From contig JACKFI010000009.1 of assembly GCA_020632555.1 (NCBI GenBank), forward strand, positions 1,966 through 65,965: 64,000 bases of DNA, written 5' to 3'. Both the position numbers and the translations under genes were made by a program. Shown here in pieces: positions 1-64,000 of this stretch (positions within the stretch are counted from its first letter, which is position 1; the number at the start of each line of letters is the position of its first letter). The stretch is from Candidatus Omnitrophota bacterium. Its GTDB lineage: Bacteria > Omnitrophota > Gorgyraeia > Zapsychrales > JANLHA01. The notes under the pieces were generated by a model. It did no database searches. It was not told where the DNA came from and worked only from the letters and a program-made list of their open reading frames with translations.

Positions 1-968
1 TTAATCACCGCCAAAGACAATCCTTCACCAACACCCACAGCAATAACCGGCAAAATATTATAAATATTATGCAAACCGATCAGCGACGTCTCAACTTCCA
101 CATTACCAATGGGCGTCACTACTTTAAATCGACTGCCTCTAAACCTCAAATGAATATCTTGCGCAGAAAAATCAGCTGAATTCTTTATGCCATATGTCCA
201 GACCATTGCTGACGTCATTTTGATTAATCTCGTGCCATATTCATCATCAATATTAATAATACACCGACGATTACTTCCTAAACTTTCAAAAAGCACTGCT
301 TTAGCACAAAAATAATTCTCTCGATTCTGATGATAATCTAAATGGTCACTTGTCAAATTGGTAAATATTGCATAACGAAAATCAAACCCTTTAACCCGTC
401 TCTGGACTAAAGCATGGGAAGAAACTTCCATTGCACAATAAGCCACTTGATGTGTAGCCATTTCTGATATCAACGCAAAGTTCTCAACCAATCCCGGCGT
501 CGTATTGCCCGCTTTAAAAGTTTTTTCCCCATAACGATGATGAATTGTTCCAATCACTCCACATGACAAGCCAGCAGCAACCAACATCTTTTCCAAAAGA
601 TATGTTATCGTCGTTTTACCATTGGTTCCCGTTACCCCAATCAATCGCACTTGATTTGACGGATCATGATAGAAATTTTTTAAAACTTGCGCTAGAAATT
701 TTTGTAAATCCTCAACTTCAATAAAACAAACATGATTTGGAATGATTCCAACATCAGCAGATTTTTGTGAAACAATAATTTGGGCACCACGAGAAATCGC
801 ATCCGCGATAAATTTTGCCCCATGGGTCTTAGCGCCTGGCAAAGCTACAAACAAACTTCCGTTTTGCACTTCTCGTGAATCAACAACCACAGAAACAATA
901 TCCCGATTCCCGATATCCTGGGCAACATCAACAATAACTGTTTGGTCAATCAATTCTTTAAACTTCAT
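1..968 (-). CDS. murE: UDP-N-acetylmuramoyl-tripeptide synthetase MurE, N-terminal part (runs off the window start)
   Basis: Absent from the ORF track because it is truncated. Manual reverse translation from the ATG at 966-968 gives MKFKELIDQ...RLIGVTGTNGKTTITY (Mur ligase P-loop). It sits directly downstream of ftsI, as in dcw clusters. Confidence 0.85.
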   Translation of the reverse strand, partial: MKFKELIDQTVIVDVAQDIGNRDIVSVVVDSREVQNGSLFVALPGAKTHGAKFIADAISRGAQIIVSQKSADVGIIPNHVCFIEVEDLQKFLAQVLKNFYHDPSNQVRLIGVTGTNGKTTITYLLEKMLVAAGLSCGVIGTIHHRYGEKTFKAGNTTPGLVENFALISEMATHQVAYCAMEVSSHALVQRRVKGFDFRYAIFTNLTSDHLDYHQNRENYFCAKAVLFESLGSNRRCIINIDDEYGTRLIKMTSAMVWTYGIKNSADFSAQDIHLRFRGSRFKVVTPIGNVEVETSLIGLHNIYNILPVIAVGVGEGLSLAVI

Positions 969-982
969 TACAAAACTATCCG

Positions 983-2668
983 TTAAGGTTTAAGCAATTG
1001 CGAATCAAGATAATTTAAACTATCAGCGACAATATCACGAAAAACCGGCGCAGCCACCGTTCCCCCAAAATGGTCAGGATGCGGGTCATCAAACATTACT
1101 ATGACACTCAACTGAGGATGTTCAACCGGCGCAAAGCCAATAAATGATGCGAAGAATTTATTGCTTGAATACCGCCCGTTCTCAACTTTTTGTGCAGTTC
1201 CCGTCTTTCCAGCGACGGAAAATCCTGAAATTTGGGCTCTCTTTGCAGTTCCACGCTCAACAACACCCTTCAAAATTGTTTTCAAACGTAAAGCTGTCTG
1301 TACACTCATTACCCGGGAAACTGCTTGCGGTTCAACAGCCTCAATCAATTCATCATTATTATCTTTTACATATTTAACGATATGAGGCTTCATATAAACA
1401 CCATCATTAGCAATAGCAGAAATCGCAGCAACCAATTGCAGCGGCGTCACTGTCACTTCTTGTCCAATCGGCAAAGCGCTGATCGATGTTTTTGACCACT
1501 GCGACGGTTTTTTTACCCAGCCATTAACTTCTCCCAATAAATCTATGTTGGTATTTTCACCAAAACGAAACAACTTGGCATATTTATACCATAGTGCTGG
1601 CCCCATCTTTTGCGCAATCTTAGTCGTCCCGATATTGCTGGATTGTTCAATCACCTCACTAAAGGTCAACCAACCTTTCCCATGATGATCGTGCAAAATA
1701 TGTCCTCCAACCTTGTAACTTCCATTTTCACAAAATATCTTATCCTCTTCCTGAAACAATCCCTCTTCCAAAGCCGCCGCCGCAGCGACAATTTTGAAAA
1801 CAGACCCAGGCTCATAAACCAAGGCAATGGCACGATTTACACGATTCTCTACCCCAAAACCACTGATATTTGTTAAATCATACGTCGGCCGATTAGCCAT
1901 AGCGAGAATTTCACCCGTCTTAGGATCCATAACAATCACCGTTGCGGCAATCGCATTGCTTTTCGTAAAAGCTTTATCTAAAGCACGTTCAACAATATAC
2001 TGAATCGTTTCATCAATTGTTAAAACCAGATTAAACCCATCCTTTGGCGGAAGAAAGTTTTTCTCAATCAAAAGCTCTCTCTGTTTGGCATCACGAAGAA
2101 TTTGCGAATACCCTGGCTCTCCATGCAAATACTTCTCAAATTTTAATTCCAAACCCTCTAACCCCTTATTATCCATCCCCGCAAAACCAATCACATGAGC
2201 TGCCAAAGACTGATTTGGATAATATCTCTTGCTGTCCTTGCTTAACCCAATTCCTTTAATCTTGGCATGACGAATTCTTTCAGAAATTTCAAAAGGGACT
2301 TTTCGTTCTAACCAAACAAAATATTTATCCCGCTCAAGTTTCTCCCGCAATTCATTACCATTAACTTTAAGAATTGCTGCTAATTGACGAGCTGCGTTAT
2401 CTTTCTCAACAGGCTTCATCCGTCGAGGATTTGCATAAATAGAATAAACTGCAACATTAACGGCCAACGGACGTAAAAAACGATCGTATATCGTTCCTCT
2501 CACTGGCTCAATGGGCAAAGAATAATTCTGTTGCTTCTTAGCCAAAGCAGATAGATGCTCCGAACGAAAAAACTGAATCATGACTAATTGAAATGAAAAA
2601 TAAAAAAGGCCGGCAAAAAGTAAAACAAAGATGAGAACAAATCGCAAAGAGCGCTTTTGAATATACAC
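983..2668 (-). CDS. ftsI: Class B penicillin-binding protein / peptidoglycan D,D-transpeptidase FtsI
   Basis: 561 aa with an N-terminal TM anchor and the transpeptidase motifs SVFK, SSN and KTGTA. GTG start. Position matches the dcw cluster. Confidence 0.9.
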   Translation of the reverse strand: MYIQKRSLRFVLIFVLLFAGLFYFSFQLVMIQFFRSEHLSALAKKQQNYSLPIEPVRGTIYDRFLRPLAVNVAVYSIYANPRRMKPVEKDNAARQLAAILKVNGNELREKLERDKYFVWLERKVPFEISERIRHAKIKGIGLSKDSKRYYPNQSLAAHVIGFAGMDNKGLEGLELKFEKYLHGEPGYSQILRDAKQRELLIEKNFLPPKDGFNLVLTIDETIQYIVERALDKAFTKSNAIAATVIVMDPKTGEILAMANRPTYDLTNISGFGVENRVNRAIALVYEPGSVFKIVAAAAALEEGLFQEEDKIFCENGSYKVGGHILHDHHGKGWLTFSEVIEQSSNIGTTKIAQKMGPALWYKYAKLFRFGENTNIDLLGEVNGWVKKPSQWSKTSISALPIGQEVTVTPLQLVAAISAIANDGVYMKPHIVKYVKDNNDELIEAVEPQAVSRVMSVQTALRLKTILKGVVERGTAKRAQISGFSVAGKTGTAQKVENGRYSSNKFFASFIGFAPVEHPQLSVIVMFDDPHPDHFGGTVAAPVFRDIVADSLNYLDSQLLKP

Positions 2669-2757
2669 TTCACAGACTCAATTGTTATTGGTAATCAATT
2701 ACGCGAATTAAACTTCTTAGATTTTCGACCTGACGATATCATCAGCCAAGGACCATT

Positions 2758-3171
2758 TTAACGAGCTCTGCGCCACGGCTTTAATAGATCTTGCTTCTCC
2801 TCGGCGCGAGCTTCCGTTGGCGCCTTAAAAAAGAAATTCAAAAAAGCATTCTTTTTGTGAGGCGTCATTTTTACGGCTGCCAATTCCGAAGCGGAGAAAG
2901 ATTCTTTACTAACCAATTCAACAACCGCAGCATTATCTTGAAACTGCAATGTCGAGTTTTCACTAAGCAAATTGCCGCCCAAATGGTTCGCGGATTTTAA
3001 TTGTAGAATTTTATAAGCGACCGCGCCCATGCTTTCATTCAATTCAATGATTTGCTTTTCTTTGCGCTTGCCTTCATAAGCCAAACTAACTATTTCCATT
3101 TGCATAAAAACATAAATAAGCGCCAAACCCGTCAAAACAAACATTACGCGAATTGATTTCATAAGTTTCAT
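2758..3171 (-). CDS. Small bitopic membrane protein, FtsL-like by position
   Basis: 137 aa with one N-terminal TM helix followed by a coiled-coil-like segment. It lies between rsmH and ftsI, where ftsL normally sits. No sequence motif confirms the call. Confidence 0.5.
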   Translation of the reverse strand: MKLMKSIRVMFVLTGLALIYVFMQMEIVSLAYEGKRKEKQIIELNESMGAVAYKILQLKSANHLGGNLLSENSTLQFQDNAAVVELVSKESFSASELAAVKMTPHKKNAFLNFFFKAPTEARAEEKQDLLKPWRRAR

Positions 3172-3240
3172 TTCATCCTCACAAATTTCTTAGTTTATTT
3201 AAAAGAGCAGCCGACCCTTGCGGCCGCCAGCGCACACACG

Positions 3241-4173
3241 TCACAAACGTTCAGCGACCCGTAAACGCGCACTACGACTACGCGGGTTAACCTGCTCTTC
3301 CTGCGAACTAACTAATAAAGGTTTTTTAGAAACAAGATTAATCTCACCTGACTCGGCAAAGGAACGGAACTTATTCTTAACAATCCTATCTTCCAACGAA
3401 TGAAAAGAAATCACACAAATACGACCCTGCGGCTTAACGTAGGGGACAATTCTTTCCAAAGCAATATCCAGCGATTCTAACTCCCGATTCACTGCAATGC
3501 GAAACGCTTGAAAAGTCCGCGTCGCCGGATGAATTTTTTGCCATTTCTGACCTGAGGGAATCGCTTTTAGGACTATATCTGATAAATCCTTCGTTGTTTC
3601 TATCGGACGAAGGGAACGTTCCTGAACCAATCGACGAGCAATGCGGTTATGCCACCTCTCTTGCCCATAATCTTTCAAAATCAAAGACAGCTCTTTTTCC
3701 GATAAAGAATTAATCAAGTCATACGCGGAAAACCAGCTGTCCTGATCCATTCGCATATCCAACGGACCATTGGCCTTTATACTAAATCCCCGCTGCTCAT
3801 TGTCAAGTTGAAAACTTGAAATCCCCAAGTCCAGAACAACACCATCCACACTTTTAATCTGTAACCCGTCGAGAATACGATCAATATTACGAAAATCATC
3901 TTGGACAAAAACAATACGATCAGCCACAGGCTCCAAGTTTTTCTTCGCTGTTTCTAAAGATTGCCGATCCCGGTCAATCGCAATAATCTTTCCCGTCGGG
4001 CCAACTTGTTGAGCCAAAAGACGTGTATGTCCTCCCATTCCTAAAGTGCCGTCTACGCAACAACCACCTACCGGCAAACGCAAATATTCAGCAATTTCTT
4101 GATGCATAACCGGAATATGTGAATACTGTTCATCCATATTTTTTTCAAATTCTTTCCAATCAAAATGTACCAT
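3241..4173 (-). CDS. rsmH: 16S rRNA (cytosine1402-N4)-methyltransferase RsmH
   Basis: 310 aa with the DGTLGMGGHT SAM-binding motif. Follows mraZ. Confidence 0.92.
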   Translation of the reverse strand: MVHFDWKEFEKNMDEQYSHIPVMHQEIAEYLRLPVGGCCVDGTLGMGGHTRLLAQQVGPTGKIIAIDRDRQSLETAKKNLEPVADRIVFVQDDFRNIDRILDGLQIKSVDGVVLDLGISSFQLDNEQRGFSIKANGPLDMRMDQDSWFSAYDLINSLSEKELSLILKDYGQERWHNRIARRLVQERSLRPIETTKDLSDIVLKAIPSGQKWQKIHPATRTFQAFRIAVNRELESLDIALERIVPYVKPQGRICVISFHSLEDRIVKNKFRSFAESGEINLVSKKPLLVSSQEEQVNPRSRSARLRVAERL

Positions 4174-4196
4174 AGGTTCCCGCTTTCATCCTTTAC

Positions 4197-4634
4197 TTAC
4201 GTCCCCATCATATTCTCAGCAATTTGCTCAAACGTTTCACTAGACGAGGCATAAAATGCCTGCCAGCTTTTCGTATCCCAAATTTCAATGCGATTAGAAA
4301 TCCCAATCACAATGGCATCCTTTTTAATATTGGCGTAATCTTTTAAATATTGCGGAATAATAAACCGACCTTGCTTATCAGGCGTCACATGAATAGCTCC
4401 TGAGAAAAACAACCGGTTAAAACTCCGAGACTCTTGTTTTGTGAATGACAAATTCTTAAACTTTTGTTCTTGCAGCCGCCATTCTTCCTCGGTAAACATA
4501 AACAGACACTTATCCAGACCACGCGTAATAAAGAACTTTTCTATACCGGAATCTTTACAGATTTCCCGAAAACGTGCTGGTAAAATCAGCCGTCCTTTGC
4601 GATCAATGCCATGATTATATTCACCGTAAAACAT
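4197..4634 (-). CDS. mraZ: Transcriptional regulator MraZ
   Basis: 145 aa with the duplicated MraZ motif (DRKGRLILP and DKQGRFIIP). First gene of the dcw cluster. Confidence 0.92.
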   Translation of the reverse strand: MFYGEYNHGIDRKGRLILPARFREICKDSGIEKFFITRGLDKCLFMFTEEEWRLQEQKFKNLSFTKQESRSFNRLFFSGAIHVTPDKQGRFIIPQYLKDYANIKKDAIVIGISNRIEIWDTKSWQAFYASSSETFEQIAENMMGT

Positions 4635-4663
4635 TGCAATCCTTGGTCAAATATATTTGTTCT

Positions 4664-4688
4664 CCACTACAAACCACTTTGCTCCACT
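4664..4688 (-). promoter_or_regulatory. Candidate MraZ operator: three AGTGG direct repeats at an exact 10-bp period
   Basis: Plus-strand CCACT occurs at 4664-4668, 4674-4678 and 4684-4688. The array lies 30-55 nt upstream of the mraZ ATG. Confidence 0.6.
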
Positions 4689-4877
4689 ACATGCAACATT
4701 CTAGTTAGAGCACCCCACCTTGTCAACAGGAAATTTCAGCTATTTTGCGTCCCTACAACAGGTTGTAGCAATAACAAACGCAAGAACAATCTATAGGTTG
4801 CAAATTGACAAAAAATATCCACCCTGTCTTTTAAAAAAGACAATTTATTTATTATTTTTTGGGAATCTTAGGAAGTT

Positions 4878-5813
4878 TTAGATTTTATTGCGGGCAAACC
4901 ATGCACGAGAAAAAATTTCGTCCTTCTTTAAACGCGCGACAAGGTCCAAAGTCGACGAGAAATAAAGCTCATTACGAATTTTGTGTAAAAACTCAACAAT
5001 GATTTCAGCGCCGTAAAGTTTTTCTTTAAAATCAAAAATATGAATTTCAATATTTAAACGATCTGTTTTATGAAATGATGGCCGCACACCAATATTAGCC
5101 ATCCCATGAAAAGTTCGCAAACCTTTTCGAACACGCACACAATATACGCCTTGCGGCGGCAAAATTTCACCAGCAGGAATAATATTTGCTGTCGGATAAC
5201 CCAATGTTCGTCCCCGCTGGTCTCCTTTAACAACACGTCCAAGCAAAGAAACAGGGCGTCCAAGAATCGCCGCTGCTTTTTTCAAATGACCAACAGCAAT
5301 CCAATCACGAGCCGCTGTGCTACTAAATCTCTTATGCCCTTGGCTTTGAGTCTTAAGACTAACGACTTTAAAACCATTGTTTTCTCCGACATTTTTAAAA
5401 ACAGCAATAGTTCCCGCGCGATTCTGCCCAAAACGGAAATCATCACCCACAATTACTTCCCGAGGAGAAAAAGGCCTTAAAAGATATTGCGAAATAAATT
5501 GTTCAGGAGCTAATGAAGAAAATTTTTTTGTAAAACGAACAACAAGCGTCCCATCCACCCCCAAAGACGCAATAAGTTTCAAACGAAAATCCAGCGACGC
5601 TAACAAAGGCAAATGATTTTCAGGGCGAAGGACATGCACCGGATGAGGGTTAAACGTCATTACAATCGCTGTACCCCCCAGCGCTTTAGCTCGGGCAACA
5701 GCCTTATGAATCAACAATTGATGACCTAAATGCACACCATCAAAAACTCCAATAGCAACGACCGCATTGGGAAACTTCCCTACAACCGTTTGAATTCCAT
5801 AAAAAATCTTCAT
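4878..5813 (-). CDS. ribF: Bifunctional riboflavin kinase / FMN adenylyltransferase
   Basis: 311 aa with the GVFDGVHLGHQ nucleotidyltransferase motif and a C-terminal riboflavin kinase domain. truB-ribF synteny. Confidence 0.9.
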   Translation of the reverse strand: MKIFYGIQTVVGKFPNAVVAIGVFDGVHLGHQLLIHKAVARAKALGGTAIVMTFNPHPVHVLRPENHLPLLASLDFRLKLIASLGVDGTLVVRFTKKFSSLAPEQFISQYLLRPFSPREVIVGDDFRFGQNRAGTIAVFKNVGENNGFKVVSLKTQSQGHKRFSSTAARDWIAVGHLKKAAAILGRPVSLLGRVVKGDQRGRTLGYPTANIIPAGEILPPQGVYCVRVRKGLRTFHGMANIGVRPSFHKTDRLNIEIHIFDFKEKLYGAEIIVEFLHKIRNELYFSSTLDLVARLKKDEIFSRAWFARNKI

Positions 5814-5855
5814 AAACCTGGCAATTTTTCAAATATTCAGTAAAACAAAAATCTC

Positions 5856-6563
5856 TTAACCTGTCCAATTTAAGATATGCTTCTCATTTAAATCCTGCAA
5901 GTCAACCGCTTGATCAATCGCAAAAGGACCAACTTTGGTACGCTGAATTTGTGCAATACAAGCCACCGTTGCTAACTTCTCAGCAATATCTTCCGCCAAC
6001 TGACGGACATAAGTTCCTTTGGAACATTCCAGATAAAACTTCACTTTGGGCATATCAAAATCCAGCAATTCCAACTTATCAATTCGAATCTTTCGCGGTT
6101 CACGCGTCACCTCAATACCTTTACGAGCCAACTCATACAATCGTTTGCCATTGATTTTTACCGCAGAAACCATCGGCGGAATTTGTTCAATATTTCCTAC
6201 AAACTCTTTTAAACTATTCTCAATTTGCTGTTTGGTCAAATGTTCAAAGGGCAGCTCTTGAATAATTTTACCTTGAATGTCAGCCGTTGTTGTCTTTTGA
6301 CCAAAAATCATTGTGGCCTTATAGGCCTTATCAAAAGCTTCAAACTTCTCAAAAAGCTTTGTTGACTTCCCCAATAAAATCACCAACACGCCCGTAGCTA
6401 AAGGATCCAATGTCCCCGAATGCCCAACACGTTTCATCTTAAATATTCTTCGAACACGCGCAACAACATCGTGGGAAGTCATCCCAGAGGGCTTGTCTAA
6501 AACAACAATCCCCTTCAATTCATTTTCTTTGCGGATATTTATTTTCGGTTCAGGTATCATCAT
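5856..6563 (-). CDS. truB: tRNA pseudouridine(55) synthase TruB
   Basis: 235 aa with the GHSGTLDPLATGVL catalytic-Asp motif. Confidence 0.9.
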   Translation of the reverse strand: MMIPEPKINIRKENELKGIVVLDKPSGMTSHDVVARVRRIFKMKRVGHSGTLDPLATGVLVILLGKSTKLFEKFEAFDKAYKATMIFGQKTTTADIQGKIIQELPFEHLTKQQIENSLKEFVGNIEQIPPMVSAVKINGKRLYELARKGIEVTREPRKIRIDKLELLDFDMPKVKFYLECSKGTYVRQLAEDIAEKLATVACIAQIQRTKVGPFAIDQAVDLQDLNEKHILNWTG

Positions 6564-7531
6564 ATTTTTTTCTTAAAAACTTTCTTTAACTGGGCAAGAA
6601 TCATTTCGCTCGCTCGACAGATATCCCCTGAGACAATACACCCACTGGCACGGCTATGTCCGCCGCCATTAAAAAAAGCAGCTAACTGCGCCACATCAAC
6701 CTCGTGTTGCGAACGAAAATTAACTCGCGTTTTATTTTTTCCATGTTCTGTTAAGATGCCAATAACCTCTACACCTTTAATTGCGCGCAAATAACTAAAA
6801 ATCTTATCCCGCAAATCAAATTCCTTGGAGAACTTTTTCAACATACTCCGGCGCAATTCAACCATAAGCACCTGATGATCAAAATACGAACGAAACCCAC
6901 CAACCACTTTCGTGAAATATTGCAAATCCTCCAACGGCACACTTTCATAAAGCTGTTGATAAAACGAATTGACCGGCAACTTAAAATGTAAAAGCTGACT
7001 AACCACCTCATGCGTACGGCTGGTTGTATTTTCGAACCGAAAAGAGCCGGTATCTGTCATGATGCCTAAATACAATAATGTCGCAATTTTTTTATCAATC
7101 TTGAATCTCGCAAACTCAAACATTTCAAAAATAATTTCAGCTGTTGAAGAAGCTTTAGGAACAACATGATTAATTGTCCCAAAATAATGATTAGTGATGT
7201 GATGGTCAATATTGATAATCGGTTTTTGAGGATCAATGATTTTTTCAACATCTCCCACCCGCTCAAGATCACCACAATCAACAACAATCACAGCATCATA
7301 ATCGATCTTCTTTAACGGATTCACTTTCTTTATCATACTCGCCCCCGGCAAAAAAGCATACCGCGGCAAAAGATCATCCTCCCCAAAAACCATAACTTTT
7401 TTACCGCAAGCTTTCAAATACATCGCCACCGCTAACTGTGAAGACAAAGCATCTGGATCTGGATTCACATGCGTCGCGACAATAAAAACTCGATGCCTGC
7501 TAAAACTTTCGAGAATCTTTGAAAAATTCAT
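6560..7531 (-). CDS. nrnA: DHH/DHHA1 phosphoesterase (NrnA-like oligoribonuclease / pAp phosphatase)
   Basis: 323 aa with the DPD..S, DHH (NIDHH) and GGGH motifs. rbfA-nrnA-truB synteny. Confidence 0.8.
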   Translation of the reverse strand: MNFSKILESFSRHRVFIVATHVNPDPDALSSQLAVAMYLKACGKKVMVFGEDDLLPRYAFLPGASMIKKVNPLKKIDYDAVIVVDCGDLERVGDVEKIIDPQKPIINIDHHITNHYFGTINHVVPKASSTAEIIFEMFEFARFKIDKKIATLLYLGIMTDTGSFRFENTTSRTHEVVSQLLHFKLPVNSFYQQLYESVPLEDLQYFTKVVGGFRSYFDHQVLMVELRRSMLKKFSKEFDLRDKIFSYLRAIKGVEVIGILTEHGKNKTRVNFRSQHEVDVAQLAAFFNGGGHSRASGCIVSGDICRASEMILAQLKKVFKKKI

Positions 7532-7545
7532 TGCCTCTCCTTAAA

Positions 7546-7899
7546 TTACTCAACATTTTCGCCTGCCTCACGACGTTTAATATTTTCCAGTGTTTGTTCT
7601 ATCCGATCACTATACTCAATCGATTTGTCATAGTAAAACTGAATATCCGGCGTATACCGCATAATAACTCTTTGTCCTACCAAAAGCCGAACAAATCCTC
7701 TTGCTTTTTCAAGCGCTTCACTAACCCCGTCCCGATCACTGCCCAAATAGCTGTAAAAAACTTTGGCATGTTGAAGATCTTTGCTGACCTCAACTCCTGT
7801 GACCGTTACAAACTTCAAGCGCGGATCGCGAATCTCCGTCAGAAGAATAACACCAATTTCCCGTTTGATCATTTCATTGATTCTTTTAGTCCGATCCAT
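7546..7899 (-). CDS. rbfA: Ribosome-binding factor A
   Basis: 117 aa with a typical RbfA sequence (RINEMIKREI...VTVTGVEVSKDL). Confidence 0.88.
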   Translation of the reverse strand: MDRTKRINEMIKREIGVILLTEIRDPRLKFVTVTGVEVSKDLQHAKVFYSYLGSDRDGVSEALEKARGFVRLLVGQRVIMRYTPDIQFYYDKSIEYSDRIEQTLENIKRREAGENVE

Positions 7900-7924
7900 A
7901 AATCAACTCCTTAATTATTAAAAC

Positions 7925-9190
7925 TCATCCCACGCTTAAAAAATGCAAACTCTTGGCCAAAACCATTTCATCTTGATGAGTTTCAACCTTGCCATCAATT
8001 TTATTTAATAACACAACATGCAAAACCGCACCCAGTTCGCGCCCCGGCTTAAAACCCAAACCTTTCAAATCTTTACCTGTAATCTGAAGATCAACCAAAC
8101 GCGATTTTTTTAAAAACTGATCAATGCGACGAGCAATCATACTAACCGAAGTTGTTAAACGAATAAAGTAAATTATTTCCAGATCAACTGGGTCCAAGAC
8201 CTCATAAACCGCGCTGGGAGACATTCTTGGTATAATCAGTTGATTGCAAATCCTAGGGATTTCAACCATGCCCGACAAACGTAAAATCTCTAAACGTGTA
8301 AAGTGAAAAGTTTTTGCGCACTGTTTTATTCTCTGCCCATCCAACTGGGCCCAAAAAGCTAAAAAATAAACTCCTGACCAATCTTTTGCAAAGAAAAAAG
8401 GATCTTTTCTTAATCTCAAAACACCTTTGGCTATGCGCGCCAAGGATTTCCAATCAGGTTGAAAATCAGGCGCAATAAAGCCTAATCCTTGCCAATTAGC
8501 TAATTGTCTAAGGCATACACCCGGATTTTTCTCAAAAAACAATTTGCGAAATTCAGCGTAGTATCTCGGCGCTTTCACCGTCATTGGCGCTTGCCCAATA
8601 ATCGCAGCCTTTAGCAAACGCAAAGTCTTTGTTTCCACCTTAAAACCAAATCGCGCCGCAAATCGCGCCGCCCTCAGAATTCGCGTTGGATCATCAACAA
8701 AGCTTTGTTTATGCAGAACACGAATCTTTCGATTTTTTAAATCATCATATCCACCATAAAAATCCTGCAGGCGCCCCCAAGTCTGAGGATTTAAAGCAAC
8801 AGCCAAAGCATTAATCGTAAAATCTCGACGGAATAAATCATTCTCCAACAATCCCGATTTAACAATCGGCAAAGATCCTGGTTGAGGATAATGTTCACTG
8901 CGCGCCGTCGAAAAATCCATAACAATGCCATTGACAAATTCAAGAGTTGCTGTTCCAAACTGTTCATAAACCGTCAAACGAGAGTTGTTTTTGTTAGCCA
9001 ACGTTTTAGCTAATTTTATAGCACATCCCTCAACAACAATATCCCAATCAGAACTTGTTTTATTCAAAAGCAAATCACGCACCACGCCGCCAACCAGATA
9101 AGCCCGAAACCCTAAGCATTGCGCCTGCACTCCAACAGTCTTTAAATCAATATAAATTTTCTTATTCAATCTCGATAAATTAACTTTCAT
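7925..9190 (-). CDS. cca: tRNA nucleotidyltransferase / poly(A) polymerase family (CCA-adding enzyme-like)
   Basis: 421 aa with the GGVVRDLLL and RDFTINAL motifs of class II nucleotidyltransferases. Confidence 0.75.
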   Translation of the reverse strand: MKVNLSRLNKKIYIDLKTVGVQAQCLGFRAYLVGGVVRDLLLNKTSSDWDIVVEGCAIKLAKTLANKNNSRLTVYEQFGTATLEFVNGIVMDFSTARSEHYPQPGSLPIVKSGLLENDLFRRDFTINALAVALNPQTWGRLQDFYGGYDDLKNRKIRVLHKQSFVDDPTRILRAARFAARFGFKVETKTLRLLKAAIIGQAPMTVKAPRYYAEFRKLFFEKNPGVCLRQLANWQGLGFIAPDFQPDWKSLARIAKGVLRLRKDPFFFAKDWSGVYFLAFWAQLDGQRIKQCAKTFHFTRLEILRLSGMVEIPRICNQLIIPRMSPSAVYEVLDPVDLEIIYFIRLTTSVSMIARRIDQFLKKSRLVDLQITGKDLKGLGFKPGRELGAVLHVVLLNKIDGKVETHQDEMVLAKSLHFLSVG

Positions 9191-9194
9191 AAAT

Positions 9195-10082
9195 TTATCC
9201 GCGCGGATGAAATTGTTTATGAACTGTTTTTAACCGGTCGCAATCCACATGCGTGTAAATTTGTGTTGTGGATATATCTGAATGGCCCAGCATTTCTTGG
9301 ACAGAACGCAAGTCAGCACCGTGCTGCAAAAGATGCGTCGCAAACGTATGTCGCAATGTGTGAGGCTTAATGACTTTTTGAATATTTGCTTTCTTGGCAC
9401 AATGCTTAATTAACTTCCAAATCCCTTGTCGCGTCATTTTTGTTCCCAAACGGCTTAAAAATAAATCCGACGATAATTTAGTTTTAAGAAATTTTGGCCG
9501 CACACTCTCACAATATTTCTTAATAGCTACCCGCGAACGCTGACCAATCGGTATTACGCGCTCTTTGCGTCCTTTCCCCAAACACCGAACATACCCAACA
9601 TCAAAATTGATATTTTCCACTTTCAAACCGCTTAACTCAGAAACTCGCATCCCGCTGGCGTAGAACAATTCCAAAATCGCTTGATCCCGAATTTGCTGCG
9701 GTTTTCGACCAATCGTTGCGCGAATCATCGCGTCAATCTCCTCCTGCGACAAAACATCCGGAACACGTTTCCACAATTTTGGCGTTTCAACAAGATTTGT
9801 CGGATCCAGAGGCGCCAAATGTTCCCGAACCAAGAACCGATGAAACATTTTAATCGCCGCTAAACTCCGACAAATGGAACGTGTTGACAAACCCGCATCT
9901 TTCTGAAAATAAATAAAATCCGTAATATGTTCCCGCTGAACTTGTTTTACCTCAACAATCTTCTTGTCCAATAAATGTTTTGAATATTTCTCTAAATCAC
10001 GACGATATGCTACCAGAGTATTCTCAGCTAATCCACGCTCAACCGACATATAATCAATAAAATTATCAATAAGATCTTTCAT
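9195..10082 (-). CDS. xerD: Tyrosine site-specific recombinase XerD
   Basis: 295 aa with ERGLAENTLVAYRRDL at the N-terminus and the R..HxxR..Y catalytic set (LRHTFATHLL, IYTHV). Housekeeping context. Confidence 0.8.
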   Translation of the reverse strand: MKDLIDNFIDYMSVERGLAENTLVAYRRDLEKYSKHLLDKKIVEVKQVQREHITDFIYFQKDAGLSTRSICRSLAAIKMFHRFLVREHLAPLDPTNLVETPKLWKRVPDVLSQEEIDAMIRATIGRKPQQIRDQAILELFYASGMRVSELSGLKVENINFDVGYVRCLGKGRKERVIPIGQRSRVAIKKYCESVRPKFLKTKLSSDLFLSRLGTKMTRQGIWKLIKHCAKKANIQKVIKPHTLRHTFATHLLQHGADLRSVQEMLGHSDISTTQIYTHVDCDRLKTVHKQFHPRG

Positions 10083-10097
10083 AAATTTCTCATAAAA

Positions 10098-12887
<2,790 letters not shown>

Positions 12888-12889
12888 TG

Positions 12890-13243
12890 CTAAAAAAACC
12901 GTAAAGCAAAGGGATACCGAAATAATAAACCTTGTTTTGCTTTAATCGCAGCGGTAATAACCAAAATCAGATCGGCTAACAAAATACCAATAATCAAAAA
13001 GAATCCAATGATAAAAAAACACAACCATCCCGCAATCAATAAAGCGATAAGTACTGTAATTTGAAAACTAGCAGATTCCTTCGCATTCTGCTCCACAAAG
13101 GAAGATTCCTCCTTTTTAATCAGCCACACTAAAAGCGGACCAAGAATAGCAACCAAAGGAATCGGCACCAAACCTAAAAGATGCGACAACATCGCCCAAT
13201 TGCGCTCAATTTCGGCATTTGGCTGAATACTTACTTCTGTCAT
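12890..13243 (-). CDS. DUF4870-like small membrane protein
   Basis: The track ORF extends to 13372, but its N-terminus (MRSWVQIPPSRP) is translated tRNA. I place the start at the ATG at 13241-13243, which has a GAAAGGAG RBS. The sequence [10 protein letters not shown]...[11 protein letters not shown] resembles DUF4870 proteins. Confidence 0.7.
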
Positions 13244-13336
13244 ATTCGCTCCTTTCATGAAAAAATAGTTTACCGGTAGGAAAAACTGCAGAAAAAACAT
13301 TAAATCTTCTTCAAATCCCACAACCACCATAACTTC

Positions 13337-13413
13337 TGGTCGGGAAGGTGGGATTTGAACCCACGACCTCAACGTCCCGAACGTTGCGCGCTAGCCACCT
13401 GCGCTACTCCCCG
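13337..13413 (-). tRNA. tRNA-Pro (anticodon CGG), CCA encoded
   Basis: The minus-strand 77-nt sequence CGGGGAGTAGCGCAGGTGGCTAGCGCGCAACGTTCGGGACGTTGAGGTCGTGGGTTCAAATCCCACCTTCCCGACCA folds as a cloverleaf. It has a 7-bp acceptor stem, a TTCGGGA anticodon loop and a GTTCAAATC T-loop. Confidence 0.93.
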
Positions 13414-13521
13414 AAATAACTATAAAATTTTTCAATCGCGATCTTACCGTTCTTCCAACGATATTCACGAAAACTTTTGCTGCTTTCTAAAAAATGAATT
13501 CGGTATTCTAACACAGAACTT

Positions 13522-14847
<1,326 letters not shown>

Positions 14848-14855
14848 TTATCGCG

Positions 14856-15290
14856 TTAAACTTCTTTAACTCCAAAACCAATTTCTGCTTCTGCCACCAC
14901 TTTATCATTGACAAAAGCTTGCGTTTTTAAAAACCCTGCTCGAGCAAGCAATTTGACCGTCGTCACTTCAATCTTCAATTGATCGCCCGGAATAACCGGA
15001 CTTTTAAACTTAGCTTCTACCCGAGCTAAATAATAAATCAAATTTTTTCCTTGGCAGTTTTTACTATAATAAAAATAAATACATGCCGCCTGCGCCATCG
15101 CCTCAATAATAAGTACGCCCGGCATCACTTTTTCATCGGGGAAATGGCCGACAAAATAGGGTTCATTGACTGAAACATTTTTCAGCGCGACAAGCTTTTC
15201 ATTTGGTCGCAAATCTAAAACCTTATCAATCAAAAGAAACGGAAAGCGATGTGGAATCACTTTTTGAATATCTTGAATATTTAGCTCCAT
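14856..15290 (-). CDS. fabZ: 3-hydroxyacyl-ACP dehydratase FabZ
   Basis: 144 aa with IPHRFPFLLID and GHFP..VMPGVL hot-dog dehydratase motifs. Confidence 0.9.
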   Translation of the reverse strand: MELNIQDIQKVIPHRFPFLLIDKVLDLRPNEKLVALKNVSVNEPYFVGHFPDEKVMPGVLIIEAMAQAACIYFYYSKNCQGKNLIYYLARVEAKFKSPVIPGDQLKIEVTTVKLLARAGFLKTQAFVNDKVVAEAEIGFGVKEV

Positions 15291-15347
15291 ATATCTTTCC
15301 TCTCATTTTCGCCTTACCAATATCTAACATCCATTTTAACCCCTGGA

Positions 15348-15396
15348 TTCCCGCTAAAAGCCCACCACAAAACATTGGTGGGTAAAATCGCGGGAA
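15348..15396 (-). other. Two-tier GC-rich stem-loop in the fabG-fabZ spacer (candidate structured RNA)
   Basis: TTCCCGC (15348-54) pairs with GCGGGAA (15390-96), and CCCACCA (15361-67) pairs with TGGTGGG (15376-82). The two stems are separated by a near-symmetric internal loop. Confidence 0.35.
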
Positions 15397-15413
15397 TGAC
15401 GGACGGGGCCACC

Positions 15414-15468
15414 CCCCAACATCCAACTTCCTACTCCAACCACCAACGTCTAACCTCTAACCACTAAC
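15414..15468 (-). repeat. About eight tandem heptamers ending in (C/T)AAC (minus strand GTTRGnn)
   Basis: The AAC/TAC ends fall at 15420, 15427, 15434, 15440, 15447, 15454, 15461 and 15468. All spacings are 7 nt except one of 6 nt. Confidence 0.4.
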
Positions 15469-15534
15469 GACCGAGGACGCAACGTCCGAGGGAGTGCCGA
15501 GCCCTCCGTGGCGAGGCCCCCTAGCCACCTGTTT

Positions 15535-16287
15535 CTATCTCATCGTCAAACCGCCATCAATTGCAATAATTTGTCCTGTAATATATGCGGCAGCAGGACT
15601 CAGCAAAAACTTCACACAATTGGCAACTTCTTCAGCCTCCCCCATCCGCCCCAAGGGAATCGTTTTTAAAATTTCTTGCTTGCGTTTCTCATCCATCTCA
15701 TCAGTAATATTTGTTCTAATCAACCCTGGCGCCACGGCATTGACGCGAATTCCATACAGCGAAACTTCTTTGGCTAAAGCTTTAGTAAAAGCGTTCATCC
15801 CACCTTTGGTCGCCGAATAATTAACTTGTCGAGGCAAACCCGTAATCCCACTGACCGAAGAAATATTAATAATATCGCCACTGCGCTGTTTAAGAAAAGT
15901 TACAATACAGGCACGCGCTGCATAAAACATTCCGTCCAAATTGGTGTTCACAACGTCACCCCACTCTTCATCACTCATCAGCATCAAAGCTTTGTCGCGC
16001 ACAATCCCGGCATTATTAATCAAAATATCCAAACGGCCAAACTTCTCTTTACTCTTTGCAATCCATGCTTTGACCGCTGCACTGTCTCTGATATCGACAC
16101 AACTGGCCTGACAACGAACTCCCAAAGCTTTGACTTCTTTCTCCAAAGCGGTCGCACTGTCCTGACTTTTTTGAAAATTAAAAACCACATCACATCCTTC
16201 ACATGCCAACATCAATACAATCTCACGCCCGATTCCCCGCGCCCCGCCTGTGACAATCGCAACTTTATCTTTCAATAATTTGGCCAT
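15535..16287 (-). CDS. fabG: 3-oxoacyl-ACP reductase FabG
   Basis: SDR motifs TGGARGIG and YSATKGG. Likely start is MAKLLKDK at 16287, internal to the track ORF. Confidence 0.88.
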   Translation of the reverse strand: MAKLLKDKVAIVTGGARGIGREIVLMLACEGCDVVFNFQKSQDSATALEKEVKALGVRCQASCVDIRDSAAVKAWIAKSKEKFGRLDILINNAGIVRDKALMLMSDEEWGDVVNTNLDGMFYAARACIVTFLKQRSGDIINISSVSGITGLPRQVNYSATKGGMNAFTKALAKEVSLYGIRVNAVAPGLIRTNITDEMDEKRKQEILKTIPLGRMGEAEEVANCVKFLLSPAAAYITGQIIAIDGGLTMR

Positions 16288-16320
16288 AATGAAAACTCCT
16301 AACTGACAAATAACAAACAA

Positions 16321-17559
16321 TTAATCCACATACTTGCGCAAGACCATGCAAGAATTCGCCCCACTGGGCGCAAATCCAACCACCAAAACATTCTTTAAAT
16401 TCGCTTTCACACTGGTGTTAGCAATAATATTTAAATCACAATCTGGGTCAGGAACCTGATAATTGATCGTCGGCGGAATAAAATTCTCATATAAAGCCCC
16501 CAAAGCTGCCGCTGCCGAGAATCCCCCGGTGACACTATAACATTCGCCAACCATAGACTTAACCGAACTAATCGGAACTTTTGAAGCATAACTCCCAAAA
16601 ATTTCCTTAATCGCGGCACATTCAATTTTATCAGCCGCAACCGTCGAATTCGCATTCGCACAAATATAATCGATATCTGTCGTTAAAAGTCCCGCGTTAT
16701 CCAAAGCTTCTTTAATCGCAATTTTCAGACCCGTCGCCCGCGGATTATATTTATGCAAACGAAATGGATCAAAACAATACCCAAACGACGCAATTTCACC
16801 CAAAATCCGCGCCCCACGTGCTTTAGCATGTTCGTAATCTTCCATACAAAAAAGACACGCCCCTTCACCAAAAGTAATCCCGTTGCGTCGTTTATCAAAA
16901 GGACAATTGACAAATTGTGATCCTTCTTTAGCACCAGAAATAAATTTTAACGTATGAAAACCAAAATACGTATGCCAGCACAATTCTTCGACACCGCCAG
17001 CATAAATCACCTTGGCCCGATCCCATTGCAAAAAATTATACGCATAACTCATCGCATCCAAAGCGGCAGTAAATCCAGTGGATATCGTCGTGTTAAACCC
17101 TTTGATTTTGTGCCAAATCGAAACTTGGCTGGCTGGTGAGTTAATGACAGTATTGGGAAATAAAGCAGGATTAACATACCGAGGGCCTTCGCGCAATGTC
17201 ACTTCATCAAACTCAGCAATACTCTTCAAACTACCCAGCGTTGTGCCAACCGAAACACCCACATCATCTGTATTTTCTTCAGTAATTATAAAACCACTAT
17301 CATCAATAGCCAGTTTGGCCGACGAAACCATCAACTTGGTGCTGCGGTCCAGCGTGCGTAAACCCTTTTTGCCCATATAGGTTGTGGCATCAAAATCAAT
17401 GATTTCTCCGGCAATATCAACATTGAATTTTGACGCATCAAAAAGGGTAATTGGACGATAACCAACACGTCCTTCTTTGAGTCCTTGCCAATACTCTTGC
17501 CGGCTTTTGCCAACGCCGTTCAAAATTCCCAAACCGGTAATGACAATACGTTTTGACAT
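16321..17559 (-). CDS. Beta-ketoacyl synthase (FabF/KAS II)-like protein with a substituted catalytic triad
   Basis: Aligns colinearly by eye with E. coli FabF (MSKRIVITGLG..., GGVEE, KSMVGE...). Cys163 is replaced by Phe (TISTGFTAAL), His303 by Asn (CANANST) and His340 by Glu (VGECYS). Start taken at MSKR (17559). Confidence 0.8.
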   Translation of the reverse strand: MSKRIVITGLGILNGVGKSRQEYWQGLKEGRVGYRPITLFDASKFNVDIAGEIIDFDATTYMGKKGLRTLDRSTKLMVSSAKLAIDDSGFIITEENTDDVGVSVGTTLGSLKSIAEFDEVTLREGPRYVNPALFPNTVINSPASQVSIWHKIKGFNTTISTGFTAALDAMSYAYNFLQWDRAKVIYAGGVEELCWHTYFGFHTLKFISGAKEGSQFVNCPFDKRRNGITFGEGACLFCMEDYEHAKARGARILGEIASFGYCFDPFRLHKYNPRATGLKIAIKEALDNAGLLTTDIDYICANANSTVAADKIECAAIKEIFGSYASKVPISSVKSMVGECYSVTGGFSAAAALGALYENFIPPTINYQVPDPDCDLNIIANTSVKANLKNVLVVGFAPSGANSCMVLRKYVD

Positions 17560-17619
17560 AGCAACGATTATACTCAAATTCGATATAATTAACAATACTC
17601 CATAACATTAAGAATACTT

Positions 17620-17745
17620 CAGACCTCGAGTCATTCCTTCAAAGCGAGTTCCGCAGCCCAGCAGGTTATCTGTAAGTCTTTTTAATTTTGAATAAGCGAC
17701 TAGCGCGAGGACTGTTTGAGCGTTGAAGGGATGGCCCGAGGTTTG
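17620..17745 (-). repeat. Long imperfect inverted repeat (23-nt arms, about 80-nt interior) in the ribE / fabF-like spacer
   Basis: CAGACCTCGAGTCATTCCTTCAA (17620-42) versus TTGAAGGGATGGCCCGAGGTTTG (17723-45). As RNA, 20 of 23 positions pair, counting one G-U. Confidence 0.45.
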
Positions 17746-17756
17746 AACAAATTCCC

Positions 17757-18332
17757 CTATCGCAAAAGATATCTGGCAAGAATATCCGTCTCCACATTAA
17801 TCTTATCCCCCATCTTTTTCTTGCCAAAGTTTGTAATTCTTAAAGTTGCGGGAATCAAATAAACCGTAATACTTTGCTTTTTAACCCGACCAACCGTCAA
17901 GCTAATCCCATCCAATGTCACCGACCCTTTCGCAACAAGGTAGCGCATAAATTTTTTGGGTGGAAAAATCTCGAATTCAACATAATTGGGAAGTTGAATA
18001 ATACGCTCAATCGTTCCCACACCGTCAACATGCCCCGTCACAAAATGCCCACCAAAACGACTATCTGCCTTCATAGCGCGCTCCAAATTCACGCAAGCGC
18101 CAGCTTTAAGATCACATAATGTCGTAGCCTGCAAAGTTTCTTTCATCAAATCAAAACTCAAAATCTTTCCTTTGCGACCTGTAACAGTTAAGCAAACCCC
18201 ATTAATTGCAATACTATCACCATTATTGGTGCCCGCAACAACCTTGTCCGCTTTAACACTCAAGACATAAAGATTCTCCCGACGAACAAGCTCTTGAACT
18301 GTCCCCTGCTCCTCAATAATTCCTGTAAACAT
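17757..18332 (-). CDS. ribE: Riboflavin synthase (alpha chain)
   Basis: 191 aa with the MFTGII N-terminus and the internally duplicated barrel sequence. Confidence 0.9.
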   Translation of the reverse strand: MFTGIIEEQGTVQELVRRENLYVLSVKADKVVAGTNNGDSIAINGVCLTVTGRKGKILSFDLMKETLQATTLCDLKAGACVNLERAMKADSRFGGHFVTGHVDGVGTIERIIQLPNYVEFEIFPPKKFMRYLVAKGSVTLDGISLTVGRVKKQSITVYLIPATLRITNFGKKKMGDKINVETDILARYLLR

Positions 18333-18344
18333 AAACCCTCACCC

Positions 18345-19433
18345 TTATTTAATGTAAGCTTCTAATAATAAATCATCGCCAATATGACGATAAGTCAGTT
18401 TGTGCAAATTCACGGTGCGATTTAGCTGCACCGTCTTAAGCCCATCAATAGAACTGACCGCACCTTGATCACCGATAATCTTGGGAGCAATAAAAACCAA
18501 AACTTTATCCACCAATTTTTCTTTAAGTGCCGACCCAATGACCTGCCCGCCACCCTCAATCAAAATCTTAACCATTTCTCGTCGTGCCAATTCTTTCAAC
18601 AACCACTTCAAATCAACTTTATTGTTTTTTTGCGGACAAACAATAATTTCAACACCGCGTTTTTCTAAGAGAACGCGTTTCTTCAAACTTGCTTTTTGCG
18701 TGGTCGCCATTAAACAATCCTGCGCTTTGGTTTTCTTGAAAAGTTTCGCACTCAAGGGAATCCGTAAAGAAGAATCCACGACAATTTTCTTTAAAGACTT
18801 TCTCGTTGCATTCAAACCCGGGTTATCTTTCAAAACCGTATTAATTCCCACTAAAATCGCATCAAATTCATTGCGCAAATCATGCGCATATGTTCGAGAA
18901 GCTGCCGAGGTAATCCATTGCGATTCACCTGTTCGAGTTGCTATCTTGCCATCCAATGTTTGTGCTGTTTTCGCCACTATGAAAGGCATTTTATATTTTA
19001 TGTATTTTACAAATGATTCATTCATCTGAAAAAGCGTATCTTGCAAAACACCAACTTTTACCTTAACTCCAGCTTTACGTAATTTTGCAATCGATTTGCC
19101 TTTGGTCATAGGATTCGGGTCTATCATCCCTATGATAACTTCCTTGATGCCGCTTTGCAAAATAGCATTCACACACGGTGGGGTACGACCAAAATGAAAA
19201 CAAGGCTCTAGAGTCACATAAAGTTTTGCACCCTTCAAATTCTGCTTCGTCTTTTCTAATGCGATAATCTCAGCGTGCGGACCACCACGATGATGATGAA
19301 AACCCTGCGTTATAATTTTGCCGTTTTTCACAATCACCGCGCCAACCATCGGGTTAGGAGAGGTCGTTAATCGACCCTTGAGGGCCAATTGATAGGCGAT
19401 CTTCATAAAATCAAGATCATTCATAAAAGTCAT
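18345..19433 (-). CDS. ribD: Bifunctional pyrimidine deaminase / uracil reductase RibD
   Basis: 362 aa with the deaminase Zn motifs HAEIIAL and PCFHFGRTPPC, plus a C-terminal reductase domain. Confidence 0.9.
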   Translation of the reverse strand: MTFMNDLDFMKIAYQLALKGRLTTSPNPMVGAVIVKNGKIITQGFHHHRGGPHAEIIALEKTKQNLKGAKLYVTLEPCFHFGRTPPCVNAILQSGIKEVIIGMIDPNPMTKGKSIAKLRKAGVKVKVGVLQDTLFQMNESFVKYIKYKMPFIVAKTAQTLDGKIATRTGESQWITSAASRTYAHDLRNEFDAILVGINTVLKDNPGLNATRKSLKKIVVDSSLRIPLSAKLFKKTKAQDCLMATTQKASLKKRVLLEKRGVEIIVCPQKNNKVDLKWLLKELARREMVKILIEGGGQVIGSALKEKLVDKVLVFIAPKIIGDQGAVSSIDGLKTVQLNRTVNLHKLTYRHIGDDLLLEAYIK

Positions 19434-19450
19434 TCGCTATTATTAATTTC

Positions 19451-19676
19451 TTTTGCCCGTACCCGCAACTGCTCTACGAGCTCGTCCTAAAAAGGACTCA
19501 CTCGATTTTATCTCTACACTAACTACGCACATTATTCGCTTGATCTTTTTGCCCGTACCCGCAACTGCTCTACGAGCTCGTCCTAAAAAGGACTCACTCG
19601 ATTTTATCTCTACACTAACTACGCACATTATTCGCTTGATCTTTTTGCCCGTACCCGCAACTGCTCTACGAGCTCG
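19451..19676. repeat. Perfect 96-bp tandem repeat, about 2.35 copies
   Basis: GCCCGTACCC recurs at 19455, 19551 and 19647. Units 19451-19546 and 19547-19642 are identical by eye. The repeat contains the last 16 codons, the stop and about 45 nt of 3' flank of the PHP gene. Confidence 0.9.
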
Positions 19677-20461
19677 CACGGAATACGTTTTTTGCCAATC
19701 CAAGTATTACTTTTATTCTTACCATGAGCATCAGAACCGCCCGTCATCGCCAATTTATATTTTCGCGCGAGCCCTTCATAATAAAAAATTGTCGCATCAG
19801 GGCAATTTGGATAATACACTTCAATGCCACCTAAACCTTGATCAACAAAACCGGCAATCAATTCATCCCTCTTGGTTACCATCGGGTGCGCCATAACCGC
19901 AACCCCACCCGCTTGACGAATCAAAGCAATCGCTTCTTTGGGAGATTGCTGATGTTTAGGAACATAAGCCTGACATTGATCACCAATATATTTATCAAAC
20001 GCTTGCCAAGGACTGTTGGCCCAACCCTGCTTAACCAAAGCCGCAGCTAAATGTGGACGCCCTAAAGCATCCGACTGAGCTTCTGCTTTAATGTCTTCAA
20101 ACGAAAGATTATCAATACCCTGTTTCTTTAAATTTTCAATCATGGCATTAATCCGAGCAAACCGCGTCGCACGAAATTCCCCCAATTTTTGTACTAACAA
20201 GGCATTGTCAGGATCCATAAAATAACCCAATATATGAATATCTTTATCCTGCACTTGCGTTGAAAGTTCAATGCCAGCCACGACTTCAATTCCCCATTCA
20301 ACACCAGCTGCTTGAGCGCTCTTTACAGCCGCCATAGTATCATGGTCGGTAATAGAAACACAGGAAAGCCCTGCATGACAAGACTCCTCAACCACTGCCT
20401 CTGGAGAAGCACTACCGTCAGAAAATGAGGTGTGCATATGCAAGTCAGCGAAATGGTTCAC
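19628..20461 (-). CDS. PHP-domain metal-dependent phosphoesterase (TrpH/YciV family)
   Basis: 277 aa with a DLHMHTSFSDG N-terminal His cluster and further H/D motifs (ITDHD, MAHP, GGSDAHG). Confidence 0.8.
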   Translation of the reverse strand: MNHFADLHMHTSFSDGSASPEAVVEESCHAGLSCVSITDHDTMAAVKSAQAAGVEWGIEVVAGIELSTQVQDKDIHILGYFMDPDNALLVQKLGEFRATRFARINAMIENLKKQGIDNLSFEDIKAEAQSDALGRPHLAAALVKQGWANSPWQAFDKYIGDQCQAYVPKHQQSPKEAIALIRQAGGVAVMAHPMVTKRDELIAGFVDQGLGGIEVYYPNCPDATIFYYEGLARKYKLAMTGGSDAHGKNKSNTWIGKKRIPCELVEQLRVRAKRSSE

Positions 20462-20913
20462 AGCTTCTGTCTTAAAGCAATAACTTCGGTTTTGTGGATT
20501 TTGTCTAAGATACCGTTGACAAATTTACTGGATTCAAGGTCACCGTACTTCTTAGCCAACTCTACGGCTTCATTAATACTGACTTTAGGCGGGATATCCA
20601 AACAATAAAAAAATTCAAAACAACTCATTCGCAAAATATTTCGGTCGATGATCGCCATGCGTTTTAACTGCCAATTTGTTGCATAAGAAGAAATCTTAGC
20701 ATCAATCGAGTTAAGCTCTAAAGAAACACCATAAACCAACCGGACAGCAAATTCCTTGGTTTCCTTATCAACTTCAACAGAATCATCTTCATCATCACTA
20801 ATCAAATCAGAGTTCCAAAACTCCTCAACCGTCGCTTCAACAGACCGAACCGTCGCATCCTTCTGATAAAGAATTTTTAAAGCACACTCGCGAGCAAAAC
20901 TACGTTTTCTCAT
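20458..20913 (-). CDS. nusB: Transcription antitermination factor NusB
   Basis: 151 aa with a typical NusB sequence (RECALKILYQ..., AIIDRNILR). ribH-nusB synteny. Confidence 0.88.
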   Translation of the reverse strand: MRKRSFARECALKILYQKDATVRSVEATVEEFWNSDLISDDEDDSVEVDKETKEFAVRLVYGVSLELNSIDAKISSYATNWQLKRMAIIDRNILRMSCFEFFYCLDIPPKVSINEAVELAKKYGDLESSKFVNGILDKIHKTEVIALRQKL

Positions 20914-20964
20914 ATTTTAAAATGCAACACTACCCAAATATTAATAATCTAAAACAGAACAAAA

Positions 20965-21429
20965 TCAAATTTTCGATAAAACATTAACCATTGCAACTGC
21001 AACACGTGCAGCTTCAGAACCCTTATTGTCATTTTTATCATCTGAACGGCTCAGCGCCTGCGCTATAGTATCCGTCGTCAAAACTCCAAAAACAATGGGC
21101 TTGCGCGTATCTAAAGAAACCTTCATAACTCCAGCAGCTGCTTGCTGGGCAATCAGCTCAAAATGCAATGTTTCTCCGCGAATCACTGCACCCAAACAAA
21201 CCACAGCATCAATATTCTTTTTACGAGCCAAAACAGATGCCGCCACCGGAATTTCAAAAGCACCCGGAACATGGATCACAGTTATATTCTTTTCAACAAT
21301 ACCTAAATTCAAAAATTCCTTTATACATCCCTGCAATAATCTCAAAATAATTGGTTCATTAAAAGCAGAAACAACAATCCCAAATCTTTGAGTTACTTTT
21401 TGCTTCAACTTATTTATTTTTAATGACAT
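20965..21429 (-). CDS. ribH: 6,7-dimethyl-8-ribityllumazine synthase
   Basis: 154 aa with the VPGAFEIP motif. Confidence 0.9.
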   Translation of the reverse strand: MSLKINKLKQKVTQRFGIVVSAFNEPIILRLLQGCIKEFLNLGIVEKNITVIHVPGAFEIPVAASVLARKKNIDAVVCLGAVIRGETLHFELIAQQAAAGVMKVSLDTRKPIVFGVLTTDTIAQALSRSDDKNDNKGSEAARVAVAMVNVLSKI

Positions 21430-21491
21430 AACAAATTACCATTTGACAAATATACCCTAAAAATCACGCTAAAGCAAGATGTCTGTACCAC

Positions 21492-22697
21492 TTACAGAAG
21501 GTGGCCCATTTTTTCTTTCTTTGTCTTTAAATAATTCTTATTATGTGCGTTATGAGCAACTTTAAGAGCAATACGTTCAACAACAGCCAAATCATAACCT
21601 TCAAGCCCAACAATTTTACGAGGATTATTTGTCAATAAGCGTATCTGCTTAATCCCTAAATCTGCCAAAATCTGCGCACCTATACCATAATCACGCAAAT
21701 CTGCTGAAAATCCTAAAGCTTCATTAGCTTCAACAGTATCCATGCCTTTATCTTGCAAGTTATAAGCTTTCAATTTATTGATTAACCCAATACCCCTACC
21801 CTCCTGACGCATGTATAACAAAACACCAGAGCCATTGGCAGCTATGGCTTTCAAAGAAGCATTCAATTGCGCATTGCAATCGCACCGTTGCGACCCAAAA
21901 ACGTCCCCGGTCAAACACTCAGACTGGACACGCACCAGCTCAGGAACAGTTCCATCAACTTTACCCATCACTAATGCAAGATGAATAATTTCTTCTACTT
22001 TCGACTCATATGAAATCAATGTAAACTCACCATAATCAGTGGGCAAACGCGTTTCAACAACTCGTTCTACTAATCTTTCCGACTTGCGACGATGCTCAAT
22101 CAAACTGGCTATCGAACAAATTTTAAGGTCAAATTTCTTAGCAAATGCAACAATATCAACTGTTCGCGCCATCGTTCCATCTTCATTCATAATCTCACAA
22201 ATAACCCCAGCAGGATACAGCTTAGCCAATTTCATTAAATCCACAGAAGCTTCTGTATGCCCAGCGCGCACCAAAACTCCTCCTTTTTTTGCCCGCAAAG
22301 GAAACAAATGACCCGGAGCTTCTAAATCACTGGGTTTAGCTTTAGGATCAATTAAAACTTTAACCGTATACGCGCGATCAAAAGCAGAAATTCCTGTCGT
22401 AATACCATGAGCCGCATCCACAGAAACAGTCCAACCTGTGTTGCTTAACTTATGAACACTTTGCCCAGAAAAGAGATCTTTCATCGGATGTAAACCCAAT
22501 TGATCCAATCGATTTTCTTCCATCGGCACACAAATCAAACCTCGCGCATTCTTCGCCATAAAATTGATAATTTCCGGTGTGATAAACTCCGCGGCAACCA
22601 ATAAATCACCTTCATTCTCACGTCCTTCATCATCCATCACCACAACCATTTTGCCTGTTTGCAAATCCTTTAAAACTTCCGCAATCGAATTAAACAT
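21492..22697 (-). CDS. ribBA: Bifunctional DHBP synthase / GTP cyclohydrolase II
   Basis: Contains RENEGDL, GHTEAS and the C..C.C Zn site (SECLTGD, RCDCNAQL). Start moved to the ATG at 22695-22697, which has an AAAGGTGA RBS. The track start at 22730 would lie inside the riboswitch terminator U-tract. Confidence 0.9.
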   Translation of the reverse strand: MFNSIAEVLKDLQTGKMVVVMDDEGRENEGDLLVAAEFITPEIINFMAKNARGLICVPMEENRLDQLGLHPMKDLFSGQSVHKLSNTGWTVSVDAAHGITTGISAFDRAYTVKVLIDPKAKPSDLEAPGHLFPLRAKKGGVLVRAGHTEASVDLMKLAKLYPAGVICEIMNEDGTMARTVDIVAFAKKFDLKICSIASLIEHRRKSERLVERVVETRLPTDYGEFTLISYESKVEEIIHLALVMGKVDGTVPELVRVQSECLTGDVFGSQRCDCNAQLNASLKAIAANGSGVLLYMRQEGRGIGLINKLKAYNLQDKGMDTVEANEALGFSADLRDYGIGAQILADLGIKQIRLLTNNPRKIVGLEGYDLAVVERIALKVAHNAHNKNYLKTKKEKMGHLL

Positions 22698-22730
22698 GCG
22701 CTCACCTTTTGTCTGGTCAAACATTATCAA

Positions 22731-22757
22731 TAAAAAATCCCGAAAAGCTTTCGGGAT
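22731..22757 (-). terminator. Intrinsic terminator (FMN riboswitch expression platform)
   Basis: Minus strand reads ATCCCGAAA-GCT-TTTCGGGAT followed by TTTTTTA: a 9-bp stem then a U-tract, immediately upstream of ribBA. Confidence 0.8.
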
Positions 22758-22852
22758 AATAACGCAACGACCTAGACTCCATCGAAAAAAATCGATAAAG
22801 AATAGAATAAATCCTTATCTAACAGTCATTTAAATAAGGAAATGTTTTCGTT

Positions 22853-23062
22853 GCTTTCTCCCATCTAGGCTTTGTATCCGCTTAATTGCAACGGACATCC
22901 GCATCAAATGCGGAACTATTGGCCCGGGAATCTCACCCGATCTGCATCGCTTAAAATCAACAATGCTCGTAGGCTTACCTCAGAGGAAAAGACTTAAGGA
23001 TCACTACCAGCTGGGACTTTCACCCATGCCTCGTGTCAAAACCCACGAGACTTCCCGAAAGC
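22853..23062 (-). promoter_or_regulatory. FMN riboswitch (RFN element)
   Basis: The minus strand carries the conserved blocks in the canonical order. These are GGGUGAAAGUCCC, CUGGUAGU, AGCCUACGAGC, GGGUGAGAUUCCCGG, GCCAAUAGU and AAAGCCUAGAUGGGAGAAAGC. The P1 halves are GCUUUC and GAAAGC. It lies upstream of ribBA. Confidence 0.85.
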
Positions 23063-23072
23063 TAATTTGGGT

Positions 23073-23101
23073 AATATATTAGAAATGCTATCACTTGTCA
23101 A
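23073..23101 (-). promoter_or_regulatory. Sigma-70-type promoter of the rib operon
   Basis: Minus strand reads TTGACA, a 17-nt spacer, then TATATT, about 10 nt upstream of riboswitch P1. Confidence 0.6.
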
Positions 23102-23141
23102 GAACACAGGCTTGGTTAATTTTGTCGATATTTCAAGCGGA

Positions 23142-23816
23142 TCATCTGCGGATTTCCCACATTTCCTTCAAATTAACAAACTCATCTTGTAAAAAAGCTC
23201 CCCCGGCTGTCCTGACCGGATCTAAAACACTTTCCTGAGCACTAAAGTTTTGTAAAACATAGCTTTGCGCTCCGGCAACAAGGTGTGCCAATTTCAAAAA
23301 ATCCGTATTTCCCAATAATGACTTAACTATCGTCGTTCGAAATTGATGTTGAATTCCTGAGCCCTTGATGATCGCAATGCTTTCTTCAATCAATTTTGTC
23401 GAAACTGGCACCCCAGCTAATTTCTCATAAGCTTCTAAAGGCGCCTTTAAATCCATCGCAATAAAATCCACCAAATTCTCTTGAATAACTTCCCTTAAAA
23501 CATCCGGCCGGCTGCCATTGGTGTCCAGCTTTACCGGATAACCCAAATGTTGAAGGCGACGCAAAAATTCCAATAAATCTTTGTGCAGAGTCGGTTCCCC
23601 TCCCGTAATCACAACACCTCCCAACACATCCTTGCGCTTAGCAAGAAAGCTGATGACCGCCTCCTCAGGAATAACAGCCTGAAAACAGGAAGGGATCACC
23701 AGCTCTTTATTATAACAGTACGGACAACGAAAATTACATCCCTGCGTGAAAACTACCGCGGCTGTTTTCCCAGGATAATCAACCAAAGATAGTTTGATTA
23801 AACCGCCGATTTGCAT
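23142..23816 (-). CDS. nrdG: Anaerobic ribonucleotide reductase activating protein (radical SAM)
   Basis: 224 aa with the GCNFRCPYCYN radical-SAM cluster motif. Overlaps the nrdD 3' end. Confidence 0.88.
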   Translation of the reverse strand: MQIGGLIKLSLVDYPGKTAAVVFTQGCNFRCPYCYNKELVIPSCFQAVIPEEAVISFLAKRKDVLGGVVITGGEPTLHKDLLEFLRRLQHLGYPVKLDTNGSRPDVLREVIQENLVDFIAMDLKAPLEAYEKLAGVPVSTKLIEESIAIIKGSGIQHQFRTTIVKSLLGNTDFLKLAHLVAGAQSYVLQNFSAQESVLDPVRTAGGAFLQDEFVNLKEMWEIRR

Positions 23817-25915
23817 ATTTTATACGTTTGACGATTCACAAACTCTTCTTTCTTACCATTATTCCACTGTTTAACCGGGCGCAAATACCCCACAACTCGC
23901 GAATACACTTCACACTCCGTCTCACACTTTGTGCAAAACTTATGCTCACCGGCCACATAACCGCAATTAGGACAAATGCTAAATGTCGGCGTAATTGTAA
24001 AATACGGTAAATGATATTTTTCACATACCGTCTTAATGAGTGTTTTCAAAGCCGTTGTATTTTCAATTCGCTCGCCAACAAAAAGATGCAACACTGTTCC
24101 ACCTGTATATTTAACCTGCAGATGATCTTGAATATCCAAGACTTCAAAAACATCATCAGAATAATTCACAGCCAAATGAGTGGAATTGGTATAAAAAGGC
24201 TCTCGTCCCTGACGATACAACTCTTCATTAGCACAAATGATTTCTGGGAAAGTTGCTTTATCAAGCCTGGCCATACGATAAGAAACACCTTCAGCAGGCG
24301 TTGCTTCAAGATTGTAATAGTCTCCAGTTTCCTTTTGAAAATCAATCAACTTGGCTCGCATGTGGTCAAGGATACGTCGACTAAACTCTTGTCCTTTCAA
24401 GCTGGCAATAGATTCCCCAAAAAGATTAAGGCATGCTTCATTCATACCAACCAAACCAATAGTTGAAAAATGATTTTTCCAGTATTCATCAAATCGTTGT
24501 TTAACATTTCGCAAATAAAAACGCGCATAAGGGTATAAACCATTCTCAGTAAACTCCTCAAGAACCTTACGTTTAATTTCCAAACTGCTTTTAGCTAACA
24601 ACATCAATTTATCTAGACGAGCGATGAATTCTTCTTCTGATTTCGACAAATATCCCAAGCGCGCCATATTAACCGTCACAACACCCGCCGAACCAGTCAA
24701 AGGTGAAGCACCAAAAAGCCCGCCCCCGCGACTACGTAATTCCCGATTATCAATTCGCAAACGACAACACATGCTGCGCGCATCTTCAGGGCTCATATCA
24801 GAATTCACGAAGTTAGCAAAATACGGCACTCCGTACTTTGCAGTAATTTTCCAAAGAAGGTCAATATTCTCATTGTCCCAATCAAAATCTTTCGTGATAT
24901 TGTAAGTCGGAATCGGAAAGGTGAAAACACGGCCCTTGGCATCGCCTTCTAACATCACTTCTAAAAACGCACGATTAAAGAGATCCATCTCCGCTTGAAA
25001 TTCACCATAGGTGCATTGTTGCGCAACCCCACCAAGAATAACAGGCTGATCACGATAATAAGAGGGAACATTTAAATCGAGGGTAAGATTTGTAAAAGGC
25101 GTTTGAAATCCAACGCGCGTCGGGACATTCACATTAAAAATAAATTCCTGCAAAGCTTGTTTGACGTCCGTGTATTTCATTTTATCAAAACGAACAAACG
25201 GCGCCAAAAGAGTATCAAAATTTGAAAACGCCTGAGCACCAGCTGCTTCCCCTTGCAAAGTATAAAAGAAATTAACAATCTGCCCTAAAGCACTGCGCAA
25301 ATGTTTAGCCGGAGCTGACTCCATCTTTCCTGATGCGCCTTTAAATCCTTCTTTCAAAAGGTCCTGCAAATCCCAACCGACACAATAAACACTCAACAAA
25401 CCTAAGTCATGAATGTGCAAATCCCCATTTTTATGCGCTTCCTTAATCTGCGGCGTATAAATCTTATTGAGCCAATAGGTTTTTGTAATCTCCGTCGATA
25501 TGTAATTATTTAAACCTTGCAATGAATAAGCCATATTGCTGTTTTCATTCACCTTCCAATCCGCTTGCCCGAGGTATTTATCAACCAGTTCAACCTTGTC
25601 TTTAAGCGCCAACTCTCGCAATTTCGCATGTTGATCACGATAAATAATATAAGCCTTAGCAGTCTTTCGGTACGGAGAAGTCAGCAGAACTTCTTCGACA
25701 ATATCCTGAATATTTTCAATACTGAGTGTTTGCTGAGCATATAACTGATGAATAATATTCACAACACGAACAGTCAAATTTTGTGCGACATCCTGATTAA
25801 ACTCACCTGTTGCTTCTCCAGCTTTACGAATCGCCGCCATAATCTTTTGCGAATCAAAATCTTCCGGCTTGCCATTTCGTTTAACGATGCTAATCAATGT
25901 TTGTACTGGCCCCAT
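23798..25915 (-). CDS. nrdD: Anaerobic ribonucleoside-triphosphate reductase
   Basis: 705 aa with an N-terminal ATP-cone, a C-terminal Zn ribbon (CPNCG...CTKCE) and the glycyl-radical motif SRVVGY. Confidence 0.92.
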   Translation of the reverse strand: MGPVQTLISIVKRNGKPEDFDSQKIMAAIRKAGEATGEFNQDVAQNLTVRVVNIIHQLYAQQTLSIENIQDIVEEVLLTSPYRKTAKAYIIYRDQHAKLRELALKDKVELVDKYLGQADWKVNENSNMAYSLQGLNNYISTEITKTYWLNKIYTPQIKEAHKNGDLHIHDLGLLSVYCVGWDLQDLLKEGFKGASGKMESAPAKHLRSALGQIVNFFYTLQGEAAGAQAFSNFDTLLAPFVRFDKMKYTDVKQALQEFIFNVNVPTRVGFQTPFTNLTLDLNVPSYYRDQPVILGGVAQQCTYGEFQAEMDLFNRAFLEVMLEGDAKGRVFTFPIPTYNITKDFDWDNENIDLLWKITAKYGVPYFANFVNSDMSPEDARSMCCRLRIDNRELRSRGGGLFGASPLTGSAGVVTVNMARLGYLSKSEEEFIARLDKLMLLAKSSLEIKRKVLEEFTENGLYPYARFYLRNVKQRFDEYWKNHFSTIGLVGMNEACLNLFGESIASLKGQEFSRRILDHMRAKLIDFQKETGDYYNLEATPAEGVSYRMARLDKATFPEIICANEELYRQGREPFYTNSTHLAVNYSDDVFEVLDIQDHLQVKYTGGTVLHLFVGERIENTTALKTLIKTVCEKYHLPYFTITPTFSICPNCGYVAGEHKFCTKCETECEVYSRVVGYLRPVKQWNNGKKEEFVNRQTYKICKSAV

Positions 25916-25977
25916 TCAAAAACCTCCTGTCAAAGATCTTTAATGATTAATCTCCCCAATTTGCAAAACCATATTAC

Positions 25978-26025
25978 ACACAATATATTGTACGTAAATA
26001 CGTAATTATACTTACATATTGTGCT
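25978..26025 (-). promoter_or_regulatory. Tandem NrdR boxes upstream of nrdD
   Basis: Box 1 is acACAATATATTGTac, containing a perfect 12-bp palindrome at 25980-25991. Box 2 is ACTTACATATTGTGCT (26010-26025). Their centres are 32 bp apart. Confidence 0.7.
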
Positions 26026-26053
26026 TGTCGGCGCTATTGTTCTTCCGGCACCC

Positions 26054-26084
26054 ACAAAAAAACCATCGCCTTATGAGCGATGGT
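26054..26084 (-). terminator. Intrinsic terminator after the 87-aa ORF
   Basis: ACCATCGC (26062-69) pairs with GCGATGGT (26077-84). The minus strand then continues with TTTTTTT. Confidence 0.75.
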
Positions 26085-26104
26085 CTTGTAGAAAAACAAA
26101 ATTA

Positions 26105-26368
26105 CTATTTTAAACTTTTCTTTACTGTTGTCGATTTAACGCTTTTACCAGCAATATAATGCTTAACCCATCCCGCCGAAAACTTAGCCATCCAATCATC
26201 AGCGGCTTTTTCAAATCCAATATCATAGCCAGATTTTTCACTCTCAATCCACAAATGACGCTTGATCTCTTCAATAACGCGGGGATCTTTCAACAATTCT
26301 TCTCGACTAACCTTAGCCATACCAACAGCTCCGTTATGATTAAACAATGCTGATAGAATTTTTTTCAT
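26105..26368 (-). CDS. Small conserved-looking hypothetical protein
   Basis: 87 aa with the motif IEEIKRHLWIESEKSGYDIGFEKAADDW. It has its own terminator. I cannot assign a family confidently. Confidence 0.5.
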   Translation of the reverse strand: MKKILSALFNHNGAVGMAKVSREELLKDPRVIEEIKRHLWIESEKSGYDIGFEKAADDWMAKFSAGWVKHYIAGKSVKSTTVKKSLK

Positions 26369-26576
26369 GCGGCCCCCCTTCTTGGCCCGTAAGGCCCCCG
26401 CTGATAAATTGAATTAGAACAAATCGTATTGCAACTTTGTGCTTATTCTAAGCATAATCTATTGAGAAATCAAGACTTTCAGATAAAAGATACCTTGCCA
26501 TAGTACTGCTTTTCATTTTTTTATTGAACCAAAACATATTTTCACCTATTGTAAATACATCTACAAAGCTAAAACT

Positions 26577-27377
26577 ATGACATTACTTAATAAACTCGAA
26601 AGCGATTCTATCTACATTATTCGCGAAGCGTATAGTCGATTTGGCAATATCGCACTGCTCTGGTCAATTGGTAAAGATTCAACAACTTTGTTATGGCTCT
26701 GTCGTAAAGCTTTTTTTGGCCAAATCCCTTTTCCCGTTTTACATATTGACACAAGTTATAAATTTAAAGAAATTTATTCATTTCGCGAAAAATACGCCAA
26801 ACACTGGAACTTAAATCTACTCGTCGAAAGAAATGATCTTGCCTTAGCCAATGGAATGAACAATACTCAAGGAAAATTTATCTGCTGCGACAAGCTCAAA
26901 ACACAAACTCTCAAATCCGCGATTCAAAAATATAATTTTCAAGCCATCTTACTGGGCATTCGTCGTGACGAACATGGTATTCGCGCCAAAGAAAGATTTT
27001 TCTCACTACGCAATGCTGATCAACATTGGAATTATGGCACTCAAGCACCAGAGCTTTGGGATCTTTATCAAACCAAATTATCGACAGACCACCACTTTCG
27101 CGTGCACCCGCTTTTAGGCTGGCGAGAAATTGATGTTTGGAATTATATCCAGCAAGAAAAGATTCCCGTCACTGATTTATACTTCTCGAAAAATAAAAAA
27201 CGTTTCCGTTCCATTGGCTGTGAACCTTGCTGCGCGGCCGTTGTTTCTGGAGCAAATTCCTTAAAGAAAATTATTAAGGAACTACAAATAACAAAAACTT
27301 CTGAACGCAGCGGACGAGCTCAAGATAAAGAAGATTCTTACAATATGCAAAAATTACGCAGCCTCGGATATATGTAA
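26577..27377 (+). CDS. cysD: Sulfate adenylyltransferase subunit 2
   Basis: 266 aa with the PP-loop SIGKDS and the C-terminal RAQDKE...LRSLGYM typical of CysD. Confidence 0.88.
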   Translation: MTLLNKLESDSIYIIREAYSRFGNIALLWSIGKDSTTLLWLCRKAFFGQIPFPVLHIDTSYKFKEIYSFREKYAKHWNLNLLVERNDLALANGMNNTQGKFICCDKLKTQTLKSAIQKYNFQAILLGIRRDEHGIRAKERFFSLRNADQHWNYGTQAPELWDLYQTKLSTDHHFRVHPLLGWREIDVWNYIQQEKIPVTDLYFSKNKKRFRSIGCEPCCAAVVSGANSLKKIIKELQITKTSERSGRAQDKEDSYNMQKLRSLGYM

Positions 27378-28621
27378 TGACAGGAAAATTTGATCAATTA
27401 AAAATTGCTATTTGTGGTCATATTGACCACGGAAAATCAACATTAATAGGACGTCTGCTTTTAGACACCAAATCTCTGCCAAAAGACAAACTGAAGGAGC
27501 TTCATATTATTGGCAAAACTTTCGGCGAAGCAACACAATTAGCTCACTTGTCTGACCATCTTAAAGAAGAACGGGATCGCAATATCACGATCGAAACGAC
27601 TCAAGTATTTTTTAAAACTCACAAACGCCCCTATTGCTTAATCGATACGCCCGGCCATCTAGAATTTATTCGCAACATGTTAACAGGCGCCAGCCAAGCA
27701 GAAGCCGCTTTATTACTAATTGATATCAATGAGGGCATTGCCCAGCAAACTTATCACCACGCCTATCTTCTCAAACTCCTCGCGCTACCCAACATCATTC
27801 TTTTGGTCAATAAAATGGATTTAGTGAATTATTCCCGAACAGCATTTGAAAGAACCAAAAATGATCTCCTAGGGCTATTTTCAAGACTTAAAATAAAATC
27901 TTCAAACATCATCCCAATAAGCGCTCTGCAAGGAGACAATATTTCTTGCAGCTCCAAGAAAATGCCCTGGTATCATGGGGCCCACGTCCTTAGCGTGCTG
28001 GACGCAATATCCAATGCTGACAATACCCTCTCCAAAAAAGATTTGTGCCTGCCGGTTCAGGATATTTACAGCATAAATGATAAAAATATTGTCGTCGGGC
28101 GTATAGCCGCCGGTAAAATTCACCAAGGACAAGAAATTACTGTTCTACCAGAAGGGCAAACAACAACTGTTAAAACTATTGAAATCTTTGATAATAAAAT
28201 TACCTCCGCAAGTGAAGGTAAAAATATTGGACTAACATTAACCACACAAACATCAATTCACCGCGGGAATATTCTTTGCGCCTCTAAGCTCGCACCTGAA
28301 AGAACAATATCTTTTCAAGGCAATATTTTCTGGCTAAGCTCTAAAGAACTGATTTTAGGTCAATCCGTTACTGTGCATTGTTCAACACAAGAATTTTGTT
28401 GTACTGTTACAAATATCATTGAAATCATCGATCCCACAAATTTAACAATCATTAAGAAAAACGCACAATCCTTAAAACAAAATCAAGCCGCGATTATTGA
28501 GTTTACTTTAACAACACCTGCTGTTTTAGAAAAACACTCTCATATACCAGAGCTGGGTCGTTACACGATTGAAAACAATCATGAACTTTGCGCAGCCGGA
28601 ATAGTTTTGTCAACCACATGA
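27377..28621 (+). CDS. cysN: Sulfate adenylyltransferase subunit 1 (GTPase), without a fused APS kinase domain
   Basis: 414 aa with G1 GHIDHGKST, DTPGH and NKMD motifs. Its start overlaps the cysD stop (TAATG). Confidence 0.85.
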   Translation: MTGKFDQLKIAICGHIDHGKSTLIGRLLLDTKSLPKDKLKELHIIGKTFGEATQLAHLSDHLKEERDRNITIETTQVFFKTHKRPYCLIDTPGHLEFIRNMLTGASQAEAALLLIDINEGIAQQTYHHAYLLKLLALPNIILLVNKMDLVNYSRTAFERTKNDLLGLFSRLKIKSSNIIPISALQGDNISCSSKKMPWYHGAHVLSVLDAISNADNTLSKKDLCLPVQDIYSINDKNIVVGRIAAGKIHQGQEITVLPEGQTTTVKTIEIFDNKITSASEGKNIGLTLTTQTSIHRGNILCASKLAPERTISFQGNIFWLSSKELILGQSVTVHCSTQEFCCTVTNIIEIIDPTNLTIIKKNAQSLKQNQAAIIEFTLTTPAVLEKHSHIPELGRYTIENNHELCAAGIVLSTT

Positions 28622-29880
28622 AAATGATGCGCAAAATAAAAAAACTTCCACTATCCCTATACTTGCTGATTTTACTTCTCATCCCTAATAAAGATTTAAA
28701 ACCCCTTTACGCCGCAAATTCAGAGAACTCTGCCGCACAAGCAGATTATGTCAAGACCATGATGGCTTTGCCTTATTTGCAAGGTTATTTTAAAGCGCCA
28801 ACAAAAACCAATGTTACTTTATACAATCGCGGCCTTACTCAAAAAGGATACAACCTTTATTCTTCTGGTCATGCCGCCTATGCCGCCTTAATTGATATGA
28901 AAGGTCACCTTCTTCACGAATGGGCCTATGATCTAAAAAAAGTTTGGCCAAATAAAACAACAGAGGAAACAACTCCTTTCTGGGAAAATATTTATCTTTT
29001 TCCCAACGGCGACTTGCTGGCAATTTATCACAATGGTGGAATTATCAAAATCAATAAGGACTCCCAGCTCTTGTGGTCTTACGAATGCACAGCCCATCAC
29101 GACATCGATGTCGATAACAACGGGAACGTTTATACCCTAACCAATGATTGGATCAAATTGAAAACAGGAGTACTGATCATTGACAATGCCATTCTTATGC
29201 TTTCGCCCGAAGGAAAATTTATTAAAAAAATTTCTTTTCTGCCAATGATGCATGCTTCACACAATTCCAGCGTCGAACAACTGCTCAAGCGGGTTGTTGG
29301 AATGGCCTTAAACGGCACACAAGATGTCTACCACACCAATACATTACAAATCATCGATGAAAAAAGCGCATCTCCAAATTCGCCAATCTTTAAAAAAGGA
29401 AACATCTTGATTTGCAGCCTAACCTTAAGCACTATTGCCATCATCGATCCTAATCAACAAGAAATGATTTGGGTCGCTGGCCCTCGACTTTGGATCGAAG
29501 GCCAGCACAATGCGACACTTCTGCCCAATGGAAACATTCTGACTTTTGATAATCATTATCAAAACCAAAAGGATCATTCCCGCGTTTTAGAATTCACGCC
29601 CTTATCAAAAAAGATTGCTTGGGAATATAAAGAGGCATCTTTGTTTACTGATACCCATGGTTCACAACAAAGACTTACCAATGAAAATACATTAATTATC
29701 GAAACCAACAAAGGCCGCGTCATTGAAGTAACAAAAAACAAAGACATCGTATGGGAGTTTCTTAACCCTCACACGACAGGTACGAATCATGATCTCATTG
29801 CCGCTATCTTTGCAATGTATCGCATTGATCCGGCATCGACAACTTCTTGGCTACAAAATTCTTCTGCCGATGGGATTTAA
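28618..29880 (+). CDS. Secreted arylsulfotransferase (ASST)-like beta-propeller protein
   Basis: About 420 aa with a signal peptide. The His-containing motifs HHDIDVDNNGNVYTL, VYHTNTLQ and GQHNATLLPNGNILTFDNH resemble ASST-family proteins. Its ATG overlaps the cysN stop (ATGA). Confidence 0.55.
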   Translation: MKMMRKIKKLPLSLYLLILLLIPNKDLKPLYAANSENSAAQADYVKTMMALPYLQGYFKAPTKTNVTLYNRGLTQKGYNLYSSGHAAYAALIDMKGHLLHEWAYDLKKVWPNKTTEETTPFWENIYLFPNGDLLAIYHNGGIIKINKDSQLLWSYECTAHHDIDVDNNGNVYTLTNDWIKLKTGVLIIDNAILMLSPEGKFIKKISFLPMMHASHNSSVEQLLKRVVGMALNGTQDVYHTNTLQIIDEKSASPNSPIFKKGNILICSLTLSTIAIIDPNQQEMIWVAGPRLWIEGQHNATLLPNGNILTFDNHYQNQKDHSRVLEFTPLSKKIAWEYKEASLFTDTHGSQQRLTNENTLIIETNKGRVIEVTKNKDIVWEFLNPHTTGTNHDLIAAIFAMYRIDPASTTSWLQNSSADGI

Positions 29881-29892
29881 AAGTCTTTAAAA

Positions 29893-31953
29893 TTAATCAA
29901 CGAAAAGCGATTGGCCATCAAAATCAAAAGATTGTATTTCCTTAGAGGAAAATCCTAATAAATGCAGAATTGTAGGACTTAAATCCATAATGGACGGTTC
30001 AACTTTTTCAATAGGTCTATTTGAAAACACAACGCCATCGACGAGTTTTGCATCAAAAAGATGCGATCCTGACCATTTGCGCAAATTATCTTCAATTAAC
30101 TCCTGAGGCACCGCACCCAAAGCTGTTTGCCACGAAGCGCCATATCCCACATTAAATCCAACAATCAAATCCGGGCCATGCTTTGCGACATAAGGACCGC
30201 TGTACACATCTTGCTCTTGATAAACTTTGCTCACAACAGGCTGTTTAAACTTGGGGTCTTCCCACGCTTCTAACCCTCGAACAATTTGATCTTTCAGTTG
30301 CGCTTTTTCAACCCCCGAATGAACAATACCTGCGGATTCACGCCCTAGTTCATTAATATAGATTGAGCCAAAACCAATCGCATAGGCTTTTGTCTTTGAC
30401 CAATCAATGCTTTTTAATAACGGTTCCCCTGTCAAAGCCCCCGCATCCTTTAACTCCAACAAACCCTGCTCTCGCAACCAACTGTTCAAATGCACCGTTC
30501 TACGATAGGTGTCAAATCCATGATCAGACAAAACCAACAAAGTGTCCTGCGGCCCAACCTGCTGCATCACTCGTCCCAAAATCTCATCCATTTTCTCATA
30601 CCATGTGTTGATCATATTCCGATACTCCGACGACGCTCCAGGATCATACAATGGATGTCTGGGATCAAGATACCGCCAAAACATGTGCTGGATAATATCA
30701 GGATCTTCAAAATAAAAATAAAAAACACCCTTTTCAAACTTTTTCAATTCCACAGATAACATTTTTTCCCGTTCCTGCAAAACATCATTCACCTGCTCAA
30801 GAAACTGATTTTCATCCAAACGCTTTTCATTTAAAGACCAAGTGTCAAACGGCATCCCTTGCGTATGAAAAAGACCGATTTCCTGACTTAACGTTCTGCT
30901 ATAAGCAAATGGGAAAGAAATTGGGAAAAAAGGATCGCGCGGGTCAATATTAAAAGGACTGACATATAACTTCAGCTGCGGGTCTGTTTCAACAACAAAA
31001 AACTTAAAAATCGCTTTAGCCTTGCGAAACAAGCCCAAGTCAAAAACAATCTCCTGCCACGAACTCCATTGTCCTTTAGCAACGAGCACTTTCTTACCTT
31101 GAAACTCAATTTCAATTTGATCAACGTTCGGAAAGGTCATTTTAAAAGGCACTTGAACATTTTCCACTTGACCGCTCAAACGAGAGACCCGCGGTCCAAC
31201 AAAATAATTCACTATCAGCGGCGACTTCTTAACATAAAAAACTTTACCTCCGCTGGTATCGACATTATTTTCCTGCTCGGAAGTATAAAAAGAGAATGTT
31301 CCTTCCGTCCCAAGAATATCCGGCACGCCCATCCCCGACAACATTTTTCCATAAACTCGATCTGGAGGAAAAGAAACCGGACAACCCAAAATAACCGTTG
31401 GTATTTTCTTTTCAGAAGTATATTGCCAAAAGCGCTTGGCTTTCAAAACAGGTTTAGCAACGGCATTTTGAGTATTAGACAAAGACAAAGATAATGAATA
31501 ATCTTTAGGATCACGCACAATGAAATCAAAAATCCCATTCTTCCCAGGATTTTTACCCGTCGAAAAAGCGCTCCACGCCACCGGAGATTCTGGCGGAATT
31601 GTCGTCCGCAAATGCCGATACCCACCAGCGACTTTTAATTTGGCAAAATTCTTTAATTTTCCAGCTGCCATCAGCGGCTCCATAATCCGCGGACTTAAAG
31701 CATCAAATCCAATAATAATCACTTTCTTATCAACAACCTTATTGGGCTTTTTCATGAATACAAATCCTGCGATTATGGTCAAAATGCCAATAACCAAAAC
31801 AATAAAACCTACCTTATGTCTCTTGAAAAAACGAAATATCTTCTTGAAGAAAAATAAACAACTGCTAAATAAACCTAAAGCAAATGTCAGCAATATCCCA
31901 CCCAAACTTGCCACAGTATATCCAGTCCCCGGATCAATATAACCAAAAATCAT
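29893..31953 (-). CDS. Membrane-anchored alkaline-phosphatase-superfamily enzyme (type I phosphodiesterase / nucleotide pyrophosphatase-like)
   Basis: 686 aa with an N-terminal IDPGTG motif and 2 TM helices. Also carries IIGFDALSP...TIPPESPVAWSAFSTGKNPGKNGIFDF and SDHGF motifs of the AP/NPP fold. Confidence 0.65.
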   Translation of the reverse strand: MIFGYIDPGTGYTVASLGGILLTFALGLFSSCLFFFKKIFRFFKRHKVGFIVLVIGILTIIAGFVFMKKPNKVVDKKVIIIGFDALSPRIMEPLMAAGKLKNFAKLKVAGGYRHLRTTIPPESPVAWSAFSTGKNPGKNGIFDFIVRDPKDYSLSLSLSNTQNAVAKPVLKAKRFWQYTSEKKIPTVILGCPVSFPPDRVYGKMLSGMGVPDILGTEGTFSFYTSEQENNVDTSGGKVFYVKKSPLIVNYFVGPRVSRLSGQVENVQVPFKMTFPNVDQIEIEFQGKKVLVAKGQWSSWQEIVFDLGLFRKAKAIFKFFVVETDPQLKLYVSPFNIDPRDPFFPISFPFAYSRTLSQEIGLFHTQGMPFDTWSLNEKRLDENQFLEQVNDVLQEREKMLSVELKKFEKGVFYFYFEDPDIIQHMFWRYLDPRHPLYDPGASSEYRNMINTWYEKMDEILGRVMQQVGPQDTLLVLSDHGFDTYRRTVHLNSWLREQGLLELKDAGALTGEPLLKSIDWSKTKAYAIGFGSIYINELGRESAGIVHSGVEKAQLKDQIVRGLEAWEDPKFKQPVVSKVYQEQDVYSGPYVAKHGPDLIVGFNVGYGASWQTALGAVPQELIEDNLRKWSGSHLFDAKLVDGVVFSNRPIEKVEPSIMDLSPTILHLLGFSSKEIQSFDFDGQSLFVD

Positions 31954-32000
31954 TGCTCACCAAAATATATGTCGCATAAAACCAGCATCACCATCAGCAT

Positions 32001-32429
32001 TTATTCTAACTCTAGAACAATGTGTTGATCACCTTTACTTAACGTAACCGCCAACGGCGTAATCGCTATAACTTCATACCCTTCAACTTGCTGACCAACT
32101 CGAACATTTTGATCATTAATCACAGCAGCGGAATTTCCAGGCTCATAAAAAATCCCTGCCAAATACAACTCCCCCAACTTCCGGCGCGAAGAGATTGTCG
32201 CCCGAGAAAAAGGATCGCGATATGTCGCCAACTTTTTCGATTCCGCCTGAAGCTTTAAATAAAATGGCACCGCCGGCAAATCAGAATCCCCAACTGAAAC
32301 AACAGAAATATCTTTCGGAGCCTGCTGAGTCTTAATTCTTCCAGTAGCAAGCCAAAGCACCAGGAAAATCAAAACGCCGACAATGACAATCAATTGGATC
32401 TTATCTTTTTTGGTCAATACCATTTTCAT
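32001..32429 (-). CDS. PilP-like pilus assembly protein
   Basis: 142 aa with an N-terminal TM helix, an RDPF motif and a C-terminal beta-domain pattern (LAGIFY..AVIND..V.VGQQVEGYEVI). Follows pilO. Confidence 0.5.
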   Translation of the reverse strand: MKMVLTKKDKIQLIVIVGVLIFLVLWLATGRIKTQQAPKDISVVSVGDSDLPAVPFYLKLQAESKKLATYRDPFSRATISSRRKLGELYLAGIFYEPGNSAAVINDQNVRVGQQVEGYEVIAITPLAVTLSKGDQHIVLELE

Positions 32430-32989
32430 GAAAGCAAATAAATATTCAATTCAAAACTAATAATCAACTGTCCTGGCATTTGTGTATCTCGAATAATAAC
32501 AAAGCGACGAATCGTAAAATAAGGCAACTGGGTTTCTAGCCGGTCAATAAATGCCATAACATTCTTAAAACTTCCTTTCATTTCCACCGCAACAACAACA
32601 CTGCGACATGTCAAACCCTCAACCACAAACGGCTGGTTAAGCTCATCGACGACATCAATAGCAGGCTGTGACTGCATCAATGTAACAGCCAGTTTCAACT
32701 GTCCGGCGGTTTTAGCAATCGTTTTTAATGCTTCCTTTTCTTGAGTCGGGAATTTTGCCTTCAAAGCCGAAACTCGATCACGAAAAATGTGAACACGCTC
32801 AGCTATGGATTTATCATTTTCCATTAAAGAATCCAAGGCTTCAATTTTAGCTTGCATCATAACTAATTCAACCCGTTTAGCCGCAACATCACGCTCAAGA
32901 GGCAAATACCAAAAAAATATTGCCATAAAAACAACTGCAAACATCACCCCAAAATAAGCGAATATCTTTTTGTAGTCTTTACACATCAT
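32426..32989 (-). CDS. pilO: PilO-like type IV pilus assembly protein
   Basis: TM helix plus coiled coil plus a C-terminal alpha/beta domain. Start set at the ATG at 32987-32989, just after the upstream stop. Confidence 0.6.
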   Translation of the reverse strand: MMCKDYKKIFAYFGVMFAVVFMAIFFWYLPLERDVAAKRVELVMMQAKIEALDSLMENDKSIAERVHIFRDRVSALKAKFPTQEKEALKTIAKTAGQLKLAVTLMQSQPAIDVVDELNQPFVVEGLTCRSVVVAVEMKGSFKNVMAFIDRLETQLPYFTIRRFVIIRDTQMPGQLIISFELNIYLLS

Positions 32990-32990
32990 C

Positions 32991-34634
32991 TTAAACTCCA
33001 GAGGCCACAACACAGCTGATTTCAAACTGATCAAATCCAGCGTTTTTCTTTGTTGATAAAAGTGTCGCTGAAAAAAACAAATTAGATTCATCAAGCCGCT
33101 GAACAAAATCAATCAGCTGGTTTTGCCCCTGTCGGCTCATCGACGCAATCAATGAACCGGAAATCTTAACCTCTTTGGTCGATTGATCAAAATGGATTTG
33201 ATCCAAAATAATCCCTTCAGGAATGACATCACTAACAACCCTCAAAACCATATCTCCGGGAACTTTATTGCGAATAATCTTCTGCCAAAGATCCGCTCGC
33301 GCCACAATCTGCGCGTTCATCTGTTGAATCGCACTCATCGCCTGCAAATGAATACGTGCATTTTCTAATTGCCGCTGATAATTCTTTTGTTGTAAGAATA
33401 AGAACCCAACAGAACAAAAAAATAATAAAAAGACCGTAAGCATTGCTAAACGAGCCAACATCCATTGCGCTTGCTGCGATCTTTTCTGTTTAATCTCAAC
33501 CGGCAATAAATTAATACCTTCCCGCCCATTTAAGGCCGCGCCTAGAACCGGCAACAATCTCTTTTGATAATCGGCAAAATCCGCCCGCAATGCTTGCGCA
33601 GCACCATTCAAATTAATCGTCGGTAAAACAACATCTTGGAAAACCAACTCTTTGGCTAAATAACTTTGCAAATCTTTTAAATCACTGATCGAACCAGTCA
33701 AATATAATATTTTTGGTTTATCCATTATTAAAGCAGACCCAAAATACGCAATCGAAAATCGTATTTCACGAACCATGGTTTCTAAAAAAGGCCGCAACAA
33801 CGATACCGCATGCAATGCCGGGATATCTTGATTCAATGCCTCCGTATCCCCCACAAGAAGGCCAGGGATAGCTTTAATTCTTTCGATATCCTTTAACGAA
33901 AGACGAATATTTTTTTGATCAGAAACAACCGGCTCTAACATAGCTTGCAAAACTTTTTCCCACGATATTGGCAAACGTCGTAAAAAAACCAACCTCTGCT
34001 GCCAGTAAATACTTAAAAATGCTTTCTTTTCATTGATATCCAAAACAACGACCGATGATTGATTGTCCTTTTGATCTGCAATAATCCGTCCATAATCAAA
34101 CGCCGCGATTGTGACCCGATTCACATTTAAACGACAACTCTCGCAAATCTCTAAATACGTTTCCAAAATCTCCTTTTGCACAAAATAAAAAACATACCCT
34201 TGCTGTTGAACACCCTGTTGATCCGTGGCTTCATATACCTTCTGAAAATCAACCGACGCTGTTTCTAAATCAAAAGGGGCTTGCTCCTTAATTTGCCATT
34301 TCGCCGCGCCAATAATTTCTTCCACCGGCAAATGCGGCAAAACAAGATATTTAACAAAAACACCCTCCGCCTGAGAAATACTCAAAACCACATCGTAATG
34401 CCCGAGAATTTTACGGTGTCGCGCTATAAAATCTTTTATCAATTGCACAACCTGATCAACGAATGGCTCAACTGTATCTAAAATCTTGATTTCATAACAC
34501 AATAAACGCAATCCACTTAAAAGCGTTTCACAAACAGCCAGTTTTAAGGTACTCACTGACAATTCAATCACAAGAGTGTGTTGACGATGAACTGGAGAGA
34601 AAATATTACGGGGATTTGAAAAAGGAACTGTCAT
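32991..34634 (-). CDS. PilM-PilN fusion protein (GspL-like architecture)
   Basis: The N-terminal ~370 aa is an actin-like ATPase fold resembling PilM. It is followed by the PilN signature INLLPVEIKQKR, a TM helix and a periplasmic domain. Start set at MTVPF (34634). Confidence 0.7.
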   Translation of the reverse strand: MTVPFSNPRNIFSPVHRQHTLVIELSVSTLKLAVCETLLSGLRLLCYEIKILDTVEPFVDQVVQLIKDFIARHRKILGHYDVVLSISQAEGVFVKYLVLPHLPVEEIIGAAKWQIKEQAPFDLETASVDFQKVYEATDQQGVQQQGYVFYFVQKEILETYLEICESCRLNVNRVTIAAFDYGRIIADQKDNQSSVVVLDINEKKAFLSIYWQQRLVFLRRLPISWEKVLQAMLEPVVSDQKNIRLSLKDIERIKAIPGLLVGDTEALNQDIPALHAVSLLRPFLETMVREIRFSIAYFGSALIMDKPKILYLTGSISDLKDLQSYLAKELVFQDVVLPTINLNGAAQALRADFADYQKRLLPVLGAALNGREGINLLPVEIKQKRSQQAQWMLARLAMLTVFLLFFCSVGFLFLQQKNYQRQLENARIHLQAMSAIQQMNAQIVARADLWQKIIRNKVPGDMVLRVVSDVIPEGIILDQIHFDQSTKEVKISGSLIASMSRQGQNQLIDFVQRLDESNLFFSATLLSTKKNAGFDQFEISCVVASGV

Positions 34635-34635
34635 A

Positions 34636-35208
34636 TTATTGAAATCTCGCAACAGCAATCGCAGAAGCCTGCTCAGAAGATCCTTCCCAATCGCTAAAAA
34701 GACCTGTCCCGCTTTGAGCAATCAACATTAATGAAACCCAACGCACCTGCGCCGGAACAACAGTAAGAACTTCATTGCTATCATAAAATAAAAACAATTT
34801 CCCACCTTTACCTAAAATCCGAATGCCAGCTTTTAAATACAACGGCATCACAACCTCGGCTCCACCATTAATTGCGCGATATAGTTGTCCCGTGGCCGTA
34901 TCCAGCCGATAATTAATCGTTTGACCATCCTGGTTCAAAAAAGTCAATTGTGTATCGGCAATCGCTGTTATCTGACGACTAAATCGCAAACCTTTGGCCT
35001 GGCTATCGCCCTCGATCATCACATTCAATGCATCAGTCGCCAACATATCCATATTCAATTGATTAGATAAAAAGACTGAATCACGAACAAAATGCATCAT
35101 CAGCCATCCGCCAGAAAACGCCAAAACTCCGATAATGGCAATAACCATAATCAGTTCGATCAAGGTGAAACCCCGACTATATTCTAATTTGGGTTGATTA
35201 TAAACCAT
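34636..35208 (-). CDS. Type IV minor pilin / pseudopilin
   Basis: Prepilin signature SRG|FTLIELIMVIAIIGVLA. Start chosen at MVYNQPK (35208). Confidence 0.7.
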   Translation of the reverse strand: MVYNQPKLEYSRGFTLIELIMVIAIIGVLAFSGGWLMMHFVRDSVFLSNQLNMDMLATDALNVMIEGDSQAKGLRFSRQITAIADTQLTFLNQDGQTINYRLDTATGQLYRAINGGAEVVMPLYLKAGIRILGKGGKLFLFYDSNEVLTVVPAQVRWVSLMLIAQSGTGLFSDWEGSSEQASAIAVARFQ

Positions 35209-35605
35209 AAACAATATTATTTGCGAAATAAGTGGTGAAACTTGCCAAAACCGCTGAATTCCCTGAACGACGAACATCCACGATAATCTTTTTCAAACTT
35301 TCAGCACTAGACCCACTTCCTTGAATATAGGAAACAGTCCGCGTAACATCATAACTGTAACCCAAATAATTGCTAAAACTAACACTCACCATACTAGCAA
35401 AAGACATTTTATTAACCCGCTCGATATCATACCGAGCCAAAGCAATAGCCATCGCTGAATCTTGACTGGCAAACGCTCCTTTAACATATGAAGCAATGGT
35501 GACCGACAATGGTATAGCAATAATGGCAGCCACAACAATAGCCATAACTAATTCGATGAGCGTAAAACCAGCAGTTCTATTAAAATTCTTATGGCAAGGA
35601 AACAT
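35198..35605 (-). CDS. Type IV minor pilin / pseudopilin
   Basis: 135 aa with the prepilin signature TAG|FTLIELVMAIVVAAII. AGGAGA RBS. Confidence 0.7.
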   Translation of the reverse strand: MFPCHKNFNRTAGFTLIELVMAIVVAAIIAIPLSVTIASYVKGAFASQDSAMAIALARYDIERVNKMSFASMVSVSFSNYLGYSYDVTRTVSYIQGSGSSAESLKKIIVDVRRSGNSAVLASFTTYFANNIVYGL

Positions 35606-36392
35606 TGATCTCCTGACTATCGATAATATGACCCGTCAACGCATTATAAGTCACTTGTATTGTCCGATAAATATTTGACACCGTTGTTTTACCCATCGCA
35701 ATAATATTAAAATCATTATGATTGGAAGCCGGATAAATCGTCACTGTTTTAGATGAACCATCTGTCATCCAAAATTGCGCCGTAGCTGTAACACCTGTCA
35801 TGTCATTTTGAAAACGCAAACGATCTATTTGGTAAATTGATGATGTTGCATTGAGGGTCACATCTGGACTCAAATCAGCATCAACCGGCGAGCCCTGATT
35901 ACCACTCCACAAATTTAACCCATTAATACGTATGCTTCGAAGATTAACAGAATTATTCCAAGCGACAACTATTCGATCAATGGTAATCGTGTGGGAATTG
36001 GTTGCATTCTGAATTTGTAAATTTACTATATCCTTATTTGCCCCGCCCCCCAAATCAGCGGTCGAAGTATCCACCATCAACAGATCGGCATCGTTTGCCC
36101 CCAATACAAAGAAACGTGTCGCATCCAAATTCGTCTGCCCTTTTGAAAAATAACCATTACCTGTTAATTTATGAAAACGAAAATCATGCAAAGCTTGATG
36201 GATTCCTGCCTGCGCTAGATACACCGTTTCGGCAAAAATTTTCTGATTTTCCACTTGTTTCATGCGAGCAACAACAAATGTTGCCGTTCCCAAAACAGCG
36301 ATGGAAACAAAAACAATCAATATCACCGATGTCATCAAAACCATACCTGAATGTTTTTGCAATTTCATAAACTTTTTAGACAGATAATTCAT
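35589..36392 (-). CDS. PilX-like pilus assembly protein
   Basis: 267 aa with an N-terminal hydrophobic segment (HSGMVLMTSVILIVFVSIAVLG) lacking the Glu5 pilin signature, as in PilX_N proteins. Lies within the pilin gene block. Confidence 0.45.
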   Translation of the reverse strand: MNYLSKKFMKLQKHSGMVLMTSVILIVFVSIAVLGTATFVVARMKQVENQKIFAETVYLAQAGIHQALHDFRFHKLTGNGYFSKGQTNLDATRFFVLGANDADLLMVDTSTADLGGGANKDIVNLQIQNATNSHTITIDRIVVAWNNSVNLRSIRINGLNLWSGNQGSPVDADLSPDVTLNATSSIYQIDRLRFQNDMTGVTATAQFWMTDGSSKTVTIYPASNHNDFNIIAMGKTTVSNIYRTIQVTYNALTGHIIDSQEINVSLP

Positions 36393-36427
36393 TATGAAAA
36401 AGAATTTACTCCCGATCCTATAAGCGA

Positions 36428-36469
36428 AACGACACGACCCTAGTTAACCACCACCAAGGTCGTGTCGTT
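36428..36469 (-). terminator. Strong hairpin after the distal pilin gene
   Basis: Perfect 12-bp stem: AACGACACGACC (36428-39) pairs with GGTCGTGTCGTT (36458-69). On the minus strand it is followed by TTCGCTT. Confidence 0.6.
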
Positions 36470-36497
36470 CGATATTTCTCACGAAATCACCCAATTA

Positions 36498-36872
36498 TTA
36501 TTTAAAATCACCGGTTGCCGCAGTATACGTATACGTAGTCCCCGCAGGCCCCGTATATGTCGTCGCACTAGCTTTTGTCCAATCAGACGTAATCGCCCCT
36601 TGTCCTAAAACGGTACCAAAACAAATATTAGTGGCAGAACAAGCTGCGCTGCTAGCAGAATCCAATGTTGCCGGAAAAGCTTTATTTTGCGCAAAATATG
36701 TCTGAATGCCAGCCCGAACACCCCCTACAACACCTTTTTCGGCAGCTGTGTTCGCGCCAGTAGACAAATCAAAATATTTTGGAACAGCTACCACTGCCAA
36801 TACACCTAAAATAACAATAATCATAATCAATTCAATTAAAGTAAACCCTTTTTTCAAAAAATCCTTTTTCAT
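36498..36872 (-). CDS. pilA: Type IV major pilin paralog 1
   Basis: The ATG at 36870-36872 follows an AAGGAG RBS. Leader is MKKDFLKKG|FTLIELIMIIVILGVLA. Mature length 115 aa, with one Cys pair. Confidence 0.8.
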   Translation of the reverse strand: MKKDFLKKGFTLIELIMIIVILGVLAVVAVPKYFDLSTGANTAAEKGVVGGVRAGIQTYFAQNKAFPATLDSASSAACSATNICFGTVLGQGAITSDWTKASATTYTGPAGTTYTYTAATGDFK

Positions 36873-36906
36873 CGTCAATAGCTCCTTCTTGTAGAATTGT
36901 TAAAAA

Positions 36907-37287
36907 TTACTTAAAGTCACCTGTCCCCGCTGTATACGTATAGGTTGTCCCTGCCGGGCCTGTATATGTGGTCGTACTGGCCTTAATCCAATCAGCCGTA
37001 ACAGCCCCTTGTCCTAAAACAGTTTCAAAACAAATATTTGTCGCTGTACACGCCGCGACACTGGCTGTATCCAAAGCCGACGGGAAAACTTTGTTTTCCG
37101 CAAAATACGTCTCTATCCCAGCGCGAACACCTCCAACAACACCTTTTTCAGCCGCTGTATTAGCATCTGTTGACAGATTAAAATATTTTGGAACGGCAAC
37201 AACAGCTAAAATTCCTAAAATCACAATAATCATAACCAATTCAATCAAAGTAAACCCTTGTTTGACGATTTGTCTTTTTTCATTCAT
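36907..37287 (-). CDS. pilA: Type IV major pilin paralog 2
   Basis: Leader is MNEKRQIVKQG|FTLIELVMIIVILGILA. By hand alignment there are 18 substitutions across the 115 mature residues relative to paralog 1. Confidence 0.8.
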   Translation of the reverse strand: MNEKRQIVKQGFTLIELVMIIVILGILAVVAVPKYFNLSTDANTAAEKGVVGGVRAGIETYFAENKVFPSALDTASVAACTATNICFETVLGQGAVTADWIKASTTTYTGPAGTTYTYTAGTGDFK

Positions 37288-37379
37288 TAACATTCTCCCT
37301 GACTTAATCATTAGCAACCTTATTTCCAAAAATCATCATACAAGATTTTTTCTTAAAATCGCAGGTTAAAACATAAATT

Positions 37380-38597
37380 TTATTGTTGAAAAAGTTTCAT
37401 CATTCCCCACATCGGCAGAAAAATTCCCAAAGCCATAAAAAGCACAGCTAAACCCAAAACAAAAATTAATATCGGTTCAATCAAAGAAACCATATTGTCA
37501 ATCGTAAACTCAATTTGAGAATCATAATAATCCGCGACATGAATTAATAATTCATCCAGCTTGGCCGTTTCTTCACCAACAGAAACCATTTGCAAAACAA
37601 CCGGGGGGAAAAGCCCGCACTCCCTCATTGGCTCTAACATCCCCTTACCCTCACTGACACTTTTAGAAATATTACTAATTACACCAGCAAAAATCACATT
37701 CCCCACAGTTTCACGCGCCAACTCAAGAATTCGCAAAATAGACACACCACTTTTCATCAAAATACCAACAATACGACAAAAACGCGAAATAATCATTTTC
37801 AAAATCAAAGGGCCAAAAACCGGAACCTTAATAGAAAACCCATCCCATTGCCGACGACCAATCGCAGTTTTAATATACTGCCCAAAAGCATACACCACCC
37901 CCGCCAAGCCCAAAAGTAAAAACCACCAAAAATGCGTCAAAACATAATTCAATGCAATTAAAACTTGTGTCGGCCACGGTAAAGCTGTCTTAAATTGACT
38001 ATAAAGACTAACAAAACGCGGAACAACTAAAGTGATTAAAGCAAAAAAACCGGCAAAGATCGTAAAGACCACAATTAAAGGATAACGGACAGCAGACTTC
38101 AGACGAATTTGGATTCTTTCTTCGCTCTCTCCCAACACAGTCAGTCGATTGAGAATTTCTGGCAATCGTCCCGAGATTTCTCCAGTCTTAACCATATTCA
38201 CGTAAAGTGGATTAAAAATAGCTGCATGCCGCGCCATCGCATCTGATAAAGTTGACCCAGCCTCAATATCCCGAATAATCTGCTCGAGGCTTTTTCTTAA
38301 AGCAACATTAGACGACTGCGCTTTAATAGCAATCAAACTACCCAAAAGCGGTAAACCTGCACGCTGCAAAGTAAACAATTGACGAGTAAAGAAATTTAAA
38401 TCCGCAAATCGCACCTTGGCCCACCGTTGCCAAAACGATTCCAGATTGTGTTGAGGACTTGTCGCAATGGTAATTTCAACCGGCAAATACCCCATTGTTT
38501 CCAACTTGATCGCAACCATTTGCGCCGTTTCTGATCCCATGCTGCCGCGAATCAACTGGCCTTCTTTATCCCGAGCTTTATATTGAAAATTATTCAT
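37380..38597 (-). CDS. pilC: Type IV pilus platform protein PilC (GspF family)
   Basis: 405 aa with two GspF repeats and 3 TM segments. Overlaps the pilB stop. Confidence 0.88.
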   Translation of the reverse strand: MNNFQYKARDKEGQLIRGSMGSETAQMVAIKLETMGYLPVEITIATSPQHNLESFWQRWAKVRFADLNFFTRQLFTLQRAGLPLLGSLIAIKAQSSNVALRKSLEQIIRDIEAGSTLSDAMARHAAIFNPLYVNMVKTGEISGRLPEILNRLTVLGESEERIQIRLKSAVRYPLIVVFTIFAGFFALITLVVPRFVSLYSQFKTALPWPTQVLIALNYVLTHFWWFLLLGLAGVVYAFGQYIKTAIGRRQWDGFSIKVPVFGPLILKMIISRFCRIVGILMKSGVSILRILELARETVGNVIFAGVISNISKSVSEGKGMLEPMRECGLFPPVVLQMVSVGEETAKLDELLIHVADYYDSQIEFTIDNMVSLIEPILIFVLGLAVLFMALGIFLPMWGMMKLFQQ

Positions 38598-40267
38598 GAT
38601 TCTGATTCCGTAACCCTTAAGACTTCTTCAGGAGTAGTAATGCCCGCCAAAATTTTTTCTAGACCCGCCTGACGCAATGTCCGCATGCCGTGAGTGATAG
38701 CTTTTTTTCGTATCTCATCAGACGACATTCGAGCATCAATCATTCGTCGGATATCTTCATCAACCGTCAAAATTTCAAAAATCCCCGTACGTCCGTTAAA
38801 ACCTGTCTGCCGACATCGCGCACAACCTTTACCATGATACACTTTTTGTTCAGCTGTCAACTCTAAAGCCTGCAAAACTTCAGTTGAAACCTGATGCTCT
38901 TCCTTACATTTTTCACAAATCACCCGCACCAAACGCTGAGCTAAAACTCCGACCACCGAGCTTGAAATCAAAAATGGTTCAATCCCCATATCCAACAATC
39001 GTGTTAACGCAGTCGGCGCGTCATTGGTATGCAAAGTTGAAAAAACCAAGTGCCCAGTCAAAGATGATTGAATCGCAATGTCCGCGGTTTCACGATCCCG
39101 AATCTCTCCAACCATAATGACATCCGGATCTTGCCGCAAAATGCTGCGCAATCCTTCCACAAAGGTAATTCCCGCCTTGACATTAATTTGAGTTTGACGA
39201 ATAATCGGCAAATCGTATTCGACAGGATCTTCAATCGTGATAATGTTTTTTTCCATCGAACTAATCGTTGTCAATGCCGCATATAAGGTCGATGTTTTAC
39301 CACTACCTGTTGGACCAGTTACCAAAACAATCCCATTGGGCCGATGAATCATTTTATTTAAAATAATCAATTCCTGTTCTAAGAATCCGATTTCTTTTAA
39401 TCCAAACAAAACAGCTGATTTATCCATCAAACGCATAACAATGTTTTCGCCATGCACCGTCGGAAAAGTCGATACCCGGATATCCAAATCCTTTTTCTCA
39501 ACACTCATCCGAATACGACCATCTTGCGGTTTGCGAGTTTCAGAAATATCCAATTCCGCGAGAATTTTGACTCGAGATGTTAAAGGATTTTGTAACTTTT
39601 TGGGCAGAACAGCAATTTCATGCAAAATACCATCGATTCGTGAACGCACTCGAACCATGTCATCTTCAGGTTCAATATGAATATCCGAAACACGGTCACG
39701 CACAGATTGAAAAATCAACACATTGATCAAACGAATAATGGGCGCATCTTCAGCCGTATCACCAACAGGTTGACCGGCAGATTTTTCATTAGCTTCTTGA
39801 GAAATTTGTTGAACAATATTTGAAACGCCGGCTTGCGTTGAATAACACGTATCTAAAACACGAAAAATACCTTTTTCTGTAACCAAAACCGGTTCCACCA
39901 TATCAACCTTAGCTACCCGCCGAATCTGGTCCAAAGCAAAAATATCTTGCGGATCGGCCATTCCCACCGTAATCCGCTGACCAATTTTAAAAAGTGGTAC
40001 CGCCCGATGCTTGCGAGCCAAAGACTCTGGGATTAATTTCACCACTTCAGCATCAACCACATAATCGCTCAAATCAACATAAGGAAGACCAAAAGCAGAA
40101 GCTTTGACACGGACAATATCTTCCTCAGCAATAACCCCAAGCTTAACCAATGCTTTTTCAAGACTCAACCCAGTCTTTTGAACTTCTTCGTAAGCTTCAA
40201 CAATATCTTTCTGTTCAATCAAACCTTCGCGAATCAACAGCTCTGTGATTTCAGTATTTTTAGTCAT
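38594..40267 (-). CDS. pilB: Type IV pilus assembly ATPase PilB (GspE family)
   Basis: 557 aa with Walker A GPTGSGKTST, Asp/His boxes and a tetracysteine motif (CEKC...CARC). Confidence 0.9.
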   Translation of the reverse strand: MTKNTEITELLIREGLIEQKDIVEAYEEVQKTGLSLEKALVKLGVIAEEDIVRVKASAFGLPYVDLSDYVVDAEVVKLIPESLARKHRAVPLFKIGQRITVGMADPQDIFALDQIRRVAKVDMVEPVLVTEKGIFRVLDTCYSTQAGVSNIVQQISQEANEKSAGQPVGDTAEDAPIIRLINVLIFQSVRDRVSDIHIEPEDDMVRVRSRIDGILHEIAVLPKKLQNPLTSRVKILAELDISETRKPQDGRIRMSVEKKDLDIRVSTFPTVHGENIVMRLMDKSAVLFGLKEIGFLEQELIILNKMIHRPNGIVLVTGPTGSGKTSTLYAALTTISSMEKNIITIEDPVEYDLPIIRQTQINVKAGITFVEGLRSILRQDPDVIMVGEIRDRETADIAIQSSLTGHLVFSTLHTNDAPTALTRLLDMGIEPFLISSSVVGVLAQRLVRVICEKCKEEHQVSTEVLQALELTAEQKVYHGKGCARCRQTGFNGRTGIFEILTVDEDIRRMIDARMSSDEIRKKAITHGMRTLRQAGLEKILAGITTPEEVLRVTESES

Positions 40268-40280
40268 TGCACAATGTGTA

Positions 40281-41015
40281 TTAATCCCAAAGTAGCTCTT
40301 TAATTGTATTCAGTAATATACTGCCATCATAAGGCTTGGCGATAAACGCGTCGGCCTTAACCTGCTGACGAATATCCGCGTCGTTTTCGCGAGCCAAAGC
40401 ACTTAAAAGCACAATAGCAATGCGACGATATTTCTCATCAAACTTAAGCATTCGGCACAATGTATAACCATCCAACTTAGGAACCATAACATCCACAACC
40501 ATCAAATCCGGTTTTTCACGCCGAGCTCTCTCCAAACCGTCTAAACCATTTTGCGCGGTAATGACTTCATACCCGCTAACACATAAACGTTCCTGCAACA
40601 TTTCCAGAACTCCATTTTGATCATCAACAATCAAAATCTTTTTATGCTTAGCTTGCATTCTTTTAGCAATTTTGCGCAGCAAATCTTCCATGCGAAACGG
40701 CTTAACAATATAATCATTAATACCGCGCATTTTAAAAATATCTTGCAAGCTTTCCTGAGAGCTAAGAATAATAATCGGCGTGGTTTTAACATCTGCAATG
40801 CGTTCAAACTCTTCAACAAATGTATAACCATCCATGTTAGGCATCATAATATCCAGCACAATAATATCGGGCTGAAAACTTTGATATCGGTCTAATCCTT
40901 CAAGCCCGTCGGCCGCTGTTTCAACCACATAACCATGCTCGACAAACTTATTAGTCAATAACGTACGCAAAGTCAAATCATCGTCAATAACTAAAACTTT
41001 TCCTTTATGAGACAT
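40281..41015 (-). CDS. Tandem-receiver (REC-REC) response regulator without an output domain
   Basis: 244 aa with two CheY-like domains (VLVIDDD...VLDIMMPNMDG and ILIVDDQ...VVDVMVPKLDG). Confidence 0.8.
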   Translation of the reverse strand: MSHKGKVLVIDDDLTLRTLLTNKFVEHGYVVETAADGLEGLDRYQSFQPDIIVLDIMMPNMDGYTFVEEFERIADVKTTPIIILSSQESLQDIFKMRGINDYIVKPFRMEDLLRKIAKRMQAKHKKILIVDDQNGVLEMLQERLCVSGYEVITAQNGLDGLERARREKPDLMVVDVMVPKLDGYTLCRMLKFDEKYRRIAIVLLSALARENDADIRQQVKADAFIAKPYDGSILLNTIKELLWD

Positions 41016-41040
41016 AGGGCCAGTATATCATCTTTTATCC

Positions 41041-41221
41041 CAAATTTTGCATTACAACACGGTGCGCGACGATACGTTGCGCACAAAAAAATGAAATGCA
41101 AAATTTGCCTTTGGTTGCGGTTTTCCGCAAGGATTAACCCCGCACGTCTCGTTTTTGTCGAGACATGCGTCTTTTTGGGCGAATTTTGCTTGGCCTCGCA
41201 GAGGCGAGGCTAATGCAAAAT
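41041..41221. other. Cluster of four GC-rich hairpins, two of them bracketed by ATTTTGCA / TGCAAAAT arms
   Basis: Hairpin A: the 13-bp perfect arms at 41041-53 and 41095-107 enclose GTGCGC/GCGCAC. Hairpin B: TTGCGG/CCGCAA (41115-30). Hairpin C: CGCACGTCTCG/CGAGACATGCG (41141-69) followed by a T-run on the plus strand. Hairpin D: ATTTTGC/GCAAAAT encloses GCCTCGC/GCGAGGC (41183-41221). Confidence 0.4.
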
Positions 41222-41290
41222 CCGGGTTTATTGCGGATATATTCTTAACTATAAAATCTTTTTTGACTAATGTTCGTTATTTAAATGAAA

Positions 41291-41316
41291 AGGACAGATC
41301 AATAGCATAATCCGTC
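41291..41316 (-). terminator. Intrinsic terminator after the small Cys/Met-rich ORF
   Basis: Minus strand reads GGACGGAT...ATCTGTCC (one G-U pair) followed by TTTTCATTT. Confidence 0.65.
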
Positions 41317-41341
41317 CTTTTTTACATCCTAACCTCGCATC

Positions 41342-41578
41342 CTATTTCTCAGTTTGAACGTTTCCCTTATTCATAATAGGACACATCGCCACTTTACTCT
41401 TCATCGTGTAATGAGCATCATTCATGGCCGGGCACATAGCCATCAAACCTTGCAAAGAATATAAAATACCCGACAATATAATGATGATAACAATCAAAAA
41501 GAAATTCAATAACAACCGGCTTGATTTCGCCTTGCAATCACACCCACATCCACAACTTTCAGATTTTTGTTCAGTCAT
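41342..41578 (-). CDS. Small Cys/Met-rich single-pass membrane protein (putative metal-binding)
   Basis: 78 aa with N-terminal CGCGCDC, a TM helix and two C-terminal AMCPxMN repeats. Confidence 0.5.
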   Translation of the reverse strand: MTEQKSESCGCGCDCKAKSSRLLLNFFLIVIIIILSGILYSLQGLMAMCPAMNDAHYTMKSKVAMCPIMNKGNVQTEK

Positions 41579-41738
41579 ATCTCGCTCCTTGGTTAAAATT
41601 ATTTTTTATTATACCGCGATTAAGAAAATTTATTGCGGTTTTATTAAAAAATATTTCCTATTCTAAAATGCTGAGTCAAACAAAACTTACTGAGATCCAT
41701 CATTGTGTACACACAAATAATGTAGTATATTTATTACC

Positions 41739-42179
41739 ATGGAAGTTGTACCCCTCACAAAATCAAAGTTGGTTTTTTCTACAACAGGTTTTACTTTAAT
41801 GGAGCTTATCATTGTTGTTATCACTCTAGGTGTCATCACCAGCCTCGCCCTGTCCAACTACAATAACATTATGGAACAAAGTTACTGCCGCAATGCACAA
41901 ATGAACCTTATCGCTATTTCCCACGCAACCGCTATTCGGGCAACCAAAGATCCACAAACAGATATCACGACATTTAATACTGCAGCTACAAATACCAATT
42001 TAAAACTCGCTATTAATGATCCGCGATTTATTTATACTTTTGAAGGACTTCCAATAGATTATGTTGCGAGAGCCACTCGAACAGGCGGCCCAAACTATGC
42101 TTGTAGAATTAATAATGTTCCATCAACTTCGTTATCTTGCTTTGGGTCTTCTTTTTGTCCAACAGTTCTTAATCCTTAA
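41739..42179 (+). CDS. Orphan type IV pilin-like protein
   Basis: 146 aa with the prepilin signature STTG|FTLMELIIVVITLGV and two C-terminal Cys pairs. Confidence 0.65.
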   Translation: MEVVPLTKSKLVFSTTGFTLMELIIVVITLGVITSLALSNYNNIMEQSYCRNAQMNLIAISHATAIRATKDPQTDITTFNTAATNTNLKLAINDPRFIYTFEGLPIDYVARATRTGGPNYACRINNVPSTSLSCFGSSFCPTVLNP

Positions 42180-42233
42180 CATTTCTGCAATACAAGAAAA
42201 TTGCCATCAAACCCAACCCAATGAAACAAAATA

Positions 42234-42908
42234 TTATTTTAAATCTTCGCGGTGATGTTTGATCACCCGAGCTTGAATCATATAAATGACTTCTTCGGCG
42301 ATATAGGTCGCACGGTCACAAATACGTTCCAAATCACGCGCGACCAATAAGAGAGGAATGGCACGTGGAGCGGTTTTGCCGTCTTTGACAATAAAGCCAT
42401 CAACCAGCCTTTGAATAACCGCACTGCGCAATTGGTTGGATTCATTATCGGAGAGAATAACTTTTTCTGCTAAAGGTTCATCATTATTCACAAAAGCATC
42501 AATAGCATTCTTAACCATCCATTTGGCATTATCCGCCAAATGGGGCAAATCATTAATTGGCGCCAAAAGTTCCCCGCCCTTCTCAGCTAATTCAAGAACA
42601 CGCTGACAAATATTAACTGTTAAATCCGCAATCAGCTCGAGCTCCGCATTAATATGCATAGCCGTAACAATAAACCGCAAATCTTTGGCCATCGGTTGAA
42701 AAAGCGCCAGAAGCTCGATGGCGTGCTCTTCATTATAAATCTCCAAATCATCAATTTGCTCATCACGAACAATAACCGCCTCTGCCAAAGTACGATCAAT
42801 ACCTTTTAAAGCCTCAAAGGACTCATGAATCGCCTTCTCGGTCAACAAAGCCATTTTCAAAAGACTTTGCTTAAGCTTTTGTAACTCATCATCCAAGTGT
42901 CGATCCAT
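42234..42908 (-). CDS. phoU: Phosphate signalling complex protein PhoU
   Basis: 224 aa with duplicated PhoU repeats (E..D.....I). Follows pstB. Confidence 0.9.
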   Translation of the reverse strand: MDRHLDDELQKLKQSLLKMALLTEKAIHESFEALKGIDRTLAEAVIVRDEQIDDLEIYNEEHAIELLALFQPMAKDLRFIVTAMHINAELELIADLTVNICQRVLELAEKGGELLAPINDLPHLADNAKWMVKNAIDAFVNNDEPLAEKVILSDNESNQLRSAVIQRLVDGFIVKDGKTAPRAIPLLLVARDLERICDRATYIAEEVIYMIQARVIKHHREDLK

Positions 42909-42938
42909 GTTTTATTCTCTCCTATTTAACAAAAAGCT

Positions 42939-43700
42939 TTAACCAAAACGCCCGGTAATATATTCTTCCGTGATTTTCTTTGACGGACGCGTAAAAATTT
43001 CACTGGTTTTACCTCGTTCAATCAATTCACCCTGCATTAAAAAAACAGTGATATCTGAAATTCGCGCCGCCTGCTGCATGTTGTGTGTAACAATCACAAT
43101 TGTATACTTTTTCTTAAGTTCAACAATCAATTCTTCCAATTTCGCAGTTGCAATTGGATCCAAAGCAGACGCAGGTTCATCCATAAGCACCACTTCTGGC
43201 TCAATGGCCAACGCGCGGGCAACACATAATCGCTGTTGCTGTCCACCAGACAAACGCAAAGCATTATCTCGTAAGCGGTCTTTGACTTCATTCCATAAAC
43301 CGGCGTTGATCAAACCTTTTTCAATCTTATCCGCGATAAATTCCTTATTTTTGACACCATTAATTCGCAAACCATAAGCCACATTTTCAAAAATCGATTT
43401 GGGAAATGGATTAGGCCTTTGAAAAACCATGCCCACCTTGCGACGCAAATCCACCACATCAACATCTGCAGCATAAATATTCTTTTCATCAATATGAATC
43501 GTTCCCTCCACACGCGTGTTGGGAATCAAATCATTCATGCGATTAAAACAACGCAACAAAGTGGATTTGCCACAACCTGACGGGCCAATGATACTGGTAA
43601 CCTCACGAGCCGCAATATCCAAAGAAATATTCTTTAAACATTTGTTCTGCCCATAATAAAAACTAAAATCTTTAATCGAAACAATTTTGGAATTCATCAT
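42939..43700 (-). CDS. pstB: Phosphate ABC transporter ATP-binding protein
   Basis: 253 aa with Walker [10 protein letters not shown] and the signature LSGGQQQR. Confidence 0.93.
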
Positions 43701-44572
43701 TACTCCTGACGAGCTTTTCGTAAATGATATCGTAAAATAATCGCGCTGAGATTCATCAAGAACACAATCGAAACAAGAACCAATGCCGTCCCATAGGCAA
43801 TCGGCCGAACTTTAACAATCGCATGGTGTTGCGTTGACATAATGTACAAATGATACGGCATCGCCATAAACTGGTCAAACAAAGATTTGGGGAGTCCCGG
43901 CAAAGAAAAAGCCGCTCCTGTAAAAAGAATTGGAGCCGTTTCCCCCGCAGCACGCGCTAATCCTAAAATCGTTCCAGTTAACATCCCGGGAATTGCATAC
44001 GGTAAAACATTGGTTCGAATAGTCTGCCATTGCGTCGCCCCCAAAGCTAATGACCCTTCCCGATACGACATCGGCACACCCTTTAAAGCTTCTTCAGATG
44101 CGGTAATAGTCCACGGCAAAGTCATCAATCCCAATGTTAATCCTGATGACAAAATACAAGTCCCCAAGTGCATCATTTCCACAAACAGCGCTACCCCAAA
44201 TAGCCCATAAACAATCGACGGAACACCAGATAAATTGCGAATTGAAATACGAATCAAACGCGTCAATTTATTAACTTTCGCATATTCGTTCAAATAAATC
44301 GCACAACCCATTCCCAAAGGGACAGAAAGAACCGCCGTAATAATTGTCACCAACACCGTTCCAACAATTGTGGGAAGAATTCCACCCTCCGTCATACCCT
44401 TACGAGGCAACTGCGTTAAAAACTCCCAACTAATAACACCCCATGATTTGGAAATAATATCATAAAAAATAATCACCAAAATCACAATAATAGCTAACAT
44501 GCACAGACGTAAAAAACCAAAGCCGAAAAATTGCTCAAAAAATTTCTTTTGTGATCGTTTAGATAAATTCAT
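43700..44572 (-). CDS. pstA: Phosphate ABC transporter permease PstA
   Basis: 290 aa, polytopic, with the EAA-type loop ([10 protein letters not shown]...[10 protein letters not shown]). Confidence 0.88.
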
Positions 44573-44581
44573 AAAAAGACC

Positions 44582-45466
44582 TTAACGAAAGTTTCGTTCA
44601 TAACGATGCAAAACAATATCTGCAATCATATTAATAACAAATGTGATTAAAAAAAGCACCAAACCAATCGCAAAAAGGGCGTGATAATGTGTCGTATAAT
44701 AGGGAACTTCTCCTAACTCAATAGCAATGGTTGATGTCATCGGACGCACTGAATTTAAAAATCCCGAAGGAAAAGCCGGAGCATTTCCGGTGGCCATCAA
44801 AACGGTCATCGTCTCTCCAATAGCCCGCCCCATACCTAACATACACGCGGCAATTATGCCCGAACTGGCCGCCGCAAGCTTCACCCGAACAAGCGTTTGC
44901 CAATGACTGGCTCCCAAAGCGAGCGAAGCTTCTTGAAAAGATTTTGGCACATTAGCTAAAGCATCTTCAGATAAACTCACAATTGTCGGTAGGGCCATCA
45001 CCGCAAGTAATATAGAACCATTTAGAGCATTAAGCCCACTATACGTTCCTGTCAACTTTGCGATGAACGGCCCCACCATAACAATACCTAAAAACCCAAT
45101 AACAACCGATGGAATACCCGCTAAAATCTCAACCACCGGTTTTGCAATTTCCCGAACCTTAGGATGAGCAACATCTGAAAGATACGCAGCTGTTCCAATA
45201 CCAATCGGCACGGCAATCACCAATGAACCAATGGTCACCATAAACGTGCTGACAACCATCGAAACAATTCCATAAGCTGGATTGTAATCTGAGCTAGGAT
45301 TCCAATTGGTTCCGGTTAAGAATTCCTTCAATGAAACATCCTTAAACGTCGGTAAAGCATTAATGACCAGCAGAAGAAAAATCCCTGCTAAAATCATAAT
45401 GACTAAAATGCCGTTGAATAAAAATGCTCTCTGAACAAATTTTTCTTTGAAACGTGCTGCGTTCAT
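44582..45466 (-). CDS. pstC: Phosphate ABC transporter permease PstC
   Basis: 294 aa, polytopic permease located upstream of pstA. Confidence 0.88.
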   Translation of the reverse strand: MNAARFKEKFVQRAFLFNGILVIMILAGIFLLLVINALPTFKDVSLKEFLTGTNWNPSSDYNPAYGIVSMVVSTFMVTIGSLVIAVPIGIGTAAYLSDVAHPKVREIAKPVVEILAGIPSVVIGFLGIVMVGPFIAKLTGTYSGLNALNGSILLAVMALPTIVSLSEDALANVPKSFQEASLALGASHWQTLVRVKLAAASSGIIAACMLGMGRAIGETMTVLMATGNAPAFPSGFLNSVRPMTSTIAIELGEVPYYTTHYHALFAIGLVLFLITFVINMIADIVLHRYERNFR

Positions 45467-45472
45467 ATCACA

Positions 45473-46345
45473 TTATATCCCTGCATTTTTATTAAAATCC
45501 TGATACTCCTTGGAGATCTCAAAGAATCCTTCATCTTCTACAATCTTTTGTCCCTGAGCACTCAATTCGAAAGCCACAAAATCTTTAGCATCACCGACCA
45601 AAGATCCTTCAACGTATTGGTTTAATGGACGGGTAATTGGATAATTACCATTTTTAACATTAGCAACATCCAACGGACTATACGCCGTTGCGCCAACCTT
45701 TGCAGCAATTTCAAGAACTTTAATCCCTAAAGCGCTCTTTGCATAACCAACACCGACATATCCAACCGCCGAAGGATCAGATTTGATTCCCTCAACAATT
45801 TGAGCATTACCATTCATTTGTCGCATCGATGGTGAATAGTCTCCCTTCATAACATCTTCAATCATAAAATCATAGGTTCCAGAGTTAGATTGCCGTCCAT
45901 AAAGCGCAATTGGCATATCCTCTCCGCCAACTTCTTTCCAGTTCTTAATTTCCCCTTTATAAATCTTACCAACCTGATCAACAGTCAGCGCCTTTACAGG
46001 ATTCTTGGGATTAACAATAATACTTAAACTATCCAGCGCAACAACTATACGAACAGGATTACTCCCGCTTTGAACAGCCAAATCAATTTCTTTAGATTTC
46101 ATTAAACGCGACGCATTCGCAATATCACATTTTTTATTAATCAAAGCAGCGACTCCTGTTCCTGACCCGCCACCTGTAACAGCAATCATTTTATCTGGAT
46201 GAATAATCATGTATTCTTCAGCCAATCGCTGAACCAGATTAATCAACGTATCAGATCCTTTGATTTGTAAAACATCACCTGCATAACAAACATTGCTCAC
46301 AATAAATCCTAGCAACACGCCAAGCAGTATAATCATTTTTTTCAT
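45473..46345 (-). CDS. pstS: Phosphate-binding protein PstS
   Basis: 290 aa with a signal peptide and the GSDT / GGGSGTG motifs of the PBP-like phosphate binder. Confidence 0.88.
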   Translation of the reverse strand: MKKMIILLGVLLGFIVSNVCYAGDVLQIKGSDTLINLVQRLAEEYMIIHPDKMIAVTGGGSGTGVAALINKKCDIANASRLMKSKEIDLAVQSGSNPVRIVVALDSLSIIVNPKNPVKALTVDQVGKIYKGEIKNWKEVGGEDMPIALYGRQSNSGTYDFMIEDVMKGDYSPSMRQMNGNAQIVEGIKSDPSAVGYVGVGYAKSALGIKVLEIAAKVGATAYSPLDVANVKNGNYPITRPLNQYVEGSLVGDAKDFVAFELSAQGQKIVEDEGFFEISKEYQDFNKNAGI

Positions 46346-46362
46346 TTTCTTCTCCTGTTTTT

Positions 46363-47619
46363 TTAGAATTTAACAACCAAATCGCCCTGAACAATATGTT
46401 CTGTGTTGCTTGCCGCTTTAATCCGATTCGACATATAATAATCTACGCCAAAAGTCACATTCTTCATTAAACCAATATTAAAAATAACTTCATGACTTTT
46501 AACATCTGTACGCCCGCCATAACGATCAGAATCCGGGAAAGTGTCTGGAAAGGCATCCTTGCCTAAATAAACGTACTGATATTTCATTTGCCATTGTTTT
46601 GCCGCTTTAACTTTCTTATTACCGAACTTAAACCCAGTCGCCCAACCTTGATTTTGTTCACTGGGATCAGGATTAACGATATAGTTACCAAAAAGAGCAA
46701 TCCGCTCATCAATTCCATACGGCAAACCACCAAAAATATTGCTGGCGCCAAATTCGGCATCCAAAGCAAAAGAATCATAATCATATTTTAAGCCTGCATC
46801 AGCGACATCCCCAACCTGACTATTGGTATTAAGCTCATTATCTAAATCATAGCCCTTAACACCATTAAAAACATACCAAGTTCCCGCGAATTTCGCATCA
46901 AGTTTTTCACCTTCATAATCAGCGCCACCTTGAGCATAAAATAAATTCGGGTCTTGATTTTTACTAATACCATTTTCGTCAATAAGCCACCAGCCCGTAT
47001 TCAAAAAACCTTCCACATCATTAGCTATTGAATGGGTTAAGTGCGCCGAGAATCCATAAGGATTAATGTCTGTATCCCACAACATATCCGTAGCTTGCCA
47101 TAAATAATCTGGGAATTGAAATTTACCACCTGCCAACTGTGCCCAAGGAGCGGCCGTATACTCAATAGACGCATAATCAAGCCGCACATCCGGACGTTCA
47201 AATGTATTCTGCCACGTGTCATTGGTTGATCGAGGATCGGTTGTTCCTCCAGAAAGACCAGCCCCTACGGTAACATTCTTGATAGGATTAAAATCTAACC
47301 CCATACGAAAGCGCGTTCTCGCGCGGCTACGAGACCCAGCATCACCATCTTTTTTTTCATACTGATATCGAAGGCGAGCATCCCCTTTAAGTTTCATGCT
47401 TTGCACCCAATCCGGCAAAGAATAAGAATTCTTTTGCACAAGGTCTTTACTCACCTGTGTTTTGGTTTCTTGTTCAATGATCTTAGCTTCATTAGGTGTT
47501 AAAATCCCTTTGTCGACGAGTTTTTCCAATAAAGCGCTCACCTCTCCAGCATGACTAACATTTGTAAAACCAAACATCAGGCCTAATACTGCAAACAATC
47601 CAACAACAATCCTTTTCAT
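46363..47619 (-). CDS. Outer-membrane porin, likely Pho-regulated
   Basis: 418 aa with a signal peptide, alternating beta-strand pattern and a C-terminal ...DLVVKF. It is the first gene downstream of the Pho box and upstream of pstS. Confidence 0.65.
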   Translation of the reverse strand: MKRIVVGLFAVLGLMFGFTNVSHAGEVSALLEKLVDKGILTPNEAKIIEQETKTQVSKDLVQKNSYSLPDWVQSMKLKGDARLRYQYEKKDGDAGSRSRARTRFRMGLDFNPIKNVTVGAGLSGGTTDPRSTNDTWQNTFERPDVRLDYASIEYTAAPWAQLAGGKFQFPDYLWQATDMLWDTDINPYGFSAHLTHSIANDVEGFLNTGWWLIDENGISKNQDPNLFYAQGGADYEGEKLDAKFAGTWYVFNGVKGYDLDNELNTNSQVGDVADAGLKYDYDSFALDAEFGASNIFGGLPYGIDERIALFGNYIVNPDPSEQNQGWATGFKFGNKKVKAAKQWQMKYQYVYLGKDAFPDTFPDSDRYGGRTDVKSHEVIFNIGLMKNVTFGVDYYMSNRIKAASNTEHIVQGDLVVKF

Positions 47620-47708
47620 CCCGACTCCTTTTTTATTATTATAAAAATCTGATGGCTCCTGTCTTTCACCATCCTATAACGCATTTTAAATTGCAATTTT
47701 GAAGCTGG

Positions 47709-47737
47709 GATGACAGAAATGTGAACATTGTGTGAAC
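47709..47737 (-). promoter_or_regulatory. Pho box (PhoB-binding direct repeats)
   Basis: Minus strand reads GTTCACA-caat-GTTCACA-tttc-TGTCATC: three 7-bp repeats at an exact 11-bp period (47731-37, 47720-26, 47709-15). Confidence 0.75.
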
Positions 47738-47745
47738 TTGACTAA

Positions 47746-49143
47746 CTATGCTTTAGGAAGCGTAAACCGAAAGATTGAACCTTGACCTAACTGGCTATCA
47801 ACACTGATCTTACCACCGTGAGATTGGACAATATGTTTGACAATTGAAAGGCCCAAACCCGTACCGCCAATTTCACGAGAATGAGCTTTATCCACACGAT
47901 AAAAACGCTCAAAAATACGCGGCAAATCATCAGCAGGAATCCCCAGACCATTATCACTAACTACAACTTCAATAAATGCGTCCTGATTAGTAGCTGAAAT
48001 AATAACTTGCCCACCTCTTTGATTATACTTAATCGCATTCTCGACAAGATTAAAAAGAAGTTGCACAACAGCAAACTCATCAACCTTGACCAGCGCTATC
48101 TCTTGCGAAATCTCCAAAACCATTTTAACATCGTATTGTTTAGCTTGAATACTTAAACCATTCAAAACCCCTTCAAGAATCTTGACAATGCTGCACGGTT
48201 GAAAATCTAACCTCGGCCGTCCCGACTCATGCCGAGCTAACTCCAATAAATCATCAACCAATTGCGCCAAACGGCCAGATTCCGAATAAATAATCTTTAA
48301 GAAATCAACAGCATGTTCTTGATCATTTAACGCGCCCTCTAACAATGTTTCCGCATAACCCTTTATATTGGCAACCGGAGTACGAAACTCATGTGAAACA
48401 TTGGTCACAAAATCTTTACGAATCGTTTCTAACCGCCGAAAGTCTGTAATATCATGAAACACCAATACTGCTCCATCAATTTGTCCATCCAATAAAACCG
48501 GAGACGCATGAATACGCAATATCTTTTCTTCCGGCAAGAAAAACGACATTTCCAAGTCTTGCACACCTTTAGATAATACCAAGACACGATCGACAATTTC
48601 CTGAACTTCAATATTGCGAATAACTTCCAATGGTTTACGTCCTTGCACTTGACGCTCAACATGCAAAATCTTTTTTAAAGTTTCATTAATCAATATAATC
48701 TTGCCATCCTGATTGACCACCATAACGCCTTCAATCATGCTTAAAAAAACCGCTTCCAAACGACTTTTTCCCGCGCTGGCTTGTTTGATACGAGCACTGA
48801 TTTCTTGCGACATAAAATCGACAGCTTTTGCTAAGTCATCAATTTCGCCGCCTTGCGCCAAAAAGGCTTTCTTGGAAAAATCTCCACGAGCAATCGCTTG
48901 CGCAATATTAGAAATACGTTCAATCGGCTTGGTAATCATTAAGGAAACAAGAAAATTTAAAACACAAATCAAAATCACGCAGGCAAAAATAGCAAACCAA
49001 AAAAACTTTTCAAGATGAACAGCATTAGCAGGAACCTGCGAAAATTGGAGAGTTTTATCAAGGTAAAAATATAAACCAAATAAAACAACGGCAACCAAAA
49101 AACCGAAAGTCAGTGTGACTTTATGGTGGCTTTTAAATTTCAT
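47746..49143 (-). CDS. phoR: Phosphate regulon sensor histidine kinase PhoR
   Basis: 465 aa with 2 TM helices, HAMP, PAS, the H-box SHEFRTP and the N/G boxes of HATPase_c. Confidence 0.85.
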   Translation of the reverse strand: MKFKSHHKVTLTFGFLVAVVLFGLYFYLDKTLQFSQVPANAVHLEKFFWFAIFACVILICVLNFLVSLMITKPIERISNIAQAIARGDFSKKAFLAQGGEIDDLAKAVDFMSQEISARIKQASAGKSRLEAVFLSMIEGVMVVNQDGKIILINETLKKILHVERQVQGRKPLEVIRNIEVQEIVDRVLVLSKGVQDLEMSFFLPEEKILRIHASPVLLDGQIDGAVLVFHDITDFRRLETIRKDFVTNVSHEFRTPVANIKGYAETLLEGALNDQEHAVDFLKIIYSESGRLAQLVDDLLELARHESGRPRLDFQPCSIVKILEGVLNGLSIQAKQYDVKMVLEISQEIALVKVDEFAVVQLLFNLVENAIKYNQRGGQVIISATNQDAFIEVVVSDNGLGIPADDLPRIFERFYRVDKAHSREIGGTGLGLSIVKHIVQSHGGKISVDSQLGQGSIFRFTLPKA

Positions 49144-49847
49144 TAATCCTCATCTTCATCAAAGCGATACCCTAAACCGCGAATTGTCGACAACGAATCA
49201 CCCGCCTTACCCAATTTCTGACGCAAACGTTTGATATGCGTGTCAACCGTACGTGTTGTTATATCCGCTTCAATATTCCAAACATCATTCAAAAGCTGCT
49301 CTCGGGACTGCACGCGGCCATGACGTTCCAACAAAATCACCAAAAGCTTAAATTCCATTGGCGTCAAAACAATTTCTTTACCTTTAACACTCACGCGATG
49401 ACGAGGAACATCTATCTCTATATCACCTGAACGCAAATTTTCCATGGGTTTTTGTTTCATTTGTCCGCGACGCAAAATTGTTTTAGCCCGCAAAACAAGT
49501 TCGCGAGGACTAAATGGCTTAACCACATAATCATCAGCACCAAGTTCAAAACCCACAACACGATCAACTTCTTCACCGCGCGCCGTGAGCATCATGACTG
49601 GAATCGCAGACAAACGGCTATCATCTTTCAATCGCCGACATGTTTCAAAACCATCCATTTTAGGAAGCATAATATCAAGAATAATCAAATCCACTGTTTC
49701 ACGCGCCAAAAACTCAAGCGCGGCTTCACCCGTAATGGTGACAGCTGTGCGATAACCCGCTTTTTCAAAATTGTATTTAACCAATTTTGCAATATTCGGA
49801 TCATCTTCAATAATGAGGATGCTCTTCTGCAGCATGAAATTCTCCAC
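49143..49847 (-). CDS. phoB: Phosphate regulon response regulator PhoB (OmpR family)
   Basis: 234 aa with a REC domain (ILDIMLPKMDG) and a winged-helix domain (TVDTHIKRLRQKL, RGLGYRF). Confidence 0.85.
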   Translation of the reverse strand: MENFMLQKSILIIEDDPNIAKLVKYNFEKAGYRTAVTITGEAALEFLARETVDLIILDIMLPKMDGFETCRRLKDDSRLSAIPVMMLTARGEEVDRVVGFELGADDYVVKPFSPRELVLRAKTILRRGQMKQKPMENLRSGDIEIDVPRHRVSVKGKEIVLTPMEFKLLVILLERHGRVQSREQLLNDVWNIEADITTRTVDTHIKRLRQKLGKAGDSLSTIRGLGYRFDEDED

Positions 49848-49879
49848 AAATTCTAATATTCGTTTTCATCACCATCATT

Positions 49880-50662
49880 TTACTGAAAAATCTCGTTAAA
49901 GAAATCTTTCATCGCGACCCACGAACGTTGATCCGCGCGTTCATTATAGGCCGCGCCTTTGGTATTATCATGGCCCGCCCCAGGATTAGTAAACGCGTGC
50001 ACAGCACCACTATACTTGATCAACTGCCAATCCATGCCGGCATCAGTCATTTCTTTTTCAAAAGCTTGCACTTCACTAATTGGGACGTATGGGTCATCTG
50101 CTCCGTGCAAAATCAAAATCTTTGCCTTAATATTTTTCGCATCCTTAGGACTAGACGTACTCAAACCACCATGAAAGCTAACCACACCTTTAATCGACGC
50201 ACCACTGCGAGCTAACTCTAAGGCCGTCGTTCCACCAAAACAAAAACCAATCACTGCTATTCTACCCTCATCGACACTGATTTCATTTTTCAAAGTTTCA
50301 TACCCAGCGAGTATCCTTCGGCGCAATAAGTCACGATCTCCTTTATAAATCCCTGACTGCTGTGCCGCTTCATCTGTATTTTTGGGACGAATATCTTTCC
50401 CATAAATATCTACAGCCAACGCCGTATAGCCCAATCGCGCCAAGGCCTCAGCTTTAGCATTAGAAAAAGCCCCGAACCCCATCCAATCATGCACAACAAG
50501 AATTCCTGGACGCTTACCCTCAATCGCATCGTCATAAACAACATAACCTTGAAGAATAGTTTCCCCATCCTTATATTCCAACATTTTTGTTTGCAATGCA
50601 GCTTGTGCTTGCAGCGGCACACAAAATAAAATTAGAAATAAAACATATTTTCGCATAATCAC
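49880..50662 (-). CDS. Secreted dienelactone hydrolase family protein
   Basis: 260 aa with a signal peptide and the alpha/beta hydrolase motifs GFCFGG and LHGADDP. Confidence 0.75.
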   Translation of the reverse strand: MIMRKYVLFLILFCVPLQAQAALQTKMLEYKDGETILQGYVVYDDAIEGKRPGILVVHDWMGFGAFSNAKAEALARLGYTALAVDIYGKDIRPKNTDEAAQQSGIYKGDRDLLRRRILAGYETLKNEISVDEGRIAVIGFCFGGTTALELARSGASIKGVVSFHGGLSTSSPKDAKNIKAKILILHGADDPYVPISEVQAFEKEMTDAGMDWQLIKYSGAVHAFTNPGAGHDNTKGAAYNERADQRSWVAMKDFFNEIFQ

Positions 50663-50729
50663 CCCCCTTTACATAAGAAAACCAGTAAACCATTGATTGC
50701 GCCAATAAAGGCGTTCCACAATCATTGAC

Positions 50730-51653
50730 TTAAACTTGATTTGCAAACTTCCCTTGCTCAAGGCGCAATTCGATATAATTGAAAATTTCTGCGGAGATAT
50801 CAACAGAAGAACATTGTTCCATACCACGAAAACCCGGCGATGAATTGGCTTCACAAATCTTAAAACCTTGATCCGCAAACAAAAGATCCACCCCTGCAAT
50901 TTCTAACCCTAAAACCTTAGCCGTTCTAACAGCCAACTGCTCAATCAAAGGTGTCATCGGATAAGCTAATACTGTCCCACCTTGAGAATAATTTGCTTTA
51001 AATGAACCCATTGCAGCTTTACGCACCATACAACCAACAACACGGCCGCCAATAACAAAAACACGCAAATCTTGCCCCATACTCTGAGCAATAAACTGCT
51101 GAATAATAAAATTGGGATTTCCCTGGCTGGTGGTAATCATGGCAATCAAATCTTCGAATTTATGACGTGTTTCACATAAAAAAACACCACGCCCCTGCGA
51201 TCCAGCCAAAGTTTTCACAATTACAGGAAAACCCAATTCTCGTTCAACCAAATCAATATTAACCGGATATTTCGCTAACATCGACTTAGCAATTGGCAGA
51301 CCGTGGTGTGCCAAAACCTGCAAAGTATGCAGTTTGTCACGAACCAAAGCCACACTCTGAGAAGAATTTGGAACATAAACGCCGGCATTTTCCATTTGCC
51401 GCATAACAGCTAAAGCAAAATACGACGTTGCCGAACCCATGCGATTGAGTAAGAAATTTGGCTGAGCAACCGCCTGTCCAGCCAACAAAAAACGATGACG
51501 TCCTTGACCCTCGGCAATAATATCTAATTCATGCGCAGCAACAACACGAATCCCAATATTTCTTTGTTGGGCTTGCGCCAACAACCGATGCACTCCATAG
51601 CAATCAGAACGCAATGCATGCTGCGGGAATCTATTGAGAATCCACCCTTGCAT
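50730..51653 (-). CDS. RimK-family ATP-grasp ligase
   Basis: 307 aa with ATP-grasp motifs (PVIVKTLAGSQGRGV, LRVFVIGGRVVG, GLEIAGVDLL...ICEANSSPG). Confidence 0.75.
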   Translation of the reverse strand: MQGWILNRFPQHALRSDCYGVHRLLAQAQQRNIGIRVVAAHELDIIAEGQGRHRFLLAGQAVAQPNFLLNRMGSATSYFALAVMRQMENAGVYVPNSSQSVALVRDKLHTLQVLAHHGLPIAKSMLAKYPVNIDLVERELGFPVIVKTLAGSQGRGVFLCETRHKFEDLIAMITTSQGNPNFIIQQFIAQSMGQDLRVFVIGGRVVGCMVRKAAMGSFKANYSQGGTVLAYPMTPLIEQLAVRTAKVLGLEIAGVDLLFADQGFKICEANSSPGFRGMEQCSSVDISAEIFNYIELRLEQGKFANQV

Positions 51654-51723
51654 AAGATCTTCTTAATGGCAAAACTAATAACCAAATATAAGTTTGCTTA
51701 AACACAAACTTATCCGGCAAAAC

Positions 51724-52116
51724 TTATAAATCTTCTGGCGTTTCATCTTCACCAGCAGAAATTTCCCGACGAATAATTTTAGCAGTTTTCTTGCCATCCT
51801 GTTCAGAATAATAGATTTCTACCACATCCTCTGGGGCTAAATCACTTATCGCTTTAAAACCATCTAACTTGACGGCAGGATCAATCTGATATGCAACTTC
51901 CTTCTCAACATCTGAATCATAATCATATTCCTGCAAAACAATTTCAGCAGCACCAACTTTTAGAACCGCCCCATAAGAATAAATATATTGGCTCAAATCT
52001 GTTTCCGAAACGGACATCGCAGCAGACGATTTTTCAACATCCTGAGCACTGACCACAACAGGCGCAGCTAAACCAACAATCATTAACAACCCCATTGCCG
52101 CCTTAACGATTTTCAT
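51724..52116 (-). CDS. Hypothetical secreted acidic protein
   Basis: 130 aa with a signal peptide (AAPVVVSAQD) and no recognisable motif. Confidence 0.45.
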   Translation of the reverse strand: MKIVKAAMGLLMIVGLAAPVVVSAQDVEKSSAAMSVSETDLSQYIYSYGAVLKVGAAEIVLQEYDYDSDVEKEVAYQIDPAVKLDGFKAISDLAPEDVVEIYYSEQDGKKTAKIIRREISAGEDETPEDL

Positions 52117-52240
52117 ACATTCTCCTTTTGATTAAATAAGTTGCCAACACATTACCACTTGTTTTTAACAGCAACTCTTTATAGCACCTTGCATTATCCT
52201 TGAAAAGAAATATTTTTTAATCAACTGAAATAAAATTTTA

Positions 52241-53224
52241 ATGTATAATCCCCCCATGAAACAAAAATACTTTATTGGTATCGACGTCGGCGGCACAAAA
52301 ATTGCTATTGCGGCTATTTCCCCTTCTGGGATCATCTTGTCACGAACCAAAGCGTCGACTCCACCGCAATCCAAACCAAACGCCATCCTTGCGCTCATAA
52401 TAAAACTCATTGAAAACGTCCTCGACGAAGGACAGCTCTCTTGCGAACAATTAAATGGCATCGGCATTGGTGTTCCAGGAATTGTGAACAAACAAAATCA
52501 CATTCTTGCTACCCCCAACATTAACTTGGCGAATTTTCCACTCTGCAACAAAATCAGCAAAAAATTTCACACCAACGTTGTCGCTGGCAATGATGTTAAT
52601 TTAGGACTTCTTGGTGAACAATGGCTAGGTGCAGGGAGAAAAGCAAAAAACATCATTGGTCTTTTCCCCGGCACTGGCGTCGGAGGGGCCATCATGATTA
52701 ACGGCAAGATCCTACTCGGAGCACAAGGCGCTGCCGCTGAATTAGGTCACACCATCATCTGCCTAGATGGTCCCAAGTGCAGTTGCGGCAATCGCGGTTG
52801 CTTAGAAGCTTTAACCGGTCGATGGGCTATTGAACGTGATATCCGCCTTAGCCTGAAGCAAGGTCGCAAATCAATTATTACAAAATTAACAAACGCAAAA
52901 TCAACGCCGATTAAAAGCAAGTTTCTCAAAGCCGCTCTTAAAGCCAAAGATCCTTTAATTACCGAAATCATGACAAAAACTGGACACACACTGGGTCAAG
53001 CCTGTATCACTATGCGTCATATTTTTAACCCTGAATTGATTATTCTCGGTGGTGGGGTGATTGAAGCCTGCGGTGGATTCTTATTGCCCTTGATCAACAA
53101 AACTTTTCATGCTGATCCTTTCTTCGTCAAAATCGACAAATGTAAAATCGTCACTTCCAAACTTGGCGACGATGCAACAATTTTTGGCGCTGTCGCGCTG
53201 GTCAAAAGCTCTAAATCATTATGA
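52241..53224 (+). CDS. ROK-family glucokinase
   Basis: Contains IGIDVGGTK, the ROK signature and the Zn motif CSCGNRGCLE. The in-frame ATG at 52256 sits 7 nt after TGTATAAT (52242-49), so a leaderless start at 52256 is plausible. Confidence 0.8.
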   Translation: MYNPPMKQKYFIGIDVGGTKIAIAAISPSGIILSRTKASTPPQSKPNAILALIIKLIENVLDEGQLSCEQLNGIGIGVPGIVNKQNHILATPNINLANFPLCNKISKKFHTNVVAGNDVNLGLLGEQWLGAGRKAKNIIGLFPGTGVGGAIMINGKILLGAQGAAAELGHTIICLDGPKCSCGNRGCLEALTGRWAIERDIRLSLKQGRKSIITKLTNAKSTPIKSKFLKAALKAKDPLITEIMTKTGHTLGQACITMRHIFNPELIILGGGVIEACGGFLLPLINKTFHADPFFVKIDKCKIVTSKLGDDATIFGAVALVKSSKSL

Positions 53225-55258
53225 CGCACGCACATTCCCGTAATAGCTTACTAATCGTTCTTGAACATTAAATTTTTCTTCATTGTCTTTTTGCCGAATA
53301 TATTTGCGTTCCGCAGTCAAAAACCGCGATTTCAAATTATCCTTCCAGCACATATCATAAATATACTGCAAGTGATCACGAACATCATCCTTATAAATCT
53401 CAAACAAAAGTTCAATCCGTCGATCAAAATTACGACTCATCCAATCAGCTGACGACATAAAGACCCGCGGACTGCTATTATTATTGAAAATCATAATGCG
53501 AGTGTGCTCCAAAAAACGTCCAACAATGCTTTTAACTTCAATATTTTCACTCAAACCCACAACCCCAGGCACCAAACAACAAATCCCGCGAATCACAAGT
53601 TTGATTTTAACTCCAGCACCAGAAGCGGCATACAATTTTTCAATCATCGCGACATCTTCCAAAGAATTCATTTTCGCGCGAATCAAACCATTTTTAAAAC
53701 GTTTCTGGTTATCAATTTCACGATCAATCAAATCAAAGAAATATTTGCGCATATCAGACGGCGAAGAAACAACACGTTTCCATGGGCTAGGCAATGAATA
53801 ACCGGTGATAACATTAAACACATCCGAAATATCACGCGCAAAATCATCATTGGCGGTAAAATACCCCACATCCGTATAAACCCGGGCTGTTTTCTCATTA
53901 TAGTTACCCGTCGACAAATGCACGTAACGTCGAATGCGGTCTTCTTCCTTACGCACAATCAAAGTCATCTTTGAATGTATCTTAATATTAGCAATTCCAT
54001 AAATCACATGACAGCCAGCATCTTCTAATTCTTTAGCCCAACGAATATTTTTCTCTTCATCAAAACGTGCTTTAATTTCAACCAAAACCGTCACTTGTTT
54101 TTTATGGTCAGCTGCCTCAATCAAAGCTTTAATAATCGCGGAATCTTCGTTAACACGATACAATGTCATTTTAATAGCCAGCACATTTTCATCCTGTGCC
54201 GCCGCTCTAATCAAATCCACCGTCGGGAAAAAAGATTGGTAAGGCAAGTGCACCATAAAATCACCTTGCGCAATACGTTCAAAAATGTTTTCATACTCGA
54301 TCTTGGCCGGCGCATACTCTCGATAACACCAGGCGGAATTATCAACCAAACGGGTCAATTCAAAAAGGCACGTTAAATCTAAAGTGCTGCCGATGCTGAC
54401 CACTTCTGTTTTTGAAAATTCTAACCCCTGGCACAACGTATCCAAAAAATCGGGTGAGCACGATTTTTCAATCTCTAAATGTACCACCTTAGCACGCATT
54501 CGTTTTTTAACTTCCTCCTCAATTGCCGTCAATAAATCATCCGCAAATTCTTCAGCGACATAAAGCTCGCTATCACGCATTACCCGAAACAAAGTGTTCT
54601 CTTGCAATTGATACCCACGAAAAAAATTTTTTAAATTAAATCGCAGAATTTCTTCAATCAAAATAAAACTTATCTCTCCGCGCTCTGACGACAAACGAAT
54701 AAATCGTGGAACATTTTTGGGAATTGGAATAATCGCCAAATGCGGCTTGCCCTCTCGTAAGACATTAACCGCAAAAGCAATCGTTTTAGAAGGCAAAATA
54801 GGAAAAGGATGTCCCTGATCAACGGCCATCGGCGTCATAATCGGAAACAAAGTCGTTTCAAAATATTTACGAACTTCCCGATGCTGCTGCGGTGTTAAAT
54901 CTTCGACCGCTTTAAAGAAAATTTTATTTTTCTCAAAATCCTTTTTAACCTTATTTTGATAGATGTCATAAAACTTCTTTGTGAGCGCATCTACTTGCTT
55001 CTTAACTTCCACAAAAATTTCTTCTGGCAAATACCCAAATTTATCTCTATGGCTATAGCCTGAGTCGATTAATCGCCTTAACCCGGCCAATCGCACCATA
55101 TAAAATTCATCCAAATTGCTAGTAAATATCGCAAGAAATTTAACTCGCTCTAAAAGAGGATTAGATAAATCAGCAGCTTCTTCCAACACTCGTTCATTAA
55201 ACATCAACCAGCTTAAGTCACGAGCAATAAATCTATCCTTAGGATCATTGAGTGTCAT
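53219..55258 (-). CDS. ppk1: Polyphosphate kinase 1
   Basis: 679 aa with PPK N, H and C1/C2 (PLD-like) domains (e.g. KIHSKMTLIVR, GRFLEHTRI). Confidence 0.92.
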   Translation of the reverse strand: MTLNDPKDRFIARDLSWLMFNERVLEEAADLSNPLLERVKFLAIFTSNLDEFYMVRLAGLRRLIDSGYSHRDKFGYLPEEIFVEVKKQVDALTKKFYDIYQNKVKKDFEKNKIFFKAVEDLTPQQHREVRKYFETTLFPIMTPMAVDQGHPFPILPSKTIAFAVNVLREGKPHLAIIPIPKNVPRFIRLSSERGEISFILIEEILRFNLKNFFRGYQLQENTLFRVMRDSELYVAEEFADDLLTAIEEEVKKRMRAKVVHLEIEKSCSPDFLDTLCQGLEFSKTEVVSIGSTLDLTCLFELTRLVDNSAWCYREYAPAKIEYENIFERIAQGDFMVHLPYQSFFPTVDLIRAAAQDENVLAIKMTLYRVNEDSAIIKALIEAADHKKQVTVLVEIKARFDEEKNIRWAKELEDAGCHVIYGIANIKIHSKMTLIVRKEEDRIRRYVHLSTGNYNEKTARVYTDVGYFTANDDFARDISDVFNVITGYSLPSPWKRVVSSPSDMRKYFFDLIDREIDNQKRFKNGLIRAKMNSLEDVAMIEKLYAASGAGVKIKLVIRGICCLVPGVVGLSENIEVKSIVGRFLEHTRIMIFNNNSSPRVFMSSADWMSRNFDRRIELLFEIYKDDVRDHLQYIYDMCWKDNLKSRFLTAERKYIRQKDNEEKFNVQERLVSYYGNVRAS

Positions 55259-56807
55259 TAGCTTTCTCTGGCAATTCGCGACTTTTCAAAGTCAAAGTCA
55301 CGCGGTTTCCTGTAATTTCTTCAAAAAGCTCTTTTTTGTCTTTAAAAAATGCTTTTTCCAACAACAAATTTCCTGATGCTTGCGCAATAATATTCACATC
55401 ACCTTTAGGGTTAAATACCACTTCTATTCTTTTAATTTTTTGCTTATGCGAACGATCCAAAGCATTGGCCATGCGCAATAAAGCACTCAACTTTTGCACT
55501 AAAATCTGATGTTCCGATGACAAAGAATTATAAAGCAAATGTGCCCGCGACGGCGCCCCTTTGCGATGATATCGAGCAATGCACGCAATCATATTCATTT
55601 CTTCTTCCGTTAAACGAAATAAATTCAACGAACCAATGATATATTCACTATGCTTGTGATGCGTGCGATTATTAACAAACATCCCAATATCATGCAAATA
55701 CGCCGCCAATGTCAAACAAATCAAATCTTCCTTTTTCAGGCCTAAAGTCCCTTGCAGCTGATCAAATAAAGACTTGGACAACTCGGCAACATGACGGCAA
55801 TGATTAAGATCCATTTTGTATTTTCCGCAAAGATTCTGCGCGACAGAAATCAACTGATTGGTTTTATTGTTTTCTTGAAAAAGTTCTAATTTGAAAATCA
55901 TGTTAGCCAATACCGCTTCAGCCAAAGATGTATCTAAAATATAAATGTATTTGTTCTTGGTCAAACGAAATATTTTATTAACAATAATCGCATAGCCAGT
56001 CATTGTCTCGACAACATCCGCTGGAACTTTATAACTGACCGCAACCGTTTCCGGATAACTCTCAGTCAACTTCGCCAATAAATCTTCTGATTCTTTAATC
56101 CGAAACTGGAAGAACTCCGATTGCCGGCTTCGGCTGGGAACAAAATTATTCAAATAACCAGAATAATTCTCATCCACAACAATCACATCATCAATTTTAA
56201 GATGCGGGATGCTTTTTTTGACATAATGAATTTCGTTAACAATATACTCTTCAACCGCTTCATAAATCTCCTGCAAAGTCCCATCCAAACTATTCATAAA
56301 GTTTTTCAAACGCAATGTGCCAACAGGAATACCGACACTCATTTGTGTAAAACCTTTTTCCAAAACAGAAATATCAACACTTCCTGCACCCAGTTCAACA
56401 ATCAACAAATTCTTTTCATGAATCGGATACTTCTTTTTCAATTTATAAGATAAATACGCATCGATATAATAAACCACATCACCGACATTTAGAACTTCAA
56501 CTTTCAGGCCAGTTTTACGCATAACTGTATCAACAAACATATCCCGATTGGCCGCTTCACGAACAGCGGTGGTTGCGATCACCACAACCTCTTTCACATC
56601 ATATTCTTTAAGACATTGCTGATATTTTTCGAAAAGTGAAATGGTTTGATTGATAGTTTCCTGCGCGATACGACCGCGAAAAAACGTATTGCGGCCTATC
56701 GGCACCACATTTTTCAGTGACTCGAGGATTTTAATATCATCACCAGATTTTTCGCCAATGACTAATTTTATGGAATTTGAACCGATATCAAGAACTGCGG
56801 CACGCAT
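55245..56807 (-). CDS. ppx: Exopolyphosphatase Ppx/GppA with a C-terminal HD domain
   Basis: Contains AVLDIGSNS, ELGAGS and an HD region (LHDIGMF...HHKHSEY). Start set at MRAAVLD (56807). Its 3' end overlaps the ppk1 start. Confidence 0.88.
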   Translation of the reverse strand: MRAAVLDIGSNSIKLVIGEKSGDDIKILESLKNVVPIGRNTFFRGRIAQETINQTISLFEKYQQCLKEYDVKEVVVIATTAVREAANRDMFVDTVMRKTGLKVEVLNVGDVVYYIDAYLSYKLKKKYPIHEKNLLIVELGAGSVDISVLEKGFTQMSVGIPVGTLRLKNFMNSLDGTLQEIYEAVEEYIVNEIHYVKKSIPHLKIDDVIVVDENYSGYLNNFVPSRSRQSEFFQFRIKESEDLLAKLTESYPETVAVSYKVPADVVETMTGYAIIVNKIFRLTKNKYIYILDTSLAEAVLANMIFKLELFQENNKTNQLISVAQNLCGKYKMDLNHCRHVAELSKSLFDQLQGTLGLKKEDLICLTLAAYLHDIGMFVNNRTHHKHSEYIIGSLNLFRLTEEEMNMIACIARYHRKGAPSRAHLLYNSLSSEHQILVQKLSALLRMANALDRSHKQKIKRIEVVFNPKGDVNIIAQASGNLLLEKAFFKDKKELFEEITGNRVTLTLKSRELPEKANDTQ

Positions 56808-57026
56808 AAGACTCTTTATTTTAAAATTATTGATATTCAAACAACCCAACCCATATCTGCAATTATACCCGCAAATGAAATTTTATGCCAATTTTAATAC
56901 CACAAACTAGCAACCCTAAAGATCGCAGGGCTTTACAACATTAGTACGTCTTTTATAGGATTTTAATGATACAAAGTGACAAGACTATGAAGAATATGAA
57001 AAGATTACTCAAACTTAACAGCACAA

Positions 57027-58556
57027 TCAATTTCCCGTATGGCAATCTGTACAATTCATTTCTTTCCATGATTCATCGCCATTAAAAGGGTGAACAAATT
57101 CAAGGCCATCTGCATTCTTTTCAGTTTTTCCTGGGGCACCTTGTTCAAGAATGGTATGGCAAGATTTGCAGTCCCGGGTGATGATCTGTCCTTGAGCAGA
57201 TTTGTGCTCCCCGTCATGACAACGAAAACAACCCGGAGAAATCCAATGCCCAATATTCTCAGGATAAGCATCCCAGCGGGCTTTCATTTCCGGAAAAAAG
57301 TTATTTTTAAAAATGACAGCAAGAACTTGGCCTGTCGCCATAAGGTCAGCTTGATGATCCTTGAAATAATCAGGATACTTTTTTTGATAATATTGATTAA
57401 GCAACTGGGGGATTTCAACTAAAGCCTGATTTTCAGTTTCATAATGCCCCGAAAGCAGCTCCATGCTTTTTGACTTGATATCAGGAATTGTTAAATCTAT
57501 TTGCTTTTGAATTAAGGCTTCATTCATCAAATCATTGGGCGAGCGAAAATGATGCGACGGCCGATTATGACAATCCATGCAATCCATCTTACGAATCTTG
57601 TCGCTGGGTGGAACTTGATCCTTGTACGGTGAATTATCTGAAGTAAAAACAACCGCTTGTCCATCTTTATTGACACTCTTAACCCAAGAAATCACCTGGC
57701 GCTTTTCATCATCCGCGACATAATAAACCTCATTATTATTATACATATGCGCATGAATACCAGCCCCCTCACCCTCCTTACCGCCTACCGCTACCAACAT
57801 GCGAATATACCAACTTTCGGGTTGATTCTTCTCAGCTGAAAAATATGTTTTGCGCAATTCAAATGAACTAAAATGCTTGCCCGGCCAATGGCATTGCTCA
57901 CAGGTTTCCTTCGCTGGACGTAAATTCATTACCGGAGTAGGAATCGGACGTTGATAATTCTTTTGAATTGTTGAAAAAAGCATCCGCGCACCTGAAACTT
58001 TATAACGCACATACCAATCTGCGCCGGCTCCGATGTGGCATTCCACACATTTCACTTTCGCGTGGGGAGATTGCAAATACATCGTATGTTCCGGCTCCAT
58101 AATTTTGTGACAAACTTTACCGCAAAACTCCACAGATTCCGTAAAATGAAAAGCCTTATAAGACCCAACAGCAGTCATCAGAAGAAGCACACTGGTCCCA
58201 ATCACAAAAACAAACATAGCATTGCGATGTTCAGGTAACGAAGGATCAAAATAAAAAACCTTGGGAGAAATCTTGGCCTTACCCTGCTTAACATCTTTGC
58301 GTTTCCAGGATGCACCCAACGGAATTAAAATAAGCCCTAAAATCAAAAACGGCGGAAGCAGAATATAAGTAAACATCCCCAAATAAGTGCTCGGATGTGG
58401 CGAAAGAAAATCCATCGCAAAAAGAAAACATTCAATAATAAAAACCAAAACTGAAATAATAACACCCCCATAGGTAATCGGATTGTAAAAATACTCCGAA
58501 AACTTATGCTTCGGGATGCCATCATTGTTGCTTTTTATATGATTCGAATTTTCCAT
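57027..58556 (-). CDS. Inner-membrane multiheme c-type cytochrome, NapC/NirT-related (ImcH-like)
   Basis: 509 aa with three N-terminal TM helices. It has six CxxCH motifs (CVECH, CEQCH, CMDCH, CFRCH, CKSCH, CTDCH) and one CGKVCH (CX3CH) at the NapC-like first site. Confidence 0.7.
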   Translation of the reverse strand: MENSNHIKSNNDGIPKHKFSEYFYNPITYGGVIISVLVFIIECFLFAMDFLSPHPSTYLGMFTYILLPPFLILGLILIPLGASWKRKDVKQGKAKISPKVFYFDPSLPEHRNAMFVFVIGTSVLLLMTAVGSYKAFHFTESVEFCGKVCHKIMEPEHTMYLQSPHAKVKCVECHIGAGADWYVRYKVSGARMLFSTIQKNYQRPIPTPVMNLRPAKETCEQCHWPGKHFSSFELRKTYFSAEKNQPESWYIRMLVAVGGKEGEGAGIHAHMYNNNEVYYVADDEKRQVISWVKSVNKDGQAVVFTSDNSPYKDQVPPSDKIRKMDCMDCHNRPSHHFRSPNDLMNEALIQKQIDLTIPDIKSKSMELLSGHYETENQALVEIPQLLNQYYQKKYPDYFKDHQADLMATGQVLAVIFKNNFFPEMKARWDAYPENIGHWISPGCFRCHDGEHKSAQGQIITRDCKSCHTILEQGAPGKTEKNADGLEFVHPFNGDESWKEMNCTDCHTGN

Positions 58557-58571
58557 AAATATTCACAAAAC

Positions 58572-58601
58572 AGGCTGATACCTTATTCAAGATACCAGCC
58601 T
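58572..58601. terminator. Bidirectional-looking hairpin between the barrel gene and the ImcH-like gene
   Basis: AGGCTGATA (58572-80) pairs with TACCAGCCT (58593-601) with one mismatch. T-runs follow on both strands (TTTTGTG on minus, TTTTTTT on plus). Confidence 0.55.
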
Positions 58602-58642
58602 ATTTTTTTAATATATCCAACAACCGCTACTATAAGAAATCA

Positions 58643-60703
58643 TCACAACCAATTCAGATTAACACCCAGCCAAACCGCATGCGCACTATACCCGGCATCC
58701 GCACCCGATTTAACATTTTCCTGGTAATTATAATACGTATACTTCGGCTCAACCGAAACCACTTTATTGGCCATCCACTTCAAACCAACGGTCGCGTCAT
58801 ACCAGCTGGCATCAACACCATAAGGCATTCCCGTCGCAGTAAAATCATTATAATTATCCTGCGAAGCCTTGCTGAATGTCGTGTTCAAACTCATTTTAGG
58901 GCTAAAAATATAACTGGAACTCATCATCCAGGTATCAACATTACTGGTGAATCCTGGAATCAAAGGCGCAGCCCCGCGATCTGCCGGCGTAGAAGTTTTA
59001 GCCAATTGACGCATATAACCTAAGTCAATCAACAAACTATCCAAAGGCTGCAAAATAAGATCATACGTAAACGTATGTGATATCGTTAAGGCCCGCTGAT
59101 TAAACAAATCTTCTGTCCGAGTAACATAATCATTATCCGCATACTGATAGCGTAGAGAACCCGTCACTCTTTTAACGGGCTTAACTGTCCACTTGGTGGT
59201 CAACTCGGTTCCAGTCAATTGCAAAAAGTCCATAAACGCAGACTTTGCGCCTGAACTATACACTGCTTCACGCTTATCATCATAATCGCTGTCTTGCATT
59301 TTATGACGAATTTGTGTTGTGAAATTCAAATACTTGGAAAGCACCGTTCGCGTTCCCGCGGTTAACACAACCTTGGTGGTATAGACATCCGTTTCACGAA
59401 AGAAAATCTCTCCCGCAGAGGGGGCCGACTCTCCAGCAATGCTATCACGATTTTCATAAAGCCAATTATTAACCCGACCAACCTCAACATCCCCATAAAT
59501 ACTGGTTTTCTTAAATCCTGAATAACGCAAGCCCAAATCTCCGCCCCAGCTATCAACCTTGCTTTCACTCATACTGACTTCCGTCGTATTTGCAATTCCA
59601 TTTGGCGGATCTGTCGTGTCTGCAGGATCCGACGACCCACCATGGCGACCAATGATTTCTGTCTTTAACTTAGCGTTAAAAAGCAAATCTTTCATCAAAT
59701 GACTTTGAAAATTACCAGTTACAATATCAGAACTGAGTTTATTGTCCCCAATTCCGGCGTATTTATTCTCTGGGTATGTAAAAGAACGTGGATTGCCGAA
59801 TTCATCCGTCTCGCGAATACTGGCATGTTCCTTATTGTCAATTTGACTATGACGATACGCCAAAGCCAGCATGCCAGTATCTTCCCAAAACCATTTTTCA
59901 CCATGTAAAGTCGTAACAGAAGAATTCGAATCCAACTCTGTTGTTTGACGTCGAATCTTTTTTTCTGAAACTGTGGCATTGGTGGAAAGCGATTTCTCCT
60001 CTCGAATCGTTTTTTCATTGAGAACTTCCCACTTTTGTTCTCCTTTGACAGCAAAACCAGCCAGTTCTCCATGAGAACGCAAACCAAAACTATTAACGCT
60101 TTCATCAATATCTTGCCAGGCCGGGCCAATCATTCTGGTTGTTGAACCTTCTTTAGCAGCCGCCCAACTCAAACGAGACTTAACACCATCCTTGGTATGC
60201 TGATCATAAAAAAAACTGATTTCTGGTAAACTCCCCAAAACCCCACCAATTTCAAACCCCATATGACCGATATCCATTTTAAAATCTTTATCGACATTTC
60301 TTGCCGATAACGTTGTAAACGGATAATACGTTCCTCCCGTCCCATCATAATATTTACGAAAGATGTCATAGTCAATTTTCAAAAAACCAAAATCTTCTTT
60401 TTTGATTTCCAAATCCCCGCCGTAATCATTGGTATTGGTCATGGCGTGACCTTCAAAAGAAAAACTTGTATCCTTGTTGATCATACCGGTAGCTAGAATG
60501 TCCTCCAATCCTCCAGAATAACCATCGTTTTTCCAGGTTTGTGCCCGAAACTTTTCAGCGTCTCCCTTTACGGAAATATATTCCAAAGGGACAATGGTCG
60601 CCGATACTTTCGCATCACTTTCTGCATGAACGAACGACGCAGTAAAAACCATACTTCCCAGGACAAGAAGCCCAATAAAATTTCTTATTAAATCATTTTT
60701 CAT
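58643..60703 (-). CDS. Large outer-membrane beta-barrel protein (porin-like partner of the multiheme cytochrome)
   Basis: About 686 aa from the ATG at 60701-03, which has a GAGGAGGTG RBS. It has a signal peptide (FTASFVHAES) and a pervasive alternating hydrophobic/aromatic strand pattern. The sequence is rich in Y/G/D/T/N turns and ends LGVNLNWL. Confidence 0.65.
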   Translation of the reverse strand: MKNDLIRNFIGLLVLGSMVFTASFVHAESDAKVSATIVPLEYISVKGDAEKFRAQTWKNDGYSGGLEDILATGMINKDTSFSFEGHAMTNTNDYGGDLEIKKEDFGFLKIDYDIFRKYYDGTGGTYYPFTTLSARNVDKDFKMDIGHMGFEIGGVLGSLPEISFFYDQHTKDGVKSRLSWAAAKEGSTTRMIGPAWQDIDESVNSFGLRSHGELAGFAVKGEQKWEVLNEKTIREEKSLSTNATVSEKKIRRQTTELDSNSSVTTLHGEKWFWEDTGMLALAYRHSQIDNKEHASIRETDEFGNPRSFTYPENKYAGIGDNKLSSDIVTGNFQSHLMKDLLFNAKLKTEIIGRHGGSSDPADTTDPPNGIANTTEVSMSESKVDSWGGDLGLRYSGFKKTSIYGDVEVGRVNNWLYENRDSIAGESAPSAGEIFFRETDVYTTKVVLTAGTRTVLSKYLNFTTQIRHKMQDSDYDDKREAVYSSGAKSAFMDFLQLTGTELTTKWTVKPVKRVTGSLRYQYADNDYVTRTEDLFNQRALTISHTFTYDLILQPLDSLLIDLGYMRQLAKTSTPADRGAAPLIPGFTSNVDTWMMSSSYIFSPKMSLNTTFSKASQDNYNDFTATGMPYGVDASWYDATVGLKWMANKVVSVEPKYTYYNYQENVKSGADAGYSAHAVWLGVNLNWL

Positions 60704-60721
60704 CCAACACCTCCTCAATAA

Positions 60722-61513
60722 TTAATAGCGCAAATGATCATCAAAGTTCGAACCATGCACCGCCGTATGACAGCCCGCACTAAAACACGCGCCTTGAGCC
60801 AAACGAGAAGCATGCCCAGATTTACCAATCGTCGGAAAATTGACTTGCGCATGGCAGCGCAAACACAAATTATTATCACGCTGCACCAGCATCTTATCAT
60901 TCACGGAACCATGCACCTGATGGCAGGTAACACACCCATCCCGCAAAGCTTCATGTTCGAAAACAAACGGCCCTTGCTTCCCTTGATGACATTTAAAACA
61001 GGTATCATTGATATCATCCAAAGCCGTTGAAGAACCCGGCTTTACTTCGGTCCCATGTGGATTATGGCAATCGGCACACGACATCTTGCCTTCAAGAACA
61101 GGATGTCGATAAGGTAAACTAAATTGCACCTTTTTATCCATATGACAGGCAAAACAAGTACTAGGATCTTTACGAATATTGATCATCGTATCCTTGCCAC
61201 CGCCATTATCGACGTGAATACTCCCAGGTCCATGGCACATTTCGCATCCATTGGCAATTCCTTCCATACCTTCTTGCTCGTCAATGCTTATTCTTGAATG
61301 AGTTGAAGTTTTAAACTCTTTATACTCTTTCTCATGACAAGTCGCACATGTCTGAGTGCCAACATATGTAGCTCCTTTGAGATTTGCCGCTTTCCCTGTC
61401 GCTGCCTCAATACGGACAGCACTCAACAAGAACGCACTGCAAAACACAAAAATAAAAGCTACCATCCAGCGGCACGCGAAGACTCGCGTAAAAGTTGAGT
61501 CCTTGCTTTGCAT
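60722..61513 (-). CDS. Periplasmic octaheme c-type cytochrome
   Basis: About 263 aa from the ATG at 61511-13, which has an AAGGGGGG RBS, with a signal peptide. It has seven CxxCH motifs (CATCH, CEMCH, CFACH, CADCH, CFKCH, CVTCH, CLRCH) and CFSAGCH (CX4CH). Confidence 0.8.
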   Translation of the reverse strand: MQSKDSTFTRVFACRWMVAFIFVFCSAFLLSAVRIEAATGKAANLKGATYVGTQTCATCHEKEYKEFKTSTHSRISIDEQEGMEGIANGCEMCHGPGSIHVDNGGGKDTMINIRKDPSTCFACHMDKKVQFSLPYRHPVLEGKMSCADCHNPHGTEVKPGSSTALDDINDTCFKCHQGKQGPFVFEHEALRDGCVTCHQVHGSVNDKMLVQRDNNLCLRCHAQVNFPTIGKSGHASRLAQGACFSAGCHTAVHGSNFDDHLRY

Positions 61514-61576
61514 ATCGCCCCCCTTGGTTATTGAATAATCTTTGAATAAAAAACTTTCCTTCATTAGCACCACCTC

Positions 61577-61858
61577 TTATTTTTCGATCTTTGAATCTTC
61601 AATGCTGCCAACTTTTTTATATTCTTCAACTGTTATCGTTTCAGCCAATGCCTTAACTTTGTTTGCATAATCATTAAGTCCATGATCACCATCTTTTTTT
61701 GGCAAAGCCATCGTGTGACAATCTAAACACTTGGGCTTGCTCCCAGGAAAAGCTTCTTTATAAACTTTAATTTGCGCCAAGTCAGCCCTGCCCAATGTTG
61801 CCAACGACAAAACAAATACACCGACAAAAACTGAAATCAATAAACTTGATATTTTCAT
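61577..61858 (-). CDS. Small secreted monoheme c-type cytochrome
   Basis: 93 aa with a signal peptide and a single CLDCH. Confidence 0.65.
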   Translation of the reverse strand: MKISSLLISVFVGVFVLSLATLGRADLAQIKVYKEAFPGSKPKCLDCHTMALPKKDGDHGLNDYANKVKALAETITVEEYKKVGSIEDSKIEK

Positions 61859-61893
61859 CTATCCTCCCTTGATGTTAAAAACATGACCATTCA

Positions 61894-62979
61894 TTAAACA
61901 TAACTCTCAATTGCGGCTTCTTGCGCCAACCGAGCTTTGGCAATTCGCACAAAATACTCTTGTTCTTTTTTAATAATAATCGTTTTCACCGCATCAACCG
62001 CATTCCTTCGACGACGAACATTATTTTCAACAATTTGATCTAGCTGATCAATAGTCAAAAGTTCAATCCCTTGAACGTCGGCGACCGCAGGCTCAATATT
62101 GCGCGGCATTGAAATATCAATCAATGTTAAACCTCGTCCCTGGCGATGTGCCATGACCTCTTGCACCAAATCCGCCTCAATCAAATAATGCGGAGCTCCC
62201 GCCGAACAAATACAAGCATCTACTTTTAACAAAATCTCTTTCATCTGCCAAAATCCGACTGCCGTCGCTTGTATCTCACAAGCAACAGACGCTGCCTTAT
62301 CACAACTTCTATTCATCACATAAATATGCTCAACATTCTTATTGCGCAACTGTTCAGCAGCTAAATGACCCATTTTCCCTGCGCCAATCACCAGAATCGA
62401 TTTCCCTGCCAAAGTCCCCAATTTATTCTGCATTGTGGTCACCGCCGCCCAACTCACCGACGATCCACCAAAACCAACTTCTGTTTCTGTTTGCGCTTTT
62501 TTACCAGCACGAATCGCTACATTAGCCAGAATATTTAACTCACGCGTCATCATCCCTCGAGAACGAGCTAAATCAGCAGCCTGTTTAACCTGCCCAAGAA
62601 TTTGTTTTTCTCCCAACACCAAGGAATCTAAACCAGCCGCAACACATAAAAAATGTCGAACAGCCTGATCAGATTGATGACAATAAAAGTTGGGCAACGA
62701 TGATGACACATCCTTTATCTTTTTAACCTTAAAAAGAACATCCAGAATAATTTGTGGCGTGTCTGACAACAGGTGGGCATACACTTCCGTACGATTGCAC
62801 GTTGAGAGGACAAATGCACCAAAAACAACAGGGTTATTTTTGAGTTCACTCAGCAGAAGTTCTTTTTCCACGTCATTGAGAAAAAATTTCTCACGTAACT
62901 CGATAGTAGTATTTTTATGATTCAAACCAATCGAAAAGAAATGATTCATGGGCAATTGGGCAGATAAAATGTTTTTCAA
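61894..62979 (-). CDS. hemA: Glutamyl-tRNA reductase
   Basis: Contains SIGLNHKNTTIELREKF, the active-site STCNRTEVY and the NADPH motif GAGKMG. The track start is TTG at 62979; the ATG at 62949 (MNHFF) is the likelier start. Confidence 0.88.
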   Translation of the reverse strand: MKNILSAQLPMNHFFSIGLNHKNTTIELREKFFLNDVEKELLLSELKNNPVVFGAFVLSTCNRTEVYAHLLSDTPQIILDVLFKVKKIKDVSSSLPNFYCHQSDQAVRHFLCVAAGLDSLVLGEKQILGQVKQAADLARSRGMMTRELNILANVAIRAGKKAQTETEVGFGGSSVSWAAVTTMQNKLGTLAGKSILVIGAGKMGHLAAEQLRNKNVEHIYVMNRSCDKAASVACEIQATAVGFWQMKEILLKVDACICSAGAPHYLIEADLVQEVMAHRQGRGLTLIDISMPRNIEPAVADVQGIELLTIDQLDQIVENNVRRRRNAVDAVKTIIIKKEQEYFVRIAKARLAQEAAIESYV

Positions 62980-63094
62980 AAACGTTTATTAAACTGCTGA
63001 TAAAGAAAAATAATTTTTCAAACCATTATTTCATATCTGCATGAAAGCGCTAAACGATATGGCCTCAATTCTATAGCTAAACATAAAATTTAAC

Positions 63095-63110
63095 TGTGAC
63101 TACAATCACA
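63095..63110. promoter_or_regulatory. Perfect CRP-type palindrome TGTGA-N6-TCACA
   Basis: TGTGACTACAATCACA at 63095-63110 is embedded in the longer inverted repeat AAATTTAAC...GTTTAAATTT. It lies about 115-160 nt upstream of the hemA start candidates and 45 nt downstream of the crp-like stop. Confidence 0.7.
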
Positions 63111-63154
63111 CCGTTTAAATTTTTTTCATCCCCAAAATGCGTTTTTAAAAGCTG

Positions 63155-63856
63155 TCAAATCACCAATGCTTGCAAACCTTGCCGATTACGCACAACAATC
63201 CTCCGCGGTTGCAAATCAATCAAATCCGCTCGTTTAAGCTGCTGCAAATGACGTGTGATCGTTTCGCGGACCAACCCAAGCCTTTGAGCAATCTCTTCAT
63301 GAGTTAAAAATATTTCAGCAATTTCTTCATGTTTTACAAAATTATTTTCCAGCGCCAACGAGTCGAGAATAAGTTTTACTAACCGACGTTTGGGATCGTC
63401 CAAAGAAACCTCTTCAATCAAAGAACTAAACTTTTGAAGCCGCGCGGCAAAAATTTTATTCAACGACTGCGCTAACTGAGGGTTAGACTTAACCATTTGA
63501 TTATATTTATCGCGCGGAAAAATCCAAACATCACAATCAGTTAACGCTTGAGACGTAGATGAACAGCACCAAGCCGCAGCACCAGGATTACACGCGCAAG
63601 TATCGCCAGGATTCAGAATTTCTAAAATCTGCTCACGCCCCGTGGCCGCGGTTCGAAAAACTTTAATCCGACCAGAACGCACAATCACAATTTGATCACA
63701 GGCTTTACCATCAAAAAGCAAGATATCACCCTTGTGAAAAACTTTTTCCCGAATAACATCTTGAATCAATTTAAGGTCAAATGTACTTAAACCACGAAAA
63801 AGAGGAACTTGAGCAAGCGAAATTTTAGGAAGAATAGAAGCAGCGTTAAAACCCAT
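63155..63856 (-). CDS. Crp/Fnr-family transcriptional regulator
   Basis: 233 aa with a cNMP-binding-like beta-roll and a C-terminal HTH with a CRP-like recognition helix (VRETITRHL). It has an internal Cys cluster (CACNPGAAAWCC). Confidence 0.8.
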   Translation of the reverse strand: MGFNAASILPKISLAQVPLFRGLSTFDLKLIQDVIREKVFHKGDILLFDGKACDQIVIVRSGRIKVFRTAATGREQILEILNPGDTCACNPGAAAWCCSSTSQALTDCDVWIFPRDKYNQMVKSNPQLAQSLNKIFAARLQKFSSLIEEVSLDDPKRRLVKLILDSLALENNFVKHEEIAEIFLTHEEIAQRLGLVRETITRHLQQLKRADLIDLQPRRIVVRNRQGLQALVI

Positions 63857-64000
63857 GCATTAATAGTAATTGAACAGTATCTGGTTATCAATCATGTTTT
63901 AATAAATTAAAGTTTCAGGAATCATTCACTTTTTAATTTTAACTGCTTCTAAAATAAGAAGTTAAGTTTACACTGCGATTGACAAGTCCAAGTTTACGGC

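Follow-up and report, generated by a model that had tools for sequence, protein, structure and literature searches.

In a 64-kb stretch of Omnitrophota DNA (the window) we find a gene for a FabF-like protein, KSmut, in which the entire Cys-His-His triad is replaced. We suggest, with a probability of about 70%, that KSmut acts as a non-catalytic, chain-length-factor-like subunit of the amxFabFmut type known from anammox bacteria, that its active partner is encoded elsewhere in the genome and that it works together with the FabG and FabZ encoded beside it (Table 1). This kind of protein is already known, as amxFabFmut was shown to be chain-length-factor-like in 2026. Apparently new are the Phe at the Cys position, the separation of KSmut from the gene of its partner and a phylum-wide, seemingly housekeeping context, which raises the question whether only ladderane producers have the fatty-acid synthase part of the anammox gene cluster (Cluster I). 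We found no description of the Omnitrophota KSmut family in the literature, and fatty-acid synthesis is not discussed in the survey paper on this phylum. One study reports clusters in Omnitrophota and other phyla that antiSMASH labels 'ladderane', without explanation.

Table 1. Features of the KSmut locus, with positions in the window
Feature	Position	Strand	Basis
KSmut, FabF-fold pseudo-ketosynthase, 412 aa (MSKRIV...)	16321..17559	-	ORF, Pfam, NCBIfam and PDB search
FabG-type 3-oxoacyl-ACP reductase, 250 aa	15535..16287	-	adh_short_C2/KR domains
FabZ 3-hydroxyacyl-ACP dehydratase, 144 aa, hot-dog fold	14856..15290	-	FabA-like (Pfam), TIGR01750
Promoter-like site TTGTTA-17-TATAAT	17567..17595	-	10/12 consensus positions; weak evidence only

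Loss of the catalytic triad and its conservation

Both the N- and the C-terminal ketoacyl-synthase domain are full length in KSmut (Pfam), and residues 1-412 align with E. coli FabF at 33% identity (tblastn). Against solved FabFs the HMMER alignment is near-gapless over residues 2-410, its one single-residue gap lying far from all three triad positions. An earlier reading made from the sequence only had placed Phe, Asn and Glu at Cys163, His303 and His340 in a gap-free register, and the same register is returned by both HMMER and MAFFT; we therefore rejected a missed indel that would restore Cys/His/His. The MAFFT alignment contained KSmut, the 120 database homologues listed and E. coli FabF, whose sequence agrees with the PDB alignments. 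Among the 121 sequences formed by KSmut and these homologues, the Cys163 column holds Phe in 120 and Tyr in one, the His303 column Asn in 114, Asp in four and Ser in three, and the His340 column Glu in 118 and Asp in three. Lys335, Asp311 and Glu314 are invariant across the same set, and Pro stands in for the gate residue Phe400 in 119 of the 121.

With the whole triad replaced, canonical Claisen condensation is impossible for KSmut, as the sequence-only reading had held. Its further claim of a well-preserved fold is borne out by the full-length Pfam domains and by the AF2 monomer (pLDDT 88, pTM 0.91), which has a TM score of 0.95 to B. subtilis FabF (4ls8), the top Foldseek match in a PDB set that predates 9S5H and hence lacks amxFabFmut. 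KSmut shares its fold and length with the canonical FabF (KAS II) homodimer, as well as Lys335, Asp311 and Glu314, but differs from it in all three catalytic residues and in the gate Phe. Its scores also fall below the family cut-offs, at 357 bits against 493.75 for TIGR03150 (fabF, NCBIfam) and 334.6 against 387 for PRK07314. A canonical FabF identity was thus rejected on both the missing triad and the scores.

The homologues listed (about 120) are intact, come from many independent assemblies and match KSmut at 65-89% identity and 96-100% coverage. Several of the MAGs that carry them are labelled 'uncultured Planctomycetales'. Since the full-length homologues retain near-invariant replacement residues, we take the gene to be intact and under selection. 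We also compared KSmut with KS2, the intact ketosynthase described below, in 55 genome pairs carrying both; KSmut had a mean identity of 58.2% and KS2 one of 57.0%, with correlated divergence (r = 0.53), which puts the dead and the catalytic subunit under equal constraint. The conservation of Phe, Asn and Glu in orthologues, proposed earlier as the mark of purifying selection, is accordingly seen together with a divergence equal to that of a catalytic paralogue. The only point in favour of a decaying pseudogene, or of a triad loss produced by misalignment, is the triad loss itself. As the ORF is complete in every homologue listed, the replacement residues and the divergence rate are those of a constrained protein and two methods agree on the register, we consider both of these readings refuted, with practically no chance left to them.

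Relationship to the anammox pseudo-ketosynthase

The top solved relative of KSmut is 9s5h_C (388 bits, E 5e-115), while FabFs reach at most 262 bits, the best being that of B. subtilis. Entries 9S5H and 9S5I show the heterodimer of amxFabF2 and amxFabFmut from Brocadia fulgida, both encoded in the putative ladderane 'Cluster I' (bioRxiv 10.64898/2026.05.19.726425); amxFabFmut (KustE3606, Broful02170) is chain C, and chain B of 9S5H is the second ketosynthase. According to this preprint, anammox amxFabFmut proteins lack the triad, with Val or Thr for the Cys and Asn, Glu or Cys for the His residues, and the structure closest to amxFabFmut is B. subtilis FabF. The preprint also cites Rattray and co-workers as having predicted the anammox protein to be inactive. 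Each of the two proteins was inactive alone, and for amxFabFmut by itself decarboxylation, condensation and cross-linking were not detectable. When co-expressed, amxFabF2 and amxFabFmut co-purified, decarboxylated malonyl-amxACP and yielded acetoacetyl-ACP (bioRxiv 10.64898/2026.05.19.726425). In the complex the tunnel of the active subunit is lined by Phe135, Thr138 and Val139 of amxFabFmut, and mutations of Phe135 and Val139 altered chain-length preference. A helix-loop-helix of amxFabFmut (residues 110-140) is disordered in the homodimer, the form in which the S. brodae protein crystallised, and ordered in the heterodimer, and an electrostatic asymmetry is reported for the interface of the pair. 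In the authors' view amxFabFmut is the first chain-length factor to be described from fatty-acid synthesis, and the cluster, which also encodes a cobalamin radical-SAM enzyme and a homologue of phytoene dehydrogenase, is confined to ladderane producers (bioRxiv 10.64898/2026.05.19.726425). The distribution in Omnitrophota described here runs counter to this last view.

KSmut shows 45% identity with amxFabFmut, compared with 33% for amxFabF2. Beyond the common FabF fold, it has Asn in place of His303, Glu in place of His340 (the latter in a 'GEC' motif) and an invariant Phe-Pro-Asn-Thr-Val segment in common with B. fulgida amxFabFmut. The tunnel residues F135, T138 and V139 are present in KSmut, where the first and the last are Phe134 and Val138, and they do not vary among 120 KSmut sequences from Omnitrophota. 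When 38 sequences were placed in a neighbour-joining tree with 200 bootstraps (a distance tree only), all 17 sampled triad-less sequences of the KSmut type, amxFabFmut included, form one clade in 77.5% of bootstraps; amxFabF2 nests among Omnitrophota KS2 in the same tree with weak support. By sequence, then, KSmut is placed in the amxFabFmut clade, and it is most likely a chain-length-factor-like subunit of that type. The two proteins differ at the Cys position, where amxFabFmut has Val or Thr (Val in B. fulgida) and KSmut has Phe, and in their hosts, an anammox planctomycete and a member of the Omnitrophota.

The low-confidence parts of the AF2 model are limited to residues ~111-140 and ~200-220. 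These segments correspond to the partner-contacting helix-loop-helix and to its contact helix, elements of amxFabFmut that become ordered in the heterodimer only; this match to the heterodimer idea is no more than suggestive. Net charge counted over segments 110-140 and 196-206 gave no asymmetry, and the same count also fails for the B. fulgida pair.

Gene context and the proposed partner

The neighbours of KSmut are FabG and FabZ, as the sequence-only reading had assigned them and as Pfam and NCBIfam agree. FabG begins 33 nt after the stop codon of KSmut, with which it probably shares a transcript; its score is 296.4 for TIGR01830, about 1.4 bits below the cut-off of 297.75, and 253.6 for PRK12826.1-2, over the cut-off of 222. 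FabZ exceeds its cut-off for TIGR01750 (170.3 against 155.15), and its top PDB match is the anammox amxFabZ 7qv0_A at 136 bits, ordinary FabZs reaching 125 bits. The promoter-like site of Table 1 falls in the 197-bp spacer between ribE and KSmut. Transcription may also run on from the rib operon, since ribE overlaps KSmut in some relatives. The window has a G+C content of ~40% and a uniformly negative GC skew, and nearly all of its genes lie on the minus strand.

The trio is set among housekeeping genes (rib operon, nusB, ligA) in conserved synteny, and the order KSmut-FabG-FabZ is kept in most related loci whose contigs reach that far. The spacer between FabG and FabZ is unusually long at 244 bp. 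In other loci, described below, an ACP gene occupies this place; here tblastn found no ACP remnant, the spacer has no Rfam match and it is not conserved in relatives. The earlier reading had noted that no active ketosynthase or ACP gene adjoins KSmut, and this holds for the whole window, where tblastn with E. coli and Omnitrophota-derived queries found no other ketosynthase, ACP, FabH or FabD. The same sets of queries found no thioester reductase or CrtI-like gene in the window. The Cluster I gene set (amxACP, amxFabZ, phytoene-dehydrogenase homologue, radical-SAM) is therefore not present here, the window having only FabG and FabZ, and in contrast to amxFabFmut, which adjoins its partner amxFabF2, KSmut stands with these two behind a riboflavin operon.

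Searching species-representative genomes gave 287 matching stretches, of which the best 80 are all from Omnitrophota; among these 80 loci the nearest to the window is that of MAG HK-STAS-OMNI-2 (91%). We tabulated the gene order around KSmut in 85 loci. The order of the window, RibD-RibE-KSmut-FabG-FabZ-(MetY)-AcyP-LigA, accounts for 62 of these and has no second ketosynthase within the flanks. About a dozen loci have a different order, LipB-KSmut-FabG-ACP-FabZ-KS2-(thioester reductase)-(CrtI-like), which we name after the complete genome of Ca. Velamenicoccus archaeovorus, where it reads LipB-KSmut-FabG-ACP-FabZ-KS2-thioester reductase. Variant orders such as ACP-KSmut-KS2-CrtI-like were also found. 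Altogether KS2 adjoins KSmut in 16 Omnitrophota loci, usually with an amxACP-like ACP, and in relatives the genes that follow it encode a protein with a thioester-reductase domain and CrtI-family (phytoene-desaturase-like) oxidoreductases, one or two in number. None of the gene contexts read contains a counterpart of the cobalamin radical-SAM gene of Cluster I.

KS2 has the features expected of an active ketosynthase of the amxFabF2 type. The Velamenicoccus protein scores 488 bits to 9s5h_B (amxFabF2) compared to 341 to B. subtilis FabF, and it retains the Cys-His-His triad and the gate Phe. The 186 KS2 homologues retrieved all have the complete triad and the gate Phe. In the PDB the Velamenicoccus ACP has amxACP structures as its three best matches, though the margin is modest. 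Related genomes thus encode, as the anammox cluster does, an amxFabF2-like ketosynthase, an amxACP-like ACP, FabZ and a protein of the phytoene-desaturase family. Our data point to a pair of one dead and one active ketosynthase that is widespread in Omnitrophota, often together with these ACP, FabZ and CrtI-family genes.

The genome of one single cell, SAG AM-311-J20 (GCA_042571725.1), carries both KSmut and KS2 with the arrangement of the window. RibD-RibE-KSmut-FabG-FabZ lies on contig JBHPFN010000010 (L064), its KSmut being 62% identical to that of the window, and KS2 (P0254) lies on a separate contig, JBHPFN010000006, after recG...yceD-rpmF-plsX-fabH-fabD. The slot following rpmF-plsX-fabH-fabD is the usual position of fabF. 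KS2 occupies this slot in three further loci (L085, L087 and L089), making four in all. The absence of KS2 near the KSmut of the window is probably a matter of gene order in its lineage. No fabG, acpP or fabZ was present in the KS2-bearing fab clusters read, so that the FabG and FabZ beside KSmut fit the role of the housekeeping copies. Here the Omnitrophota differ from the anammox bacteria, in that the partner ketosynthase sits in a plsX-fabH-fabD housekeeping cluster.

Proposed function and alternatives

We propose that KSmut, FabF-like in fold and with its own active site dead and probably plugged by the Phe, would form a heterodimer with the separately encoded, intact KS2. Malonyl-ACP and acyl-ACP would be condensed at the KS2 site only, with KSmut lining the acyl tunnel of KS2 and helping to set substrate length, and the two steps of type II fatty-acid synthesis that follow condensation would fall to FabG and FabZ, which are probably co-transcribed with KSmut. 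The formation of the heterodimer, the shaping of the tunnel and the inactivity of KSmut alone are predicted by analogy with the solved B. fulgida complex, across the 45% identity given above. Initiation would probably occur via FabH, encoded in the KS2 cluster, and not by priming through decarboxylation, as the anammox pair does in vitro. An ancestral module KSmut-FabG-ACP-FabZ-KS2 may have been split in the lineage of the window, leaving KSmut-FabG-FabZ behind the riboflavin genes, with KS2 expected elsewhere after rpmF-plsX-fabH-fabD.

Chain-length factors such as ActI-ORF2 of actinorhodin and Iga12 of ishigamide biosynthesis, inactive paralogues that pair with an active ketosynthase and shape its tunnel, would provide the model for this function. 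Their origin is independent, KSmut scoring 357 bits with TIGR03150 and only 125-138 bits with polyketide ketosynthase and AmcF models. Chain-length factors of type II polyketide synthases (KS-beta) typically carry Gln at the Cys position and adjoin KS-alpha. KSmut has Phe and not Gln there, a distinction already drawn from the sequence, and it has neither His nor an adjacent ketosynthase; no chain-length-factor chain occurs among its best 60 PDB matches. Membership in the type II polyketide chain-length-factor clade was thus rejected. With no Gln and neither histidine, priming decarboxylase chemistry would not be expected of KSmut.

The sequence-only reading had suggested a new scaffold or regulator, or repurposing as a decarboxylase- or thioesterase-like enzyme. 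Here KSmut would act alone, probably as a homodimer, serving FabG and FabZ as an acyl-ACP scaffold or sensor or using its Asn/Glu/Lys pocket as a hydrolase or decarboxylase. We note that KSmut is unlinked from any ketosynthase in 62 of the 85 loci, the window among them, which is unusual for obligate partners and counts against our proposal. In addition, the near-invariance of Phe, Asn and Glu together with Lys335, Asp311 and Glu314 goes beyond what a merely dead site would need; it is not the pattern of neutral drift, and the altered pocket may have a function of its own. The homodimer crystallised for S. brodae is also compatible with a protein acting alone. However, KSmut has KS2 as a neighbour in 16 loci, a genome with the arrangement of the window also encodes KS2, the residues that would line a partner's tunnel are invariant, and the anammox homologue, the known inactive half of a heterodimer in whose clade KSmut falls, has no detectable decarboxylation, condensation or cross-linking alone and a dimer motif that is disordered in its homodimer. 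Decarboxylation of the KS-Q or chain-length-factor type needs two histidines, and as both are replaced in KSmut such an activity is disfavoured. We therefore regard a stand-alone role as quite improbable.

A different question is whether the heterodimer, if it forms, serves housekeeping fatty-acid synthesis or is dedicated to a special lipid, be it ladderane-like, a fatty alcohol or ether lipid, or unusually desaturated. Dedication to a special lipid is what is assumed for the putative ladderane Cluster I of anammox bacteria. It would agree with the thioester-reductase and CrtI-family genes that follow KS2 in relatives, given the phytoene-dehydrogenase homologue of Cluster I, with an ACP and a FabZ that are nearest to amxACP and amxFabZ, and with the antiSMASH 'ladderane' calls in Omnitrophota MAGs. 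Gene context nevertheless suggests that the module is the housekeeping fatty-acid synthase of the organism: KS2 takes the slot of fabF in four loci, the trio of the window is embedded in conserved synteny with rib, nusB and ligA genes, the fab clusters with KS2 that were read hold no second fabG or fabZ, and the contexts read lack the radical-SAM gene of Cluster I. A dedicated special-lipid module is on balance unlikely.

A wider reading, which we put forward tentatively and at somewhat less than even odds, is that primary fatty-acid synthesis across the Omnitrophota relies for elongation on a single ketosynthase, an obligate heterodimer of KS2 and KSmut. The FabF2, FabFmut, ACP, FabZ and desaturase-like part of Cluster I would then be a general module, shared with or acquired from Omnitrophota and not specific to ladderanes. 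If true, this would restrict the chemistry specific to ladderanes to one or more radical-SAM enzymes and give a comparative handle on the truly ladderane-specific genes of Cluster I. It would also provide a simple explanation for the 'ladderane' calls made by antiSMASH in non-anammox MAGs, and it would mean that primary lipid synthesis can rely on a heterodimeric ketosynthase of which one subunit is a pseudo-enzyme.

LipB and the spacer at the KSmut locus

In 12 Velamenicoccus-type loci, L082 among them, the gene immediately upstream of the pseudo-ketosynthase KSmut encodes the octanoyl transferase LipB (see table). L082 alone was inspected for intervening genes, and there the two are separated by one for a small protein with a lipoyl domain. 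Since the anammox heterodimer (amxFabF2/amxFabFmut) and amxFabZ both prefer C6–C8 substrates in vitro, a connection with the supply of octanoyl-ACP and lipoate is conceivable.

The FabG–FabZ spacer of the window is unusually long, at 244 bp compared to ~20–60 bp in relatives, and its equivalent slot in Velamenicoccus-type loci is occupied by the ACP gene. We found neither an ACP remnant nor an Rfam match within the spacer, which is unconserved among relatives except for two ~35-nt matches to the related locus L028.

Coordinates of features in the window and in related Omnitrophota loci
Feature	Location	Description
LipB (octanoyl transferase)	L082 8565-9505; also 11 other Velamenicoccus-type loci	score above curated cut-off
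FabG–FabZ spacer	window 15291-15534	G-rich
Third, divergent KS	L086 12924-14234; L068 14069-15349	~436 aa
Perfect tandem repeat	window 19451-19676	96-bp unit; 2.4 copies, 100% identical

Genes around KS2 and a third ketosynthase

Two small genes are conserved between fabD and KS2, the proposed KSmut partner, in four related loci (L085, L086, L087 and L089). One encodes an HTH_17 protein, the other a four-helix-bundle protein of 23S_rRNA_IVP/bAvd-like type, and the pair fills the usual fabG–acpP slot of the bacterial fab cluster. The region downstream of KS2 repeatedly encodes a protein with a thioester-reductase domain and one or two oxidoreductases of the CrtI family, together with 7TM/GAF histidine kinases and sometimes a nitroreductase-like protein (L085, L087, L088, L089, L080 and L081); these genes may extend the module towards lipid modification and regulation.

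In some Omnitrophota a third ketosynthase lies directly downstream of KS2, and in the single-cell genome SAG AM-311-J20 it takes the place of the thioester reductase. The copies in L086 and L068 retain the Cys-His-His triad, share 24–29% identity with KS2 and form a clade of their own (100% bootstrap).

Sequence features of the window and genome labels

The tandem repeat is flanked by ribD and a PHP-domain gene and gives rise to spurious repeated ORFs on both strands; one unit is partly conserved in the close relatives L006–L008. The GC skew stays strongly negative, between −0.15 and −0.30, over the whole window (1-64000), and the minus strand carries nearly all of the long ORFs, consistent with a single replichore with strong gene co-orientation. 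Many GTDB-representative MAGs with the Omnitrophota-type locus (L004, L006, L007, L010, L012 and others) are titled 'uncultured Planctomycetales/Planctomycetia bacterium', probably a mislabelling.
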